In this document: piece after piece, positions 1 through 64,000 of the stretch
Layout: each line of letters opens with the position of its first letter
Numbering within the stretch: the first letter of the stretch is position 1
Origin: an uncultured Nitrospiraceae bacterium
GTDB lineage: Bacteria > Hydrogenedentota > Hydrogenedentia > Hydrogenedentales > SLHB01
DNA: 64,000 nt
Direction of reading: 5' to 3'
Assembly (NCBI GenBank): GCA_964402555.1
Contig: CAYOCT010000039.1
Location: forward strand, 615 to 64,614
Notes under the pieces: model-generated
What the model was told of the DNA's origin: nothing
Seen by the model: only the letters and a program-made list of their open reading frames with translations
Databases searched by the model: none
Position numbers and translations under genes: made by a program

Positions 1-2042
1 ATTGCCGTTGGGAATTTGAACATGGCGAGGAAACGCTGCCGGTACAGGCTGTTCCAGAACACGAGCAGCAGGAATGGCAAGAGCAGGACGTACATCATCA
101 AGGCGCCGCCGCAGGCCGCGAACCCAAGGCCGAACAGGAGGAAGGGCAGCATGGAAGGACCCATGCGCGCCGCCGCAATGCCACCGAGCATCAAAACCAC
201 AGCAAGCGCAGGCACGACCATCGCTCCAAGCAGGACAAGACCGAACTTCGCCGCGGTGTATCGCTTGCGGCAGAAGAATGCGGCAATGACCACGGCGAAG
301 AAGAGCCATGCCACTTCGGCGGCATAGAGCATCGCACTGGGCCCAAGGAACGCCAGCGCTTTGGGCGTGGTCCCGTCCAAGCCGGTCGCGAACAGCAGGC
401 CCGCTCCACCCGCGATGGCCAGCACGACGCACGAAACGGCAAAGACGCCTCCACGGGTAAGCCGCTCGAACCGGTAGGCGACGAGCAGCAAGGCGCCGAT
501 GCCCAGCCACAGCAGTGGCACCGATTGCGGCACGGAGGGCAGGTTGATGGGTATGTCGATGCCGGAGGCGGCGGCCTGCTTGGCTGCACCGAGGAGCGCC
601 ACCGCGCCGAGTGCGACCGCGTAAGGAATGACGATCGCCCACGCGCGCCAGTTGCGGTTCGAGCGAAGCAGGAGCAGCAACGGAAGAATCGCCCACGGGA
701 GCAATGGGATCGCGCTCCACGCGAGTTTCCACGGCACTACAAGAGGGGGGCCTTCTTTCGGTCCCAGGGAACCCAGATTGGCGGAGGCTACAAGACGCAG
801 TTCGGTGTTGCCCATCGGAGGTACTCGCCATGAGTACGTGCAGCCACTCTTCCCTCAGCCATACTCGAACGTGCCGGACGCGATCTTCCGGTCGCCGCGA
901 TAGGCCGCAAACCTCGGAGGGTCGAACCGCGAGCCATCGCTCGAATAGGTTTCGCCGCCTGCGCCCATCAGTTTGTACGCGAGGTCGAACCGGTTGGCGA
1001 ATCGTTCCGCGGTAATGGTATTCCTCAGCGGCGCCCCGCACTTCAGCGTGGCCGTGCCGTCGGCAGGCAGGTTGCCCGTGAGGCCCGTACTACTGGCCCG
1101 CCAGAGCCGACCGCCCTGGCTCAAAGCAGCCAGTATCTCGGACTTCGCGCCGGACTTGTCGCCCAACACGTACACCGCGTTGACGTAGAAGTTTCCGGCT
1201 GGCAGTGTCACGGAACCTTCGGGCGCATCGAGGATCGCGCGGCGCTCGTCCATATTCAACACGAGGAACTTGATGTGCTCGCCTTCAATGGCCAGCTTGC
1301 CCGTAGGACACGACGCTTCTTTTACGGAAATCTGAGGCAGCCCTTCATGAAACGAGAAGTCGAGCGTATGATCGTATCCGTCGAAGAAGACATTCTTAAG
1401 GGCGGGAAAGTCCGTCGCGTCGACATTCAGATCAGCCAGATCGGGATTGTCGTCTCGCACGCGCTCTAGAAGGAGAAGATCTTCGGAATCGATCTCGCCG
1501 TCCAGGTTATCGGCCAGATACAGGACCCACTTCGCGCCGTGGTGGTCGAACTCACCGCGCCACCCCGAGACGACCTCCATGGAAAGAAGAGCGTCGACCA
1601 TAAATGTCAACTGCGCCCGATGGCTGACCAGGTTGTCGGCCGGACCGGAAAGCAGAACCACGTTGTCAAACGCGAGATGAGAAATGAAAGGCTCCTTCTT
1701 GCAGCTATAGACCGCTTCGGGGTCGTCTGTCAGATCAAGATTCCGATTCGCGTCCACATAGAGTTTTGCGGCGTCGAGGTCGCAGGCATAGCCCGTATAC
1801 CCGCTCTTGTCTTTGGCCGTCGGGAGGACTCCTCGCAGAATCTTCGCGCCTTCGTACGTAGGCTCTTTGCGGAAGACGATCTCCTGTTCTCGGCTCGGCG
1901 TGGTCAGACTCACATGAAAGCCGCTGTCCACCGCCGCGCAATGCACGACATATTCGGACGGCTGCGCCGACTCGTCCGCGAAGGAAAGAGAACAGAAAAG
2001 GCAGGCCGCGATCGTGCCCGCAAAGATCACGTTTGTACGCAT
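1..2042 (-). CDS. Candidate selenoprotein, 3'-truncated by the window: signal peptide + extracytoplasmic domain + in-frame UGA at 857..855 + multi-pass membrane domain. Conventional reading would be two ORFs, 2042..855 and 815..<1
   Basis: Track ORF 855..2096 has its likely start at ATG 2042 (MRTNVIFAGTIAACLFCSLSFA, signal-peptide-like) and ends FEYG-TGA. Manual translation shows the same frame open from 854 to the window edge (GKSGCTYSWRVPPMGNTELRLVASANLG... then about 7 hydrophobic segments). Confidence 0.7.
821..857 (-). promoter_or_regulatory. Putative bacterial SECIS-like hairpin downstream of in-frame UGA
   Basis: Minus strand reads TGA-17 nt-GTACTC-ATGGC-GAGTAC: a perfect 6-bp stem (837..832 with 826..821) and a 5-nt loop containing GG. 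Confidence 0.55.
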
Positions 2043-2141
2043 AGCATGCGTTCCCCTCATGGACATCGGTATATCACAGTTCAACGCGTGGCGCAAGAGC
2101 CGAAGACCCCGCGGACAGGCCCATGTGTCTGTGAGCAGGCG

Positions 2142-2906
2142 CTACGCGTCGTAACGAACTTCCATCAGCGCCAGGCCGTGCGCGGGCGCCGAGTGGCCGT
2201 GGAATGGACCGGGCGACGCCAGCAGATCCGCCAGCCGTTCCTCGGGCAAGGCGTCGCGCGCCACGTCGACCAGCGTGCCCACTATGTTGCGCACCATCTT
2301 GTACAGGAATCCGTCGCCATGGAATTCGAGCCGCCACACGTCTTGCGTGTCGCACGGGCCCGCGAAACCGCCGAGTTTCAGGTCGATCGCGTACACGGTG
2401 CGCACGGTGGATTCGACGTGGGCGCCGCTGCATTGGAACCCCGCGAAATCGTGCTGACCCACGAGACGCTGCGCGAGCGCGTGCACGCAATTGCGGTCGA
2501 TAGGCCAGCCCGTGTGCCACGCGTAGCGCGCCGCAAACGGGTCCGGCTCGCGCGCATCCGAGATCGCGTACGCATACCGTTTCGACGTGGCGCTGAAACG
2601 CGCGTTAAACGACTCGGGCGCCTCGTCGACGCTCTCGATTCGGATCTCGGGTCCAAGCATGCGCGATAACGACCGGCAGAGGCGCTTCGTATCCGCATCC
2701 CCGGGCCACTCGAACGAACAGACTTGCCCCAGCGCGTGGACTCCGGCGTCGGTTCTTCCGGAGCCCATCACGCGGACCGGTTGGGATACGATTTGCGATA
2801 GCGCGCGCTCGATCTCGCCCTGCACGGTACGCGCGTTTGGCTGGATCTGCCATCCGGCGAAACCGGTCCCGTCGTAACGCACGATCGCTTTCAACGTGTG
2901 TGCCAT
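2142..2906 (-). CDS. truA: tRNA pseudouridine(38-40) synthase TruA
   Basis: Motifs YDGTGFAGWQIQ, GSGRTDAGVHA, GFLYKMVRNIVG, APAHGLAL. Confidence 0.97.
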   Translation of the reverse strand: MAHTLKAIVRYDGTGFAGWQIQPNARTVQGEIERALSQIVSQPVRVMGSGRTDAGVHALGQVCSFEWPGDADTKRLCRSLSRMLGPEIRIESVDEAPESFNARFSATSKRYAYAISDAREPDPFAARYAWHTGWPIDRNCVHALAQRLVGQHDFAGFQCSGAHVESTVRTVYAIDLKLGGFAGPCDTQDVWRLEFHGDGFLYKMVRNIVGTLVDVARDALPEERLADLLASPGPFHGHSAPAHGLALMEVRYDA

Positions 2907-3005
2907 GCGGCCATCATAGCAGGAACGAAACTGCGCGCGATACGGCGGCCGTGACTCGGGATGCGCACTTGTGAAATGATGGCGCGAGAAAGCGAGGACC
3001 TATCG

Positions 3006-4142
3006 ATGCAGGACCGTCTCCATATCGCGCGCCTCAACCCGAAGGAAGAACGCCGGCTTCTCCGCGGGCATCTTTGGGCGTATCGCAATGAGTTCGCGCA
3101 GCTTCCCGATGTGGAAGACGGCGGGCTTGTCGAGGTTGTCGCGTCGTCGGGCCGGAGTGTCGGCGTCGGGTTCTATCAGGCACAAGGCGGCATCGCCGTG
3201 CGCTTGCTCGCGCGCAAACCGGCCGCAATCGACGGCGCGTTCTTCGCCGAACGCATCGCAGCGGCGCGGCGTTTTCGCGAAACCATTTTTCCAGACGAGA
3301 CGGTATATCGCTGGGTGTTCGGCGAAAGCGACGGACTGCCGGGGCTGGTTATCGATCGCTATGGCGCCGTCGTAGCCGTCGAAACCGCGTGCGCATTCTA
3401 TGGCCCGTGGCTCGATGCCGTCGCCGAGGTTCTGCTCACGACCGAAGGCGTGGACGGCATCCGCGCCGTGTGTTGTGGTGGCGTGCATCGCTATGGACAG
3501 GTTCCACCCGAGGCCGCGTGTAGGGTGGATGGTGTCGAGGTTAAGGTTCGCATCGAAAGCGGACAGAAGACCGGCCTGTTTCTCGATCAGCGCGCGAACT
3601 GGCCGATGGTCCGCCGCTATGCGTGCGGCGCGCGGGTGCTCGACGGCCACTGCTACGTGGGCCTGTGGAGCGTTCACGCGGCCCTCGCAGGCGCGAAGTA
3701 TGTGGTGGGCGTCGACACGTCGGGCCAGGCCATCGAGATGGCGGCGGCTCACGCGGAAGCCGCGGGCGTGAGCGATCGGTGCCGATTCGAGCGCGCCGAT
3801 ATCGAGGAGGTCCTCAGCCGCGGTGACCGCTACGACTGCATCGTGCTCGACCCGCCGGCCTACGCCAAGTCGCGCGCGCACGAACGTAAAGCGCTCGCGC
3901 AATACCAAGCGCTCAACGCGGCGGCAATGCAAGCCCTCGAACCGGGCGGGATCCTCATCACGTCGTCGTGCTCGCACTTCGTGAGCGCGGAGGCCTTCCT
4001 GGAAACGCTCAAACGCGTGGCAATATCAGCGCAACGCCAGGCATGGATTCTCGACGTGCGCGGCGCGGCTCCGGACCATCCTGTCTTGATGGCGATGCCC
4101 GAGACGTCGTATCTAAAGTGCGTCGTTATGCGCTTGCTCTGA
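3006..4142 (+). CDS. RlmI/RlmK-like class I SAM-dependent rRNA methyltransferase
   Basis: PUA-like N-terminus (GHLWAY), ESDGLPGLVIDRY, GQKTGLFLDQR, VLDPPAYAK, TSSCS. ATG 3006 follows GAGGAC. Confidence 0.9.
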   Translation: MQDRLHIARLNPKEERRLLRGHLWAYRNEFAQLPDVEDGGLVEVVASSGRSVGVGFYQAQGGIAVRLLARKPAAIDGAFFAERIAAARRFRETIFPDETVYRWVFGESDGLPGLVIDRYGAVVAVETACAFYGPWLDAVAEVLLTTEGVDGIRAVCCGGVHRYGQVPPEAACRVDGVEVKVRIESGQKTGLFLDQRANWPMVRRYACGARVLDGHCYVGLWSVHAALAGAKYVVGVDTSGQAIEMAAAHAEAAGVSDRCRFERADIEEVLSRGDRYDCIVLDPPAYAKSRAHERKALAQYQALNAAAMQALEPGGILITSSCSHFVSAEAFLETLKRVAISAQRQAWILDVRGAAPDHPVLMAMPETSYLKCVVMRLL

Positions 4143-4173
4143 CGCCGCTTGGGTCTCCACAATAGGCGCGTCT

Positions 4174-4320
4174 TCGTGATCGTGATCGTGATCGTAATCG
4201 TAATCGCCCCATCGAAGTAATCTCTTTTGGATATTGCCCGTATGAGTCTCGTCAGAGAAGGAACGGGCTGAACGGGAAAATCACTCTCGATTACGACTAC
4301 GATCACGACCACGATCACGA
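4174..4320. repeat. Inverted pair of hexamer arrays (TCGTRA)n / (CGATYA)n between convergent genes
   Basis: 4174-4206 tcgtgatcgtgatcgtgatcgtaatcgtaatcg and 4288-4320 cgattacgactacgatcacgaccacgatcacga are imperfect reverse complements. Confidence 0.85.
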
Positions 4321-5382
4321 AATGGTTGCGTCGGTTTCCATTTCCTCCATCGCGACCTCGCGTCGCTCGTCCGCGGAACGCCGGAGGGCCAGCGCGAAAC
4401 GCAGTATCTCGCGCGCTTGATCGCCGCGCAAGAGCGGATCCTCGACACCGCGGATTGCCCCGATGAAATTCTCCGTGGCATAACGGAATCCCGCGCCCCA
4501 ATCGGACTCGATGTCGTGATGGGTCCAGCCGTCGCTCGTGTAGACGCTGACCGCGGGACCATCCTGCAAGTTCCCGGTGCATCGCCGCACGAGCAAGATG
4601 CCGCGGCTTCCCGTCACTTCGAACCACTCGTCGCACGAGTAGTATCGCGTCGGGATTGCGAGGTCCATCGCCTGCGTGTAGTCGCACACGCCGTAGCGTT
4701 TCGCGTCCTTGTGCTTCCACATAATGACGGAGGGACAGTCGATGATGCGCTCGGTCCAATCGATCCACGCCGTCACGCGTTCGAACGCGCCCATGAGGTA
4801 CCACGCTGTCGCCCACATGTGATGTCCGTGATCGAAGGTCTGGAGACCGCGGCCGTTCTGGATCTCTTGCAGCCGCCACGCCCACGTTTCTTGCGGAACG
4901 GCCCAGCCATCGGACCAACGCCCACCGACGAACTTCATGCGCATGGTGATCGGTTCGCCAATTGTGCCGTCCTCGATAACGCGCTTCGCGAACGAAATCG
5001 GAGGATAGAAAAGATAATTGTCGGTGACCTTGTAGACCTTCTTCGTCTCGCGCACGGCATCGAGCATTCGGTCGGCGCTTGCGAGGCTGACGGTCATCGG
5101 TTTCTGCACGGCGATGTGTTTGCGCGCCTCGGCCGCCGCGATGACCATCGGCTCGTGGATGGTTTGCGGCGTCACGATTTCGACGGCGTCAATCTCGACG
5201 TCCGCAAGCAAATCGCGGTAGTCCGAGTAGGTCTTGGAAACGTTCCATTCCCGCTTGCGCCGCTGCGCGGTTTCGGAATCGACGTCGCAGATCGCCGTGA
5301 CTTCCGCGTCCGGATTGCCGGCATAACCCAGGTAATGGAGATCCGCAATGCGGCCAAGGCCAATGATGCCCACTCGGATCAC
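4315..5382 (-). CDS. Gfo/Idh/MocA family oxidoreductase
   Basis: Rossmann GIIGLGRIA, VQKPM (EKP-like), DHGHH. GTG start with GGAGG RBS. Confidence 0.92.
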   Translation of the reverse strand: MIRVGIIGLGRIADLHYLGYAGNPDAEVTAICDVDSETAQRRKREWNVSKTYSDYRDLLADVEIDAVEIVTPQTIHEPMVIAAAEARKHIAVQKPMTVSLASADRMLDAVRETKKVYKVTDNYLFYPPISFAKRVIEDGTIGEPITMRMKFVGGRWSDGWAVPQETWAWRLQEIQNGRGLQTFDHGHHMWATAWYLMGAFERVTAWIDWTERIIDCPSVIMWKHKDAKRYGVCDYTQAMDLAIPTRYYSCDEWFEVTGSRGILLVRRCTGNLQDGPAVSVYTSDGWTHHDIESDWGAGFRYATENFIGAIRGVEDPLLRGDQAREILRFALALRRSADERREVAMEEMETDATIS

Positions 5383-5425
5383 GTTCAGTCCTCCATGATC
5401 GCCGTATTGTCGTCGCTGCGGCCGG

Positions 5426-8400
5426 CTACGATTCCGCGCGCAATTCGAATGGCGCGAATAGGCCGTACTTCACCGAGTCGTACTCGGCGCCCGGCGGCGG
5501 ACCGGTCTCCGCGCCCTTGTGGAACGATCCCGGTGAGGCGAATCCCAGTGGCTGGTTGCCGTGGTGCGGCCCCATCGTATTCTTGAGCGTGCCGCAGACG
5601 ACGACCTCGACGCGGTTTTCGCCCGGAACGAGCAGTTTCGTCACGTCGCACTCGAAGGGCTGATGGAAGATGTAGCCCGCTTCGCTTCCGTTCACGAGGA
5701 CCTTCGCGACGCTGCCGTACCACGAGGGCAGCGCGACGACGTAGCGGCCCTTGGGTTGCGCGACGTTGAAGGCCTGCGTGTAGGCCACGTGATGCCCGTA
5801 GAGCGGGCAGCCCTGTTCGTTCCAAGCGCCGGCTTTCAGCGGTTGGGCAGGAACGATCGCGAATCCCTTTGCGGCGGGTTGCAGGGCGAACTCGCCGAGC
5901 ACGTAGGCGCACTCGAGTTCGTGGAACACGCTGAACGGCGACGCCTTCAGGCGCACTTCGTTCTCGCCCGCCTTGGCCGCCGCGGTGATATCGATCTTCC
6001 CGAAGGACCGGTCGAGCCACCACTGGCCTTCGGGCGCCGAGACGGGTTTGCCGTTACAGGTGACCGTGTAGAGATCGGCCCGTTCGATCACGAAGTACAA
6101 GGACGAAGGGACGGCGCCTTTGATGGTGAATTTGTACGCCGCTTCGAGGCCGCTGTCGGCCGGGAACGTCTTGCGCATGAATTCGTCGCCGAACTGCACC
6201 GCGTGATCCCACGGGTTCGCCGACATGCCGTTCTTCTGAAACGCAAATGTGTTCGCGCGATGGAAATGCAGGTCGGTCTTTGTCTCGCCGCCCGCGGACA
6301 CATCCATGTAGTCGAGCGTCAAAACGTTCGGATCGCACCGCCGCGCGTCCATCGGTCCCGCGGGTTCGACACGAACGGAAGGGCTTGCCGCGGCCGTCAC
6401 CGACTCGCAGGACTGTTTCGAGAAGAACAACAACAGGCTTCCGCATGGCGGCAGATTGAACGACACCGCGACCCCGTCCTTGTCGGACGCGAACGAGTAC
6501 GGCGCGATTTCGCCTGTCGCACAGTCCCACTGCTGCACGCCGTGCGCGTCCGACGCGATCTGCCCGGCGGTGGGCGCGTCGTTGCTCGTGTTCGAGAGGA
6601 AGACCAGATCGCCGTCGTCGAGCTTGCGCCGCATGTGGTACAGCGTGCCCTTGTCTTCCTGCGCGCGCACGATAGCAAATCCTTGACCCTGTCTTCCCTT
6701 GAGGAACGGCGCGAGATCCGAAGACTCTACATGTGACCACACCGGTGACTTCGCGAGGGTCTGGCCGCGCTCCGAAGGCTGGCCGTCGATCAACGCCGGA
6801 GGCAGCGCATCCACGGACACGATGGCGCCGCCGGCCTTCGCAAACGCTTCGAGCAACTCGCAAGTCTTCGCGTTCAGGTTCTCCATCGACGCGGGCAGCA
6901 CAACCGTGTCATAGCGCCGATGGCCCACCACGAGCGCCTTGCCATCGACGGAGCCGTGCTGCGCCATGATGTTCTCGCTGCCGAGATCGAACTCAACCTG
7001 GGCCTTCGCGAGCGACACGACGAGTTGCTGGAACGTCTCGCCGATCGCGTCGGCGCGATCACGTCCCGTGGTTTGATACATCCACACGGTCGTCGTCGGT
7101 TCGAGGACGAGGATGGTGTTCATCTGCTCGCCCCGCGACAAGGCCATCATGAGCCGCGTGAAATACGATTCGAGGACGTGATACGCGTCCCACCACGGCT
7201 CGTGATAGGAGAACGTCGGCGGATAGTCGCGTTTGCGCGCGCCGCGGATCGTAATGTGGGACAAGTGTTCATCGATGGTATTGACGCCGAGCACACAGAC
7301 CCAGTCGCCGAGCCGTTTGAAATCCTCGAAGCGCATGTCCCATCCGCTGCCGCCGTACGTCTCGCACAACGTGCGTTTCCGTCCCATCTGGTTGGCGACG
7401 CTCGCGAGTTCGATCACCGAGCGGACGTTGCCAAACTGCGCGTGGACGCCTTCGTTGTACTGATTGAAAAGGATGTCGATCGACGGGCGTTGATGCCACA
7501 TGTACATTGCCATGTTGTCCGGAACCGATACACAGTCCGGCCACGAGTGCTCCCAGTAGTGCCCGGTGAACTCGATGCCGAGGCGCTCGCAGTATTCCGA
7601 ATAGGGCTTCGCCCAGCGCTCGACAAACAGGTCCGAAAGCACCTGGAAATAGTTGTGCCGGACGCGCTTCCAGTCGCCGGTTTCCTGAAACAGCCCCGGC
7701 AGCGTATCGACCAGCGAGTAGCCCCACCGCGTGCCGAACACGCCGGCGAAATCCGCCGTCCAATGCAGGCCGCCCGCTGGGGCGAGATGCGGCTCGTCGG
7801 TGAACGATCCCGGCACGCGCGTGCCGAGCGCGCCGCCGAGTTCGCGATGGTACGCGCCGAGCGTGATATCGAGGAACTTCTCCGTCACACCGGGATACAG
7901 CAGGTCGACGTAATACTTGCCCGCGAACCACGGCGACGGTTTCGATTCCTCGATCAGGGCGACGAGGTAGCTGCCCTCAGGGAACGATTCGCCTTTGCGT
8001 GCGCGCTCGGTGATGTTCTCGCACGCGCCGCCGTCAAGCTTGTAGGCGGCGAGCGCGTTATCGTCCAGCTTCTCGATGCGCTTTGCTTCCTTCAGGTGCG
8101 CGCCGTGCCCGCGTGACTCCGGCATCGCCTCCGGCACGAACCCTCCCGCAAATCCCGACGGGTACGAATTCTCGTCGTAGATCCAGACGTTCATGTCGAG
8201 GCGTTCGGCTTCCGCAATACACGCCTTCCATAACCGGAACCAGTCCGGCGAGAGATAGGCCGTCATCAGGCCAGGCCGCGGATGCACGAAGACCTGCCGC
8301 ACGCCCTGTCCGGCCAGATCGCGCATGGTGGCGATCACTTCGTCTTCGGTCAGCAGGTCATTCCAAACCCATAGTGGCGCGGACGCGAATTCGCGCGGCG

Positions 8401-8509
8401 GATGGGCAAACATCGCCTTCATCGCGGCGGAATCGTCGGCAAACGCCGTCCCCATGCACGGAGCCGCTAGCATCCACAACCACGCTGGCAAGCAGTACGA
8501 ATATCGCAT
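5426..8509 (-). CDS. Secreted glycoside hydrolase, GH106 (alpha-L-rhamnosidase-like) family
   Basis: Signal peptide; APLWVWND, WIYDENSYPSGFAGG, FTDEP, ETYGGSGW, GVN motifs; C-terminal beta-sandwich. Confidence 0.75.
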   Translation of the reverse strand: MRYSYCLPAWLWMLAAPCMGTAFADDSAAMKAMFAHPPREFASAPLWVWNDLLTEDEVIATMRDLAGQGVRQVFVHPRPGLMTAYLSPDWFRLWKACIAEAERLDMNVWIYDENSYPSGFAGGFVPEAMPESRGHGAHLKEAKRIEKLDDNALAAYKLDGGACENITERARKGESFPEGSYLVALIEESKPSPWFAGKYYVDLLYPGVTEKFLDITLGAYHRELGGALGTRVPGSFTDEPHLAPAGGLHWTADFAGVFGTRWGYSLVDTLPGLFQETGDWKRVRHNYFQVLSDLFVERWAKPYSEYCERLGIEFTGHYWEHSWPDCVSVPDNMAMYMWHQRPSIDILFNQYNEGVHAQFGNVRSVIELASVANQMGRKRTLCETYGGSGWDMRFEDFKRLGDWVCVLGVNTIDEHLSHITIRGARKRDYPPTFSYHEPWWDAYHVLESYFTRLMMALSRGEQMNTILVLEPTTTVWMYQTTGRDRADAIGETFQQLVVSLAKAQVEFDLGSENIMAQHGSVDGKALVVGHRRYDTVVLPASMENLNAKTCELLEAFAKAGGAIVSVDALPPALIDGQPSERGQTLAKSPVWSHVESSDLAPFLKGRQGQGFAIVRAQEDKGTLYHMRRKLDDGDLVFLSNTSNDAPTAGQIASDAHGVQQWDCATGEIAPYSFASDKDGVAVSFNLPPCGSLLLFFSKQSCESVTAAASPSVRVEPAGPMDARRCDPNVLTLDYMDVSAGGETKTDLHFHRANTFAFQKNGMSANPWDHAVQFGDEFMRKTFPADSGLEAAYKFTIKGAVPSSLYFVIERADLYTVTCNGKPVSAPEGQWWLDRSFGKIDITAAAKAGENEVRLKASPFSVFHELECAYVLGEFALQPAAKGFAIVPAQPLKAGAWNEQGCPLYGHHVAYTQAFNVAQPKGRYVVALPSWYGSVAKVLVNGSEAGYIFHQPFECDVTKLLVPGENRVEVVVCGTLKNTMGPHHGNQPLGFASPGSFHKGAETGPPPGAEYDSVKYGLFAPFELRAES

Positions 8510-8594
8510 TGTCGAACTTCCTTTCTATAGTGGATTGGTGCGTTTCGCTTCGCTGCACGCACCCTACAATGGCACGTTCGCTCAATCCAGTAGC

Positions 8595-11500
8595 TCATCC
8601 TTTAACGCGTGCGAGGCATCCCACATTCATCGGCCCGACAGCCGCCTCGACTACGTCATCGTCGCCATCACGGAGGACGGTGGGCGCTGCATCGTTCCAG
8701 ACGTCCCTCCATGTCCACCCCTCGCGATGCGGCACACGCAGCACCGCGCCGCGCGCCGTGGCGTAGCGCGCATTGTACAACGTCCAGACCTCTTCATGCT
8801 CGGACGGGAAGTAGTTGGCATGCACGCCGTCCATCAACGTCGGCATGAGCGGACGCGGATGCGGCGTCGTGAACGCGGCACGATGCTCGCGCAAGATCGC
8901 GTGGCCTTTTCGGATGGCCGCGCGCATGTCTTCGGAAAACCACTCCGCGCCCGGGCCTTCGAGCCAAATGCCCTCGCCATTGAAGAACGTCCAATGCACA
9001 CCCGTCGCCCAAGAGCCGCTGGGTTTGTCGCAGAACAGGATTTCGAAGGTCTTGAGATCGGGAATCGCGAAGCGGAACAGATTGATCGGAATGCGCGATC
9101 CGCGCGCGACGTGCTGATTCATGACGTACGTGAACGAACCGTCCTGATACTGGCTCGTTACGTCGCAGGGCGATTCCTCGGTGTAGATCGCGACGCCCGG
9201 TTTCACTGCGTCAATCGCGACGCGGACGGCCTTTGTCATTTCGAGTTCGGTTTGGACGCAGTAGCTTGGAACGGTGTGGCCATGGTCCGCGCTGTGGCAG
9301 TCCTTGTCGACGCCGGTGAATCCGAATTCGTCGATATACATGCCGTCAGCATCGAGTTCCCGGACTTTTGCTGCGTAGGTCGCGGCCTGGATCGCGCGCC
9401 ATTCCTCGACGCCGGGACAGATGAAGATCTCGGAACTGTCCGGCCACCGCGCGCCACGACCGTCCGCGCCGATCAGTTGCCATTTGCTTCCGTGCTCAAC
9501 GCCTAGCTTGCCGCGCTCGCCGAGCAGGTAGCCTTCGATATAGAGTCCGACGGGTACGCCTTTCGCACGAATGCCGGCGATGGCGTCGTGCAGTTGCGGG
9601 AGGCCGCCTTTGAGATAATCATAGGGGCTGTAGTCGCCCACGCGTCCGTAGATGCGGCCGTACGGCCCGCAGTTGCCCCAGTCGAACAAGTGCAGATAGT
9701 CGATCCCGCCGAACTGATCCACGCCTTCGTCGAGCGCGCGCTGAAGATCGATCGTCTCGCCGTTGTACAGCGGGTCGAGCCAATGCAGAAATCGCTGCCT
9801 GAAATTGAAGACCTCGCGGAACCACGCCTTGCGCGGCGATGCGGGCTTGTACCACGTGTCAAGCCAGCGGCGATAATCGTCCAGCGCCGTGTGCCAATCG
9901 CCGTTCGACACGGCGAGGATCGTGTCCGCCAACGCGCGCGTTTCGCCCGGGCGCATGGCACGCGCGGGATAGCGCACGGCCATGCTCATGCCGCGCTCGT
10001 CCTTACTCAGTTCGTAGTAGCGCTCGATGCACGTCGTGTCTTCGGTGCGCAGATTGAGGCTTTGGCCTTCGACGGGATTCGCTGTTGCCATGAATTGCAC
10101 ATTGAACAGGCCGCTGTACCGCTCGCTCAAAGACACGTTCTCGCGACCGATGCGCGCGGCGCGGCATGGGAACACGTACTCGTTGGCGGCGAGACGCTCG
10201 CCCAGAACGTACGGACCGATCCGAGGCGCGACGATCCCTACCGTAATTGCATTGGAACCGGCGTTGACCATGCGTCCGCGGAATCGTAGCGCGCCCCGTT
10301 CGTCCAGATCGATTGCGATCTCGATACGAAGACCGGCGCATGAAGCCACTTCGTATACGGCCTCGATGGACGTGTCGGGACCGTTGGGCTGCGAACATTG
10401 CGCGAGCCGAATCTCTTCGGAAGGAAGGGTTCGATCGTCGAGCATAACCGCAAACAGCGGATCGCCAGCCTCCTTTCGCACCACCGCGCGCTTTGCTGCC
10501 TTGTCGTCGAGTTCGAGCAACCCACACGCTTCGGCCATCGCGATGCGCGCCGATAGCAGGCCGTTTTCGAGGCGGGCAGTCTTGGTTTCCGGATCGTAGA
10601 CGATGCGGTTCGCGCCGCGCTCGGGCGCGGACTCGTATCCTTTCAGAGGCACAGCATTGTTCGATTCGTTCCACGCGGCGAACAGCGGTTCGGTAGCTGT
10701 TCTGCACGTTACGGCGGCCACGGCGAATCCGCCTTGCGCGGTCCTGTCCGCAACGACGAGGCGTTCCAAAGTCTTTGTGGGATCGCAGAACACGCAGAGC
10801 ACCTGCGCGCCGGACACGACCTCGTGTGCGCCGTTCGCTACGTTGGCCGGAAGGCAGGCATCTTCGAGGCCGTCGTCATATTCAAGGCTCACGAGAAATC
10901 GGTCGACATCGCCTATGCGTTGGAGTGGGCCGCCTCCGTACACCGCGTCGTCCATCCCGCGAAACGCGGTGAGCATCAACAGGTATACCTGGCGGGTCTT
11001 GACGCCGACCGGTATCGCGAGTTGCCCCGTATCCTTGATCCCGGTTGCGGCGAGCGCCTCAGCGCCGTGCCTTAACTCGAACGGGATCCCAAATGAGGTG
11101 ATGGTATTGGATTCGGGCCACGCTTGGAGATGCAGCAGGTCCAGCACAGGATCGAGAGACTGGTTGCACGCCGGACCGAGGTCGATCGTTTGAAATGCGT
11201 CCCACGCCGCTCCCGGACTGTAATTCACCTGATCGGCGAAGGCCGTGCGCGGATACTCGGTTGCGAGCCGTACACTGTCGATGTGGATTTCGCCAGGGGC
11301 ATCGGAGGTCTGAACCTGGATCGCCATGCCGCCGGCCACGCCGAAACGCGCCGAGGCTTCATTCAACGGCGCGACGGCGACGTGCCACTGGCCGTCGGGC
11401 CTGAGTTGAAACCCGCGGACCACGTCGGCATAGGCGGCATCGGACTTACTGAGGAAGGCGAGAGCGTAATCGTAGTATCGCGTCAAGTTGATCGCCTTGT

Positions 11501-11846
11501 AACGCATCGTCACATAGCGGTATTGCCGAAGGTCGATGCCATCGCCCAGTCCCGCGTGCCACTTCATACCGCGCGCGGCCTCGTTCACGCAGAACGTCGT
11601 TACACCTGACGCGGGGTCGCGCCCAACACCGTTCTCGCTAGAGGGATTGCCGAGCCAGCCGGGCTGGGCCGTCCATACGGCCGAGGCCAGGTCGATATCG
11701 CGCGCGTCGCTGGCGCCGGGCTGTGCCGTTTCGGACGGCGAGGCATCGGCGAATTCGGCGCGCCACGCCGCGAGATCGCCCGGGCCGATGGGCTCGGCCA
11801 AGGCGGCCCCGCAGGACAGAATCAGAATGAATCCCCAGTATTTCAT
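8595..11846 (-). CDS. Large secreted protein with DUF6259-like (putative glycoside hydrolase barrel) domain
   Basis: Signal peptide MKYWGFILILSCGAALA; GGIDYLHLFDWG, GVPVGLYIEGY, DGMYIDEFG, YTEE motifs resemble GH-type barrels. Family assignment is from memory. Confidence 0.6.
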   Translation of the reverse strand: MKYWGFILILSCGAALAEPIGPGDLAAWRAEFADASPSETAQPGASDARDIDLASAVWTAQPGWLGNPSSENGVGRDPASGVTTFCVNEAARGMKWHAGLGDGIDLRQYRYVTMRYKAINLTRYYDYALAFLSKSDAAYADVVRGFQLRPDGQWHVAVAPLNEASARFGVAGGMAIQVQTSDAPGEIHIDSVRLATEYPRTAFADQVNYSPGAAWDAFQTIDLGPACNQSLDPVLDLLHLQAWPESNTITSFGIPFELRHGAEALAATGIKDTGQLAIPVGVKTRQVYLLMLTAFRGMDDAVYGGGPLQRIGDVDRFLVSLEYDDGLEDACLPANVANGAHEVVSGAQVLCVFCDPTKTLERLVVADRTAQGGFAVAAVTCRTATEPLFAAWNESNNAVPLKGYESAPERGANRIVYDPETKTARLENGLLSARIAMAEACGLLELDDKAAKRAVVRKEAGDPLFAVMLDDRTLPSEEIRLAQCSQPNGPDTSIEAVYEVASCAGLRIEIAIDLDERGALRFRGRMVNAGSNAITVGIVAPRIGPYVLGERLAANEYVFPCRAARIGRENVSLSERYSGLFNVQFMATANPVEGQSLNLRTEDTTCIERYYELSKDERGMSMAVRYPARAMRPGETRALADTILAVSNGDWHTALDDYRRWLDTWYKPASPRKAWFREVFNFRQRFLHWLDPLYNGETIDLQRALDEGVDQFGGIDYLHLFDWGNCGPYGRIYGRVGDYSPYDYLKGGLPQLHDAIAGIRAKGVPVGLYIEGYLLGERGKLGVEHGSKWQLIGADGRGARWPDSSEIFICPGVEEWRAIQAATYAAKVRELDADGMYIDEFGFTGVDKDCHSADHGHTVPSYCVQTELEMTKAVRVAIDAVKPGVAIYTEESPCDVTSQYQDGSFTYVMNQHVARGSRIPINLFRFAIPDLKTFEILFCDKPSGSWATGVHWTFFNGEGIWLEGPGAEWFSEDMRAAIRKGHAILREHRAAFTTPHPRPLMPTLMDGVHANYFPSEHEEVWTLYNARYATARGAVLRVPHREGWTWRDVWNDAAPTVLRDGDDDVVEAAVGPMNVGCLARVKG

Positions 11847-11868
11847 AACGATCCATCTTTTTGAAGAA

Positions 11869-11919
11869 CTCGTTCCCAAGCTCCGCTTGGGAACGCATTG
11901 TACGAGAAGCTGTGCTTCG
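11869..11919 (+). repeat. REP-like palindrome, left flank of RAYT
   Basis: CTCGTTCCCAAG-CTCCG-CTTGGGAACGCATTG...GAAGCTGTGCTTCG; inverted near-copy at 12535-12585. Confidence 0.88.
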
Positions 11920-11992
11920 AGGGGCTTCTCACTTCGTGATAGTCACTAGAGACAGACTGTACACGACTCCAGACTCCGAGTACACTGTCTTC

Positions 11993-12529
11993 ATGCGCTC
12001 ACGATACAAGATCGTCGAATCGGACGGCATCTACTTTCTAACCGCGACAATCATCGAGTGGATTCCCACTCTTACCGGCACGGACGTCTGCGACGACATC
12101 GTTGCCTCGCTCGGGTATTGCCGACAGCATAAAGCGCTGCGCCTCTATGCTTACGTCATCCTGGACAATCTCATGCACCTCGTCGCCGAGGCGCCGGATC
12201 TTATAGGCGTCGTTCGCTCATTCAAGGCGTACACTGCGAAGGCCATCCTTCACTCCGCGCAGCGACAGGGAAAGGAATGGCTCCTCAATCAGTTCACCTA
12301 TTACAAGAAACGTCACAAGGATGCCAGTCAGTATCAGGTGTGGCAGGAGGGCGTCCACCCTCAACTTATCGAGGGCGACATCATGTTGCGGCAGAAAATC
12401 GACTACGTGCACGAGAACCCCGTTCGTCGAGGGTATGTCGACGCACCGGAGCATTGGCGTTATTCCTCCGCGCGCAACTATGTGGGCGGGGGGCTTGCCG
12501 TGATGGATGTGGATCTTCTCCCATTCTAG
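11993..12529 (+). mobile_element. REP-associated tyrosine transposase (RAYT, IS200/IS605-related Y1 HUH family)
   Basis: YFLTATI, LYAYVILDNLMHL (HUH position, first His absent), WQEG, KIDYVHENPVRRG, WRYSSA. Flanked by inverted REPs. Confidence 0.9.
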
Positions 12530-12534
12530 GGAGA

Positions 12535-12585
12535 GGAAGCACAACTTCCAGTGCAATGCGTTCCCAAGCACAGCTTGGGAACGAG
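12535..12585 (-). repeat. REP-like palindrome, right flank of RAYT
   Basis: GGAAGCACAACTTCC...ATGCGTTCCCAAG-CACAG-CTTGGGAACGAG; reverse complement closely matches 11869-11919. Confidence 0.88.
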
Positions 12586-12607
12586 TCCAAGAAGGCCACA
12601 AGCGTTG

Positions 12608-13612
12608 TTACAAAAGGAACGCCTCGGCGGCCGCTTCGGTGTCTTCGTCGGTGATGTCGAGATGAAATACGGTTCGGATCATCGCCGGTCCTGTTGCCAG
12701 CACAAGGACGCCGCGTTCGCGCAGGCGCGCGGCGAGCGCCTTCGCGTCGGGCGCCTGGACGTAGACCATGTTGGTCGGCGATGGGTTCGGGCAGGCGAGA
12801 TGCGGCGCGGCTTCGATGCGGGCTCGGAACAGGCGCGCGCGGCGGTGGTCGTCGCGAAGCCGCTCGACGTGGTGGTCAAGCGCGTACAATCCGGCCGCGG
12901 CGAGCACGCCGGCCTGCCGCATGCCGCCGCCAAGCATCTTGCGATAGCGGTGCGCGCGATCGATCGTCTCGGCATCGCCCACCAAGAGCGAGCCGACAGG
13001 GCATCCCAGCCCTTTGGAGAGACAGAACGATACGGTGTCCGCATGACGCGCATATTCGGCGGGCGCGATGCCGGTCTCGACCACGGCGTTGAAAATCCGA
13101 GCGCCGTCGCAATGAAACCGCAGGCCGCGTTCGCGGGCGAGCGCGCCGATAGCGGCCACGGTCTCGATGGGATAGATGCTGCCGCCGCCGCGATTCGAGG
13201 TGTTCTCGATGCTGATCATCGTTGTCGGCGAGAAATGATGGTCGTTGGTCTGGACGATCTTCGCGGCAATCTGCTCCGCCGTCATGATCCCGAACTGGCC
13301 TGGGATCGTCCGCGTGAGGACGCCCGCAACCGCGGCGACATTGCCGGACTCGAAGTTGTAGGGATGAGCATCCTCGCTGAGGATCAGCGTATCGCCGGGA
13401 CGCGTCTGCGATAACACCGCGAGCAGGTTCGCCATCGTGCCGGTCGGCACAAACAGGGCCGCCTCTTTGCCGAACAGCGCGGCGGCGCGTTCCTGCAACG
13501 CGTTGACCGTAGGGTCTTCGCCAAAGACGTCGTCGCCGACCTCGGCGCGCGCCATGGCGTCCCGCATCGCGGGCGTGGGTTTCGTTACCGTATCGCTACG
13601 CAGATCAATCAC
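12608..13612 (-). CDS. ltaE: Low-specificity L-threonine aldolase
   Basis: [60 protein letters not shown] start at 13612 after GGGAGG. Confidence 0.95.
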
Positions 13613-13672
13613 GGCCGTACCTCCCGCGCGTATGCTCGCAGGTCGTTCGGGCGCGATGCAACTTGCCCGGCC

Positions 13673-14419
13673 ATGGCGAAGCCACGTATAACAGCCCCAA
13701 ACCGGCACACCGGATGGGATCGGGTCATGGCACTGCGACTAGGCACATGGGTGTTCACCCCCAACACGGTCATGCTGATCCTCGCCCTGTCGTTCTTCTT
13801 GACGCTCTCGTATCCACGGCTGCGCGCAACTGGCATAAGGCCAGGAATCGCCTTGCCCGTGACGATCGTGTGCGGCGCGGCGGGAGGATGGCTGTATGCG
13901 CGCCTTGCCGGCGGGACGTCTGCGGATGCCTTGCCGGGGGCATGGGACCTCCATTTCGGATCGTTCGGCGGCTATTGGGGCGCGCTGGCCGGCGCCGCGG
14001 TATGTGCATGGGCAACGCAACACGACGCGCGGCGCGCGGCCGACGCGCTCGTGCCGGGCATCCTTGCGGGCGCGGCCGTAGCGCGGCTCGGGTGTTTCTT
14101 CACCGGCTGCTGCCAAGGAGTGCCGGAAACCGTGTGCGGTATAGCGTACTTCCGCCCTTGGCCGCTATACGATTTGGCCGCGCTGCTGATCACGCTCGCG
14201 TCCGTCGCCTACACGCAACGTAGAGGCGGCAGGCCGGGCAAAGCCGTAATCCATTTCCTTATCGCTTACGGCGGCATGCGCTTCCTGCTCGAGTTCGCGC
14301 GCGACGCACAACCTCTTCTCGGGCCGTTCACGGCAGGCCACCTCATGGCGGCGATTCAGATTGCCGCGGGATGTGCCCTGTGCGCGATGCGCCCGGACCG
14401 AAATCCGGCCTGTTCTTGA
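13673..14419 (+). CDS. Divergent prolipoprotein diacylglyceryl transferase (Lgt)-family membrane protein
   Basis: Multi-TM; [30 protein letters not shown] resemble Lgt signatures. Start may be 13727. Confidence 0.7.
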
Positions 14420-14499
14420 CCATACCTAGCGTATCGTCCATAATCCACGGATTGAATCGAAGCCCAATTCGGCAGGCGCTGTAGAAGAGGTGTTGTCTA

Positions 14500-17262
14500 G
14501 TGGAAAGTATGGCGGTGAGGTGGATGATCAAGGGGCTTGTTCCGGTCCTTACGATCCCACTCGTATTCCTCTTTCAACAGACGAGTCTTGGACGCCTGCG
14601 TCGGCTTCATCCCGTCTTCGCGGTTGCGCTCGGCATCCTTGCGATCGTGTCGGTCGGTTCCTACTTCGAATTCGGCTACCTTCGCTACGGCCGCTACATG
14701 AACCCGCACGATGTCTTCCACTATTACATCGGGGCAAAGTACTCGGCCGAAGTCGACTACGCCGACTTGTACCGGTGCGCGCTGGTCGCGGACATGGAAG
14801 GCAAGAGAGTCTTCAAAGGAAGAGCGATCCGCAACCTTGACACCCATGGCTTCGAATCGACCCAGCCGGTCCTCACAAACGCTGCTAAGTACAAGAGCAC
14901 GTTCACTCCGCAGCGATGGGAGGAATTCAAGAAGGATATCCGCTACTTCCAGTCGGCGATGCCGGCTGCGAAGTGGAATCAAGTCTTGGGCGACAAGGGG
15001 TACAACGCGACGCCCGTGTGGAACACCGTCGCGCGCTTTCTGACCAACCATGTCTCGACTGACAGCGTGTGGGGCATGCGCCTCCTGGTGCTGATCGATC
15101 CGTTCCTCATGGCGATTATGTACGGCGCGGTGTGGTGGGCGTTCGGATGGCGCGCCGCCTTGCTGGCGATGGTCTACTTCGACACGAACTTCATGGGCGC
15201 GTTCGTTCACATCAAGGGCGCGTTCCTTCGACTCGACTGGGTGGTCTTCCTCGTCGTGTCGACCTGCCTTATCAAGAGGGGGTGGTACAAGTCGGCAGGT
15301 GTGCTCATGGCCTACTCGGCGATGGCCCGCGTGTTTCCCGCGATCTTCCTGTTCGGACTAGGGCTGAAAGCCGCATGGAGCGGCGGCCAATACGCGCTCG
15401 CTTGTGTCAAGACGCAACGGCTTACAATGCCCGGCCCGGAACTGCGGCGGTATATCGCCTTCTTCCTCGCGGTTGTTATAGCGAGCGTGATCTTTGTGGG
15501 CATCGCCACATGGGACGACGGCGGGCTGCACCGGTGGGAGAGCTTCTCGAAAAAGATCGCCGTGCACAACAATGACATTTCGACCACGCGCGTAGGTTTC
15601 AAGTACATCTTCCTCAGTCCCTTTGCAGCGTTCGGGGAAAAGGCAGCCGGCTTCCGGGATCATCAGGCCCTATGGCGTTTCCTGATGCTGATCGCCCTCG
15701 CGCTCGCGGCGATCCCGGTGTTGAAACTCGAAGACGCCGAGACGATCCCGTACAGTTTCGTGCCCGCGTTCTTTCTGACGGCGCCTACGTTCTACTACTA
15801 CGTCATGCTGGTGGTGCCGCTACTGTTATTCCTGCCGAAGATCGAACGCTGGCCGAGGTCGGTGGGCCTGGCGTCCATGTACGGCATCTCGGCCGTATCG
15901 TGCTATATGAACAAGTACTGGCCGCTGGATTTCAGGCTCTGCCTGTTCATGTCGAGCCTGTTGTTCGGGCTCGTCCTCTACATGATGGCGGTCCCGTTCC
16001 TGACAAGGAGAGCCGCGGCCACCGCGCCCGAAGCCCCTTTGGAACCGGAACCGGAACTGAAGCCGGCGCCGCTCGCCGGCTCGGGCGGTCGCAAGAAATC
16101 CAAGAGGAAAGGGAAGGCAAAGACCTACACCGCCCCACAGCCGCAACCCGCAGCGCATACGGCCTATCTCCCAACGGACCCGGCCGCAAGATCGTTAAGA
16201 CCGTACTGGATTTGGGGTGCGGCGGGGTTGTTGGCAGTGGTGTGCGTAGGGTTAATCGCGCTATTCGTCAGCGCGAGGAGATCCGTGCCTGCGGCCGCAA
16301 GCGTAGGCCAATCGACCAACGATGTTCAACTGATGTTTGCGGGCGATGTGATGCTTTCGCGAAATGTTGCGGCCAGCATTAAGAAGCACGGCAACGACTT
16401 CTCATTCCCGTTCCAGAAAACCGCCGATTACACGCGCCAGGCCGATATCGCATTTTGCAACCTCGAGTGCCCGGTTACCGAGCGTGGGGATCTGGTCTCG
16501 AAACACTACACGTTTCGCGCGGAACCGCAAGCACTGACCGCCTTGCGCGCCGCGGGTTTCCAGTTAGTGTCGATCGCGAACAACCACGTGCTGGATTACG
16601 GTCCCGACGGTCTCTCGGATACGTTGAGCGCGCTGGCGCAGAACCAGATACACTACGTAGGCATTTGCACAAACGACGAACCGCAGACCCCCGTGATCAT
16701 GGAGGCGAAGGGCCTCAAGATCGGATATCTTGGCTACGCGGACCCGGCGTACGAGTACTCGTATGCGAAAGAGTTCCTCAGATTCCCGACGCGTCCCGCC
16801 AAAGGCGACCGCGAGACGATCCAGGCGGATATTGCGCGGCTGAAGCCGCAAGTGGACCTGGTTGTGGTTTCCATCCACTGGGGCATCGAGTACCGAACCG
16901 ACGCGGACGTGAAGCAGCGTGAATTGGGCCGCTTCATTATCGACTCGGGCGCGTCGATCGTTGCGGGCCATCATCCGCACGTGCTCCAAGACCCCGAGCT
17001 GTACCACAACGGTTTGATCATTTACAGCTTGGGCAATTTCGTTTTTGACCAGCACACCCGGCCTGCCACGCGCCTCAGCCGGTTGTTCCGCGTGTTCGTG
17101 AACAAACAGGGCATGGTCCGTGCGGACTTCCTTCCGCTTGAAATCGCCAACTTGGACTGGCAGCCGACGCCCACCGCGACGGATTTCGTGCCGGTCTCGA
17201 ACCAAGCGCCGCAAGGATCCCAAGCGCCCGATACGCCGGATGCGCCCGAAGAATCGGGATGA
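14500..17262 (+). CDS. Fusion: multi-pass membrane (GT-C glycosyltransferase-like) domain + CapA/PGA_cap metallophosphatase-like domain
   Basis: C-terminal GDVML, NLECP, ANNHVLDYG, IHWG, GHHPHV, YSLGNF motifs identify CapA. The N-terminal ~500 aa has about 10 TM segments and a periplasmic loop (GT-C assignment is inference). Confidence 0.8.
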   Translation: MESMAVRWMIKGLVPVLTIPLVFLFQQTSLGRLRRLHPVFAVALGILAIVSVGSYFEFGYLRYGRYMNPHDVFHYYIGAKYSAEVDYADLYRCALVADMEGKRVFKGRAIRNLDTHGFESTQPVLTNAAKYKSTFTPQRWEEFKKDIRYFQSAMPAAKWNQVLGDKGYNATPVWNTVARFLTNHVSTDSVWGMRLLVLIDPFLMAIMYGAVWWAFGWRAALLAMVYFDTNFMGAFVHIKGAFLRLDWVVFLVVSTCLIKRGWYKSAGVLMAYSAMARVFPAIFLFGLGLKAAWSGGQYALACVKTQRLTMPGPELRRYIAFFLAVVIASVIFVGIATWDDGGLHRWESFSKKIAVHNNDISTTRVGFKYIFLSPFAAFGEKAAGFRDHQALWRFLMLIALALAAIPVLKLEDAETIPYSFVPAFFLTAPTFYYYVMLVVPLLLFLPKIERWPRSVGLASMYGISAVSCYMNKYWPLDFRLCLFMSSLLFGLVLYMMAVPFLTRRAAATAPEAPLEPEPELKPAPLAGSGGRKKSKRKGKAKTYTAPQPQPAAHTAYLPTDPAARSLRPYWIWGAAGLLAVVCVGLIALFVSARRSVPAAASVGQSTNDVQLMFAGDVMLSRNVAASIKKHGNDFSFPFQKTADYTRQADIAFCNLECPVTERGDLVSKHYTFRAEPQALTALRAAGFQLVSIANNHVLDYGPDGLSDTLSALAQNQIHYVGICTNDEPQTPVIMEAKGLKIGYLGYADPAYEYSYAKEFLRFPTRPAKGDRETIQADIARLKPQVDLVVVSIHWGIEYRTDADVKQRELGRFIIDSGASIVAGHHPHVLQDPELYHNGLIIYSLGNFVFDQHTRPATRLSRLFRVFVNKQGMVRADFLPLEIANLDWQPTPTATDFVPVSNQAPQGSQAPDTPDAPEESG

Positions 17263-19854
17263 TTAGGCTGGTCGCGCGGGCCGGGGACGTAAGACCCATA
17301 GGGCCGCGCAAGCCACGATCCCCGCGAACGCGGACAGCGCGCCGCCCACGTAGATCGACTTCGGACGAAACGCGAACACTACTCGGTGGGAGCCGGGCGG
17401 AACGACAATCCCCTTGAATACGTCGTCCGAGCGCAGAATAGGTACGGGCCGTCCATCGACGGAGGCCATCCATCCGGGATAGGCCGCATCGAGAAACGTC
17501 AGAATGCGCGCGCTATCGAGCGGGCCGACGTCGAGCGTAGCATGGTTGGCGCTACGCGACTGAATCCGGATCAACCCGTCTTCGTCGCCTTCGTCGGCCA
17601 TTGCGTAACCCTGCGTGAACTGTATCTTGCCGCCTTGCTTGGCGGGCTCGATGGTGATATCGGCGCGCGCGTCCGCAAAATCGGGCATAGGCACGCGGAT
17701 TATTCCTTCCCTATCGCCTGTGGCAGGCATCCTGGCGTGGTGGCCCCATTGGGAGCGTCCCGAGGAGGTCTCCGTGAACCGCGTCTTCACCGTAAGCGCG
17801 CACGTGCTCTTGTAGCGGAGGACGAGCGTGCCGTGCACGGCTCCCGCCGGGCCAGCCTCACGTCCCTCGGTGCGGGCAGGCAGATCGACGGTAACCGATT
17901 TGCGGAACGGACCTTTCGCGTCAACGGGCCTGCACAACGTCTCGTCCCCATGCAGCGCGATTTGGCGCGTTCGCTCGGTACACGAATCGTTCGGCAGGGC
18001 AGCCCGCTGGACTTCAGGGACTTCGCTCACGTTCGCCTCAGGGAGGAAGACCGTGGATGCCGACGGGAACAGCGTTTCCTTGTCCGGCAAGGCGCCTCTC
18101 ACCCATTGGCGCGCCAGCCAGAACGAGCGCTTGAGAAAGAGATTGCCGCGCTGGTTCTCCGCCGTCGGTTCCCAGTCGGTGACGAGACGGTGATACTCCT
18201 TGGCGCGAGGCCCGCCACTGACGATCTCGCGCATCGTGGCGAGGTGCATCGGGTCCACGCCGTTCATGGCGAAGCGCATGGCATACAAGAACCGGTTCGC
18301 GATGGGATCGCAGTCGCGCGTGTTGTCTTGCGGAAACGCGACGGCCCGGTTGCGCAACGGCGGATCCTCTTTGAAGTGCCGCCCAATCATGTAAGGGATG
18401 TATTGGTGGTTCCACGCGAACATCTCCGCGAACACGATTGCAACCAGCAGCGCCGCGAGTATCGGCCGCGCGCGCTCGGGCATCGGTACCCATCCCGCGA
18501 CAATCGCGACGGCGGCAACGATCGCGGGCAAACCAACGACGAGCGCATGGGACACAGGCAGGTAGTAACCCGCCCCGGTCCAGCGCGCGAGAGGAATCAG
18601 CGTCACGGCTGCGGCGGCAATCATGACCGCGCTACGAATCGCTTTGCTCCACACGCGCGGCACGGGTTCGGTGATTGCGTCCAGGCCCAGGCCCGCGAGC
18701 AGGCTCATGGGAAGCAGCGCAAAATCGTAAGCACGCGAGTAGGCGGATTGCGAGAACGGGGTCAATAGTTTGACGAGGGTGGCAAACGGCAGCGGCGGCC
18801 CGAGCGTGCAATCGAACAGGATGGCATACATCGCGCCGAAGACGGCCACGGTGCGCCAGCGCGCGCGCCGCGTAAACGCGGCGACGGCCAGCAGCAAGAC
18901 CGCGACACCGGAGCCGCGTAGCGTTTCAGCCTCGTAACGCATCCCGGCGAAGACGACGAAGCTTTGGTAGAAGCGGGTCAGCGTCCAGCGCAACAGGTCG
19001 GAATACATGGGTACCACAGCGCCTTTGCCGCGGCTTGTAAACGCGGAGTACTCCGCGGTGGGAAGCAGCAGCACGCTGGCGATCAGTCCACCCACGACGA
19101 ACAGCAGCGCAAGCGCGCACAAGTCACGCGCCCACAACCGTGGCAGGCCGGTTTCGGGATCGCCCGGGTTTCTCGGGTGTAGCACGCGGTAGAAGAAGGC
19201 GTAGGTCCCGATTGTTACGCCCATACAGTTGGCGATTTGGATGAACCCCCCGAGAATGCTCAAGCCCAGCAGGAGTCCCGCGCCGACCGCGTAGTAGACT
19301 TTGGGGCGTATCCGCGGCGCGTCGAGGCCGCGCTTCACGAGCAGCAGGATCAGCGGCAGCCACGCCATCGTCGTGATGAAGTGGTATTCGCACGCGCGGC
19401 GCACCATCAGCGCGCTGCACGTGAACGCTAGAGCCGAGAGTATCGATGCAGCCCAGCTCATGCGGTGCGCCCGCGCAAACAGCGCCGTGCACACTCCCAT
19501 GAAGATGAGATGGAGGCCGATCATCACGACCCAGCCCGCCTGCGTCGCATAGGGTGTCGGGTGGATGTTGAGCAGGCTCCGCAGCAGGTTCGGCGGATAG
19601 AACAGAAACGCCTGCGGATTGGCCGCGAGAGGAATCCCGCAAAACGTCAGCGGATTCCACAGCGGGAGTTCGCCGTGATGGATCGAGTAATCGATGAAGA
19701 AACTGATCGGCCCGTAGTAGCGGAACACATCGTAGCGCCCCGCGATGGTGGCCGGGTCGGCCGTCAGCACATGCGAGAATGTGCAAAGAACGGCCAGCGC
19801 CACCAATGCCGCAACGCCCGCAAGGCTCAACCATCGCTTCGTTCCGTTACTCAT
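17263..19854 (-). CDS. YfhO-family membrane protein (GT-C fold)
   Basis: ELPLWNPLTFCGIPLAANPQAFLFYPP, many TMs, C-terminal DAAYPGWMASVDG...FKGIVVPPGSHRVVFAFRP. Confidence 0.85.
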   Translation of the reverse strand: MSNGTKRWLSLAGVAALVALAVLCTFSHVLTADPATIAGRYDVFRYYGPISFFIDYSIHHGELPLWNPLTFCGIPLAANPQAFLFYPPNLLRSLLNIHPTPYATQAGWVVMIGLHLIFMGVCTALFARAHRMSWAASILSALAFTCSALMVRRACEYHFITTMAWLPLILLLVKRGLDAPRIRPKVYYAVGAGLLLGLSILGGFIQIANCMGVTIGTYAFFYRVLHPRNPGDPETGLPRLWARDLCALALLFVVGGLIASVLLLPTAEYSAFTSRGKGAVVPMYSDLLRWTLTRFYQSFVVFAGMRYEAETLRGSGVAVLLLAVAAFTRRARWRTVAVFGAMYAILFDCTLGPPLPFATLVKLLTPFSQSAYSRAYDFALLPMSLLAGLGLDAITEPVPRVWSKAIRSAVMIAAAAVTLIPLARWTGAGYYLPVSHALVVGLPAIVAAVAIVAGWVPMPERARPILAALLVAIVFAEMFAWNHQYIPYMIGRHFKEDPPLRNRAVAFPQDNTRDCDPIANRFLYAMRFAMNGVDPMHLATMREIVSGGPRAKEYHRLVTDWEPTAENQRGNLFLKRSFWLARQWVRGALPDKETLFPSASTVFLPEANVSEVPEVQRAALPNDSCTERTRQIALHGDETLCRPVDAKGPFRKSVTVDLPARTEGREAGPAGAVHGTLVLRYKSTCALTVKTRFTETSSGRSQWGHHARMPATGDREGIIRVPMPDFADARADITIEPAKQGGKIQFTQGYAMADEGDEDGLIRIQSRSANHATLDVGPLDSARILTFLDAAYPGWMASVDGRPVPILRSDDVFKGIVVPPGSHRVVFAFRPKSIYVGGALSAFAGIVACAALWVLRPRPARPA

Positions 19855-19878
19855 CTTCCTGCATTCCATTTCTCAACA

Positions 19879-19917
19879 TCGTGATCGTAGTCGTGATCGT
19901 GGTCGTAATCGTAATCG
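19879..19917. repeat. Solo hexamer array of the (TCGTRR)n family
   Basis: tcgtgatcgtagtcgtgatcgtggtcgtaatcgtaatcg, same units as 4174-4320. Confidence 0.8.
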
Positions 19918-19928
19918 AATGAGCAAAC

Positions 19929-20798
19929 TCACCCCTTGACCGCATATACCGTCATCAAGTCATAGAGATTCAGAGGAAACGCCGTGTTCAGCACGCCCAG
20001 CCGTTTCAACGCCGCGTAGCATGCGCTTCCACCCGGCACGTTCGACCGGCACAGCAAATGGCTAGCCACCGCGTCGACACTGCGCCAGAACGCGAGATGG
20101 CGAATCTCAATCGACCGAAACCCGGCGCGTTCGAGCAATACCGTCATCGAATGCGCGGAGAAGTAGTGCAAGTGCGTCGGTGGATGGATTAGCCGCCACT
20201 TCGGGCCGCGGAACCGGGCCATCCACGATCCGATGTCGCCCGTGCTCAACGCAATCAGGCCTCCGGGGCGCAATTCGCGATGGGCCTTCTCGATGTACCG
20301 GTGCGGCTCCTGAAGATGCTCGACGGTGTCCCAGAGGCAGACGACGTCGTGCGGTCCACCGTCCGGTTCGTTCACGTAATCGCAGCAGCGGACATCGAGG
20401 CCAAAACGGTCGCGCGCGGCCTGCGACGCATCGGCCGAAATGTCGCATCCCGCCACGCGGAAATGGTCCGACGCTTCATTCAGGAAGTAGCCGTAGGCCG
20501 CGCCTATTTCCCAGAGCGATGCGCCCTTGGGATAGCGCCGCGCGAGTTCGCGGACACGCGCGCGGAAGTTGCGGCGCAAGGCGGGCGCTTCGAGTTCGTA
20601 GTCGCGGTACTCTTCGCCCTTGAAATACTTCGCGGAATACAACGCCCGGATCGATTCCGGGTCGAGCCGCATGTCGGCCCAGACATGGCCGCACGCGCTG
20701 CAGCGGCACAGGGCCTGCAAATGGGGTTCGGCGTCAAGCCCCCCGCAACAGATGCACGCGGGGTCACGGCCTGGCATCGTCGCGGCGCTTTCGTACAA
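19929..20798 (-). CDS. Class I SAM-dependent methyltransferase with N-terminal Cys-rich (Zn-ribbon-like) segment
   Basis: CICCG/CSACG, WEIGAAYG, WDTVEHL, HPPTHLHYF. Confidence 0.88.
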   Translation of the reverse strand: MYESAATMPGRDPACICCGGLDAEPHLQALCRCSACGHVWADMRLDPESIRALYSAKYFKGEEYRDYELEAPALRRNFRARVRELARRYPKGASLWEIGAAYGYFLNEASDHFRVAGCDISADASQAARDRFGLDVRCCDYVNEPDGGPHDVVCLWDTVEHLQEPHRYIEKAHRELRPGGLIALSTGDIGSWMARFRGPKWRLIHPPTHLHYFSAHSMTVLLERAGFRSIEIRHLAFWRSVDAVASHLLCRSNVPGGSACYAALKRLGVLNTAFPLNLYDLMTVYAVKG

Positions 20799-21750
20799 GA
20801 TAGACGGGACGGCGCTTCTGTTCCGTAAACATCCGCGCGAGGTATTCGCTGGCGATCCCGATCGCGAACAACTGCGCGCCGCCGAGCATCATCGTCAGCA
20901 GGATCATGCTGGTCCATCCCGGCGCGATCGCCTTGCCGGCAATTAGGCAGACGATAATGAACGCCGCATAAACGGCCGCCGCGGCCAGCACGAGCAGGGC
21001 CATCAGGAAGCTCAGGCGTAACGGACGGACCGAGAAACTGGTGATCCCGTTGAACGCGAACCGCACCATCTTGAAAAGGCTGTACTTGGTCTCACCCGCG
21101 AGTCGTTCCGGCGCCTCGAACTCGACATACGCGCGCGTGTAGCCGACCCAATGCACGAGACCGCGCAGGAAGCGGACATGCTCGGGCAACCCGTTCAACG
21201 CGTCGACGACCTGCCGGTCCATCAGCCGGAAATCTGCCGCGCCTTCCGGAACGTCGATGTCCGCGAGCAGGTTCATCACGCGATAGAATCCGCGCGAGGT
21301 TGCTCGCTTCGCGGGCGTCTCGTGCGCCGTGTGCAGGCGAATCGTCTGGACGATATCCGCCCCATCCTCCCACCGCGCGACCAACTCCGGGATTAGCTCC
21401 GGCGGGTGCTGCCCGTCGGCATCGAGGCACACCACCGCGCCCGATGCCTCCGCCGCCTCGAGGCCCGCGGTGAGCGCGGCCATATGCCCGAAGTTCCGCG
21501 AAAGGTGAATGACTCGGATGCGCGCGTCACCCTCAGCAAGCGCATCGAGGGCCGCGTCCGTGCCGTCCGTACTGCCGTCATCGACCCACAGGACCTCGAA
21601 CGGTTTCCCAAGCTTCTCCCCCACCGCCACCAGCCGCGCCGACAACACGCCGACATTCGCCGCCTCGTTGCATGCAGGCAGCACAAACGAAAACACAGGA
21701 ATCTCGGAGGATGGCCTCACGCCGTAATCGACCCTTCCGCGCCGCTCCAT
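20764..21750 (-). CDS. Glycosyltransferase family 2, GtrB/ArnC-like (polyprenol-phosphate sugar synthase)
   Basis: VLPACNEA, VDDGSTD, SRNFGHMAALTAG, DADGQHPPE, DFRLMDR, two C-terminal TMs. Exact start uncertain. Confidence 0.9.
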   Translation of the reverse strand: MERRGRVDYGVRPSSEIPVFSFVLPACNEAANVGVLSARLVAVGEKLGKPFEVLWVDDGSTDGTDAALDALAEGDARIRVIHLSRNFGHMAALTAGLEAAEASGAVVCLDADGQHPPELIPELVARWEDGADIVQTIRLHTAHETPAKRATSRGFYRVMNLLADIDVPEGAADFRLMDRQVVDALNGLPEHVRFLRGLVHWVGYTRAYVEFEAPERLAGETKYSLFKMVRFAFNGITSFSVRPLRLSFLMALLVLAAAAVYAAFIIVCLIAGKAIAPGWTSMILLTMMLGGAQLFAIGIASEYLARMFTEQKRRPVYLVRKRRDDARP

Positions 21751-21929
21751 CGGGCGCCTACCACGAATCCAGTCTATCCCAGCCCCAGCGTCAATTCAAC
21801 GCAACGGCAGCCTGACCGCGGACGGTCCGTCCAGCGTTTCGGCAGGCACTTGCGGAAAATGGCTCTTTTCGTTTATTCTTACTATGGATAGGTAGAATGC
21901 CTCGATAGGGCAACCGAAAGGCGAAAGAC

Positions 21930-22229
21930 GTGCGCTTCAAACAGATAGGGCGTTACGTGCTGGTGCTTGCGCTGGCCCTGGGATTGACGGGCGTGTATAT
22001 CAACCGACGCAACCTGGTCGGACGCTATCTGGAACATGAGCGGCGGGCCGTCCAACTCCAGAATGCGCAGGACAAACGCAAGGACCTCGAAAAGCGTATC
22101 GACGCTTCGCAGGATCATGTCGAGCACTTGGGCAGCGATCCGGTCGAGCTGGAAGACGCTATCCGGCGCACGGAGAACCGCGTCCGTGAGGGCGAAAAGG
22201 TCTACCGTATCGAGCAAGCGCCAAAGTAA
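21930..22229 (+). CDS. ftsB: Septum formation initiator FtsB/DivIC family
   Basis: Short N-terminal TM, coiled coil, DPVELEDAIR...GEKVY end. Confidence 0.75.
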   Translation: MRFKQIGRYVLVLALALGLTGVYINRRNLVGRYLEHERRAVQLQNAQDKRKDLEKRIDASQDHVEHLGSDPVELEDAIRRTENRVREGEKVYRIEQAPK

Positions 22230-22290
22230 CGGGGCCGGCGGGCCATGGAGCGGCCCGGACAGCCTCCATATGTAGGAGTTATATAAAAAC

Positions 22291-23279
<989 letters not shown>

Positions 23280-23283
<4 letters not shown>

Positions 23284-25784
23284 GACTTCCCAAGTTCGGC
23301 CGCAAGAAGCCGCGGTCTTACGCGGCGCTGTTTCGCGAACCTCCCGCGCCGGTAAAGTCCGCATCGCCATGGCGCGGCATCGAATGGCTGTGGCTGGGCG
23401 CGGCCCTGGTGGTCTGTGTGGCGGCCGTGACCAAGCCGCCCGATTTCTCCCGCAAGGTGGTGGGATACGACATCGAATCGCAATCCGTGGCGCTTGACGA
23501 AGTGCGCGCGGACATCTACTTCGAGACCGAAGACCTGCGGGCCACGAAAGAGGCGCGGGATGAAGCCGCGGCCAAGATCCCCGACACGTATCGCGTCGAT
23601 CGCGATCGCGTGGAGGAGCAGTTGCGCCGGCTGGACGACCGTATCATGGCGCTGCTCGCCCAACAGGACCAAGTTGGCCAGGCCGTGCGGCAGGCCCTGA
23701 AGACCTCCGCCTCGGACCAACAAGAATCGGATGTCGTGGCGAAGGCCATCGCGGATTACGCCGCAACGCTTCAACAGGACCCGGCATGGCAAAATGCTGG
23801 CAGCGCGGCATCGCTGGCCTTGTGGCTGATGCCGGCGCCTGAGTGCTTGCCGCATCGCGAATTTGCGACGCCATCCAGGAACACGAACCGGGGAACGGCG
23901 GGCGCGCCGGCCGTATCGCTAGTCGAACCCGAGGCGGCGTCGTTCAAGTTTGCCTACGCGGGGGAGTTGGCTAAATTGGCGAAGGACGGCCTCGAATACG
24001 TGCTGACCTACGGCGTCAGGCCGCTGGGCAAGGCCGAGAATGCCACCAAAACCACCATCACCGTCGTACGCGAAACCCCCGTGGGCGATCTGAAAGTCAG
24101 CGAGGATCTCCCGTGGACCAAAGTGCCCACGGCCACGGAAGCCGCCACGATGTTGAACGACCGCATTCGCGCGACGGCGCGCACAATGGCCGCCAAGCCG
24201 TCGGAACAGCCCATCGACTGGGCGCGCGCGCAGGACGCGGCGTTCGAGATGGCAAAGTCGGGCATCGCCGATACGTTGTCGTTTGACGAGGTCTTTACCG
24301 AAGGCGCACGCGAACGCGCCCGGCTCGCGGTGCCTGCCGTGATGAAGGAAGTGCAGCCCGGCGAGGTGATCCAGCGCAGCGGCGATCGTTGGTCGGCCCA
24401 GAGCCGCTCGGATGTGCGCACCTATTGGACCAAACTGCGCGAGCATCAGGAACCGAGGTCGCGCGCGCTGGCGATGGCCGTGGCCCACGCCCTGTTGGTC
24501 GCGATGTGCTTCCTGAGCCTCGCGCGAGCCGTCACGTTTCTGACGCGCGACCACGAGTTCATCCGGCGCAACATGAACCTTTCGCTGCTCCTCCTCGCGG
24601 CAACGCTGGTACTCGGGCGTGTCGTGTCCTATTTCGAGCCGTCCGGGTTCGTCATGCCGACGGCCGCCGTGGCCATTCTGGTAGCGATCCTCGTGAACCC
24701 GCGCATTGCGGTGATGACCGGGATGCTGGCTGCGATGCTGGTGTCGGTTCAGTTCGGGTACGACTGGCGCATCCTGGTGGTGGGGGGCGCAATGTCGCTC
24801 GCGGGGGCCTTCAGCACGTACGTCGTGCGGCGCCGCAGCGACATGACCAACGCCTCGCTCAAGGCCACCGTGGCGGGCGTGCTCGTGATGATCGCCATCA
24901 GCCTCGCGATGGAATCGCCCGTCGGCGAGGCCGCGATACGCAGGTGCTGCCTGGTGCTTCTGAGCGGCGGCGCGTGCCTGCTGCTTGTGCCCGGCGTGCT
25001 GTCGCCCCTGGAACGCCTTTTCGGCATCACGACCGACATCCAGTTGCTCGAGTACTCGGATCTCAACAACGAACTGTTGAGCCGGCTTGCCATCGAGACG
25101 CCTGCGACCTACGCCCATTCGTTGATGCTCGGCCAAATCGCCGAGGCCGCAGCGGAGGCGATCGGCGCGAACGGCCTGCTCGCGCGGGTGTGCGCGTATT
25201 ACCACGACATCGGCAAGCTGCACCGGCCGGACTACTTTTCCGAGAACCAGACGGGATTTAACGTGCACGACGAACTCCCGCCGCGCATGAGCGCGCGCGC
25301 CATCGCCACGCACGTATCCGACGGCGTCCAGATCGCGCACGAGTTCCATCTGCCGAAACCCATCGTCGACGGCATCGTCGAGCATCACGGCACCTGCTTG
25401 ATCAGCTTCTTCTACCAACAGGCCGTGGAACAGCACAAGCATCGCGACGTCAACGAGCAGGACTTCCGTTATCCGGGGCCGAAACCCCAGAGCCGCGAGA
25501 CCGCCATCCTCATGATCTGCGACGCCGTCGAATCCGGCGTGCGTTCGATCAAGAATCCCAACGAGGAGCGCATCCGCGAATTCGTCGACAAGATCATCGT
25601 GAGCCGGTCGAACGATCGCCAGTTCGACGAGTGCGAATTGACCTTGAAAGACCTCGATACGATCAAGGACGTGGTGGCGCGCCGCGTGATTACGGCACTG
25701 CACGCGCGCATCGCCTATCCGCCCGAAAAGAAACCGGAGAAACGCGCGGACAATGTCATCACGTTGTCCGGAGGGTCGAAGTAG
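23280..25784 (+). CDS. 7TM-HD (HDIG) domain phosphohydrolase, PgpH-like
   Basis: Large extracellular domain, 7 TM region, TYAHS, YYHDIGK, EHHGT, YPGPKP, ICDAVES. Confidence 0.9.
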
Positions 25785-25806
25785 GCCTGCTGACGGAGGC
25801 GCCGCC

Positions 25807-26310
25807 ATGCTGCATATCACGTTCAGGAACGACTCGACGCGCAAGGCTCTGTATCGCTCGGACCAACTTCGGCGGCTGGCCGCGCGCATCTGTGAAGGCG
25901 AAGGCTTCGACGGCGAGGCGGAAGTTTCGGTCGTATTCTGCGACAACCCCTTTGTCCAGGAACTCAACCGCGCGTATCGCAAGAAGAACGCGCCAACGGA
26001 CGTGCTGTCGTTCGGCTACGATCCCGCGGGACACCCTGCTCCCGTATCCACGGATTGCACGCCGTGCCGCGTCTTGGGCGATATCGTGATTTCGCTAGAG
26101 ACCGTGGAAGAACGCTCGCCGGGCAACCGCGACGCGATGCGCGGCGAAGTCCGGCTGCTGTTTTGCCACGGTATCTTGCACCTGCTGGGATTTTGCCACG
26201 GCACAGAACGCGAGCGCACCCGCATGGCCGAGAAGCAGGCGCTCTACCTGGGCGTCGATGCCGAGGCCGCGTGGGGCCGCCGTCCCGTTCGCGCCGCGAA
26301 GCGGCGGTAA
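25807..26310 (+). CDS. ybeY: rRNA maturation endoribonuclease YbeY
   Basis: LNRAYRKKNAPTDVLSF, LGDIVIS, HGILHLLGFCH. Confidence 0.95.
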   Translation: MLHITFRNDSTRKALYRSDQLRRLAARICEGEGFDGEAEVSVVFCDNPFVQELNRAYRKKNAPTDVLSFGYDPAGHPAPVSTDCTPCRVLGDIVISLETVEERSPGNRDAMRGEVRLLFCHGILHLLGFCHGTERERTRMAEKQALYLGVDAEAAWGRRPVRAAKRR

Positions 26311-26397
26311 GGCCCCGGCAATGACGATTGCGTCTCCCGCAGCGACTGGGTATTATCGGAACGTGCTCATGCGGCCAACCTGGATGGAATCGGAGGG

Positions 26398-27840
26398 ATG
26401 AGTCTGCGCCCCGGCTTACAGGGTCCTACGCGCCATGCCCGCGCGGTCTTTTGGGTGTTGCCCCTAGCCGCCGTAGCCTTGCTGGCCGGGTACGCCGCGC
26501 CGGGCGCCGCGGATGCGCCCTCGGCGCACGGCCTCAAGCCGTGGTACGAATTCCTGCCGGGCTACGTCATCGCGATTGTGGCGTGTCTCTTGGGCTTGTC
26601 AGCCTTCTTCTCCTCATGCGAGACCGCCTTTTTGTCGATTCAGAAGACGCGGTTGCGCGGCATGCGCGAGGAAGAGTCGTTCACGGCGCGTTGGGTCGTG
26701 CGGATGCTCGACGATCCGGCCCGTCTGTTGACCACCATTCTCGTCGGAAACATGCTGGTCAACACGTTGACGGGCGTGGTCCTCGGCACGCGCGTAAAGG
26801 ACCTCTTCGAGTTTTCGCTCGGCATGCCCGCGCCGGCGGCCTACGCGCTTGCCATTGGAGTGACAACCTTGGTATTGCTGTTCTTCGGCGAGATCACGCC
26901 GAAGGTCTTCGCCGTTCGCGCACGCGAGACGTATGCCCGCTGGGCGGTGGTCCCGTTGATAGCGGCGGACTCGATGATTGCCCCCGTACGCAAATCGCTC
27001 CTGCGGCTGACGGACTTCCTGTTTCAGATCACACGTTTTCACGAACTGCGTGCCGCGCCGTTCATCACCGAAGACGAACTGAAGGCGGCCATCGCGGACG
27101 AGCAGACGCACGCCGTGATCGAGGAAGAGGGCCGCGAGATGATCCGCCGCATCCTCGAATTCCGCGATGTGCAGTTGAGCGAGATCCTGGTGCCGCGTCC
27201 GGACATTGTGGCGCTGCCGGAAGACGCGACGGTCGCCGAAGCGCACGCGCTGTTTCGCGAGTACGAGTACTCGCGCATCCCGATCTTCGACGAAGACCTC
27301 GATCACATCACCGGTATTCTCTCGGTGAAGGACCTCATTCCGCGTCTTTCCGAAAACGAGTTGAGCCGGCCCGTGAAGGCGTTCGTGCGCCCGCCGCATT
27401 TCGTGCCGGCCACGGTGAGCGTTCAGGATTTCATCAAGGAAGTCCAGCGGCTTCGCGCGCATCTCGCCATCGTCGTGGACGAGTACGGCGGCACGAAGGG
27501 CATCGTCACGCTGCACGACGCCATCGAACAGGTCGTGGGAGATATCCGCGACGAAGATGACGACGACCAGCCCGAGTACGAACAACTCGGCGAAGGCGTG
27601 TATCGCGTCAAGGGCAGTCTTTCGCTGGACGACTTGAGCGCGCTGATCCACGTAACGCTCGACGACGAGGAACACAACACGGTGTCGGGATTCGTCATGC
27701 ATCTGTCCGAAAAAGTGCTGGCCGTGGGCGACCAGATCCGCTACGAAGGCATCCTGTTCACGGTCGAGAAGACGGACGGCAACCGCGCTACGACGGTACG
27801 GCTCGAAGTCCCGCACGATACGGCGGAGGACGCCTCATGA
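26398..27840 (+). CDS. CNNM/CorC (hemolysin-like) transporter, DUF21+CBS+CorC
   Basis: FFSSCETAF, FGEITPK, YSRIPI, VVDEYGGTKGIVT, CorC C-terminus. Confidence 0.92.
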   Translation: MSLRPGLQGPTRHARAVFWVLPLAAVALLAGYAAPGAADAPSAHGLKPWYEFLPGYVIAIVACLLGLSAFFSSCETAFLSIQKTRLRGMREEESFTARWVVRMLDDPARLLTTILVGNMLVNTLTGVVLGTRVKDLFEFSLGMPAPAAYALAIGVTTLVLLFFGEITPKVFAVRARETYARWAVVPLIAADSMIAPVRKSLLRLTDFLFQITRFHELRAAPFITEDELKAAIADEQTHAVIEEEGREMIRRILEFRDVQLSEILVPRPDIVALPEDATVAEAHALFREYEYSRIPIFDEDLDHITGILSVKDLIPRLSENELSRPVKAFVRPPHFVPATVSVQDFIKEVQRLRAHLAIVVDEYGGTKGIVTLHDAIEQVVGDIRDEDDDDQPEYEQLGEGVYRVKGSLSLDDLSALIHVTLDDEEHNTVSGFVMHLSEKVLAVGDQIRYEGILFTVEKTDGNRATTVRLEVPHDTAEDAS

Positions 27841-29144
27841 CCGTGTTCGCGCCGCTGGCCATCTTCCTTGCCGCCCTGATCCTGCAGGGGCTGTTCGCGG
27901 GATACGAAACGGGGTTCATTTCCGCGAATCCGATCCGCGTGCGCTACCTCGCCGAGGAAGAGGGGTCGCGCCGCGCCCGGCGCCTGCTGCGGTATATCGA
28001 GAAGCCGGATCAGATGCTGACCATGCTGCTGATCGGCACAAACGTCATGGTGGTCACGTGCACGCTGGTGGTGTCGTTCGAGGTCACGTACTTGGATCGG
28101 TACCTCCCCGAGCGGTACGTCGGTTTGGTCGACAACATCGTCTCCACGGCAGTGGTCGCGCCCATCATGCTGGTGTTCTCGGAAATCCTCCCGAAGAGCG
28201 TGTTCCGTACGCATCCCACGCGGCTGTCGCTCGCGTTGCTGCCGGTGATCGAGGGGTTCTACGCGATCTTCTTTCTGCTCGCGGCGCCGTTGTCGTGGGC
28301 TACGCGCGGGCTGCTCCGGTTGTTCGGAGGCGAACACATCCATATCAGCCCGCTGATGACGTCGATCGAGGAACTGCGCAATCTCGTCGACGAGGGGCTT
28401 GACCACGGCGCCATCGAACGCGACGAGCAGGAAATGATCCATTCCGTCATCGATATGCAGGACATGACGGCGAAGGAGATCATGGCGCCGCGGATCGCCA
28501 TCGAGGCGCTGCCCGACACCGCCACGCGAAGTGAGCTGGTCCGCTTGTTTGTCGATACAGGCCGCACGCGCATCCCGGTTTACCACGAGACCATCGACAA
28601 GATCATCGGCGTCGTAAGCGCCTACGCGATCCTGCGCGACAACGAACCGGACAACGAGGATATTTCGCGGTTCGTGCGCGAGGTCAAGCACGTGCCCGAT
28701 ACCATGAAGGTAGATGACCTCTTCCGCGAACTCAAGAAGGTGCGGCAGCATCTCGCCATCGTCACCGATGAGTATGGCGGCACGGACGGACTCGTCACCA
28801 TCGAGGATATCCTCGAGGAGATTTTCGGCGAGATCCAGGACGAGCACGACAACGAGGAAAGCCCCATTCACAAACTTGGGCCGCGGGCCTTCGTGGTGGA
28901 TGCGCGGACTTCCATCGAAGACCTGTCGGAAGCCACGGGCGTCGAGATCGTGGACGAGGATGTCGAGACCGTGGGCGGCTGGCTGATGCATCTCGCCGGC
29001 CACATCCCCATGCAGGGCGAAGTCATCATGCACGAGCGATTTCGAGTGACGGTCCTCGCGGGCGGGCCGAACTACGTCTCGAAGATGCGCGTCGAGATTC
29101 TGCCTCCCGCTGAGGATTCCAAATCCCAGATACCGGCGCCATGA
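27837..29144 (+). CDS. Second CNNM/CorC transporter paralog
   Basis: [44 protein letters not shown]. Confidence 0.92.
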
Positions 29145-30067
29145 ACGCAATCGTTACCAAAGCTCTGAGCAAGGCGTACCGAAAGTCGTTCGGGAAACCC
29201 CTGCGTTTCTCGCTGGACGATCTGAATCTCGAGGTCGGCGAGAACGAGGTCTACGGATTTCTCGGACGCAACGGCGCGGGCAAAACGACGACGATCAAAT
29301 TGCTGTGTAGCTTGCTACATCCCACGCGCGGCGAGGCGTTCGTCATGGGCAGCAACGTCCGCACGCCCGAAGCGCGCGCCGCCATCGGTTATCTGCCCGA
29401 GAACCCGTATTTCTACGAGTACCTGACGCCGCGCGAGACGCTCGACTTCTACGGGCGCCTCCAGGGTCTCAGTGCGCCCGCGCGCGAACGCGAATGGGAC
29501 AAGTTGTCGCGTCTGCTGGACCTGCGCGACATCGCCGGACAGCGCGTGCGCGAGTTCTCGAAAGGTATGCGCCAGCGCCTCGGCTTTGCGGTCGCGCTCG
29601 TGGGCGATCCGAAGGTGCTTATCCTCGACGAACCGATGAGCGGCCTCGATCCCCTCGGCCGCCGCGCCATTCGCGAACTCATCCTGAATGTGCACGCGGA
29701 AGGCAAGACCGTCTTCTTCAGTTCGCACGTCCTGGGCGACGTGCAGCAGATCTGCGATCGCGTGGGCATCCTCGTACAAGGCAAGTTGTCCGTGCAAGGA
29801 CGCGTCGATCGATTGCTCGCGGAAAAGATCGAGCACGTCGAGGTTATCGCAGCCGGACTGGACGATACGGCCGCGGCGGCGTTGGCGGATACGGCCATAG
29901 CCACGCGCGTGTCCGAGGCGGGCCGCCATTTCCGCGTGGCCGATCCGGACGCGGCCAACGATCTGGTCCGCGCCATCCATGCGCGCGGCGCGACGCTGGT
30001 CGAGTTCGTGCCCGTTCGCGAGTCGCTCGAAGAGTACTTCATGCGAAAACAGGAGCCTGGCTCATGA
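29141..30067 (+). CDS. ABC transporter ATP-binding protein
   Basis: Walker A GRNGAGKTT, signature FSKGMRQ, LILDEP, SSH. Confidence 0.95.
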   Translation: MNAIVTKALSKAYRKSFGKPLRFSLDDLNLEVGENEVYGFLGRNGAGKTTTIKLLCSLLHPTRGEAFVMGSNVRTPEARAAIGYLPENPYFYEYLTPRETLDFYGRLQGLSAPAREREWDKLSRLLDLRDIAGQRVREFSKGMRQRLGFAVALVGDPKVLILDEPMSGLDPLGRRAIRELILNVHAEGKTVFFSSHVLGDVQQICDRVGILVQGKLSVQGRVDRLLAEKIEHVEVIAAGLDDTAAAALADTAIATRVSEAGRHFRVADPDAANDLVRAIHARGATLVEFVPVRESLEEYFMRKQEPGS

Positions 30068-30822
30068 GGATCCTGGCGGTCGCCCAGAACACGTTCCGCG
30101 AATCCGTGCGCGACAAGGTCCTTTATGTGCTGCTGTTCTTCGCGGCGGCCGCGATCCTAGGCTCGAAGGCCCTGGGCTGGGTCAGCATGGGCCAGGATAT
30201 CAAGATCATGAAGGACGTCTCGCTGGCCGCGATCCTTATCTTCGGCGTCCTCATCGCCATCTTTGTGGGCACGAACCTCGTCTACAAGGAGATCGACAAG
30301 CGCACGCTCTACACGATCCTCGCGCGGCCCATGCGCCGCTACGAGTTTATTCTCGGCAAGTATCTCGGCCTCGCGGCGTTGCTCGCGCTGGTCACCGTGG
30401 TCATGACCGCCGTGGCCGCGGCATACGTCATGGCCCTCGGCGGAGCGCTGTCGCTGTCCTTCTTCCTTGCCGCCGCGCTCATCTATGCCGAGCTCCTGCT
30501 CGTCACCGCGTTCGCCATTCTGCTTTCGTCGGTGGCATCGCCGATTCTCGGGGCGCTCATCGTGTTCTCGATCTTCCTGTTCGGGCACGCCACGACGATC
30601 CTCGTGGATCTGCCGCAACAGATCGAGGGCGCATCGCGGCAGATGCTGACGCTCGTCTATTACGTCGTGCCGAACCTCAACAATTTCAACATCCGCGCGG
30701 AAGCGGCGAACGGCGTGGCCGTGGCTCCGGCGTACGTCGCGTGGGCGCTGGCGTACGGAGCAGCCTACACCGCGTTTCTACTGATCCTCGCGGCATGGGC
30801 CTTCGAGCGAAAGGACGTGTAG
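30064..30822 (+). CDS. ABC-2 type permease (PilI/NosY-like)
   Basis: MRILAVAQNTFRESVRDK, KEIDKRTLYTILARP..RYEFILGKYLG, 6 TMs. ATG overlaps the upstream stop. Confidence 0.88.
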   Translation: MRILAVAQNTFRESVRDKVLYVLLFFAAAAILGSKALGWVSMGQDIKIMKDVSLAAILIFGVLIAIFVGTNLVYKEIDKRTLYTILARPMRRYEFILGKYLGLAALLALVTVVMTAVAAAYVMALGGALSLSFFLAAALIYAELLLVTAFAILLSSVASPILGALIVFSIFLFGHATTILVDLPQQIEGASRQMLTLVYYVVPNLNNFNIRAEAANGVAVAPAYVAWALAYGAAYTAFLLILAAWAFERKDV

Positions 30823-30826
30823 ACGT

Positions 30827-31852
30827 ATGACGCGCACGTGGACCGCTTTCGTGTCCATCGCCGTCCTGGCGGCGTTCGCGTGCACGGTTGTCGCGCAACG
30901 CCACATGGACGCTCTGCGCCACGACACGTTTCACGACGAACTGCTATCGATGCCGAACGAACATCTGCTCGGACATTTCACCGCGGGCATGGACAGCGTC
31001 ATTGCGGACGTGTTGTGGATTAAGTTCATCCGCTATACCTCCGAGCACTTCAAGGGCGACGGCAAGTTCACCTGGCTGAATCACATGGCCGGGATGATCA
31101 CGCGCCTCGATCCGTACTTCGTCGCGGCGTACCGCTATGGCGGGATGTTCCTCGCCGCGCTCGACGCCAACGATAGCGCCAGCATCGACCTGCTGAAGCG
31201 GGGCATGGCGCGCAATCCCGAGTCGTGGGAATTGCCCTACGAGATCTCGATGACCTATCTGCTCAACCGCGCGGCGGACCCTGCGTCGCCCGTCCATGCC
31301 GCGCAGTTCCTCGCCATGGCGGTCGAGACCGGCCATGCGCCGCAGTTCGTGGCCGAGACCGCCGTAAGCCTGCAATCGGCGCACAATCTAGCTGACGTCG
31401 AACGGCGTATGTGGGAGGCCACGCGCGCCAACGGCGATCCGTTTATGCGGGGCCTCGCCGAACGCAAGCTCATCGAGATCGGGCTGCGCGACGCCTGCGA
31501 TCGACTGGACCAAGCCGTATCGATGTACACCCAGCGTTTCAACCGCGCCCCGGCAAGCCTGGCCGATCTCGTGACGCAACGCATCATCGAGGCCGTTCCC
31601 GTGGACCCGCTGGGCGGAACGTTCTTGCTCGATAGCAACGGCAAGGCTCAGAACACGACGGTGCTCGATAGCCGCGTGGCGCGCCTGCGCAACAATCTCC
31701 GAACGGCCGTCGAATCCTATCGGCGGCTCAAGGGGATCTTCCCGGCCAATCTGCACGGTCTCGTGGAGGAGCGCATTATGGAGCGGCTTCCCGCCCATCC
31801 GTACGCCGATCGTTCCTGGCGGTACGATCCCGCGACGGGCGCGGTGGAGTAG
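30827..31852 (+). CDS. Membrane-anchored TPR-like protein with two GspG/pilin-like C-terminal repeats (PilG/XapA-like)
   Basis: N-terminal TM; LDPYF..AYRYGG, GMARNPESWELPY; repeated Y...G..PA.L..LV...I...P.DP motif. Confidence 0.55.
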   Translation: MTRTWTAFVSIAVLAAFACTVVAQRHMDALRHDTFHDELLSMPNEHLLGHFTAGMDSVIADVLWIKFIRYTSEHFKGDGKFTWLNHMAGMITRLDPYFVAAYRYGGMFLAALDANDSASIDLLKRGMARNPESWELPYEISMTYLLNRAADPASPVHAAQFLAMAVETGHAPQFVAETAVSLQSAHNLADVERRMWEATRANGDPFMRGLAERKLIEIGLRDACDRLDQAVSMYTQRFNRAPASLADLVTQRIIEAVPVDPLGGTFLLDSNGKAQNTTVLDSRVARLRNNLRTAVESYRRLKGIFPANLHGLVEERIMERLPAHPYADRSWRYDPATGAVE

Positions 31853-32852
31853 CTCGCGCTGTAGCTTCGGGCGATACGCACAAGTCGGTGATGAGCGGCC
31901 GATGATCGGAGCCGATACCAGGGCCGACTCGCGTCGCGACGACTTCGATGCCGGCGCTCACGAACATCTGATCGATGCCGACGCCCAACGGACCAAGAAA
32001 CGAGGGCCACGTGCCGAGCATGCCGAGGCCTTGCCGCACGCTGACCAAGCCGGTTTCGCGCAGGAACACGCGGCACAACGGCGACCACGGTCCGCTGTTG
32101 AGATCTCCCGCGACAATGACTGGCTTGGCAAGCGTCTTCACGAATTGCGTCAAGGCCCGCATTTGTTCGTGGTGACGGATTGCGCGGTCGGGAGAAAAGG
32201 GCGACGCGAGATGCACGTGCACCAGGGACACCGTGACGCCGTTCACGCACAAGCGCGTCAGGACGCCAGGAATCCCCTCCGCCTCGATGGATCGCGGCGC
32301 ATCGGATTTCACGCGCAAATACTGCCCCAAGTCGCATCGACGGCCGTTGGGACGAGGCAGAAAGGCTTTCTCCGGAAATACCGATTCGAGCGCGCTTAGA
32401 CGTCGCTCCCATTCCGTATCGACCTCTTCGAGCAGGACCACGCCCGGGCTGGCGTCGCGGATGAGTTTCTCCAGCGCCTCCGGGTCGCCGTTATGATCGT
32501 ATACGTTGGATTGAACGATGCGCAGGTTCGGAACGGCGCTCGCCTGCGCACGATTAGGGCTCTCCAGGTAGAGCGGCGCGACCAGTATCGCAACGGCGCA
32601 GACGCAGACCGCGCCGGCACACGCGCTGCGATAGGCGCGAAACACAAGGCCCACGAACGTGCCCGCGGCGCTCAGGAACAAGTAACAAGGAACCCAATAG
32701 GCGGTTCCTTCGACGTACCACGGACCGATGCCGGCGTAGGTGCATACCGTCCCAATCACGGCAAGGACGATGGCAGCCTGGCCCGCGAGGATCGCGGCAC
32801 GGCAGAGCTGACGTAGAACCTTCTGGCGCGTATCGGTCGCTTCGACTGGCAT
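31776..32852 (-). CDS. Endonuclease/exonuclease/phosphatase-family protein with N-terminal TMs
   Basis: QSNV, LLEEV, VAGDLNS, IDQMF, GSDHRP. Confidence 0.85.
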   Translation of the reverse strand: MPVEATDTRQKVLRQLCRAAILAGQAAIVLAVIGTVCTYAGIGPWYVEGTAYWVPCYLFLSAAGTFVGLVFRAYRSACAGAVCVCAVAILVAPLYLESPNRAQASAVPNLRIVQSNVYDHNGDPEALEKLIRDASPGVVLLEEVDTEWERRLSALESVFPEKAFLPRPNGRRCDLGQYLRVKSDAPRSIEAEGIPGVLTRLCVNGVTVSLVHVHLASPFSPDRAIRHHEQMRALTQFVKTLAKPVIVAGDLNSGPWSPLCRVFLRETGLVSVRQGLGMLGTWPSFLGPLGVGIDQMFVSAGIEVVATRVGPGIGSDHRPLITDLCVSPEATARATPPRPSRDRTARNDRRTDGREAAP

Positions 32853-33031
32853 ACGGGTAGGATTACCTCAGAATCCTTCTATGAGTATTGACGAGGCGGC
32901 GGGCCATTCAGTTTCACCGGGTCTATCGAGCGTGCTAACGTTGCGTCGTTCCGAATCCGCATCAGGCGCGCGAGAGTCAAAGAGAATGGCGCGCACGATG
33001 CGTAGCGAGTCAGAAGGAGGATGAACCAGCC

Positions 33032-33607
33032 ATGGCCGAGGAAAGCCGGCGTTTCGATCCAAAGAAGTGCGATAAGTTGTTGAGCGAAGAGCGTTGGGCG
33101 AAATGGAATCCGCCCGTATTGTTCGCCGCGGCTGGCGTTCGCGAAGGCATGGCCGTGCTCGACCTAGGATGCGGCCCGGGATTCTGGACGCTGCCGCTCG
33201 CGGAGATCGTTGGGCCGGGCGGGCAAGTCGTCGCGCTGGATGTGAGCCAGGAGTTGCTCGATGCACTTATGGCGCGGACGCCGCCCCCGCAGGTCTGGCC
33301 GTTCCTCGGCGAACTCCCCGCGATCGGATTGCCGGATGCCTCGGTGGACTTCATCTGGGCGGCCTTCGTCTATCACGAAGTCGAGAACCCTTCGGCGCTG
33401 GTCTCGGAAATGCGCCGCGTACTGCGCCCTGAGGGAACCGTGGCCGTGCTCGATTGGCGGCCGGATGCGGTAAGCGAGAACGGCCCTCCTCGATCGGATC
33501 GAGTCGCTCCGGAAGACGTGGCCGCGGCGCTGGAAATGGGAGGCCTGCGCAACAGCGCCATAGTGTGGAAGGACGAAGACACGTATCGTGTCGAAGCGCG
33601 CGCCTAA
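33032..33607 (+). CDS. Class I SAM-dependent methyltransferase
   Basis: VLDLGCGPGFWT, VYHEV, RRVLRPEG. Confidence 0.9.
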   Translation: MAEESRRFDPKKCDKLLSEERWAKWNPPVLFAAAGVREGMAVLDLGCGPGFWTLPLAEIVGPGGQVVALDVSQELLDALMARTPPPQVWPFLGELPAIGLPDASVDFIWAAFVYHEVENPSALVSEMRRVLRPEGTVAVLDWRPDAVSENGPPRSDRVAPEDVAAALEMGGLRNSAIVWKDEDTYRVEARA

Positions 33608-33631
33608 GCAATCATACGCATAGGAGGCATC

Positions 33632-34480
33632 ATGGATAATCGTGTGGAGGTGTTGATACTCGCGGATAACACGGCGGCGGTTCCGGAACTTCCGGCGGAA
33701 CACGGTTTGTCGATGTGGGTGTGCGCGGACGGCAAGCGCGTCCTGTTCGATACGGGCATGGGCGTTGTCCTGGCCGGCAATGCCGCGTCGCTCGGCGTCG
33801 ATCTGGGCACAACCGACGCCCTGGTGTTCAGCCATGGCCACTTCGATCACACGGGCGGGCTGCCGCACGTGCTCGACGCGGGCGCGACGCCGAAGATCTT
33901 CATGCACCCGGACGCGACGGGAGCGCATTACGGCAGCCTGCAAATGCCGCCAGCAAGGCCGATCGGGATGCGTCCCGACGTTGCGCAACTGCTTGCCTCG
34001 CGCGCCGCGGACATCGTATCCACCGTCGAGCCCGTCCGCGTAACGGAACACGTCTGGGCTACGGGGCCGATCCCGCGCCGCACCGACTTCGAAGATACGG
34101 GCGGGCCGTTCTATGTGGACGAGGAATGCGCGCACAAGGACCCCATCACCGACGACCAGGCGCTATGGCTCGAAACTGCCGAGGGGATCGTGGTGCTGTT
34201 GGGCTGCGCGCATTCGGGCGTGGTCAACACGCTCGACTACATCGCCGAGCGCAACGGCGCGGCGCGCTTCCGTGCGGTGGTCGGCGGCATGCACCTGCTC
34301 AACGCATCCGAAGACCGCATTGCCGCCACGGTTGATGCCTTGAATCGCTACGAAGTCGATCTCATCGTGCCGTGCCATTGCACGGGAGAGGCCGTCATCC
34401 CGCGCCTCGCCGAACGCTTTGGCAACCGCTACGCGTGCGCAGTCACCGGGAGCCGGTTTGCATGGGCGGCGTGCAACTGA
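33632..34480 (+). CDS. MBL-fold metallo-hydrolase
   Basis: AEHGLSM, FDTG, SHGHFDHTGG, GCAHSG, GGMHL, PCHCTG. Confidence 0.9.
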   Translation: MDNRVEVLILADNTAAVPELPAEHGLSMWVCADGKRVLFDTGMGVVLAGNAASLGVDLGTTDALVFSHGHFDHTGGLPHVLDAGATPKIFMHPDATGAHYGSLQMPPARPIGMRPDVAQLLASRAADIVSTVEPVRVTEHVWATGPIPRRTDFEDTGGPFYVDEECAHKDPITDDQALWLETAEGIVVLLGCAHSGVVNTLDYIAERNGAARFRAVVGGMHLLNASEDRIAATVDALNRYEVDLIVPCHCTGEAVIPRLAERFGNRYACAVTGSRFAWAACN

Positions 34481-34497
34481 ACGTATAGGAGAAGGTC

Positions 34498-35622
34498 GTG
34501 GAAGGAGAGCGCTACGCCTATCTCGACAATCTGCGGGCGAGTCTCACCGCGCTGGTCATCTGCCATCACGCGAACGCCGCGTACGGTTCGCCGGGTGGCT
34601 GGTACTACATCGTGCACGAGCGTGGCGGCGTCCTCACCGAGATCTTGACGACCATGTTCGCCGGCGTGACACAAGCGTTCTTCATGAGTTCGTTCTTTCT
34701 GATCTCGGCGTTCTTCACCGCGCCCGGCTACGACCGTAAAGGCCCGTGGCGCTACACGAAGCGCAGGGCGCTCCGGTTGGGTGTCCCGTTCTTGGTGTAC
34801 TTCTATGTGCTCAGCGTCGTGCTGAGCTACATTATCCACTGCTTCGAAGGCCACTCGGACCTGGGATTCTTCGCGTACTTCGCCTCGCGTTTCTTGCGCC
34901 ATACCGAGCCGGGACCGCTTTGGTTCGCGTTTGCGCTCATGGTCTTCGAGAGTGTGTACATCGCCTATCGCTTGATCGCGGATCGTCTCGGCCGCGCCAA
35001 GCGAAGCTATCCGCTTCCCACGGATCGCCAGGTCCTGCTGTTCCTCATCGCCATCGGCGTCTTCACGTTTCTATTCCGGCAATGGCAGCCACTCACCGTG
35101 TCGTTCTTCCACATGCGCCTGGCGTTCTTCCCCATGTACGTGTGCATGTTCGTATTTGGGCTGATGGCGTATCGATCGGGCTGGTTCAAGGACCTGAGCG
35201 CGCAGCAGGCGAACCGCTGGTTTCGCGTCTCGCTCGTGGCCATCGCGATAGCGCCGCTCGTCATGATCCTGAACGCCGCGCTCGGCTACGACGCGTACAA
35301 GTTCTGGGAAGGGTTCACCTGGCAATGCTACGCGTACGCCGCATGGGAGCCGTTCCTCTGCATCGGCATCAACATGAAGCTCATCGTGCTGTACCGCGAG
35401 CGCTTCGACTGGTCGAACGCGTTCACCCAGCGCATGGCCAAGAGCGCCTTCACCGCCTACATCTTCCACGCGTTCTTCATCGTCGTCGCGACCTACCTCT
35501 TCACCTTCTTCTCGATCGGCAGAGTCCCCGAGATCCTGCTCATGTGGCCCATCACAGTCATCCCCTGCTTCCTCTTCGCCGACGCCTTCAGGCGCTTGCC
35601 GCTGGCCAGGAAGATCCTCTGA
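34498..35622 (+). CDS. Acyltransferase family 3 (OpgC/MdoC-like)
   Basis: YLDNLR..L..LVICHH, FFMSSFFLISAFF, GPLWF, about 10 TMs. Confidence 0.88.
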   Translation: MEGERYAYLDNLRASLTALVICHHANAAYGSPGGWYYIVHERGGVLTEILTTMFAGVTQAFFMSSFFLISAFFTAPGYDRKGPWRYTKRRALRLGVPFLVYFYVLSVVLSYIIHCFEGHSDLGFFAYFASRFLRHTEPGPLWFAFALMVFESVYIAYRLIADRLGRAKRSYPLPTDRQVLLFLIAIGVFTFLFRQWQPLTVSFFHMRLAFFPMYVCMFVFGLMAYRSGWFKDLSAQQANRWFRVSLVAIAIAPLVMILNAALGYDAYKFWEGFTWQCYAYAAWEPFLCIGINMKLIVLYRERFDWSNAFTQRMAKSAFTAYIFHAFFIVVATYLFTFFSIGRVPEILLMWPITVIPCFLFADAFRRLPLARKIL

Positions 35623-35662
35623 GCTTCTCGGCAGGGGGTGAGTGCACGAGAAGAAGAACGAT

Positions 35663-35746
35663 ATTAACCACCGATGAACACCGATAAACACCGATGTACG
35701 TTACTGCAAGACAATCGGTGTTTATCGGTGTTCATCGGTGGTTAAT
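35663..35746. repeat. 33-bp perfect inverted repeat with internal 10-nt periodicity
   Basis: attaaccaccgatgaacaccgataaacaccgat - 18 nt - atcggtgtttatcggtgttcatcggtggttaat, between convergent genes. Confidence 0.92.
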
Positions 35747-35764
35747 CGAAGTGGCCTTGTCGCT

Positions 35765-37165
35765 CTACCCGACCGCCGCCGTGCCGCCGATGGTGAGTTC
35801 GCGGATGCGGAGGGTAGGCTGGCCGCTGGTCACGGGGACGCCTTGGCCACCTTTGCCGCACGTGCCCAGGTCAAAGCCGACGTCGTTGCCGACGCCTTCG
35901 ATCGCGTTGAGGACGTCGGGGCCGTTGCCGATCAGCGTCGCGCCGCGGACGGGGATTTCGGCCTTGCCTTGGCGGATGAGGTATCCCTCGCCGACATCGA
36001 ATACGAAATCGCCATTGAGCGGATTGACCTGTCCGCCGCCCATTTGGCGCACGTAGAGGCCGTGGCTCGCCGATGCGAGCAAATCCTCAGGGATTGCGCT
36101 GCCGGGCGCGATAAAGGTGTTGGTCATTCTGGGAATCGGCTTGTGCTGGTACGATTCTCGGCGTCCGTTGCCGGTGGGCGCATGGCCCATTTTGCGCGCG
36201 GTGCGCAGGTCGTTGAGGAAGCGGACCAGCCGCCCTTCGTCGATCAACACGGTGCGCTGGGTGGGCGTGCCTTCGTCGTCGACGCCGCAACTCCCGCGCC
36301 GGCCCGGCAACGTTCCGTCGTCGACCACGGTGACTTCAGGCACGGCGATCGTCTCGCCGAGTCGCCCGCAGTACTTCGACATGCCCTTGTCGATATGATC
36401 CGCTTCGAGTCCATGGCCGACGGCCTCGTGAATCAGCGTGCCGCCTGCCTCGCCGGCGATCACCACCGGCATGCGCCCCGCCGGCGCGGGATCGGCGTCG
36501 AGCATCAGGCAGGCCTTTCGGGCGGCGGCGCGCCCGATGGCCTCGGGATCTTCGGTATCGAACAACTCGAAGCCCATCGTGCCGCCAACAAAATGATAGC
36601 CGGTTTGAATCACGCCGCCATCCGCCGCGACCGCATGCGCCATCATGTAGATCTGCGGCCGGAGGTATTCGGCGAAGCGCCCCTCGGAATTTACGATGAT
36701 GGCTCGGCGCAACGCGTCCACGTACATCACGGCCACTTGAACGACCCGCGGATCGGTGTCGCGCGCGGCGCGTTCGGCCTGCGCCACGAGTTCCGCCTTC
36801 TTCGCCGTAGGGATTCCGCGCGGCACGACGCGTACGGGTAGAGCGTAGCATTCGGGCGCGAAATCGTAGCGATACGCCTGCCGTTCCTCCGAAGCGCCGC
36901 CCGCCACGGTCGAGGCCAGCTTGAGCAGCCCGTCCAGCGAAACATCGTTGGTGTGCGCGTACAGCGTTCGCTCGCCGGTCAAAATGCGGATGCCCGCGCC
37001 GATATCGGACCCCGTCGTAACGCGTTCGACCTTGCGGTCCTCGAACCTGATCGAGGTCGTAGCGGACTCTTCGTAATAGATCTCGCCCAGCCCGCCGCCG
37101 TTAGACAGCGCCCGTTCGAGAATCGCTTCGCCGTGAGTTTCGAGATCGATTTCGTTTGTTCTCAT
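35765..37165 (-). CDS. tldD: TldD/PmbA family metalloprotease TldD
   Basis: HEAVGHGLEAD, DDEGTP, GNGRRESY.H.PIPRMTNT, GGGQV, CGKGGQ.VPV..GQP. Confidence 0.95.
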   Translation of the reverse strand: MRTNEIDLETHGEAILERALSNGGGLGEIYYEESATTSIRFEDRKVERVTTGSDIGAGIRILTGERTLYAHTNDVSLDGLLKLASTVAGGASEERQAYRYDFAPECYALPVRVVPRGIPTAKKAELVAQAERAARDTDPRVVQVAVMYVDALRRAIIVNSEGRFAEYLRPQIYMMAHAVAADGGVIQTGYHFVGGTMGFELFDTEDPEAIGRAAARKACLMLDADPAPAGRMPVVIAGEAGGTLIHEAVGHGLEADHIDKGMSKYCGRLGETIAVPEVTVVDDGTLPGRRGSCGVDDEGTPTQRTVLIDEGRLVRFLNDLRTARKMGHAPTGNGRRESYQHKPIPRMTNTFIAPGSAIPEDLLASASHGLYVRQMGGGQVNPLNGDFVFDVGEGYLIRQGKAEIPVRGATLIGNGPDVLNAIEGVGNDVGFDLGTCGKGGQGVPVTSGQPTLRIRELTIGGTAAVG

Positions 37166-37188
37166 TCAGCCGGGATCCTGCACGTCAG

Positions 37189-39192
37189 TCATTCCACGTG
37201 GACCTGGAACGCGCCTTCGGCATCGTCGCCGTGTTTGTCCGTAATCGACAGCTTCACGGTGTAATCGCCAGGCGCTTTGTAAGCATGGTGGGCCGCGACC
37301 GCCGAAGCGTGCGATCCGTCGCCGAAGTCCCACGCCGCTTTCTTGATCGCGTCCGCCGTGTCGTACGACAGCGTGAAGCCTGCGTTGAACGGTTCCCCGA
37401 CGGACACGGGAAGGCGTCCCGAGGGTGAACGCGTGACGTCGGCGGCGTTAAAGGATTCTTCTTTCCCAACCTGTGTGTTCAACGGACGGACGGGCGGCAA
37501 TATGGCCACGGGCCCTTCGCCCACAAGAATGTCCGCGACGGCATGGACGCTTTCGAGGCACATGGCCTCGTCACAATAAGCGGCCACAATCGCGTCGGCC
37601 TCGACGAACTTGGGCAGGTTGCCCGGATAGCCGAGCGAAACCACGACGACCTTGCTGCCGTTCTCCTTGAGCGCGCGGACGAGGCGCACCTGGCCTTGCG
37701 TCTTGGCGGTGTTGGGGAAGATGCAGATGACGACGTTGAGGCCCCTGCTGTTTTCGGTGAGACGGCGGATCTCGAAGTCCTCGATGTCTCCTACGTGCTG
37801 GGCGGTTGAGATGGATTGCATGACCACGGGTTTCATGAACTTGCTCAGCAGCTTCTGCATCGCGTCGACGCCGACGACGCCGGTCACGCCGATGGGAGTC
37901 GACTCGTCCTTCTTCAATGGCAGCACGCCGCCGCGATTCTGCAGGAGCGTAATCGAGCGGCGTTCGACCTCGTAAGTCTCCTTGGGAATCCGGCCCTTGG
38001 TGGCAAGCGAGGCCGCCCGACTCTTCGACGGCAAGGGACGCTCGCGCAGGCCGGCCTCTTTCTTCAACTTCATGACGCGTTCCAGCGCATCGCGAATCCG
38101 CGCGTCGTCGAGCGTGCCCGACTCGACCGCTCTCGCGACGCCTTCGATGGCTTTCAGCACGTGCGGCCCGGCACTGCTCCAATAGAGCATGTCCGCGCCG
38201 GCGCGCAAGGCTTGGACCGCTGCCTCGTTCGGTTCGAACAGGCGCTTGATATCCGCCGCGTCCATCGGCCCGGCAACGATCACACCGTCGAATTTCAAGC
38301 CGCCGCGCAGCACGGTCTGCATGACCACAGGCGACACGCTCGCAGGGCGGCTCTCGGTGTCGACGGTCGGAACCAGCGTGTTGGCCACGTGGATCAGTTT
38401 CGCGCCGTGCTCGACAGCTTGGGCATACGGAAACAGGTCCGTTTCGGCGAGGCGCGCGCTGGGCGTCAACAATGTCGCGGGCGATTTCGGCGTGTGGTTA
38501 GCGCTTCCGCCAGGAAAGCCCATGGGCATCGAAAGGATGCCGTTGGCGTCGAGCGTTTCAAGAATACAACCGCCCGCCTGCGCGGTGAATTTCGGATTAC
38601 TGCCCAGATTCTGCACCGTGCCCACGACACCGGAAAGCGCGGGCGCCAGATCGAGCGCCGGACCGAGATTGAGATTGAACCCCATCGTCTTCAGATGATC
38701 CGCGGTAAGGCCCGCGAGACGTTTCGTCGCATCGAGGTCGGCCGAAGCCGCAATCGAAAGCAACGACGGAAGCTGGGCGAAGGTCGTCGGCGCGCCGCGG
38801 TCATGCCGGGGCAAGTCGTACACATTGGCCCCGATGAGAAGCGGCACGCCGCTAACGCTTTCGAGCGGCATTTTCCGCAACTCGGTAACGTAATCGGCCG
38901 CGTCCTGCGGTTTCACGACGACGGGTATTACGACGCCGCCGGGCGTGAACTGTTTCAGAAACGCCAGGTCCTCCTCATTGGGCGCGAACATTCCTTGCAG
39001 CGTGACCAACATCAATTGCGCCACGCGCGCGCGCAATACCATACCTTCCTGCTTCGGACTTGCTACGGGCGCAGAGCCGCCCTGAGTCTCGCGCGGCGGG
39101 GCAACAACCGTGCCGCCCAGTCCCGATGACGCGGGCTGGTCGGCGCCGATCAGCGCGGCAATTCCGAATAAGGCAAGCAGGCAGGATTGCAT
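37189..39192 (-). CDS. GH3 (NagZ/beta-hexosaminidase-like) fold protein with C-terminal PKD domain; catalytic motifs degenerate
   Basis: GFNLNLGPALDL, LKFDGVIV, GADML, RSITLLQN; PKD motif WDFGDG..HHAYKAPGDYTVKL. Confidence 0.8.
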   Translation of the reverse strand: MQSCLLALFGIAALIGADQPASSGLGGTVVAPPRETQGGSAPVASPKQEGMVLRARVAQLMLVTLQGMFAPNEEDLAFLKQFTPGGVVIPVVVKPQDAADYVTELRKMPLESVSGVPLLIGANVYDLPRHDRGAPTTFAQLPSLLSIAASADLDATKRLAGLTADHLKTMGFNLNLGPALDLAPALSGVVGTVQNLGSNPKFTAQAGGCILETLDANGILSMPMGFPGGSANHTPKSPATLLTPSARLAETDLFPYAQAVEHGAKLIHVANTLVPTVDTESRPASVSPVVMQTVLRGGLKFDGVIVAGPMDAADIKRLFEPNEAAVQALRAGADMLYWSSAGPHVLKAIEGVARAVESGTLDDARIRDALERVMKLKKEAGLRERPLPSKSRAASLATKGRIPKETYEVERRSITLLQNRGGVLPLKKDESTPIGVTGVVGVDAMQKLLSKFMKPVVMQSISTAQHVGDIEDFEIRRLTENSRGLNVVICIFPNTAKTQGQVRLVRALKENGSKVVVVSLGYPGNLPKFVEADAIVAAYCDEAMCLESVHAVADILVGEGPVAILPPVRPLNTQVGKEESFNAADVTRSPSGRLPVSVGEPFNAGFTLSYDTADAIKKAAWDFGDGSHASAVAAHHAYKAPGDYTVKLSITDKHGDDAEGAFQVHVE

Positions 39193-39300
39193 GAGAAACC
39201 ACCTCGCACCGTGTTGAACGGATTCTATCAAAGCGCGGCGGCGGACAACAGCGGCGCATCCATGCTAGAATCGTGTCCTTTGCGAGAGGAGGTCTTGCGC

Positions 39301-40032
39301 ATGCGTATCGTCGTATTCAACAGCAGTCCCCGGGCTTCGCGCGGCAACACCCACGCCATCGTCAAGGAATTTGCCGCGGGCGCGGAAGCAGCCGGCGCGG
39401 TCGTCGAGAACGTGTTTCTCGTCGACAAGAAGATCAAACCGTGTACCGGCTGCTTCGGTTGCTGGCGGAACGGGCGCGGCGCATGCGTCATCGACGACGA
39501 CATGGCCGGCCTGCTCGCGCTCTTGACCGCCACGGACGTGGCCGTGTTCGCGACGCCGCTCTATGCCGACAACGTAAGCGGCATCATGAAGCTGTTCATG
39601 GACCGCCTCATCCCGCTGCTTGACCCGCATTTCGAACTCGACTCGGGCGGCGAATGCAGGCATCTCATTCGCGACGTCTCGTTGAAGAGCAAGAAGTTCG
39701 TCGTCATCTCCAACAGCGGCTTCCCCGAGCAGAGCCAGTTCCAGGTATTGCGTCTCTTGTTCAGGCGGCTCGCGCGCAACTCGTCATCGGAACTCGTCGG
39801 CGAGATCTATCGCGGCGGTGGCGAACTGTTCGGCGCGAAGAACGCCATCGTTTACAAGCTGCTCGAAACCTACTGCGAACTCGTCCGTAGCGCCGGACGC
39901 GAACTCGTCGAGACCGGATACATCTCCGAAGCGACCAGCGCCGAGCTCGAAAAAGAGATCGTCCCGCGCGATCTGTACATCGAACACGCGAATCGCTGGT
40001 GGGACGCGGAAATACGCCGAGCTCAGCGATAG
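39301..40032 (+). CDS. Flavodoxin family / iron-sulfur flavoprotein (FMN reductase-like)
   Basis: NSSPR..GNT, CTGCFGCW...C, ATPLY, KLFMDRL. Confidence 0.88.
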   Translation: MRIVVFNSSPRASRGNTHAIVKEFAAGAEAAGAVVENVFLVDKKIKPCTGCFGCWRNGRGACVIDDDMAGLLALLTATDVAVFATPLYADNVSGIMKLFMDRLIPLLDPHFELDSGGECRHLIRDVSLKSKKFVVISNSGFPEQSQFQVLRLLFRRLARNSSSELVGEIYRGGGELFGAKNAIVYKLLETYCELVRSAGRELVETGYISEATSAELEKEIVPRDLYIEHANRWWDAEIRRAQR

Positions 40033-40086
40033 AGATCGTTCAACGAGCATGCTTATCGCTGCCATGGGAGATGACGGGCTGAACGG

Positions 40087-40701
40087 TTAGAGGCCTGCTG
40101 CCTTGGCCATGGCCAACATCTCGTCCAGCATCTTCTTAAGATATGGGCATTTCGCGTACGCGACATTGGGGTCGAGCCGGTCGAACAATTCCTTCCCGTG
40201 CCTCACTTTCATGTACGTCCGCTTCGTCTTTTCCTCGTAGAGGCGGGCAAGGAGCTTCGCGGGCGGCTCGTCGAAGTTCACTTCTTCCGGATGCTGAACC
40301 TTTCCTGGGAAAGCGTTTCTGACTTCGGGGGGAAAGAGATCCGGATTGCTCAGCAACCACGCCTCAGTTTCATGAACCGCGAAGAATTGGCGGAAACGAG
40401 CATCCCCGACTTTGGTTTCGAGATCCGCCTTAGCCCACTGAAACCGCTCGTCCACGGTCGTCATGCTCTTGGGATAGAATGTCGGACCATAGAGATCGAT
40501 AAGCGCGATGACACCAATAACATCGGAACTTTCGAGGTGCATCTTCGCTTTCTTCGGAGAATCCTTGACGAGTTGGGGCCAACCGGTGAAACGCACTGCC
40601 TGGACTCCCACCGTCTTCTTAAGCTTCGGATCCAGCCAGTGTTTCAGAAAACTCGGAAGACACTTTTCCGTCGGGCCCTCAACGAAGAGGACGAACTTCA
40701 T
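40087..40701 (-). CDS. DUF4276-family protein (TOPRIM-like)
   Basis: FVEGPTE, IDLYG, HETEAWLL, Y.KVRHG, CPYL. Confidence 0.8.
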   Translation of the reverse strand: MKFVLFVEGPTEKCLPSFLKHWLDPKLKKTVGVQAVRFTGWPQLVKDSPKKAKMHLESSDVIGVIALIDLYGPTFYPKSMTTVDERFQWAKADLETKVGDARFRQFFAVHETEAWLLSNPDLFPPEVRNAFPGKVQHPEEVNFDEPPAKLLARLYEEKTKRTYMKVRHGKELFDRLDPNVAYAKCPYLKKMLDEMLAMAKAAGL

Positions 40702-41891
40702 TCCATGTCCTCCAGTTCGCCTGACTGGAACAGCGACCCAAGCGAGTATTCCTTCAACCAGCGGGCAAGAGTGTCGCCATCAAGTGTCTTCAGGACCGTT
40801 TGTCCATCCGACCACTTCGCGACGGTGGTCAGGGGTTTGGTCTCGCCGAATGCGTCCAGGAATTGGGGGGAATGAGTTGTCAAGATAACCTGCGTGCGTC
40901 GCGACGCGTCGACGGCATACTCGGCAACGATCGGCAACATCGAGGGATGCAGTCCGGTCTCGGGTTCATCGATGGCGATCAGATTGGGCGGCATCGGCGA
41001 CGCCAGAGCCGCGATAAGAAATAGGAATCGAAGCGTTCCATCCGAAAGGTCCGCCGCCGATTGTTCGCGGCGCAACGACTTCCATCGCACCCGTAACTGA
41101 ACACGCTGATCAGCGGCAGGCGGGAAAACAAGCTCGTCGTAGTCGTCGCCGAACGCCGCCCGCATCGCAGCGTCTACGTCTTTCTTAAAATCGCGCTCCC
41201 CCGTATAGAGCGTGTGCAATACTGGAATAAGGTTCTGGCCATCACCATCAAGCTTGGTCTCGGTTCGCGCAATCGCAGGAAGCCGCAAAGGCGCTTCAGT
41301 ATCGACGCGGATATCGTGATAGATGTACCAATCTGCGAGCACTGCGCCAAAGGTACCTACCACAAGATTGCGCTCAAAAGGTCCCGCCAGTTGAGAAAGA
41401 ACCGTTTCTTCGTCTCTCAATGCTCCGACCAATTCGACACGCTGAGACTCACCCTCATTGAGTATCGTTGCTCGACTACTCGAGCGGTCGAGCAGCGCAG
41501 ATTCTAGAGGCCAGGGCCACTGTTCACTGGATGTCGTTTCCGGGTCAAACATTAGCGCTTCTTTTTCTATCCGGTAGGACACACCCAGTCCGACAGGCGC
41601 CATTTCCAATAAATAGGAAAGAGAATCGTCGTGTGTCTTCAAGATCCCTGCGTTCAAAGCGAAACGAATCCCCTCAGCGGCCCCGTCCCAAAGCACGGCG
41701 AGCAATCCGCCCGAACGCCGGACAAGTTTGCCCAGTCCTCCTCTCGCAGAAATCGACAGAAGTTCAAGACTGCGAAGGAGATTCGATTTGCCCGAACCAT
41801 TGGGACCAATAATGACATTGAGAGCGCCGGGTTCCCAGACCACGTCCTTCAAGGAGCGGTATCCTTGAACGTGAAGATAACGTACACCCAT
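40698..41891 (-). CDS. AAA_21-type ABC-like ATPase
   Basis: GYRSL, IGPNGSGKSN, LSDGTLRF, IDEPETGLHP, TTHSP. Overlaps DUF4276 gene by 4 nt. Confidence 0.9.
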   Translation of the reverse strand: MGVRYLHVQGYRSLKDVVWEPGALNVIIGPNGSGKSNLLRSLELLSISARGGLGKLVRRSGGLLAVLWDGAAEGIRFALNAGILKTHDDSLSYLLEMAPVGLGVSYRIEKEALMFDPETTSSEQWPWPLESALLDRSSSRATILNEGESQRVELVGALRDEETVLSQLAGPFERNLVVGTFGAVLADWYIYHDIRVDTEAPLRLPAIARTETKLDGDGQNLIPVLHTLYTGERDFKKDVDAAMRAAFGDDYDELVFPPAADQRVQLRVRWKSLRREQSAADLSDGTLRFLFLIAALASPMPPNLIAIDEPETGLHPSMLPIVAEYAVDASRRTQVILTTHSPQFLDAFGETKPLTTVAKWSDGQTVLKTLDGDTLARWLKEYSLGSLFQSGELEDME

Positions 41892-41989
41892 GGGCGGCCT
41901 CCCAACGCTGTCCTATTGCGAGCTTCGTGTCGCCGGAAGAATAGCGGCAGGCTTGCGCCGCAATCAAACCTTTGCGCAAGCTGGCGAGG

Positions 41990-44572
41990 CTATTGCATGA
42001 GAACAGTGCTCGTCTTGCATACTCGCGTCGCCGTAGGCTCAAGATCCAGTAGCGCGATAATCTCGCGGGGTTTGGCGAGTTTACCTTCGGTGGCTCGGGT
42101 ACTGAACCGAATGCTGGTCGTGTCTGTTTGTCCTTCGAGCGTGAGAAGCTCTGTCACAAAAGGACGAATGTCGAGTTGAACCGTTCCGTGGCTCTTCCTC
42201 GGTCCGGTAGGGCGGCCTTTGCGTTCGACATGAATGGTATCTTGTGCGAGAAGCGCGTCGATGCGGGATTGGATCTCTTCGGGCTCGCCTTCGGTGCGAA
42301 TGAGGTAGTCGAAACCGATGACGGCGCTCATGAGCGATGGGGCGTTGATCGGGACTTCGTTCGCTTCGTAGGCGTGAAATCCGGGCGGGAGGGTCGCGCA
42401 GAGACGTTCGAGGAGCGCGGCCGGATCGACAATGCGGCGGAGCACGATATCCATGTAGTCGTCTTCGGATTCCTCGCCGACGGGCGGCGCGGTCGCGAAG
42501 GTGACTTTCGGATGCGCGTGGAACCCTTGCGAATACGCGAGCGGCGCTTGCGCCCGGCGTAAGGCGCGCGACCATGCGCTCATCCATTCGAGGTTGGACA
42601 GGAACCGAGCCTCGTCGTTGCGTCCGATCCTAAACCGGACGCGTTGCGCCGGGGGCGGTTCGACGCGCTCGGGCCATTGCGGCAGCACGGCGTCGGCGTC
42701 GACCTTCGCTCCTTGCGCGGCGGCATCGCACATCTCGTTGCACAATCCCGGTATGCGGTCGCGCAGGCCGCATTGATGGCAGGTACCGGTCCGGCAATCG
42801 GGCGTCCGCGCGAGTTCGAGCGCGCGCTCCCACTCTATCCGAAACCACGCCTTCGGAATCAGCGGATCGATGTGGTCCCACGGCAGCCGCTCGTCCAGCG
42901 CGCGTTCGCGAAACGCGCCGGGCACGTCGAATCCGGTTTCGTCGATCGCGTCGAGCCATGCCTGGAAATGGAGGTACTCGGTTGACGAATCGAGCCGCGC
43001 GCCGCGGCGGTACGCGGCCTCGACGAGATCGGCGGCGCGGCGGTCGGCGCGCGCGAGCAGGCCTTCGAGGAAACTGGTCTCGGGTTCGTGACGTCCGAAC
43101 TTGATAGACCTGTGTTTGGCGAACGCCTGGCCGAGAATCGCCTGGCGGCGCTGGATTTCTTCGTAACCAATTTGGGCCGCCCATTGAAACGGCGTGAACG
43201 GTTTCGGTACGAAGGTCGATACGCCGGTGTGGATCTTCGCGCGCGGCGAGACGGCGCGACCCGCCTGCAACGTCCTCACGCACAGGTCCGCGATGGCCTC
43301 GACATCTTCGTCTTGTTCGGTGGGCAGGCCAATCATGAAATAGCACTTGACGTGCTGCCAGCCACGCCGGAACGCTTCGGAAGCCACGGCGAACAAGGTC
43401 TCATCCTCATACCACTTGTTGATGACGGCGCGCATGCGCGGGGTTGCGGCCTCCGGCGCGAACGTTAGGCCGCTCCGTCGAATGTCGGCGACGGCGTCGG
43501 CGAGTTCGACGGAGAACGTGTCGAGCCGTAGCGACGGGATCGAGACTGCGGCGTCCAATGCGCGCGCGCGTTGCGCCGTCTGCGCGAGGAGCGTCCTGGC
43601 GCACGGGTAATCGCACGTGGATAGCGAGAGGAGTGAGATTTCCTCGTAGCCGGTAGCCGCGAGCGTCTCCTCCATCAGTTGTTCGATCGTTTCGATCCCG
43701 CGCGCGCGGACCGGACGTCCGATCATCCCCGCATGGCAAAACCGGCACCCGTGCGTACAACCGCGAAAGACTTCAAGGCCGGGACGGTCGTGAATGAGTT
43801 GGGCATAAGGAACGATGTGCCGCGTCGGAAAGGACGCGGCGTCGAGATTCTTGACGACGCGCCGCACAATCTTCGGCGCCGACTCGCTCGGCACGACGCT
43901 CCCGTCGGGCAACGTCTCGAACGGGTAGCGCTCCGGCACGTACACGCCCGGGATGCATGCGAAGGCGTCCAGTCTCTCGGCGCGCGATGCGTTGCGAACC
44001 GTAAGGGCTGTTTGCGCAATCTCGACAATCGCTTCCTCGCCGTCGCCAATGACGAAGAAATCGATGAAGGGCGCCATCGGTTCGGGATTGAACGCACACG
44101 GACCGCCCGCAAACACGAGCGGATAATCGTCCCCGCGTTGATTCGATCGCAACGGGATATCGGCCAGGTTAAGAATGTTGAGCACGCTGGTGTAGGTCAG
44201 TTCGGACTGGAGCGAGAACCCGATTAGGTCCATCGCGCGAAGCGGGTCTTTCGATTCGAGCGCGAACAACGGCAAGCCGCGTTCACGCAAGGCCGCTTCC
44301 ATGTCCGGCGCGGGCGCATATACGCGTTCCGCCCAACACCACGGCAGCCCATTGAGGATGGTGTAGAGCATATGGAGGCCGAGATTCCCGAGGCCAAGGT
44401 CGTACAGGTCGGGAAACGCAAGCGCGACGCGGAGTTCCACGTCACGCGGGTCCTTATGCACCGAATGAAGTTCCGTTCCAAGATACCGCGACGGTTTTGT
44501 AACCGCCGGGAGAATCGCACTGTTCAGGATATTCCTAAGATTCACACACGTACTCCCACAGCCCTGCCTCAT
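41990..44572 (-). CDS. TIGR03960-type radical SAM protein fused to TIGR03936-type domain
   Basis: KPSRYLGTE, WAERVYAP, FRGCTHGCRFC (CxxxCxxC), YFMIGLPTE; C-terminal RFLSNLE..YSQGFHAHPK. ATG 44572 after AGGAGG. Confidence 0.9.
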   Translation of the reverse strand: MRQGCGSTCVNLRNILNSAILPAVTKPSRYLGTELHSVHKDPRDVELRVALAFPDLYDLGLGNLGLHMLYTILNGLPWCWAERVYAPAPDMEAALRERGLPLFALESKDPLRAMDLIGFSLQSELTYTSVLNILNLADIPLRSNQRGDDYPLVFAGGPCAFNPEPMAPFIDFFVIGDGEEAIVEIAQTALTVRNASRAERLDAFACIPGVYVPERYPFETLPDGSVVPSESAPKIVRRVVKNLDAASFPTRHIVPYAQLIHDRPGLEVFRGCTHGCRFCHAGMIGRPVRARGIETIEQLMEETLAATGYEEISLLSLSTCDYPCARTLLAQTAQRARALDAAVSIPSLRLDTFSVELADAVADIRRSGLTFAPEAATPRMRAVINKWYEDETLFAVASEAFRRGWQHVKCYFMIGLPTEQDEDVEAIADLCVRTLQAGRAVSPRAKIHTGVSTFVPKPFTPFQWAAQIGYEEIQRRQAILGQAFAKHRSIKFGRHEPETSFLEGLLARADRRAADLVEAAYRRGARLDSSTEYLHFQAWLDAIDETGFDVPGAFRERALDERLPWDHIDPLIPKAWFRIEWERALELARTPDCRTGTCHQCGLRDRIPGLCNEMCDAAAQGAKVDADAVLPQWPERVEPPPAQRVRFRIGRNDEARFLSNLEWMSAWSRALRRAQAPLAYSQGFHAHPKVTFATAPPVGEESEDDYMDIVLRRIVDPAALLERLCATLPPGFHAYEANEVPINAPSLMSAVIGFDYLIRTEGEPEEIQSRIDALLAQDTIHVERKGRPTGPRKSHGTVQLDIRPFVTELLTLEGQTDTTSIRFSTRATEGKLAKPREIIALLDLEPTATRVCKTSTVLMQ

Positions 44573-44653
44573 TACGCCTCCTCCTGTTCTGAACGAAAAG
44601 AAACAGCGGAGTATTTCCAATGTCATTGCGGGCAGGAATAACGACAACTTGAG

Positions 44654-45895
44654 TCATGAATGAGGCGTGGCTCGATGGGGATATTTCGTCGCGACGTAGG
44701 TGTCGATGATGCCCTGAAAGGCGGGTGCGAGTTCCTCGCACGTGCCGCACAGGGTCGTCACTTTGACGCCGTCGACGTACACGGGACAATGCGGCGATTC
44801 GCCGGCGCCCGGGAGGCTGATGCCTATGTTGGCCGCTTTGGACTCGCCCGGGCCGTTGACGACGCAGCCCATGACGGCCAGCGTCATCGTCTCGACGCCA
44901 TCGTACGCGCGCCGCCACTCGGGCATCTTCGCGCGCACGTAGGTTTCAACCTGTTCCGCGAGGCGCTGGAACACCGTGCTCGTCGTGCGGCCGCATCCCG
45001 GACACGACGTGATGCTCGGCGAGAAGGAGCGCAGACCCAGCGACTGAAGCAACTCGAACGCGGCGTACACTTCCTCACGCCGGTCGCCGCCGACGCGCGG
45101 GGTAAGCGACACGCGCACGGTATCGCCGATGCCTTCTTCCAGAAGGATACCCATCGCCACCGACGACCACACTAGGCCGCGCATGCCCATGCCCGCTTCG
45201 GTCAGCCCGATGTGCAGCGGCTGATCGGTGCGGCGCGCGAGTTCGCGGTGCAGATCTATCAGATGCCGGGGCGTCGAACTCTTGCACGAGATGACGATTT
45301 GGTCCTTGCGCACGCCGCACTCGAGGGCGAGTTCCGTCGAACGCAGGGCGGACTCGATCATGCACGCGTTCATGATCTCTTCCGAAGTCTTGTCGAGGCC
45401 GCGATCAGTGTTCTCGCGCATCGCCTCGGCCACAAGGTCCTGGTTGAGCGAGCCGACGTTGACGCCGATCCGGATCGCCTTCCCGTTGTCGATGGCGGCT
45501 TTGCAGATTTCCGAGAACCGCGCGTCGCGCGTGTGCTCGCCCCCCACATTGCCGGGGTTGATCCGGTACTTGTCCAGGGCGCGCGCGCACTCGGGATGCT
45601 CCGCGAGCAACTTGTGTCCGTTGTAATGAAAGTCGCCCACGATAGGCGCCGTGCAACCGGCATCCCGCACGCGAGCGACGATCTCGGCCACCGCCGCCGC
45701 CGCTTCCTGCGTGTTCACCGTGATGCGGACCAGTTCGGACCCCGCTTCCGCCAGCGCAAGCACCTGGTACACGGTCGCGTCGATATCGGCCGTGCTCGTG
45801 TTCGTCATCGACTGCACGACGATGGGCGCGCCGCCGCCGATAACGACGTTGCCGACACGAACGGCGGTCGTCTCGCGGCGTGGAATCGAGGGCAT
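44654..45895 (-). CDS. ispG: Flavodoxin-dependent HMBPP synthase IspG
   Basis: VQSMTNT, VGDFHYNG, RINPGN, RIGVN.GSL, HIGLTEAG, CPGCGRT, VMGCVVNGPGE. Confidence 0.97.
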   Translation of the reverse strand: MPSIPRRETTAVRVGNVVIGGGAPIVVQSMTNTSTADIDATVYQVLALAEAGSELVRITVNTQEAAAAVAEIVARVRDAGCTAPIVGDFHYNGHKLLAEHPECARALDKYRINPGNVGGEHTRDARFSEICKAAIDNGKAIRIGVNVGSLNQDLVAEAMRENTDRGLDKTSEEIMNACMIESALRSTELALECGVRKDQIVISCKSSTPRHLIDLHRELARRTDQPLHIGLTEAGMGMRGLVWSSVAMGILLEEGIGDTVRVSLTPRVGGDRREEVYAAFELLQSLGLRSFSPSITSCPGCGRTTSTVFQRLAEQVETYVRAKMPEWRRAYDGVETMTLAVMGCVVNGPGESKAANIGISLPGAGESPHCPVYVDGVKVTTLCGTCEELAPAFQGIIDTYVATKYPHRATPHS

Positions 45896-45989
45896 CTACG
45901 CAGTTTCCTTTCGAAGGTTGGCGAACACAGCGTACCGTGTTGTGACACGATTGCGCAAGCGAACGGCCCGTGGCAAGGCGTTTGTTGCG

Positions 45990-47006
45990 CTAGCTGCGAC
46001 TCGTTTTGCCCGTCCCCCCGTCACGCCACGCCTGAGGCGAAAGACCGGTCCACCGCTTGAACCTCCTCGAAAAATAGCTGGAATCCTGGAAGCCCGCGCG
46101 GGAAGCGATTTCGTGCACGGCCAAGGCCGTGTTTCGCAAGAGCGTCTTGGCGAGGTCCATGCGCTGCTCGGTCAGGAAGGCGTTGAACGGCGCGCCCGTT
46201 TCCGCGTGGAACATCCTCGAGAAATGGTTGGGCGTCAGATGCGCGGCGCGGGCCAGGAGAGCCACGCTGAAGGGAAAGGCAGGGTCCTTGCGCACGAGGG
46301 ACACGACCAGATCGAACAGGCTGGGCGCTTTGCCGCCGGCTTGCTTGGGCGCCGCATGGGCGCGGGCCAGGGCGAGCGCGTCCTGCAGGCGGGAGGCCAC
46401 GAGATCCTCTTCCGACATGGAGGCCCCGTCGCGCAGGTCCATCGCATTGAGCCGGCGCGCTACAGACCGTTCAATCTCTCCCATCGTCGCCGCGGTTACA
46501 TCCAGAATACCCCGCATGACCTGTTCGGCGTCCGGCGTGAGTACGGGCAAACGGTAGTAGGCCTCGCGCAATCCATCGAGGTCCACTCCCGCCGCGCGCG
46601 CATGCATGCGGATTGCCCGCCATCCCTCCGCGCGATCCACGGGCGCGAAGGCGCATGAGGCCACGACGAGCCGCACGTTCGTTCCAGGCGCCGACGGAGG
46701 CACGGCCGTCGCAAGCACGGTGATACCGCCGTGGCAACTGTGCCTGGATAGGCCGCTATAGCGCGCCGTGAGCGAGACCAGGCGGCGGCATGTGGCGCAT
46801 TGATGCTGGCCACGGTGCGTGCGACCGAAACGCTCGCAGAACGGAGACCGCGGCCTCGTACCGCCCGACAGCGAGAGACGTTTGACTTGTTCTTCGACTT
46901 CCAGGAGCACCGCCATGCGCGCGCCCACTACGGCATGGGCCATGGCTTCGAGACGAACCATCGTGACGCTGTTCTTGATGGCGGAATGCAGCAGGTGTTC
47001 GATCAT
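45990..47006 (-). CDS. AraC-family regulator with PocR-like sensor domain
   Basis: N-terminal FC...C...CHGG pattern; C-terminal HFSRMF..ETG, EIASRAGFQDSSYFSRRFK. Confidence 0.88.
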   Translation of the reverse strand: MIEHLLHSAIKNSVTMVRLEAMAHAVVGARMAVLLEVEEQVKRLSLSGGTRPRSPFCERFGRTHRGQHQCATCRRLVSLTARYSGLSRHSCHGGITVLATAVPPSAPGTNVRLVVASCAFAPVDRAEGWRAIRMHARAAGVDLDGLREAYYRLPVLTPDAEQVMRGILDVTAATMGEIERSVARRLNAMDLRDGASMSEEDLVASRLQDALALARAHAAPKQAGGKAPSLFDLVVSLVRKDPAFPFSVALLARAAHLTPNHFSRMFHAETGAPFNAFLTEQRMDLAKTLLRNTALAVHEIASRAGFQDSSYFSRRFKRWTGLSPQAWRDGGTGKTSRS

Positions 47007-47314
47007 CCTCTATCCTCTTTCGCAATTGCACTTCGATGATAGGCGATCCGCGACGGAATTCCAACGTTTTCAACGGGACACGACAGAAAAGTCCTCGACG
47101 CCGCAGAAATGTCCATTGCGGACGTCCATTCCCCTTGTTAGCATCGCGCAGGGAATACGGTGCTTTTATGTGGGACAGCCGGGACGCAAAGGCCGCGCCT
47201 GAGGGGCCGTGGCTGGCGTCGCGAGACGGCTGCTTTGCAGGAAGGGGCCGCCGGTCATGTGATCCGGGACACGGCTCCCCACGTGGTGGTTGGGACTATG
47301 AAGGGAGGTACATC

Positions 47315-48139
47315 ATGCAAGTGAGCGACCGCAGAGCATTCTTGATGAAGGCAGGCAACGCCGCGGGTATCACCGGAATCCTGGGTATGACCGCGGCCGG
47401 ACTGGGCGGCTGCCCGCCTGTCGTGCCGGAAGCGTACGTAATACCGGCTTGGCCTTGGCCCTATGCCCCGCTGGATGTAGAGCTGGTGCGGAAGATGGGA
47501 CACCAGAGCTACTATGTCGGCGGCTGCTGCTACGGGGCGTTCGATGCCATCGTGCGCGCGCTGCGAGATGCGGTCGGCGACCCGTTCGACAAGGTCATTA
47601 CGGACATGATGCGCTACGGCGGTGGCGGCTGCGCCGGTTTTGGTTCGTTGTGCGGCGCGCTCAACGGTTCGGCCGCTGCGATCGGAATGGTTTCCGACAA
47701 GAGCCTGCAGACTCCGTTGGTGGCAGAACTCTTGAGCTGGTATGCCGCGACGCCGCTGCCCACCGACACGGCAAATCAATATGCCGTCAACCACGAGTAC
47801 CTGGTCGAAACCATGAAGTACGACGGCGAGCTTGTACAGAGCGTCGCCAAAGGCAACCTCTGCCACATGTCCGTAACCAATTGGTGCGAGGCCGCGGGGG
47901 TCGCCGAGAGCGACGTCAAGCGCGCCGAACGCTGCGCGCGCCTCACGGGCGACGTCGCCGCAAGGGCCGTCGAGATTCTGAACGCGCAATACGCGGGAAC
48001 CTTCGCCGCAACGACGCCGTTGCCGTCCGCGGCGGCATCCTGCAAGGCCTGCCACAAGACCGATGGCGTGGCGCCCGTACTGGATTATACCAACGGCAAA
48101 ATGGACTGTGATCTGTGCCACGCGCCGCATGAAATGTGA
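47315..48139 (+). CDS. Split-Soret cytochrome c-like / C-GCAxxG-C-C family protein, Tat signal, two heme c motifs
   Basis: RRAFL twin-Arg; GGCCYG, GGGGCAGFGSLCGALNG, CHMSV, ERCARL; CKACH and CDLCH. GGAGG RBS. Confidence 0.82.
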   Translation: MQVSDRRAFLMKAGNAAGITGILGMTAAGLGGCPPVVPEAYVIPAWPWPYAPLDVELVRKMGHQSYYVGGCCYGAFDAIVRALRDAVGDPFDKVITDMMRYGGGGCAGFGSLCGALNGSAAAIGMVSDKSLQTPLVAELLSWYAATPLPTDTANQYAVNHEYLVETMKYDGELVQSVAKGNLCHMSVTNWCEAAGVAESDVKRAERCARLTGDVAARAVEILNAQYAGTFAATTPLPSAAASCKACHKTDGVAPVLDYTNGKMDCDLCHAPHEM

Positions 48140-48747
48140 TCTTGGCGCGTAAGCGCCGTAATGCGTAAGTCTGGGAAGAGCAAGGAGACTGGGGCTCCTT
48201 GCTCTTCTTTTTGCCAGGGACGCGCATAGCAAAAGGCCGCTGCCAGCGAAGCGTGCGGCAGCGGCCTGGGTCTTTGGGAAACGGAGCCGGGCTACATCCA
48301 GCCCATATAGATGGGTATATAGCTCACCATATCGCCGTTCTCACGTGCGACGGCGTCGGTTTCTTCGTTCGATCCGGTGGGGCCGATGACGGCCGGGAAC
48401 GACTGGCCATAGGCCACGCTCGAAGGCATGGGCGTATGCCAGGGGTTCCATGAAAACCACAACACGGTAAACACCTCCTCACTTAGAACTCGCTCGAGCC
48501 GGTATGTGCCGGCCCGTGTCGACATCATTGCGTTGACAACACGTATTGAGACCTCTTAATTCCGCGCGAGTCGAAAAAGTTGCACGGAACCGGCGGGAAT
48601 CCGCCGACGGCATTCCAAAGGTACCGCCTGACGCTGGAACCGTTACATGTGTTGGCCGCTCTCAGATAAGGACACGCACGACTCAAGGTAGCTGGTTTCA
48701 CCCAGCCTTGTGAAGCAGATTGGTCGGTAGATTTCGGGTCACAAGAA

Positions 48748-48776
48748 CATAACGTATTTGATTACAATACGTTATG
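48748..48776. other. 11-7-11 perfect palindrome resembling a tyrosine-recombinase core site or operator
   Basis: CATAACGTATT-TGATTAC-AATACGTTATG in an AT-rich intergenic stretch. Confidence 0.45.
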
Positions 48777-49162
48777 CGTTATGCACGCGATCCCAGCCAA
48801 GGTTCTGTCAAAACGTGACCGGACTGGAATTCCGAAAGATACACTTTGCAAGTCTTTTCTTTATAATCAGTTGCAAAAATGTATAGGGTTGGCAGGGGTT
48901 TGTATGTCCATTGCCGCGTGTCGGCCAAGCCGTGTCCCAGAAGCTGTAATTCAAAAGAGGCTGCGGTCCAATACCAGCGGTCATCCGTACTACTGTCTGT
49001 CGTTTTCCATCAACTTCTCGAAGAAATTCTGTGCAAGTTGACTGGCCATAGGCATTAATACCGGAATGCGGGCGAGGAGGTTCATCCTTCTGCCCTCAGC
49101 CTTATATTTAATTGGTTACTGTCCCTATTTATATTTTAGCCGGGATTTGGTATACTGGGTCC

Positions 49163-49564
49163 ATGATGCATGGAAGGAATAGACCGAGCCGTGATGCGCA
49201 GTCGGAGGTCTTGGCGAATGTGCGGCGGGACCAGGCCGCGCGGGAGCAGAGCTATCGGGAGCTGGCGTTGCGGTTGTTCCCGCATGTGTGCGGGCGTTGC
49301 GGGCGCGAGTTTTCTGGGAAGCGGCTTCGCGAGTTGACGGTGCATCACAAAGACAACGATCACATGAACAATCCGCCCGACGGCAGCAATTGGGAGTTGC
49401 TGTGTCTGTATTGCCATGACAATGAGCATCAGGCGTACGAGCAGGCGGGGTATGGCAGCGGCGCGGTGTTCGGTTCGGGCGATGCGGACTCGTCGAGTTT
49501 CCGTCCGTTCGCGGGGTTAAAGGATCTGTTGAAGCCGAAGGACGATTCCGCCGCAGGGGAATGA
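49163..49564 (+). CDS. yajD: YajD-family HNH nuclease
   Basis: YRELAL..FPHVCGRCGREF, LTVHH.D..H.NNPPDGSNWELLCLYCHDNEH. Confidence 0.9.
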   Translation: MMHGRNRPSRDAQSEVLANVRRDQAAREQSYRELALRLFPHVCGRCGREFSGKRLRELTVHHKDNDHMNNPPDGSNWELLCLYCHDNEHQAYEQAGYGSGAVFGSGDADSSSFRPFAGLKDLLKPKDDSAAGE

Positions 49565-49588
49565 CGATCCCCCGCTCCCTCCATCCGC

Positions 49589-50884
49589 TTAGTGCAGTTC
49601 GCCGTCCGCGTCTTTGTAGAACACGCGCTTGGCTTTGCCTTCCTGCCTCGGCAGTCCGCCGATCGCGCACACGCTGCCCTTGGGCTGGAAACCCAGGGCC
49701 GACTTGAGATGCTTGGCGACGGTCAGGCTAGTCACGCCGGGTTCGGCCTCGACGTTGATGGACACGTCTTTGAGCCCTTCGCGGTCTTCGATAATGATCT
49801 GATAGTTGGAACCGACGCCGGGGATCTGCATGAGGATCTCTTCGACGTCGCGGGGGAAGAAGTTCACGCCGCGCACGATGAGGACGTCATCGGCGCGCCC
49901 GACGATCGGGGCAATGCGCACGTGGGTGCGGCCGCACGCGCACCGGTCGCGCGAGACGACACGGGTCAAGTCGGAGGTCTTGAACCGGATCACGGGCAGG
50001 GCCTCGCGGGTGAGCGCCGTGATCACGAGTTCGCCGGTCTTGCCATCGGGCACGGGCTCGTTTGTGGTCGGGTCGACGATCTCGACGATGTACTGGTCTT
50101 CCCACACGTGCAGTCCGTCGTGCGCAAGACAGTCCATGCCGAGCGTCCCGACGCCGCCGGATTCGGTCATGCCGTAAATGTCGAAGACTTCGATGCCGAG
50201 GCCTTCGGCGATCTTTGCCTTCATCGAATCCGAAAACGTCTCGCCGCCGAACAACCCGATCTCAAGGTCGGGAAGATCGTCGCCGGTCTGTTCGAGCACT
50301 TCCATCAGACGGATGCCGTAAGAGACCACGCCGGTGAGGATGCGTGTGCCGAAGTCTTTTGCAAGGCGGATCTGGCGCGCGGTATTGCCGGCGCCGGTGG
50401 GAAGCACGAACAGGCCCAGTTCTTCAGCGCCGTGATAGAACCCGAAGCCGCCGTTGAACAGGCCGAAGGACGGCGTAATCTGGATGACATCGGCGGGTTC
50501 GGCGCCGGCCATGCGCAGACAGCGCGCCATGCAGAGGGTCCATTGATCGAGGTCGGCCTGGGTATAGGGCATGACGATCGACGTGCCTGTCGATCCGGAC
50601 GACATGTGCATCTCGAGCACGTCGCGTTTGGGCACGCACGACAGGCCCATCGGGTAGTTTTCGCGCAGGATGGACTTGTCCATGAGGGGAAGCTTGCCAA
50701 GGTCGTCCAGGCTTCGGATGTCCTCGGGGTCGAGGCCCGCCTCGCGCAAGCGCGCTCGCTGGGTGGTGTTCTTGTCGTACACATGCCGGACGACCGCCTT
50801 CAACCGTTCGGATTGAAGCGCGCGCAATTCGTCCAGGGATGCCGTTTCTTCGCGCGGGTTGTGATACGCCACCTTCTCGCTCAT
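49589..50884 (-). CDS. paaK: Phenylacetate-CoA ligase family (PaaK-like)
   Basis: SSGSTGT, YGMTESGG, PVIRFKTSDL, GRADD..IVRGVNFFP, EGKAKRV. Confidence 0.85.
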   Translation of the reverse strand: MSEKVAYHNPREETASLDELRALQSERLKAVVRHVYDKNTTQRARLREAGLDPEDIRSLDDLGKLPLMDKSILRENYPMGLSCVPKRDVLEMHMSSGSTGTSIVMPYTQADLDQWTLCMARCLRMAGAEPADVIQITPSFGLFNGGFGFYHGAEELGLFVLPTGAGNTARQIRLAKDFGTRILTGVVSYGIRLMEVLEQTGDDLPDLEIGLFGGETFSDSMKAKIAEGLGIEVFDIYGMTESGGVGTLGMDCLAHDGLHVWEDQYIVEIVDPTTNEPVPDGKTGELVITALTREALPVIRFKTSDLTRVVSRDRCACGRTHVRIAPIVGRADDVLIVRGVNFFPRDVEEILMQIPGVGSNYQIIIEDREGLKDVSINVEAEPGVTSLTVAKHLKSALGFQPKGSVCAIGGLPRQEGKAKRVFYKDADGELH

Positions 50885-50952
50885 GCCCTGCCCCTCCGTA
50901 CTTCCATGCAGGTTATAGCATGACGGAAGATGCAATTTCATGCGTCCTCGCG

Positions 50953-52119
50953 TTATTCGGCGGCGGGAGCCTTCTCTGGCTTAGCGATGACGCGAGTCTT
51001 CATGTAGCGGATACGGTCGTATCGGTAGTCGTAGGGCTGTCCGCCGATCTGGCACGCGTAGAAGAGCACGAGCCACTCGGCGCCGTCTTGACGCACAAGC
51101 GCGGGCGAGGGCACGTGGCATGCGGGCGTATCCGCGTCGGGCGGAATCCAGCCCAGGATGCGCCAGTGGATACCGTCGTCGGATTCGGCCTCGGCAAGCT
51201 GGCGTCCGGGCCAGCCTGTGCCGTAGCCCGAAGGATCGGCGAAGCTGCGATACCGCGCGCCGATCTTGATCACGGCAGGGTTCGGCCATTCCTCGATCAG
51301 CGGCGTGTCGTCCGCGCGCACGACCGTGAAGCGCCCTTTCATGAAAGACTCGGCGGCGCCCTCGGCGTAGCCCATCGAGACGCCGGACTTCGTCCAGTAG
51401 TCGAACCATAACCGCCACTTGCCTTGGTCGAACATCAGCGAAGGACGATGGTACATGCCGTGCATGAACGCGCCGGTCTTGAGATCGCACGCCCCCCCGA
51501 GGTCGGGCGCGTGGATGACCAGCGGCTCCTCGGTCCGCTCCCACGCGATGCCGTCGTCCGAGACCGCGCCCATCACGCAGTACAAGTCGCCGTCTTTATC
51601 GCCGGGATGCTCGAACAGGATGCCGTCGGCGTTTGGTCCTGTAGCGGAATAGGCCATATAGTATTTCCCGTCATGAGACACGACCGAGGGATCGCCGTTG
51701 TGCCACGCGTCGTAGGGTTTGTCTCGCGCCGTAATGACCGGAACCCATTTCGCCGGAGTCTGTGTGGCATCCCAACCGGCGTCGCCGCAGTACACCTCCC
51801 AATGATCGAGGTCCTTGCCGCGCGCGTGAAAGATCGCGTCGCAGCCCGGAAAGCCCGGATTGCAGTCGGCCGCGGCCCATCCGAAAAACCACATGCGGAA
51901 GGCGTACATGGAGTCGCCGGTCTGGAGCACGGTGGCGTGATACGTATTGCCGAAGCCGGCTAGGACGTTGTGGCCGTCGCGCTGCCACATGGCCGACCGA
52001 TCCACGTGGCGCGCGTCGGCGGACGATGGCTCCGCGGCCCGGACGGTGTGGGAGACGAGGACCAACCCCGCAAACACGAATCTGAACACGATCCTGCGGG
52101 GACACAAGGCAGTTGACAA
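50953..52119 (-). CDS. Secreted five-bladed beta-propeller glycoside-hydrolase-like protein (GH43/32/130-type fold)
   Basis: TTG start after GAGGAGG, signal-like N-terminus; HNGDPSVV, YHRPSL, NPAVIK, repeated SDDGIxW blades. Confidence 0.6.
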   Translation of the reverse strand: MSTALCPRRIVFRFVFAGLVLVSHTVRAAEPSSADARHVDRSAMWQRDGHNVLAGFGNTYHATVLQTGDSMYAFRMWFFGWAAADCNPGFPGCDAIFHARGKDLDHWEVYCGDAGWDATQTPAKWVPVITARDKPYDAWHNGDPSVVSHDGKYYMAYSATGPNADGILFEHPGDKDGDLYCVMGAVSDDGIAWERTEEPLVIHAPDLGGACDLKTGAFMHGMYHRPSLMFDQGKWRLWFDYWTKSGVSMGYAEGAAESFMKGRFTVVRADDTPLIEEWPNPAVIKIGARYRSFADPSGYGTGWPGRQLAEAESDDGIHWRILGWIPPDADTPACHVPSPALVRQDGAEWLVLFYACQIGGQPYDYRYDRIRYMKTRVIAKPEKAPAAE

Positions 52120-52338
52120 ATCGAACCTCCTCACGAGTTGACTTCGCCGTATCCGTTTCGCAAGAGTACTCATTGTCGCATCCGGCGCGCGCGCGCACAA
52201 CCGCGGCACGCGCTAAGTTGACGCCGAACGGACGCCGCCTCTACGATGCTCGCGGTGTAGCAAAGATGCTTGGCGTGGATTGCGCGACGCGAGTTGAGAT
52301 GCTAGCATGACCGAAGGAACGAGGGAGAGAAGGACGCA

Positions 52339-53304
52339 ATGGTGAACCTTGCGAAGATAAGCAACCTGACAGCGTGGCGTGCCGCGCGCACCGAGATCGA
52401 ATCGGCCATTGCGTCCGTACTCGGGCCGATCGCGCGGGAGCGAGTCGAGTTGCAGACCAAGACCGTCGACGAGATGCAATTTGCGGGCTACGTACGGCGG
52501 CGCGTGAACTATTTTGTGGGCGAATGGGAACGCGTGTCGGCGTGGCTGTTCGTTCCGGACCGCAAAGACGAGATGCCGGGTATACTGTGCTGCCACGAAG
52601 CGGTGCCGCAGGGCAAGGACGAGCCGGCGGGACTCGATGGCGAACCGGCGATGGCCCAGGCCGTGCGCTACGCCGAGTTGGGGTATGTCACGCTGGTGCC
52701 CGATTGCATCACCGCGGGCGACCGCGTCTCGACGGGCCTCGCGCCGTACGACACCAAGACCTTCTACAAGGACAACCCCAAAGGCTGCGCGATGGGCAAG
52801 ATGCTCTCGGACCATCTGTACGCGATCGACGTGCTGTGCGAGACCAAGCGGGTCGACAGCGCGCGCCTGGGCGTGATAGGCCACGGGTTCGGCGCGCAGA
52901 ACGCGCTGTTCCTGGCCGCGTTCGACGAGCGCATCCAGTCGTGTGTCGCGAGTTGCGGGTTTACGCGCTTCACGACGGACAAGGCTCCCGAGCGATGGGC
53001 GCGCGATGGCGGATTCGTCTACTTCCCCGCGTTGCGGGAAGCGATCAAGAAGCGCGATTATCCCTTCGAGTGGGAGCATCTGCTTGCGCTGCTCGCGCCA
53101 AGCCCCACTTTGTTGATTGTCGCGCTCAACGATCCCGAGCTTTCCAATACGAAGAGTTGCGAGAAAGCCGCCCAGCTTGCCGGGACGGTCTACAAGCTGC
53201 TGGGGGCGCCCGAGGCGCTCCACGTCTTGACCCACGATGGAGGCCGCCGCATGACTCCGGAGGCCCACGAGACCGCGGACGAATGGTTTGACCGATGGCT
53301 TTAG
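52339..53304 (+). CDS. Alpha/beta-hydrolase fold protein (dienelactone hydrolase-like); nucleophile Ser absent
   Basis: RRRVNYF, AWLFVP, GMLSDH-like segment, RLGVIGHGFGA, LALLAPSP. Confidence 0.8.
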   Translation: MVNLAKISNLTAWRAARTEIESAIASVLGPIARERVELQTKTVDEMQFAGYVRRRVNYFVGEWERVSAWLFVPDRKDEMPGILCCHEAVPQGKDEPAGLDGEPAMAQAVRYAELGYVTLVPDCITAGDRVSTGLAPYDTKTFYKDNPKGCAMGKMLSDHLYAIDVLCETKRVDSARLGVIGHGFGAQNALFLAAFDERIQSCVASCGFTRFTTDKAPERWARDGGFVYFPALREAIKKRDYPFEWEHLLALLAPSPTLLIVALNDPELSNTKSCEKAAQLAGTVYKLLGAPEALHVLTHDGGRRMTPEAHETADEWFDRWL

Positions 53305-53349
53305 CGCCGGCTCCGGCCGCGTAGGCACGAAAGGATAATTCGAGGCACG

Positions 53350-54297
53350 ATGGATTCCAATGCCGGCGCCAAGATTGCGCGTTTGATCGAGAACATCGAG
53401 AAGGTCGTATTCGGCAAACGGGACGTCGTCAAGTTGTGCGTCACGGGACTGCTCGCGCGCGGCCACATCCTGATCGAAGACATTCCCGGCATCGGGAAGA
53501 CCACCATCGCCCAGGGCCTCGCGCGGTCGATCGCATGTTCGTTCACGCGCGTGCAATTCACGAGCGACATGCTGCCGTCGGACATCATCGGCGTGTCGGT
53601 GCTGAATCCGAAGACGGCCGAGTTCGAGTTCCGGCAAGGTCCGATTTTCGCGAACATCGTGCTTGCCGACGAGGTCAACCGGACCCCGCCGAAGACGCAG
53701 AGCGCGCTGCTCGAAGCGATGAGCGAAAGCCGCGTGTCGGTCGACGGCGTTTCGCGGCCGGTGCCTCAGCCGTTCATGGTGCTGGCCACGCAGAATCCCA
53801 TCGAGTACGAAGGCACGTACACCTTGCCCGAGTCGCAGCTCGATCGGTTCATGCTGCGCCTCGAGGTCGGCTATCCGCCCGCCGAAGACGAACTGCACAT
53901 CATGCGCCGCCGCGACCCCGTGCAGGCGCTCGAACAGTTGCAGCCCGCGTTGTCGGCGCAGGAAGTCATCGAACTGCAGAGCCTCACCGGCACGGTGCGC
54001 GTGGACGACAGCGTCGCGCAATACATTCTCAACATCGTCCACGGCACGCGGCGCAATGACCACATTCAGCTCGGCGCAAGCCCGCGCGCGTCGCTGGCTT
54101 TCTATGAAGCCTGCCAAGCCAACGCGCTGGTCGAAGGGCGCGACTTCGTGACGCCGGGCGACGTCAAACGCATGGCGGTGGCGGTGCTGTCCCATCGATT
54201 AATCGTCAAGTCCCGCGGCGGCGATCTGGTTTCCGCCGCTCGGGAACGCGCACGCGTCGTGGCCGAAGTGGTTAACAGCGTGCCGATCCCCGTGTGA
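53350..54297 (+). CDS. moxR: MoxR-family AAA+ ATPase
   Basis: EDIPGIGKT, QFTSDMLPSD, DEVNR.PPKTQSALLEAM, ATQNPIEYEGTY.LPESQLDRF. Confidence 0.95.
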   Translation: MDSNAGAKIARLIENIEKVVFGKRDVVKLCVTGLLARGHILIEDIPGIGKTTIAQGLARSIACSFTRVQFTSDMLPSDIIGVSVLNPKTAEFEFRQGPIFANIVLADEVNRTPPKTQSALLEAMSESRVSVDGVSRPVPQPFMVLATQNPIEYEGTYTLPESQLDRFMLRLEVGYPPAEDELHIMRRRDPVQALEQLQPALSAQEVIELQSLTGTVRVDDSVAQYILNIVHGTRRNDHIQLGASPRASLAFYEACQANALVEGRDFVTPGDVKRMAVAVLSHRLIVKSRGGDLVSAARERARVVAEVVNSVPIPV

Positions 54298-54413
54298 CCT
54301 GTCATGGATTCCGTACGTTGGAGCGCGTCCTGCGGCATAGACGGACGCGTCCCGCCCGAGCAGCCTATGTGCGACATCATCCGAGTTGAAACGGCCGCAA
54401 CGGAGTGGCCTGC

Positions 54414-55496
54414 ATGAGCCGCGCGCGCAAAAGGGTGTGGCGTTTACGTCTGCGCGCGACCGGCAAGGTCTTCGTCGTGATCTCCATGCTGGTGTTGCTC
54501 GCGGCGTGGAACACGGGCGCAAACCTGCTGTACATCGTGCTGGGCGGACTGGGAAGCTTCCTTATCGCGTCGTTCGTGCTGTGCTTGTGGAGCGTCCGAG
54601 GCACGCGCGTGACGCGGCAAGGGCCGGACGCCGTGCACCGGCTCGACAAGTTCGGCGTCAGCGTCCGTATCGAGAACCGCAAATTCGTGATGCCGGCCAC
54701 CTCGGTCCGCATCGAACGCGTCGACGAACCATACGAAACGGCGGCCTACGCCGTCCGGATTCCCGCGCGCCGCGCCGCGTACGTACGCATGACCGAATCC
54801 TTCGCCCGCCGCGGCGTCCAGCCGCTCCCGGCGATCGCGCTCGCCAGCGGATTCCCGTTCGGCTTGGTCGAGCGATGCAAAGCCGTGCGCGATGGGCACG
54901 AGGTCATCGTCTACCCGCGCGTGATCACGGTGCGCCCCGGCATCCTCGAACAGTTGCCGGGATCGTGCACGGTCCCGAAAGTCGTGCGCGGCGACGGCGA
55001 CGAGTTCTTCAGTCTGCGCGAATACATTCCCGGCGACGACGTGCGCCGCGTAGCGTGGCGGGCCAGCGCGCGCAGGGGAACGCTGCTTGTGCGCGAGATG
55101 GCGGTCGAGACGTCGCGGTTCATCGTGTTTGCGATCGACACGGCGCTACGCGCCCATGTGCAGGATTTCGAGGAACGTTTCGAGGAAACGATTGAACTGG
55201 CGGCGTCGCTTGCGGTGACGTTGTTGAATCAGCAATACACAGTATCGATCGTCACCGCGACGGATTCGCTGACCGAGGGTGAAGGCCAGACGCAAACGCG
55301 CAAGGTCCTTGAGTTCCTTGCGCGCGTAGTCCCGAACGAGGATCCGTCCGCGCAGGGTTTCGGATGGTTCGCGCCGGGCGAAGAATTCGGGCGCGCGTCA
55401 TACGCGTTCCTTTCGCCCGACCCGGCGGATTGGGGCCAGCGCAGTCCGCTGGGCGGATCGAAGATCCTCGATCCGCGGGAGGCGGTCCGTGCATAA
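54414..55496 (+). CDS. DUF58-domain protein
   Basis: FPFGL, EFFSLREYIPGDDVRRVAWRASAR, LLVRE; follows moxR. Confidence 0.9.
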   Translation: MSRARKRVWRLRLRATGKVFVVISMLVLLAAWNTGANLLYIVLGGLGSFLIASFVLCLWSVRGTRVTRQGPDAVHRLDKFGVSVRIENRKFVMPATSVRIERVDEPYETAAYAVRIPARRAAYVRMTESFARRGVQPLPAIALASGFPFGLVERCKAVRDGHEVIVYPRVITVRPGILEQLPGSCTVPKVVRGDGDEFFSLREYIPGDDVRRVAWRASARRGTLLVREMAVETSRFIVFAIDTALRAHVQDFEERFEETIELAASLAVTLLNQQYTVSIVTATDSLTEGEGQTQTRKVLEFLARVVPNEDPSAQGFGWFAPGEEFGRASYAFLSPDPADWGQRSPLGGSKILDPREAVRA

Positions 55497-57696
55497 GAAC
55501 ATCGTTACAGGACTCCGTATCTGCTCGGCGCTCGTGATGGCCAGCGGCTATCTCGCCCTCGCCGCGACGCCGCATTACCCTCCCGCCATCGTCTTAATCC
55601 CGCTCGTGCTGTTCCTGATGGCGCCGATGGGCGAGCGGCTCGACGCCCACTTCACGCTGTACCGGAAGGCCACGTCGTGGATTAGCGCGGGCATGCTTAC
55701 GCTCGCGATTATCTCGCTGTTCTTTATCGATCTGTTGAGCAGCGTGACGATGCTCGTGATCTACATCCAAGCCTACACATTGCTGCATCGGAAGGAGACA
55801 CGCAACTACTACCACTTGTTCCTGATGGCGTTCTTCCTGCTCTTGGCGGCGTGCGTCATGTCGCCCGATCCGCAAATCGGCTTGGTGATGATCCTGTTCC
55901 TGGTGACTTCGATCGCGTCGTTCTTTCTGCTGCATCTGCATACAGAGTTGAGGCACGACCCTGAGTGCGGCACGATCCCGATCGTCCCGCTCGATACCGA
56001 AGATCTGCCGATTCAATCCTCCGCGCCGAAGGCCTTCGACCTCGGCCTCGTCGCGGTGATGACCGCGGTAGTCGTGGCGGTCGCGTTGGGCGCGGCGGCG
56101 CTGTTCTACACCATGCCGCGCATGCAGGCGGGCATGTTCGGACGGAGCGACCCGGCGGTGTTTCGATCCGCCTTCGCGCAAACCGTCGACCTGGCGCGCG
56201 GCGGCCGCATCTTGAGCGACCAGACGCCGGTCATGCGGGTCGAGTTCCCCGAGGAACCGGAGGGGCAATATAACGGCGTGCTCTTCTGGCGCATCACGGG
56301 CCTGAACACGTACGAAGGCGCGCGCTGGGTGGCGCTGCACGGACTGTCGAATGTGCGCAGCCAGCCGATGTACAGCCTGGGCCACGACAGCGAGGCCATC
56401 GTCCGGACCGGGCGGCCCGATACGGTCGCGCGCGAACATTTCGGTGTCGGGCGCGTGGTCCGGCAATCGATCTACATGGACAGCGTGCCCGAGGAAGGCA
56501 TCCCCGCTCTTCCCATGGTCGAGAAAGTGCAAAGCGGTGACGCGGTCCGCGACGTCCAGTTGTTCTGGGACGAAGGCGGCAACTTCACGGCGATGATGCG
56601 GGGCCGGCGGCAGCGCTGGCTGCATTACGATGCATGGTCCGAGGTCCAGGAGTTCACCCAGGAACAGTTGCGCGCGGCCCCGGACAATTACCGGGACGTG
56701 CTGGCCGCGCGCGATTACGAGGAGCTCACGTTCAACCAATTGCAGCCAAGGACCCAGCAACTCGCGAAGGAAATCGCGGACGGAAAGACGACGGTCTACG
56801 ACAAGGCCGTGGCCATCGGCGCGTATTTCAACAACGGCGGCTATTTCTACACGGTCGAGCTGCCATCGCTGCCACCCGACCATCCCGTCGACGCGTTCGT
56901 CCACGAGACGCGGCGCGGCCATTGCGAACTCTTCGCGAGCGCGACCGCCTTGATGCTGCGCAGTCTCGGGATTCCCGCGCGCGTCGCGGTGGGATATCGA
57001 GGCGGGGATTGGAGCGGTACCGACCGCGCGTACATCGTGCGCGCGGACATGGCGCACGCGTGGGTCGAGGTCTATTTCATCGGCCTGGGCTGGGTCTCGT
57101 TCGACCCGTCGCCCGCGGACCCGGGGTTAAGCGGGTTCTCGAAGACCTGGATCGCGCGGATGTTTGCGCGCTACTCGTTGCGCGCGAAGATGGCGTGGTA
57201 CCAGAGCGTCATCGGGTTCGACCAGGGCATGCAGATCGCCACGTTGAAGAACATGGCGCTCGGACTCGTCGGCATCGGCTCGGACATGCTCTGGGGCGCG
57301 GACCGCGCCGGCGGTTCGGCGTCGTGGATACGCTTCCTGACGATCCTCATCGTCCTGGGCGCCGGGTTTGCAGGTCTCGTATCGGTCACGTTCTTGCGGC
57401 GCGACACGGCGTCCGGACGCGCGGCCCTGCTCACCGTCGACCAGACCCGCGCCGTGCGCCTTTACCGGCGGCTCCAACGCAAACTCGCGCGCATGGGCGC
57501 GGCGCCCGCGGGCAAGAGCGCCGAAGAACTGTACGAAGCGATACTCCTCGAACCCTACTGCGAGACCGCGCCGGTGCGCGAACTGATCGACGCCTACAAC
57601 GAAGTGCGCTTCGGCGCGAAGCCCCTCCCCGTGGAGCGCTACGCCCGTCTCCGCGACCTCCTCCGCCAACTCCAGCCAACAAAACACGGGCAATAG
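55489..57696 (+). CDS. TgpA-like transglutaminase (DUF3488 + transglutaminase + DUF4129)
   Basis: N-terminal TMs; GHCELFASA...LRSLGIPARVAVGY, AHAWVEVYF, W..FDP. Catalytic Cys, His and Asp present. Confidence 0.92.
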   Translation: MHKNIVTGLRICSALVMASGYLALAATPHYPPAIVLIPLVLFLMAPMGERLDAHFTLYRKATSWISAGMLTLAIISLFFIDLLSSVTMLVIYIQAYTLLHRKETRNYYHLFLMAFFLLLAACVMSPDPQIGLVMILFLVTSIASFFLLHLHTELRHDPECGTIPIVPLDTEDLPIQSSAPKAFDLGLVAVMTAVVVAVALGAAALFYTMPRMQAGMFGRSDPAVFRSAFAQTVDLARGGRILSDQTPVMRVEFPEEPEGQYNGVLFWRITGLNTYEGARWVALHGLSNVRSQPMYSLGHDSEAIVRTGRPDTVAREHFGVGRVVRQSIYMDSVPEEGIPALPMVEKVQSGDAVRDVQLFWDEGGNFTAMMRGRRQRWLHYDAWSEVQEFTQEQLRAAPDNYRDVLAARDYEELTFNQLQPRTQQLAKEIADGKTTVYDKAVAIGAYFNNGGYFYTVELPSLPPDHPVDAFVHETRRGHCELFASATALMLRSLGIPARVAVGYRGGDWSGTDRAYIVRADMAHAWVEVYFIGLGWVSFDPSPADPGLSGFSKTWIARMFARYSLRAKMAWYQSVIGFDQGMQIATLKNMALGLVGIGSDMLWGADRAGGSASWIRFLTILIVLGAGFAGLVSVTFLRRDTASGRAALLTVDQTRAVRLYRRLQRKLARMGAAPAGKSAEELYEAILLEPYCETAPVRELIDAYNEVRFGAKPLPVERYARLRDLLRQLQPTKHGQ

Positions 57697-57762
57697 CCAC
57701 AATCAAGCATAATGAACTCCAACTTATACATCTTAAGCAGAATACCAGATCTGAGCGACAAA

Positions 57763-57810
57763 CAGGGACTGACTCGCTTTTCGGCAGTTTGAAAAGCGAG
57801 TCAGTCCCTG
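57763..57810. repeat. 20-bp perfect hairpin (REP-like or bidirectional terminator)
   Basis: CAGGGACTGACTCGCTTTTC-GGCAGTTT-GAAAAGCGAGTCAGTCCCTG followed by CTTTT. Confidence 0.8.
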
Positions 57811-57843
57811 CTTTTCGCGGCGTTTCGACAACAACCTGTTCCA

Positions 57844-57950
57844 TGTCATTGCGAGGAGCGGCTTCAGCCCGACGAAGCAATCCCCCGGCCTGTTGTGTCA
57901 GAAGATCAGGAGATTGCTTCGTCGGGCTGAAGCCGCTCCTCGCAATGACA
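57844..57950. repeat. 39-bp perfect inverted repeat (GTCATTGCGAG...GAAGCAATC-type REP)
   Basis: 57844-57882 is the exact reverse complement of 57912-57950. Confidence 0.92.
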
Positions 57951-58022
57951 CCAAGGGAGTGTGAAAAATACGGCCTAGCCGCGCGGACGATTCATGCGGC
58001 GCCGCGCATCCCAAAACCAGCA

Positions 58023-60641
58023 TCATCGATCGCCGCAAGGAAGAAGCGTTTCGAATTCGACGTTTCGCGACGCCACGGTGATGGCATAGAAAGATGCCAG
58101 CGCGGCCTCGCGCGCCTCGGGCGGAACGACCGTGAATCCCATGTCCCCTATATACCAACCGCGGCCTTGTTCGACTTCCTCCCCGTGATCGTCCCGGCCG
58201 TTGCGCGCAAAACTGTACAAGACGAAACCGCCGTCGTCTTTGATCCGATACGAGAGGCCATGGCCGGGATGCCCCACATCTTCCGGCACGCGGTCGAGAT
58301 ACCGCGGGACGATCTCGTCGAGCGACTCGGGCAAAACGCCATGGGCAAGGCGGAATCGTTCCACGCCCAACGCCGTACGCGCAAGATCGATCCGGGTCCG
58401 ATGTTGCCACTCGCTGTAATATGGCCTGCGGAGAGGCCACGAAACTTCCGAGGCGATGGCCACGTGCCAGCCAAGTTCGAATTGGTGCCGCAGATGCTGG
58501 CCGTCGCAGAGGTAATACGGAAAGGGAGACTCGAAGGGCCATCCGGCCTTTTCCAACGCGCTCAGATCGATCTGCCTCAGCTCGCTCGCCCGGCGAGACC
58601 ATTTCGAGAGATCGTCGAGGGTCCAGCAGAGCGCAAGCCGTTCCAGACGGCTGTTCCCGATTGCATTCCACACAAGCGCGGTTATGCGGCCGAGGGGGTT
58701 GTGCGGCGGCCAATCTCCGTCAATCCATGCGTCGTGCACGCGCGTTGGATCTCGCAACATGTCTTCCCACATGACCCCCTCGCCAATCATGGCCCTATCC
58801 ATGATGTGCCCATCTCGTAGCGACGGCAACGCATGGCCGAGTATCTGCTGAAGACGTTCCATTTCCATGTCGGATAGGCCTGTTCGTTCCATGACCGTCT
58901 CAAGCGAGTCCAGTACGATCTCGAGCACGGCCAGCCGGACTAGCTGGCTTATGAAACATGGCTCCTCGCGAAGCGAGTTGGCGATAGGGAGTATCATTGG
59001 GATAGCGTTCGCCGCCTCTTCAGATCTGCCTTCGATAGCATCCAAGGTCGCTTTGATCGCGATAAGCCGGGCCAGGTCGCGTATCTTGTACAGGTGTCGC
59101 ATATAGGTTTCTCCGCCCATCGTTAAGTCGATGGGATATCGGCTAAGCGTCTTGCCAGATTGGGCAGCCGCGCGCAGTTCATCCACGGCCTCGCGGGCAA
59201 CGTCTTCCCAAAAGACCTTCGTCCAGCGCCACGTTTCGCGGTCGAGCGCTTTTCCGGACTCGCACTTTGCGTGTCCTTTCACGAGAAGGTGCATCATGAC
59301 ATCGTCCGGGATGTCCTCCTCTGGGCGTTCCGATTTGTGTCCAGTGTCACTCACGCCCGGCAACGTGTCCACCCAACGCGACAGCCTCTCGCGATAGCGC
59401 CCGGAGATGTCGAGATACGTCAGCGCCACGTTTTCCGAATCGGGCACGCGCGGATAGAACGCATCGAGTTCTTCGAGCGTCGCCGGGAGGCCTTGCGCAT
59501 GCCAGTATGCGCGAACCGCCGGTTCGGCGGGCCACCGCAACCACGCGAGGAACAACACGGCCACGACTAGTCCGAGGCGGCGGCGGAAGCGGGCAGGCGC
59601 CTTCGGACTTGAAATCGCGCACGCCGCGACATCCGCGGCTGCCACGCGCCGGAGGCGATGGATATCGAGAAGCGCGGCAAAGTATGGCATCACCAGGAGG
59701 CCCGCCACAGCGGCACTGAGCTGGAACGATTGGGGTTCCCACACGTTACGCTGTGCCATCAGCGGCTCGAAGGGATAGGTCAGCAAGAGCGCTATCGTCC
59801 ATAGCGCAACCAGCCCGTACAACCCCCGCGCGGACAGCGTCTTCTTTCGCGCCACGAGGGCGGCTATGCCGGTGAAATATCCCAGCGGAACGATTGCCAG
59901 CAACCAGGGAATCGTCTCGCGTCGAAGCACCAGGGAAAGAACATCGCCGATGACTTCTGCGGTGCGGGAGGGAACGATTACCTCGTAATGCCCCGGCTTT
60001 GGAGGAGGCAGTTGGCGGCAGAGTGAATGTGCATAGGCGATCCCCACAACGCCGAAGCACACAAGCAGAACGAATCTCCGAACGGGCCGATACGCGAGGC
60101 CAAGACAGGCCCATGCGACGCAGCCTGCCGCGGTGGGCACGCCGAGCACCCATGACAGCACCTCGCGCACATTGGCCGCGCCGCTCGTCAAACCGAAGAC
60201 CGTCAGCTTGCGGAGCAATCCGTCATCGGCGACAAAGAGCCACACCGTAGGGAGAACGGACACGTAGATCAGGCACTTGATCAAGGCGAGAGCATCCGCG
60301 GCCATCCATTCCCAGGCCAGTTGCTCATCCGACACGAGGTCCCGCGGCGGCAACGGCGCGCGGCGGCCCTTGCCCATGAACGCCGTCGTGCCATAGCGCA
60401 ACCCGCACCACGCCGAGGCAACGCACAGCGCCCCAAACGGAACGAGGTCATACATCCAACGTTCAGGATTTACTATGTAACCCATGTTGGGATACGACTC
60501 TCCCCACACCTTCAAGGCAACCCAGCCGAACCACACAACGACCGTCGCGGTAAGGAGGGGAAAGACGATACTCCGTCGACGCCATGTATCGCGCTGAAGT
60601 TCCAAACACAGCGTTTCGGCTCGGGTCAAATCCAGACTCAT
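58023..60641 (-). CDS. Large membrane protein with C-terminal GspG/pseudopilin-like motif
   Basis: About 9 TM N-terminal half; C-terminal RTALGVERFRLAHGVLPESLDEIVP..LD.VPED...YRI...FVLYS..NGRDDHG. GGAGG RBS. Confidence 0.7.
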   Translation of the reverse strand: MSLDLTRAETLCLELQRDTWRRRSIVFPLLTATVVVWFGWVALKVWGESYPNMGYIVNPERWMYDLVPFGALCVASAWCGLRYGTTAFMGKGRRAPLPPRDLVSDEQLAWEWMAADALALIKCLIYVSVLPTVWLFVADDGLLRKLTVFGLTSGAANVREVLSWVLGVPTAAGCVAWACLGLAYRPVRRFVLLVCFGVVGIAYAHSLCRQLPPPKPGHYEVIVPSRTAEVIGDVLSLVLRRETIPWLLAIVPLGYFTGIAALVARKKTLSARGLYGLVALWTIALLLTYPFEPLMAQRNVWEPQSFQLSAAVAGLLVMPYFAALLDIHRLRRVAAADVAACAISSPKAPARFRRRLGLVVAVLFLAWLRWPAEPAVRAYWHAQGLPATLEELDAFYPRVPDSENVALTYLDISGRYRERLSRWVDTLPGVSDTGHKSERPEEDIPDDVMMHLLVKGHAKCESGKALDRETWRWTKVFWEDVAREAVDELRAAAQSGKTLSRYPIDLTMGGETYMRHLYKIRDLARLIAIKATLDAIEGRSEEAANAIPMILPIANSLREEPCFISQLVRLAVLEIVLDSLETVMERTGLSDMEMERLQQILGHALPSLRDGHIMDRAMIGEGVMWEDMLRDPTRVHDAWIDGDWPPHNPLGRITALVWNAIGNSRLERLALCWTLDDLSKWSRRASELRQIDLSALEKAGWPFESPFPYYLCDGQHLRHQFELGWHVAIASEVSWPLRRPYYSEWQHRTRIDLARTALGVERFRLAHGVLPESLDEIVPRYLDRVPEDVGHPGHGLSYRIKDDGGFVLYSFARNGRDDHGEEVEQGRGWYIGDMGFTVVPPEAREAALASFYAITVASRNVEFETLLPCGDR

Positions 60642-60695
60642 CGCTCAAACCCCTCCACGTCTTCGCGCCCTTGCGGCTTTTGCGTTGATTCCTCG

Positions 60696-61094
60696 TCAAG
60701 TCCCGCTGACGACATCACCGATAGTCACAATGGGTAAGCGAAGTGACGCGACGATGCAGACGAGTGCTAGCACTCCAAGCAGAATGAGAACCAAGCCGGT
60801 CAGGGGACTTCGCGCGAGACTTGCGTAGCGCGATTGGCCCGCATATAGATGCATGCGCGCGTACTGAAAACCTGCCAGTGCGGCAATGGCCGCCAATATT
60901 GCCGCGAACCACCATTTCCGAACGAACAATCCGACATAGACGACGGTCAGAGTCGGCGCAGGCAGGCTTCCCCCAAAGTCCTCGAACACCTCGTGGAAGA
61001 CAGGCACGGTTAGCGCCAATACCCCAACCACGATCCCCCACACCACGGCGATAACGACGAACTCGATCCAAAGCGACCATCGTTCACGAGACAT
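60696..61094 (-). CDS. Small (132 aa) PilC/GspF-like membrane protein lacking the cytoplasmic domains
   Basis: VPVFHEVFEDFGGSLPAPT and terminal SLRLPIVTIGDVV resemble PilC periplasmic-loop and C-terminal motifs. AAAGGGG RBS. Confidence 0.6.
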   Translation of the reverse strand: MSRERWSLWIEFVVIAVVWGIVVGVLALTVPVFHEVFEDFGGSLPAPTLTVVYVGLFVRKWWFAAILAAIAALAGFQYARMHLYAGQSRYASLARSPLTGLVLILLGVLALVCIVASLRLPIVTIGDVVSGT

Positions 61095-61135
61095 AGGGAT
61101 CCCCTTTCTGGCCGCGCGCGCGTGGCCGTTGGGCG

Positions 61136-62173
61136 TTACATCAGGGCGTGGACCGCGATCTGCTGGAGCCGCGGGATGAGCCGGTAGATTACCCGGCTGA
61201 GGTAACCTGCGAAGACGCACATGATGAACACCTGGACGCCCGCGTAGAGCCGGATCGTTCCGGGGATTTCCCAGCGGAGGTACCAGGTGAGGAAGTTATC
61301 GGCCAACGGGCCTTGGGCGATGTCGATGTAGGCGAACACGCCCTTGAAGGGCAGGCCGTATTCGGTGATGCAGATTGAGAGTTGGGGCGGCGGGATCAGG
61401 AAACCCAAGCATTGCACGGCCATCCACGCGGCGAGCGCATACACCAGCGCGCGCGGCGTGCGCGGGGGACGGTCGCACCACCACAGCCACATGAGGCAGA
61501 CGATGACGAGCGACGTCTCGACACACGCGACGAAGTACAGGTAGGCCACCCATGCCGCAGGCGGATAGGGATCGAAGCTGAGCAGCGGCCCGGCATGCGC
61601 CGTAGGAATCGCGCGTTGCACAAGCGCCATCGCGATCACCAGCGCGGCCATCGCGGGCATGGGCCAGCGGACGAACCACGGCTGGAAACCCTCGTTGAGC
61701 CGTTGCTGCCACCGATACAGCACGTAGCCCGTGAGCACCGCCCCGGCCGCCTGGATCGTCGCCATGACCACGGCAAGGAACACGCGCGCCGCGTCCGACA
61801 CGCCGTAACGATCCGCCCACAGGATGAGTGCAAGCGTCATGAGCAGGAAGAGCGCGCTTTGCGCGATCAGCACGCCGCTCGTCGCTGCCAGTGCCGCAAC
61901 GATTCTGCGTGCGAACCCGGCGTGATAGCGCTGCGTGTGCACGCCCTGAAACAACGTCTTGATAGCGGCGGGACTGCCGAAGTGTTCACGCACGAGAATG
62001 AACGCATCGTCTTCGGTCAGGCGTTCCTCACCCGACATGTACGCCAGCAGTTTGTCTTCGAGATGGCCGCGCAGTTCCTCCTGGATGTCCGGATCGAGAT
62101 CGAACGACACTGAGATCTTCGCGCACAGGGCGCGAATCCGTTCGAGCGTGTCCGGCCGGAGGGAATCAGGCAT
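61136..62173 (-). CDS. HAAS / permease-prefix-domain membrane protein
   Basis: IQEELRGHLEDK....MSG..TEDDA...VREHFGSP followed by 5-6 TMs; 8-nt overlap with padR. Confidence 0.8.
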   Translation of the reverse strand: MPDSLRPDTLERIRALCAKISVSFDLDPDIQEELRGHLEDKLLAYMSGEERLTEDDAFILVREHFGSPAAIKTLFQGVHTQRYHAGFARRIVAALAATSGVLIAQSALFLLMTLALILWADRYGVSDAARVFLAVVMATIQAAGAVLTGYVLYRWQQRLNEGFQPWFVRWPMPAMAALVIAMALVQRAIPTAHAGPLLSFDPYPPAAWVAYLYFVACVETSLVIVCLMWLWWCDRPPRTPRALVYALAAWMAVQCLGFLIPPPQLSICITEYGLPFKGVFAYIDIAQGPLADNFLTWYLRWEIPGTIRLYAGVQVFIMCVFAGYLSRVIYRLIPRLQQIAVHALM

Positions 62174-62501
62174 GGGACGGCCCCGTCAGGCGCTGGATCA
62201 TCTGGTGGAACTCGCCCCATTGTTCCGCGCGCACGGCAAGCGCGTCCCGGCCCTTCGCGGTGATGTAGTAGTACTTCCGGCGTCGGCCCGAATCCGCCTG
62301 CTGCCATTGCGCCCGCACGAGGCCGTCTTGCTCGAGCTTGTGCAGCACGGGATACACCGTGCCTTCCTGCCACGTGAACATACCCTCCGCCTCGTCGTTC
62401 ATCCGCTTGATGATCCGGTAGCCGTAGCTCGCTTCCTTGGCCAGCACCGACAGCACCAGCACCCCCGTGCTCGCCCCGATCAGTTCCTTGGTGACGTCCA
62501 T
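62166..62501 (-). CDS. PadR-family transcriptional regulator
   Basis: LVLSVL...SYGYRI, EGTVYPVLHKLEQDGLV, RRRKYYYIT.KG. Confidence 0.95.
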   Translation of the reverse strand: MDVTKELIGASTGVLVLSVLAKEASYGYRIIKRMNDEAEGMFTWQEGTVYPVLHKLEQDGLVRAQWQQADSGRRRKYYYITAKGRDALAVRAEQWGEFHQMIQRLTGPSHA

Positions 62502-62527
62502 CGTGCCTCCTACGTACCTCCACCGGA

Positions 62528-62556
62528 ATTATACCAAGCACTTCCAGGTATGTCAA
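62528..62556 (-). promoter_or_regulatory. Consensus sigma70 promoter with nested inverted repeat (putative PadR operator)
   Basis: Minus strand TTGACA (62556-62551) - 17 nt - TATAAT (62533-62528); ATACC-N11-GGTAT palindrome 62531-62551. Confidence 0.8.
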
Positions 62557-62667
62557 GGGCTGTCCTTCTCAATAGAGGCCGTGCGAAGCATTTGGAATGG
62601 CTCTCGCGGATAGGATGTTGATCCAAGTAGAGAGAGTTGAAGACATAACCACGAAGGAGAACGAGCC

Positions 62668-63372
62668 ATGTTGAGAACCTTGAATTCCATGCTTGGCTAC
62701 CGTCTCGACGCTTCGGATGGTCCCGCGGGAACGCTGCACGATCTGCTGTTCGACGATGTCTCGTGGCGCATTCGCCACCTGGTCGCGCATTTCCGCCATC
62801 ACCGGGGCGGCCACGGCGTGCTGATAGACCCGTCCGCCATCCGCGATATCGACTGGGTACAAGAGCACATCAAACTCGCGCTGACATGCGACGACGAGAT
62901 ACACGGACCCTCCGAGGACACCCACGAACCCGTGTTCCGGCAATACGAGGAACAGGCGGCTAATTACGGCCAGTGGGCCTCTCAATGGCCGGCGTTTAGT
63001 GGCGTGCCCGAGCCCAATCCTGAAGTTGTCGTCACCGGAGATGTCCACCTGCGCAGCGTGCGCCACCTCTGCGGCTACAAGCTCTACGGACGCGGCGCCC
63101 GCATCGGCCACGTGATCGATTTTGTCGGGGACGACGCCGATTGGACCGTGCCGATGATCGTCGCTGGTGTCGGCCACTTCTGGGACGAGAAGCCTGTGCT
63201 CGTACCCACCGACGCGATTCACGCGTTCGTGTGGCAGGACAAGGTCCTGCGCATCGACCTGGACGTGGCCGTCGTAGCAGACGCGCCCGCGTTCAACCCG
63301 ATGCTGTTGAACGACCGCCGCATTATCGAAGAAGTCCACGACCGCTTCGCCGTGCGCGTACGAACCGCATGA
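62668..63372 (+). CDS. Tandem PRC-barrel domain protein
   Basis: LGYRLDASDG..G...DLLFDD.SWRIRHLV and HLRS...L.GY......IGHV.DF..DD.DW repeats. Confidence 0.85.
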   Translation: MLRTLNSMLGYRLDASDGPAGTLHDLLFDDVSWRIRHLVAHFRHHRGGHGVLIDPSAIRDIDWVQEHIKLALTCDDEIHGPSEDTHEPVFRQYEEQAANYGQWASQWPAFSGVPEPNPEVVVTGDVHLRSVRHLCGYKLYGRGARIGHVIDFVGDDADWTVPMIVAGVGHFWDEKPVLVPTDAIHAFVWQDKVLRIDLDVAVVADAPAFNPMLLNDRRIIEEVHDRFAVRVRTA

Positions 63373-63510
63373 CGTGGCGACATAGCGCCCAATGAGTCCA
63401 CACGCCGCGCGAGCGGCGTGTGGACACCGTAACATCCCTACCGATACAATTCGTTTTCCGGGAGAATCAACGAAGCCCGCGACCACTGCGGGCACGGAAG
63501 GAAAACGAAC

Positions 63511-64000
63511 ATGCCGTACCCCCAACTCGACCGCCACGCCCTCGCCTTCAAACCCCTCAACGCGCGTAAAGACAAAGTCTATATCGAGCGCGACCACGTT
63601 CCCGTGACCGCCGAACCGGCGTCGTTCAGTCCCGCAGGCCAGGCCGCCATCGACGAGACCGTCGTCCGGTTGAAACGGGCGCGCGACGCGGGCAAGGCGC
63701 GCATGCTCACCTTCGGCGCGCACGCGATCAAGAACGGGCTGGCCCCGGTCCTCATCAAGCTCATCGAGGACGGCTGGATCACGCACCTGGCCACCAACGG
63801 CGCGGGGATCATTCACGACTGGGAATTCGCATTCCAGGGCCATTCGAGCGAAGACGTTCGCGCGAACGTCCCGCGTGGCGAATTCGGCGTGTGGCAAGAG
63901 ACCGGGTTCTACCTCAACCTCGCGATCGTCTGCGGCGCATACCAAGGCATGGGCTACGGCGAATCCATCGGCGCGTTCGTCGAGAATGAAGGCCTCGAAA
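63511..64000 (+). CDS. Deoxyhypusine-synthase-like protein (3'-truncated)
   Basis: MLTFGAHAIKNGL...LI..GWITHLATNGAGIIHDWEFA..G.SSEDV...G.FG..ETG. Runs off the window. Confidence 0.55.
   Translation, partial: MPYPQLDRHALAFKPLNARKDKVYIERDHVPVTAEPASFSPAGQAAIDETVVRLKRARDAGKARMLTFGAHAIKNGLAPVLIKLIEDGWITHLATNGAGIIHDWEFAFQGHSSEDVRANVPRGEFGVWQETGFYLNLAIVCGAYQGMGYGESIGAFVENEGLE

Follow-up and report, generated by a model that had tools for sequence, protein, structure and literature searches.

A covarying hairpin downstream of an in-frame UGA codon as a probable bacterial SECIS element in a candidate family of membrane selenoproteins

The SECIS of E. coli fdhF and fdnG is an experimentally defined hairpin which binds SelB. 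Its loop is GGUC, its stem contains a bulged U and its spacing is 11 nt. The bacterial consensus used by bSECISearch has a loop of 3–9 nt, an upper stem of 4–16 bp and a distance of 16–37 nt between the UGA and the loop; a G is required in loop positions 1–2, and the minimum free energy (MFE) is −7.5 kcal/mol or lower (PMC13188914, Fig. 2). Among the described proteins, the C-terminal "star" selenoproteins include the UXX-star and KCU-star families (PMC13188914, Table 1). GrdA, the selenoprotein A of glycine reductase, has long been cited as the sole selenoprotein without Cys homologs (PMC12013277). The predictor deep-Sep filters out families that lack Cys homologs, and its authors state that such homologs exist for every known selenoprotein (PMC12013277).

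Here we describe a hairpin at positions 837–821 of the window (the whole 64-kb stretch of DNA which was analyzed), which is very probably the bacterial SECIS of an in-frame UGA at 857–855, because the comparison with relatives (reading frame, TGA codon, covariation, loop and linkage to sel genes) settles the question. The initial annotation had read this hairpin as the recoding signal, and the relatives bear this reading out: neither the frame nor the conservation of the protein is interrupted at the UGA, the codon is TGA throughout, the stem covaries and the family is linked to sel genes.

The UGA codon and its hairpin in the window

All the features of this locus lie on the minus strand. The N-terminal part of the gene (2042–858) encodes 395 residues, which comprise a signal peptide and a tandem β-sandwich domain; it ends with ...FEYG and is a separate protein, P0001, in the databases. 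The UGA that follows (857–855) would encode selenocysteine, as residue 396 of the read-through protein. On either side of this codon the frame is open, and it remains so from across the UGA through to the window end. The C-terminal part (854–1, running off the window start) begins with GKSGCTYSWRVP, followed by two β strands and then about 7–8 transmembrane helices. The gene callers' version of this part is a separate downstream ORF of 293 aa, P0157, which starts at the in-frame ATG at 815–813.

The UGA is separated from the stem by a 17-nt spacer, GGGAAGAGTGGCTGCAC (854–838), which encodes G-K-S-G-C-(T) and includes a conserved Cys codon, TGC, at 842–840. The 5′ arm GUACUC (GTACTC in DNA, 837–832) is the partner of the 3′ arm GAGUAC (826–821), and the two form a perfect 6-bp Watson-Crick helix which closes the 5-nt apical loop AUGGC (831–827). 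The initial annotation had reported this stem, GTACTC-ATGGC-GAGTAC, 17 nt past the UGA, with the first G of the loop about 26 nt from the codon. The sequence and the coordinates were verified on the minus strand, and this G is exactly the 26th nucleotide after the UGA. The hairpin 17-mer occurs only once in the window.

The MFE and centroid folds of the 91-nt segment 870–780 both contain the hairpin 837–821. This segment folds less well than shuffled sequences, however (z = +1.45; 189 of 200 shuffles do as well or better), and since this value carries no signal, single-sequence folding was dropped as evidence for or against the proposal. Of the 1380 TGA triplets of the window, 59 (4.3%) have a perfect 6-bp stem with a loop of 3–9 nt suitably placed behind them. 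The hairpin taken alone is unremarkable and no more than what chance produces, as had been cautioned from the start. Rfam (release 15, including any SECIS models) gave no match at the gathering score in the window, and nothing relevant in the region 740–900 at E values up to 10.

An extra pairing between GAGG, at the UGA, and the CCTC that follows had also been suggested as possible. The window allows it, but at an energetic cost (−5.9 versus −7.1 kcal/mol), and it is not conserved. The middle pair of this lower helix, GAGG:CCUC, does not form in 49 of 90 relatives, the helix shows zero covariation, and it was rejected.

A reassignment of UGA was discarded as well, since TGA is an ordinary stop in four of the ten other window genes that were checked. 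TGA, TAG and TAA all serve as ordinary stops in these ten genes, eight of which have Pfam support, and the genetic code is therefore standard.

Linkage to sel genes and the reading frame among relatives

The homologous codon was compared in 97 genomic instances from 79 genome loci, which belong to Hydrogenedentota, Verrucomicrobiota, Planctomycetota, Riflebacteria, Aminicenantes, Latescibacterota, Omnitrophota, Sumerlaeota, Kiritimatiellia, Nitrospiraceae and Acidobacteria. The first homologs all (6/6) end with ...FE[YF]G, and their contigs continue with TGA, an in-frame GG.C.Y[SP]WRVP and a transmembrane domain. All 97 instances have TGA at the position of the codon. In metagenomes, the identical flanking pattern gave at least 120 matches with TGA and none with TGY. 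A profile of the N-terminal domain matches 2222 clusters at 50% identity; among the best 150 matches, all but a few terminate exactly at the ...FEYG point before the UGA.

Sense-codon forms amount to only two, both with Arg, among more than 250 motif instances. No Cys form was found among these instances, and no Cys at the UGA position in the 97 genomic ones. When the length and end outliers among the best 150 of the 2222 profile matches were inspected, one full-length protein stood out, the Arg form P0151. A search for full-length Cys forms with a profile of the C-terminal transmembrane domain returned six short, separately called ORFs, its word prefilter being swamped by hydrophobic words. 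The family thus has the conserved in-frame UGA and the protein conservation on both sides that are used to recognize selenoproteins (PMC12013277), and since no Cys homologs were found, it lacks the usual Sec/Cys correspondence (PMC12013277).

The window contains none of selA, selB, selD and tRNA-Sec, so that the Sec capacity of its organism, represented by a contig from a sludge metagenome, is deduced from relatives. In about 20 loci (17 of the 79 genome loci), selB lies directly upstream of the family gene on the same strand, with selD and selA beside selB. In locus L045, tRNA-SeC, selA and the family gene are adjacent. Similarly, sel genes are present in 10 of the 19 metagenome loci which have at least 4.5 kb of upstream sequence. 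These loci show that the gene family is physically linked to selA, selD, selB and tRNA-Sec.

The sel operon also contains an unrelated small ORF, located between selB and a NapH-like gene, which ends with CPT-UGA-X-stop in all of its 17 homologs (17/17). A covarying 6-bp hairpin follows 13–17 nt past this UGA, in non-coding sequence, and its loop, A[U/G]GG[C/A/U], is of the same type as that of the family. The CPTU-X-stop protein has no match in NCBIfam. Its CxxU context is typical of selenoproteins, and the ORF is a second candidate selenoprotein.

A read-through of the UGA without Sec, by a near-cognate tRNA for Trp, Cys or Arg or by local recoding, would make the hairpin a generic stimulator. 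An open frame and a conserved hairpin would suit a stimulatory structure too, and the loop of the window breaks the consensus rule for SECIS elements. Nevertheless, sense codons would be expected to be common if the site tolerated any standard residue, and only the two Arg forms and no Cys occur among more than 250 instances. The fact that the family is found again and again beside selA, selD, selB and tRNA-Sec in different phyla and the same type of hairpin after a second UGA, in a CxxU context, also argue against this explanation, which appears highly improbable.

We give still less credit to the idea that the TGA is an ordinary stop, with the downstream membrane protein a separate gene starting at ATG 815–813 and the hairpin either incidental or involved in coupling or attenuation. 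It is true that gene callers annotate P0001 and P0157 separately, that chance 6-bp stems after TGA are common (4.3%) and that the window is devoid of sel genes. However, an ordinary stop should vary between TAA, TAG and TGA, which it does not in 97 instances. The protein alignment shows invariant residues on each side of the UGA, and the most conserved residues of the protein, GGTC.YSWRVP, lie between the TGA and any start codon, in frame throughout. The called start of the downstream ORF is inconsistent among contigs (13, 109 and 85 nt past the TGA), and the linkage of the family to selABD speaks against an ordinary stop too.

Covariation of the stem

In the first genome set, which consists of 90 relatives, the stem is paired in 539 of 540 cells; there is little variation and classical covariation is minimal. 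One of the two search patterns used to assemble this set had picked sequences by the peptide that the hairpin encodes, and the count was therefore redone on an unbiased set of 116 distinct metagenome sequences, chosen by their 5′ flank alone. In this set 98.4% of the cells pair, and compensatory changes occur in five of the six pairs. The number of double-change cells is 71, compared to 19.8 ± 3.0 after shuffling, and none of 500 shuffles reaches the observed value. The covariation score is 0.336, versus 0.129 for shuffled sequences (0/500), and slid controls give at most 0.12.

The stem variants include GCUCUC/GAGAGC, GCACUC/GAGUGC, GCUCCG/CGGAGC, GUAUUC/GAAUAC and GAACUC/GAGUUC. With these variants the encoded peptide changes and the pairing stays: in the unbiased set LSWRE, HSWRV, LRWPE, YSGRI and NSWRV are found with the pairing intact.

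The choice of synonymous codons points in the same direction. The Val codon of the stem is GTA in 88 of 92 sequences (96%, against a background of 9.6%), the Arg codon is CGA in 83 of 92 (90%, against 11.7%), and the Tyr codon is TAC in 99%, against 51%. The codon that precedes Tyr has a G as its third base in 91 of 92 sequences, despite nine different amino acids. Judging from these biases, codon choice in the stem is dictated by pairing, for which the synonymous sites are fixed. In addition, the 6-bp stem is the sole structure predicted by RNAalifold (for 90 and for 256 sequences), and the two column pairs with the highest mutual information are stem pairs 2 and 3.

Taken together, the alignments show the RNA stem to be under selection. 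The initial annotation had proposed to look for covariation of the stem among UGA-containing homologs and for its loss in Cys-coding ones. The former was found, as described above. For the latter there were no Cys homologs, and the Arg paralogs, examined instead, give a divided answer: the stem is degraded to four of its six pairs in L089, where UGA is replaced by CGA and Cys by His, whereas it is intact in L155, which also has CGA.

The least credible of the explanations is that the inverted repeat is a mere by-product of the conserved peptide YSWRVP, without any RNA role: YSWRVP is nearly invariant and classical covariation minimal in the first genome set, for which one search pattern selected YSWRVP itself, but synonymous positions are fixed in a pairing-competent state against a strong codon bias, the set chosen by its 5′ flank shows changed peptides with the pairing kept, and the analogous hairpin of the small ORF is in non-coding sequence.

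The loop has the consensus RUGGC, whose U-G-G-C reaches a conservation of at least 90% alongside a covarying stem; among 256 sequences, the first loop position is occupied by A 117 times and by G 137 times. The window loop, AUGGC, has G at positions 3 and 4 and none in the first two. The spacer between the UGA and the stem is usually 14 nt (U-GGT-C) in relatives, and the 17 nt of the window is a rarer spacing: it is one of 2 instances out of 97 with one extra spacer codon. The distance from the UGA to the loop is accordingly 23 nt in the window, compared to 20 nt in 93 of the 97 relatives.

Proposed function and comparison with known systems

We propose that, when the ribosome reaches the UGA at 857–855, SelB loaded with GTP and Sec-tRNA(Sec) would hold the stem and the AUGGC loop, which starts 23 nt past the codon, through its C-terminal winged-helix domain. 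Selenocysteine would thereby reach the A site before release factor 2, and the ribosome would next melt the hairpin and decode T-Y-S-W-R-V-P. The product would be one protein of about 700 aa and not two, composed of a signal peptide, periplasmic β-sandwich domains, a Sec/Cys β-hairpin and a membrane bundle of 7–8 helices. The β-hairpin would bear Sec396 and Cys401, i.e., U-x4-C in the window, and U-x3-C in most relatives. From these comparisons we infer the binding of SelB to the hairpin, the insertion of Sec at the UGA and a redox role of the U/C pair.

On sequence grounds the hairpin is almost certainly a genuine signal for Sec insertion, and it would mark a widespread bacterial family of membrane selenoproteins, which is split into two "hypothetical" genes in the databases and seems to be without Cys-containing relatives. 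The read-through protein matches no family in Pfam-A or NCBIfam 20.0 at E values up to 1, and no family was found in Pfam or NCBIfam for a short-form member and the Arg paralog. In the table of 119 families in PMC13188914 (Table 1), no entry was found that combines U-x3-C, a periplasmic β-sandwich and a transmembrane domain, and the family is not obviously in the list of this 2026 review. A literature search on the family, the operon or the UxxxC motif found no description. The AF2 model has only generic matches in the PDB, with Ig/Fn3-like tandem β-sandwiches (TM-scores near 0.1–0.3), and therefore offers no functional lead. An identity with "Hypothetical protein DG" (motif GUxG) of the deep-Sep paper was rejected, because DG is a protein of Desulfosediminicola for which Cys homologs exist, and the NCBIfam model of DG gave no match.

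We lean slightly towards a joint reading of these data as an undescribed, widespread, Sec-only family, a sel-operon module and a shared class of hairpin SECIS. The extent suggested for the family is about 2,200 clusters at 50% identity in more than 10 phyla, and a genome often has several paralogs. As Cys forms were not found, the family seems unable to do without selenocysteine. The module appears to be ordered as selA-selD-selB, the CPTU-X-stop selenoprotein, the NapH-like membrane Fe–S protein and the FEYG-U-GGTC selenoprotein, and would serve, at the cytoplasmic membrane, either for selenium-dependent redox reactions or for the handling of selenium. The short C(RKGGM)G hairpin shared by both selenoproteins would be a lineage-typical class of SECIS, missed by the predictors based on SECIS elements and on Sec/Cys pairs.

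If so, thousands of entries of the family are truncated "hypothetical proteins" beside an orphan membrane ORF, and recognition of the SECIS would join each pair into a single selenoprotein. Current finders need either a consensus SECIS (with a loop G at positions 1–2) or Cys homologs, and the family would be both a counter-example and a blind spot for predictions of the deep-Sep type. It is found in the sel operon of many uncultured phyla (Hydrogenedentota, the PVC group and others), together with the second candidate selenoprotein and the NapH-like protein, and may be a main reason why these lineages keep the Sec trait, a role ascribed to FdhA elsewhere. A nearly invariant SECIS of 17 nt with a defined loop would also be a convenient substrate for studies of SelB binding and recoding.

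The small CPTU ORF resembles the star selenoproteins (PMC13188914) in its CxxU motif and in the position of its putative Sec, one or two residues before the true stop, as a result of which its SECIS would be in untranslated sequence. Unlike them, it has no NCBIfam match and is placed between selB and a NapH-like gene. Like GrdA (PMC12013277), the membrane family is apparently known in the Sec form alone (no TGY versus at least 120 TGA), but fold and location are unrelated, the predicted protein here consisting of a periplasmic β-sandwich plus a membrane domain.

As in the bacterial SECIS consensus (PMC13188914), the hairpin lies within a coding sequence, immediately 3′ of an in-frame UGA, the frame being open across the two, and the G-rich loop of 5 nt, the stem of 6 bp and the distance of 23 nt agree with it. 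It deviates from the consensus because its AUGGC loop lacks a G at both position 1 and position 2, whereas the GUGGC of 137 of the 256 relatives complies; a conserved lower stem is also lacking. The hairpin by itself is weak, with −6.0 kcal/mol when the 17-mer is folded in isolation and −7.1 within its context, and the local MFE of UGA..+48 is −10.6; the comparison with the threshold of −7.5 kcal/mol depends on the span considered.

The family differs from the E. coli fdhF/fdnG element by its RUGGC loop, its unbulged stem and its spacing of 14 nt (17 in the window). As in E. coli, the functional unit would be a small apical stem-loop, about 17 nt long and set at a constant distance from the UGA, and the G residues of the loop would be the expected contacts of SelB.

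The split gene and its hairpin

The gene lies on the minus strand after truA. Its N-terminal ORF runs from the ATG at 2042 to the TGA at 857-855; its product, a signal peptide plus 395 residues, has ...ASGTFEYG as its C-terminus. Translation past this TGA shows that the frame is open as far as window position 1: the read-through product continues as GKSGCTYSWRVPPMGNTELRLVAS..., and then becomes a hydrophobic multi-helix region. Gene callers split the gene into a 395-aa N-terminal protein (P0001) and a 293-aa C-terminal ORF (P0157), the latter starting at the in-frame ATG at 815-813; the called start of this second ORF varies among the contigs of relatives.

TGA, TAG and TAA are all used as ordinary stops in ten other window genes (eight with Pfam support), so the genetic code of the window is standard. 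The region 2142-64,000 also encodes TruA, GH106- and GH3-like glycosidases, a PGA_cap protein, a YfhO-like membrane protein, a 7TM-HD receptor, a radical-SAM protein, a transglutaminase-like TgpA and, from a translation judged by eye, a SAM-dependent methyltransferase-like ORF. Neither sel genes nor tRNAs were found in the 64-kb window, whose contig is present in a sludge metagenome run.

The hairpin GUACUC-AUGGC-GAGUAC (837-821, minus strand) has a perfect 6-bp stem and a 5-nt loop, 17 nt after the TGA; the window sequence confirms the coordinates, spacing and loop description of the initial annotation. By itself it proves little: its energy is only -6.0 to -7.1 kcal/mol, the 91-nt stretch which contains it folds worse than dinucleotide shuffles (z = +1.45), and a perfect 6-bp stem occurs at a comparable distance after 59 of the 1380 TGA triplets in the window (4.3%). 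The lone hairpin had been rightly graded as supporting rather than decisive.

The AlphaFold2 model of the read-through protein (mean pLDDT of 75, above 90 across most of the N-terminal half) contains tandem beta-sandwich domains and seven to eight transmembrane helices at 445-674. The putative Sec396 is in a low-confidence turn linking strands 385-391 and 401-406, so that Sec396 and Cys401 share this turn, with Cys401 at the C-terminal end of it. A fold search of the PDB gave generic Ig/Fn3-like matches only, and no Pfam or NCBIfam model matched the family members tested. All homologs share, without variation, the motif LY[LV]DxNRNLDLTDD (window ~1740-1780, residues 93-107) in their N-terminal beta domain; it presumably resembles an EF-hand or dockerin-type loop, with putative calcium binding.

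The codon at the UGA site among relatives

A search with the read-through protein returned six relatives (27-35% identity) which all terminate at one position, ...FE[YF]G. Their contigs have, in every case, a TGA at this end, followed in frame by G-G-x-C-x-Y-[SP]-W-R-V-P and by a membrane domain of 270-330 aa which gene callers annotated as an ORF of its own. Invariant columns stand on either side of the stop in the protein alignment. A genome scan (one genome per species) gave 79 loci, all from metagenome-assembled genomes (MAGs) of Hydrogenedentota, Verrucomicrobiota, Planctomycetota, Riflebacteria, Aminicenantes, Latescibacterota, Omnitrophota, Sumerlaeota, Kiritimatiellia, Nitrospiraceae and Acidobacteria. 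These loci, the window and nine further contigs contain 97 motif copies in all. The codon at the UGA site is TGA in 97/97 of them and a Cys codon in none; the distance from the TGA to the downstream Cys codon is four codons in 93 copies, five in two (one being the window) and three in two. The resulting U-x3-C pair could have a redox or a selenium/metal-handling role.

A soluble subfamily, with the motif MPFG-U-DGTC-GYSWRVP, has ~49-58 residues after the predicted Sec and no membrane domain. It forms tandem arrays in MAG loci of Pirellulales and Sedimentisphaerales, with up to four UGA-containing paralogs inside 5 kb (positions 424, 2021, 3661 and 4426 of locus L052; also L046, L063, L068, L072 and L083).

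A profile of the N-terminal domain matched 2222 proteins at E <= 0.001 among 1.84 billion cluster representatives. All but a few of the best 150 end precisely at the last profile position; these proteins are therefore truncated at the UGA. No Cys form was found among the length or end outliers of these best 150 of 2222 matches, the sole full-length protein being an Arg form, P0151. In metagenomes, the flanking pattern gave 0 matches with TGY, compared to at least 120 with TGA.

Only two sense-codon forms were seen, both Arg (CGA). P0151 (5001-7097, 698 aa) is the second paralog of a tandem pair in locus L089, behind selB, a small ORF and a NapH-like gene; the first copy (2794-4020 plus downstream) retains the UGA, while P0151 has CGA in its place, His instead of the Cys, and 4/6 stem pairs left. 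The other form is a short-form copy in locus L155 (~593 in reverse-complement coordinates, minus strand), with CGA at the UGA site and an intact hairpin. The initial annotation had proposed stem loss where the UGA is lost as a check; such loss is seen in L089 and not in L155. Both UGA losses look recent. The two variants are single-step TGA-to-CGA changes; TGA-to-TGY, also a single step, was not seen.

Frameshifts or small indels occur in or just before the motif in two loci from long-read-derived MAGs, L006 (~7500-7560), where the called protein has left the frame and ends in PRIG, and L031 (~5180-5230), where the stem is garbled. Such irregularities reflect either indel errors of the assembly or pseudogenes.

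Conservation and covariation of the stem

In the genome set the stem hardly varies (539/540 stem cells pair), and its codons are fixed in a pairing-competent synonymous state, against the codon usage of the genes themselves. Val is GTA in 88/92 sequences (background 9.6%), Arg is CGA in 83/92 (11.7%), Tyr is TAC in 91/92 (51%), and the codon preceding Tyr, which encodes nine different amino acids, ends in G in 91/92 (35.5%).

Since one of the two genome-scan patterns had selected the encoded peptide, a second, unbiased set was built by scanning metagenomes with the 5' flank alone (FE[YF]G-TGA-GGT-C; at least 120 stretches). Its 115 distinct downstream sequences were aligned with the window (116 rows). 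The initial annotation had proposed covariation among UGA-containing homologs as a check, and the stem does covary: 98.4% of the stem cells are paired, and compensatory double changes occur in five of the six pairs. Double-change cells number 71 versus 19.8 ± 3.0 in shuffles (0/500), and the covariation score is 0.336 versus 0.129 in shuffles (0/500); sliding the partner strand gives no more than 0.12. The variants include GCUCUC/GAGAGC, GCACUC/GAGUGC, GCUCCG/CGGAGC, GUAUUC/GAAUAC, GCACAC/GUGUGC and GAACUC/GAGUUC. Because such compensatory variants occur, the encoded peptide YSWRV changes to LSWRE, HSWRV, LRWPE, YSGRI or NSWRV while pairing is retained. The loop bases U-G-G-C are at least 90% conserved. 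RNAalifold, with 90 and with 256 sequences, predicts the hairpin stem as the sole structure, and stem pairs 2 and 3 have the two highest mutual-information values of all column pairs. These comparisons indicate that the stem is under selection as RNA.

The additional GAGG:CCUC lower helix suggested in the initial annotation was rejected: the middle pair cannot form in 49 of 90 sequences, the helix does not covary, and forming it is energetically unfavourable in the window.

The Pro codon 3' of the stem (window 818-820) avoids G at its third position: CCG is used in 8/92 sequences (background 47.7%) and CCT in 42/92 (14.5%), and only 22/256 sequences carry G at +35. Conservation of the stem leaves this avoidance unaccounted for; the avoidance may reflect a contact with SelB or an avoided alternative pairing.

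Selenocysteine genes, a second UGA and known elements

In locus L001 the gene follows, in this order, selA, selD, selB (including the SelB winged-helix domain), an 88-aa small ORF and a NapH/MauN-like Fe-S membrane protein. SelD of this locus (842-2443) is fused to a C-terminal AhpD/CMD-like domain of ~150 aa, which shows a weak similarity to AhpD domains found in known selenoproteins (NF041537, NF045649). By local tblastn, ~20 loci, among them 17 of the 79 genome loci, have selB immediately upstream in the same orientation; selD was found in ~12 and selA in 7. Of 120 metagenome loci, 30 carry sel genes; among the 19 whose upstream sequence extends for 4.5 kb or more, 10 do. L045 has a tRNA-SeC gene, selA and the gene side by side.

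The small ORF (L001 4471-4737), between selB and the NapH-like gene, was detected by scanning all loci for stems with a RUGG[C/A] loop. It has homologs in L003, L010, L012, L013, L016, L021, L025, L027, L034, L035, L038, L047, L089, L108, L164 and L200, and its protein has no match in NCBIfam. All 17 distinct homologs end in ...[KR]xxC-P-T-TGA-X-stop, a CxxU motif one residue ahead of the true stop. A hairpin of 6-7 bp lies 13-17 nt past this TGA, in non-coding sequence; 96.1% of its stem cells pair, with a covariation score of 0.518 versus 0.284 in shuffles (0/500). The closing C-G pair is invariant and the loop is AUGGC, AUGGA, AGGGC, AGGGA or AUGGU in most homologs, while the stem sequence is wholly unlike that of the window hairpin. 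The small ORF is a further candidate selenoprotein, with CxxU near its C-terminus. Two unrelated UGA contexts of one operon share the loop motif, the stem length and the UGA-to-loop distance, as would be expected of an element recognised by the SelB encoded with them. The NapH-like and CPTU proteins might possibly feed the U-x3-C pair.

The hairpin is very probably the SECIS of the UGA at 857-855, and the comparative evidence supports the recoding signal proposed in the initial annotation; SelB binding, Sec insertion at this UGA and the Sec capacity of the window organism are putative.

The SECIS of E. coli fdhF has a GGUC loop, a bulged U and an 11-nt spacing, and the window element differs from it in detail. 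No Rfam model matched. None of the 119 selenoprotein families tabulated in a 2026 review could be matched to the beta-sandwich/membrane architecture (PMC13188914). All known selenoproteins now have Cys homologs according to the deep-Sep paper, whose method would filter out any family without them (PMC12013277). Within the papers and databases searched, the family appears to be an undescribed selenoprotein family. The bacterial SECIS consensus comprises a loop of 3-9 nt (5 in the window), an upper stem of 4-16 bp (6), a UGA-to-loop distance of 16-37 nt (23), at least one G in loop positions 1-2, which AUGGC lacks, and an MFE of at most -7.5 kcal/mol, for which the window element is borderline, depending on the span folded; some real elements fail this model, according to the review itself (PMC13188914). 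A GUGGC loop, which satisfies the loop-G rule, is found in 137/256 relatives. The window element may therefore be described as one that works like a bacterial SECIS, a variant outside the strict consensus.
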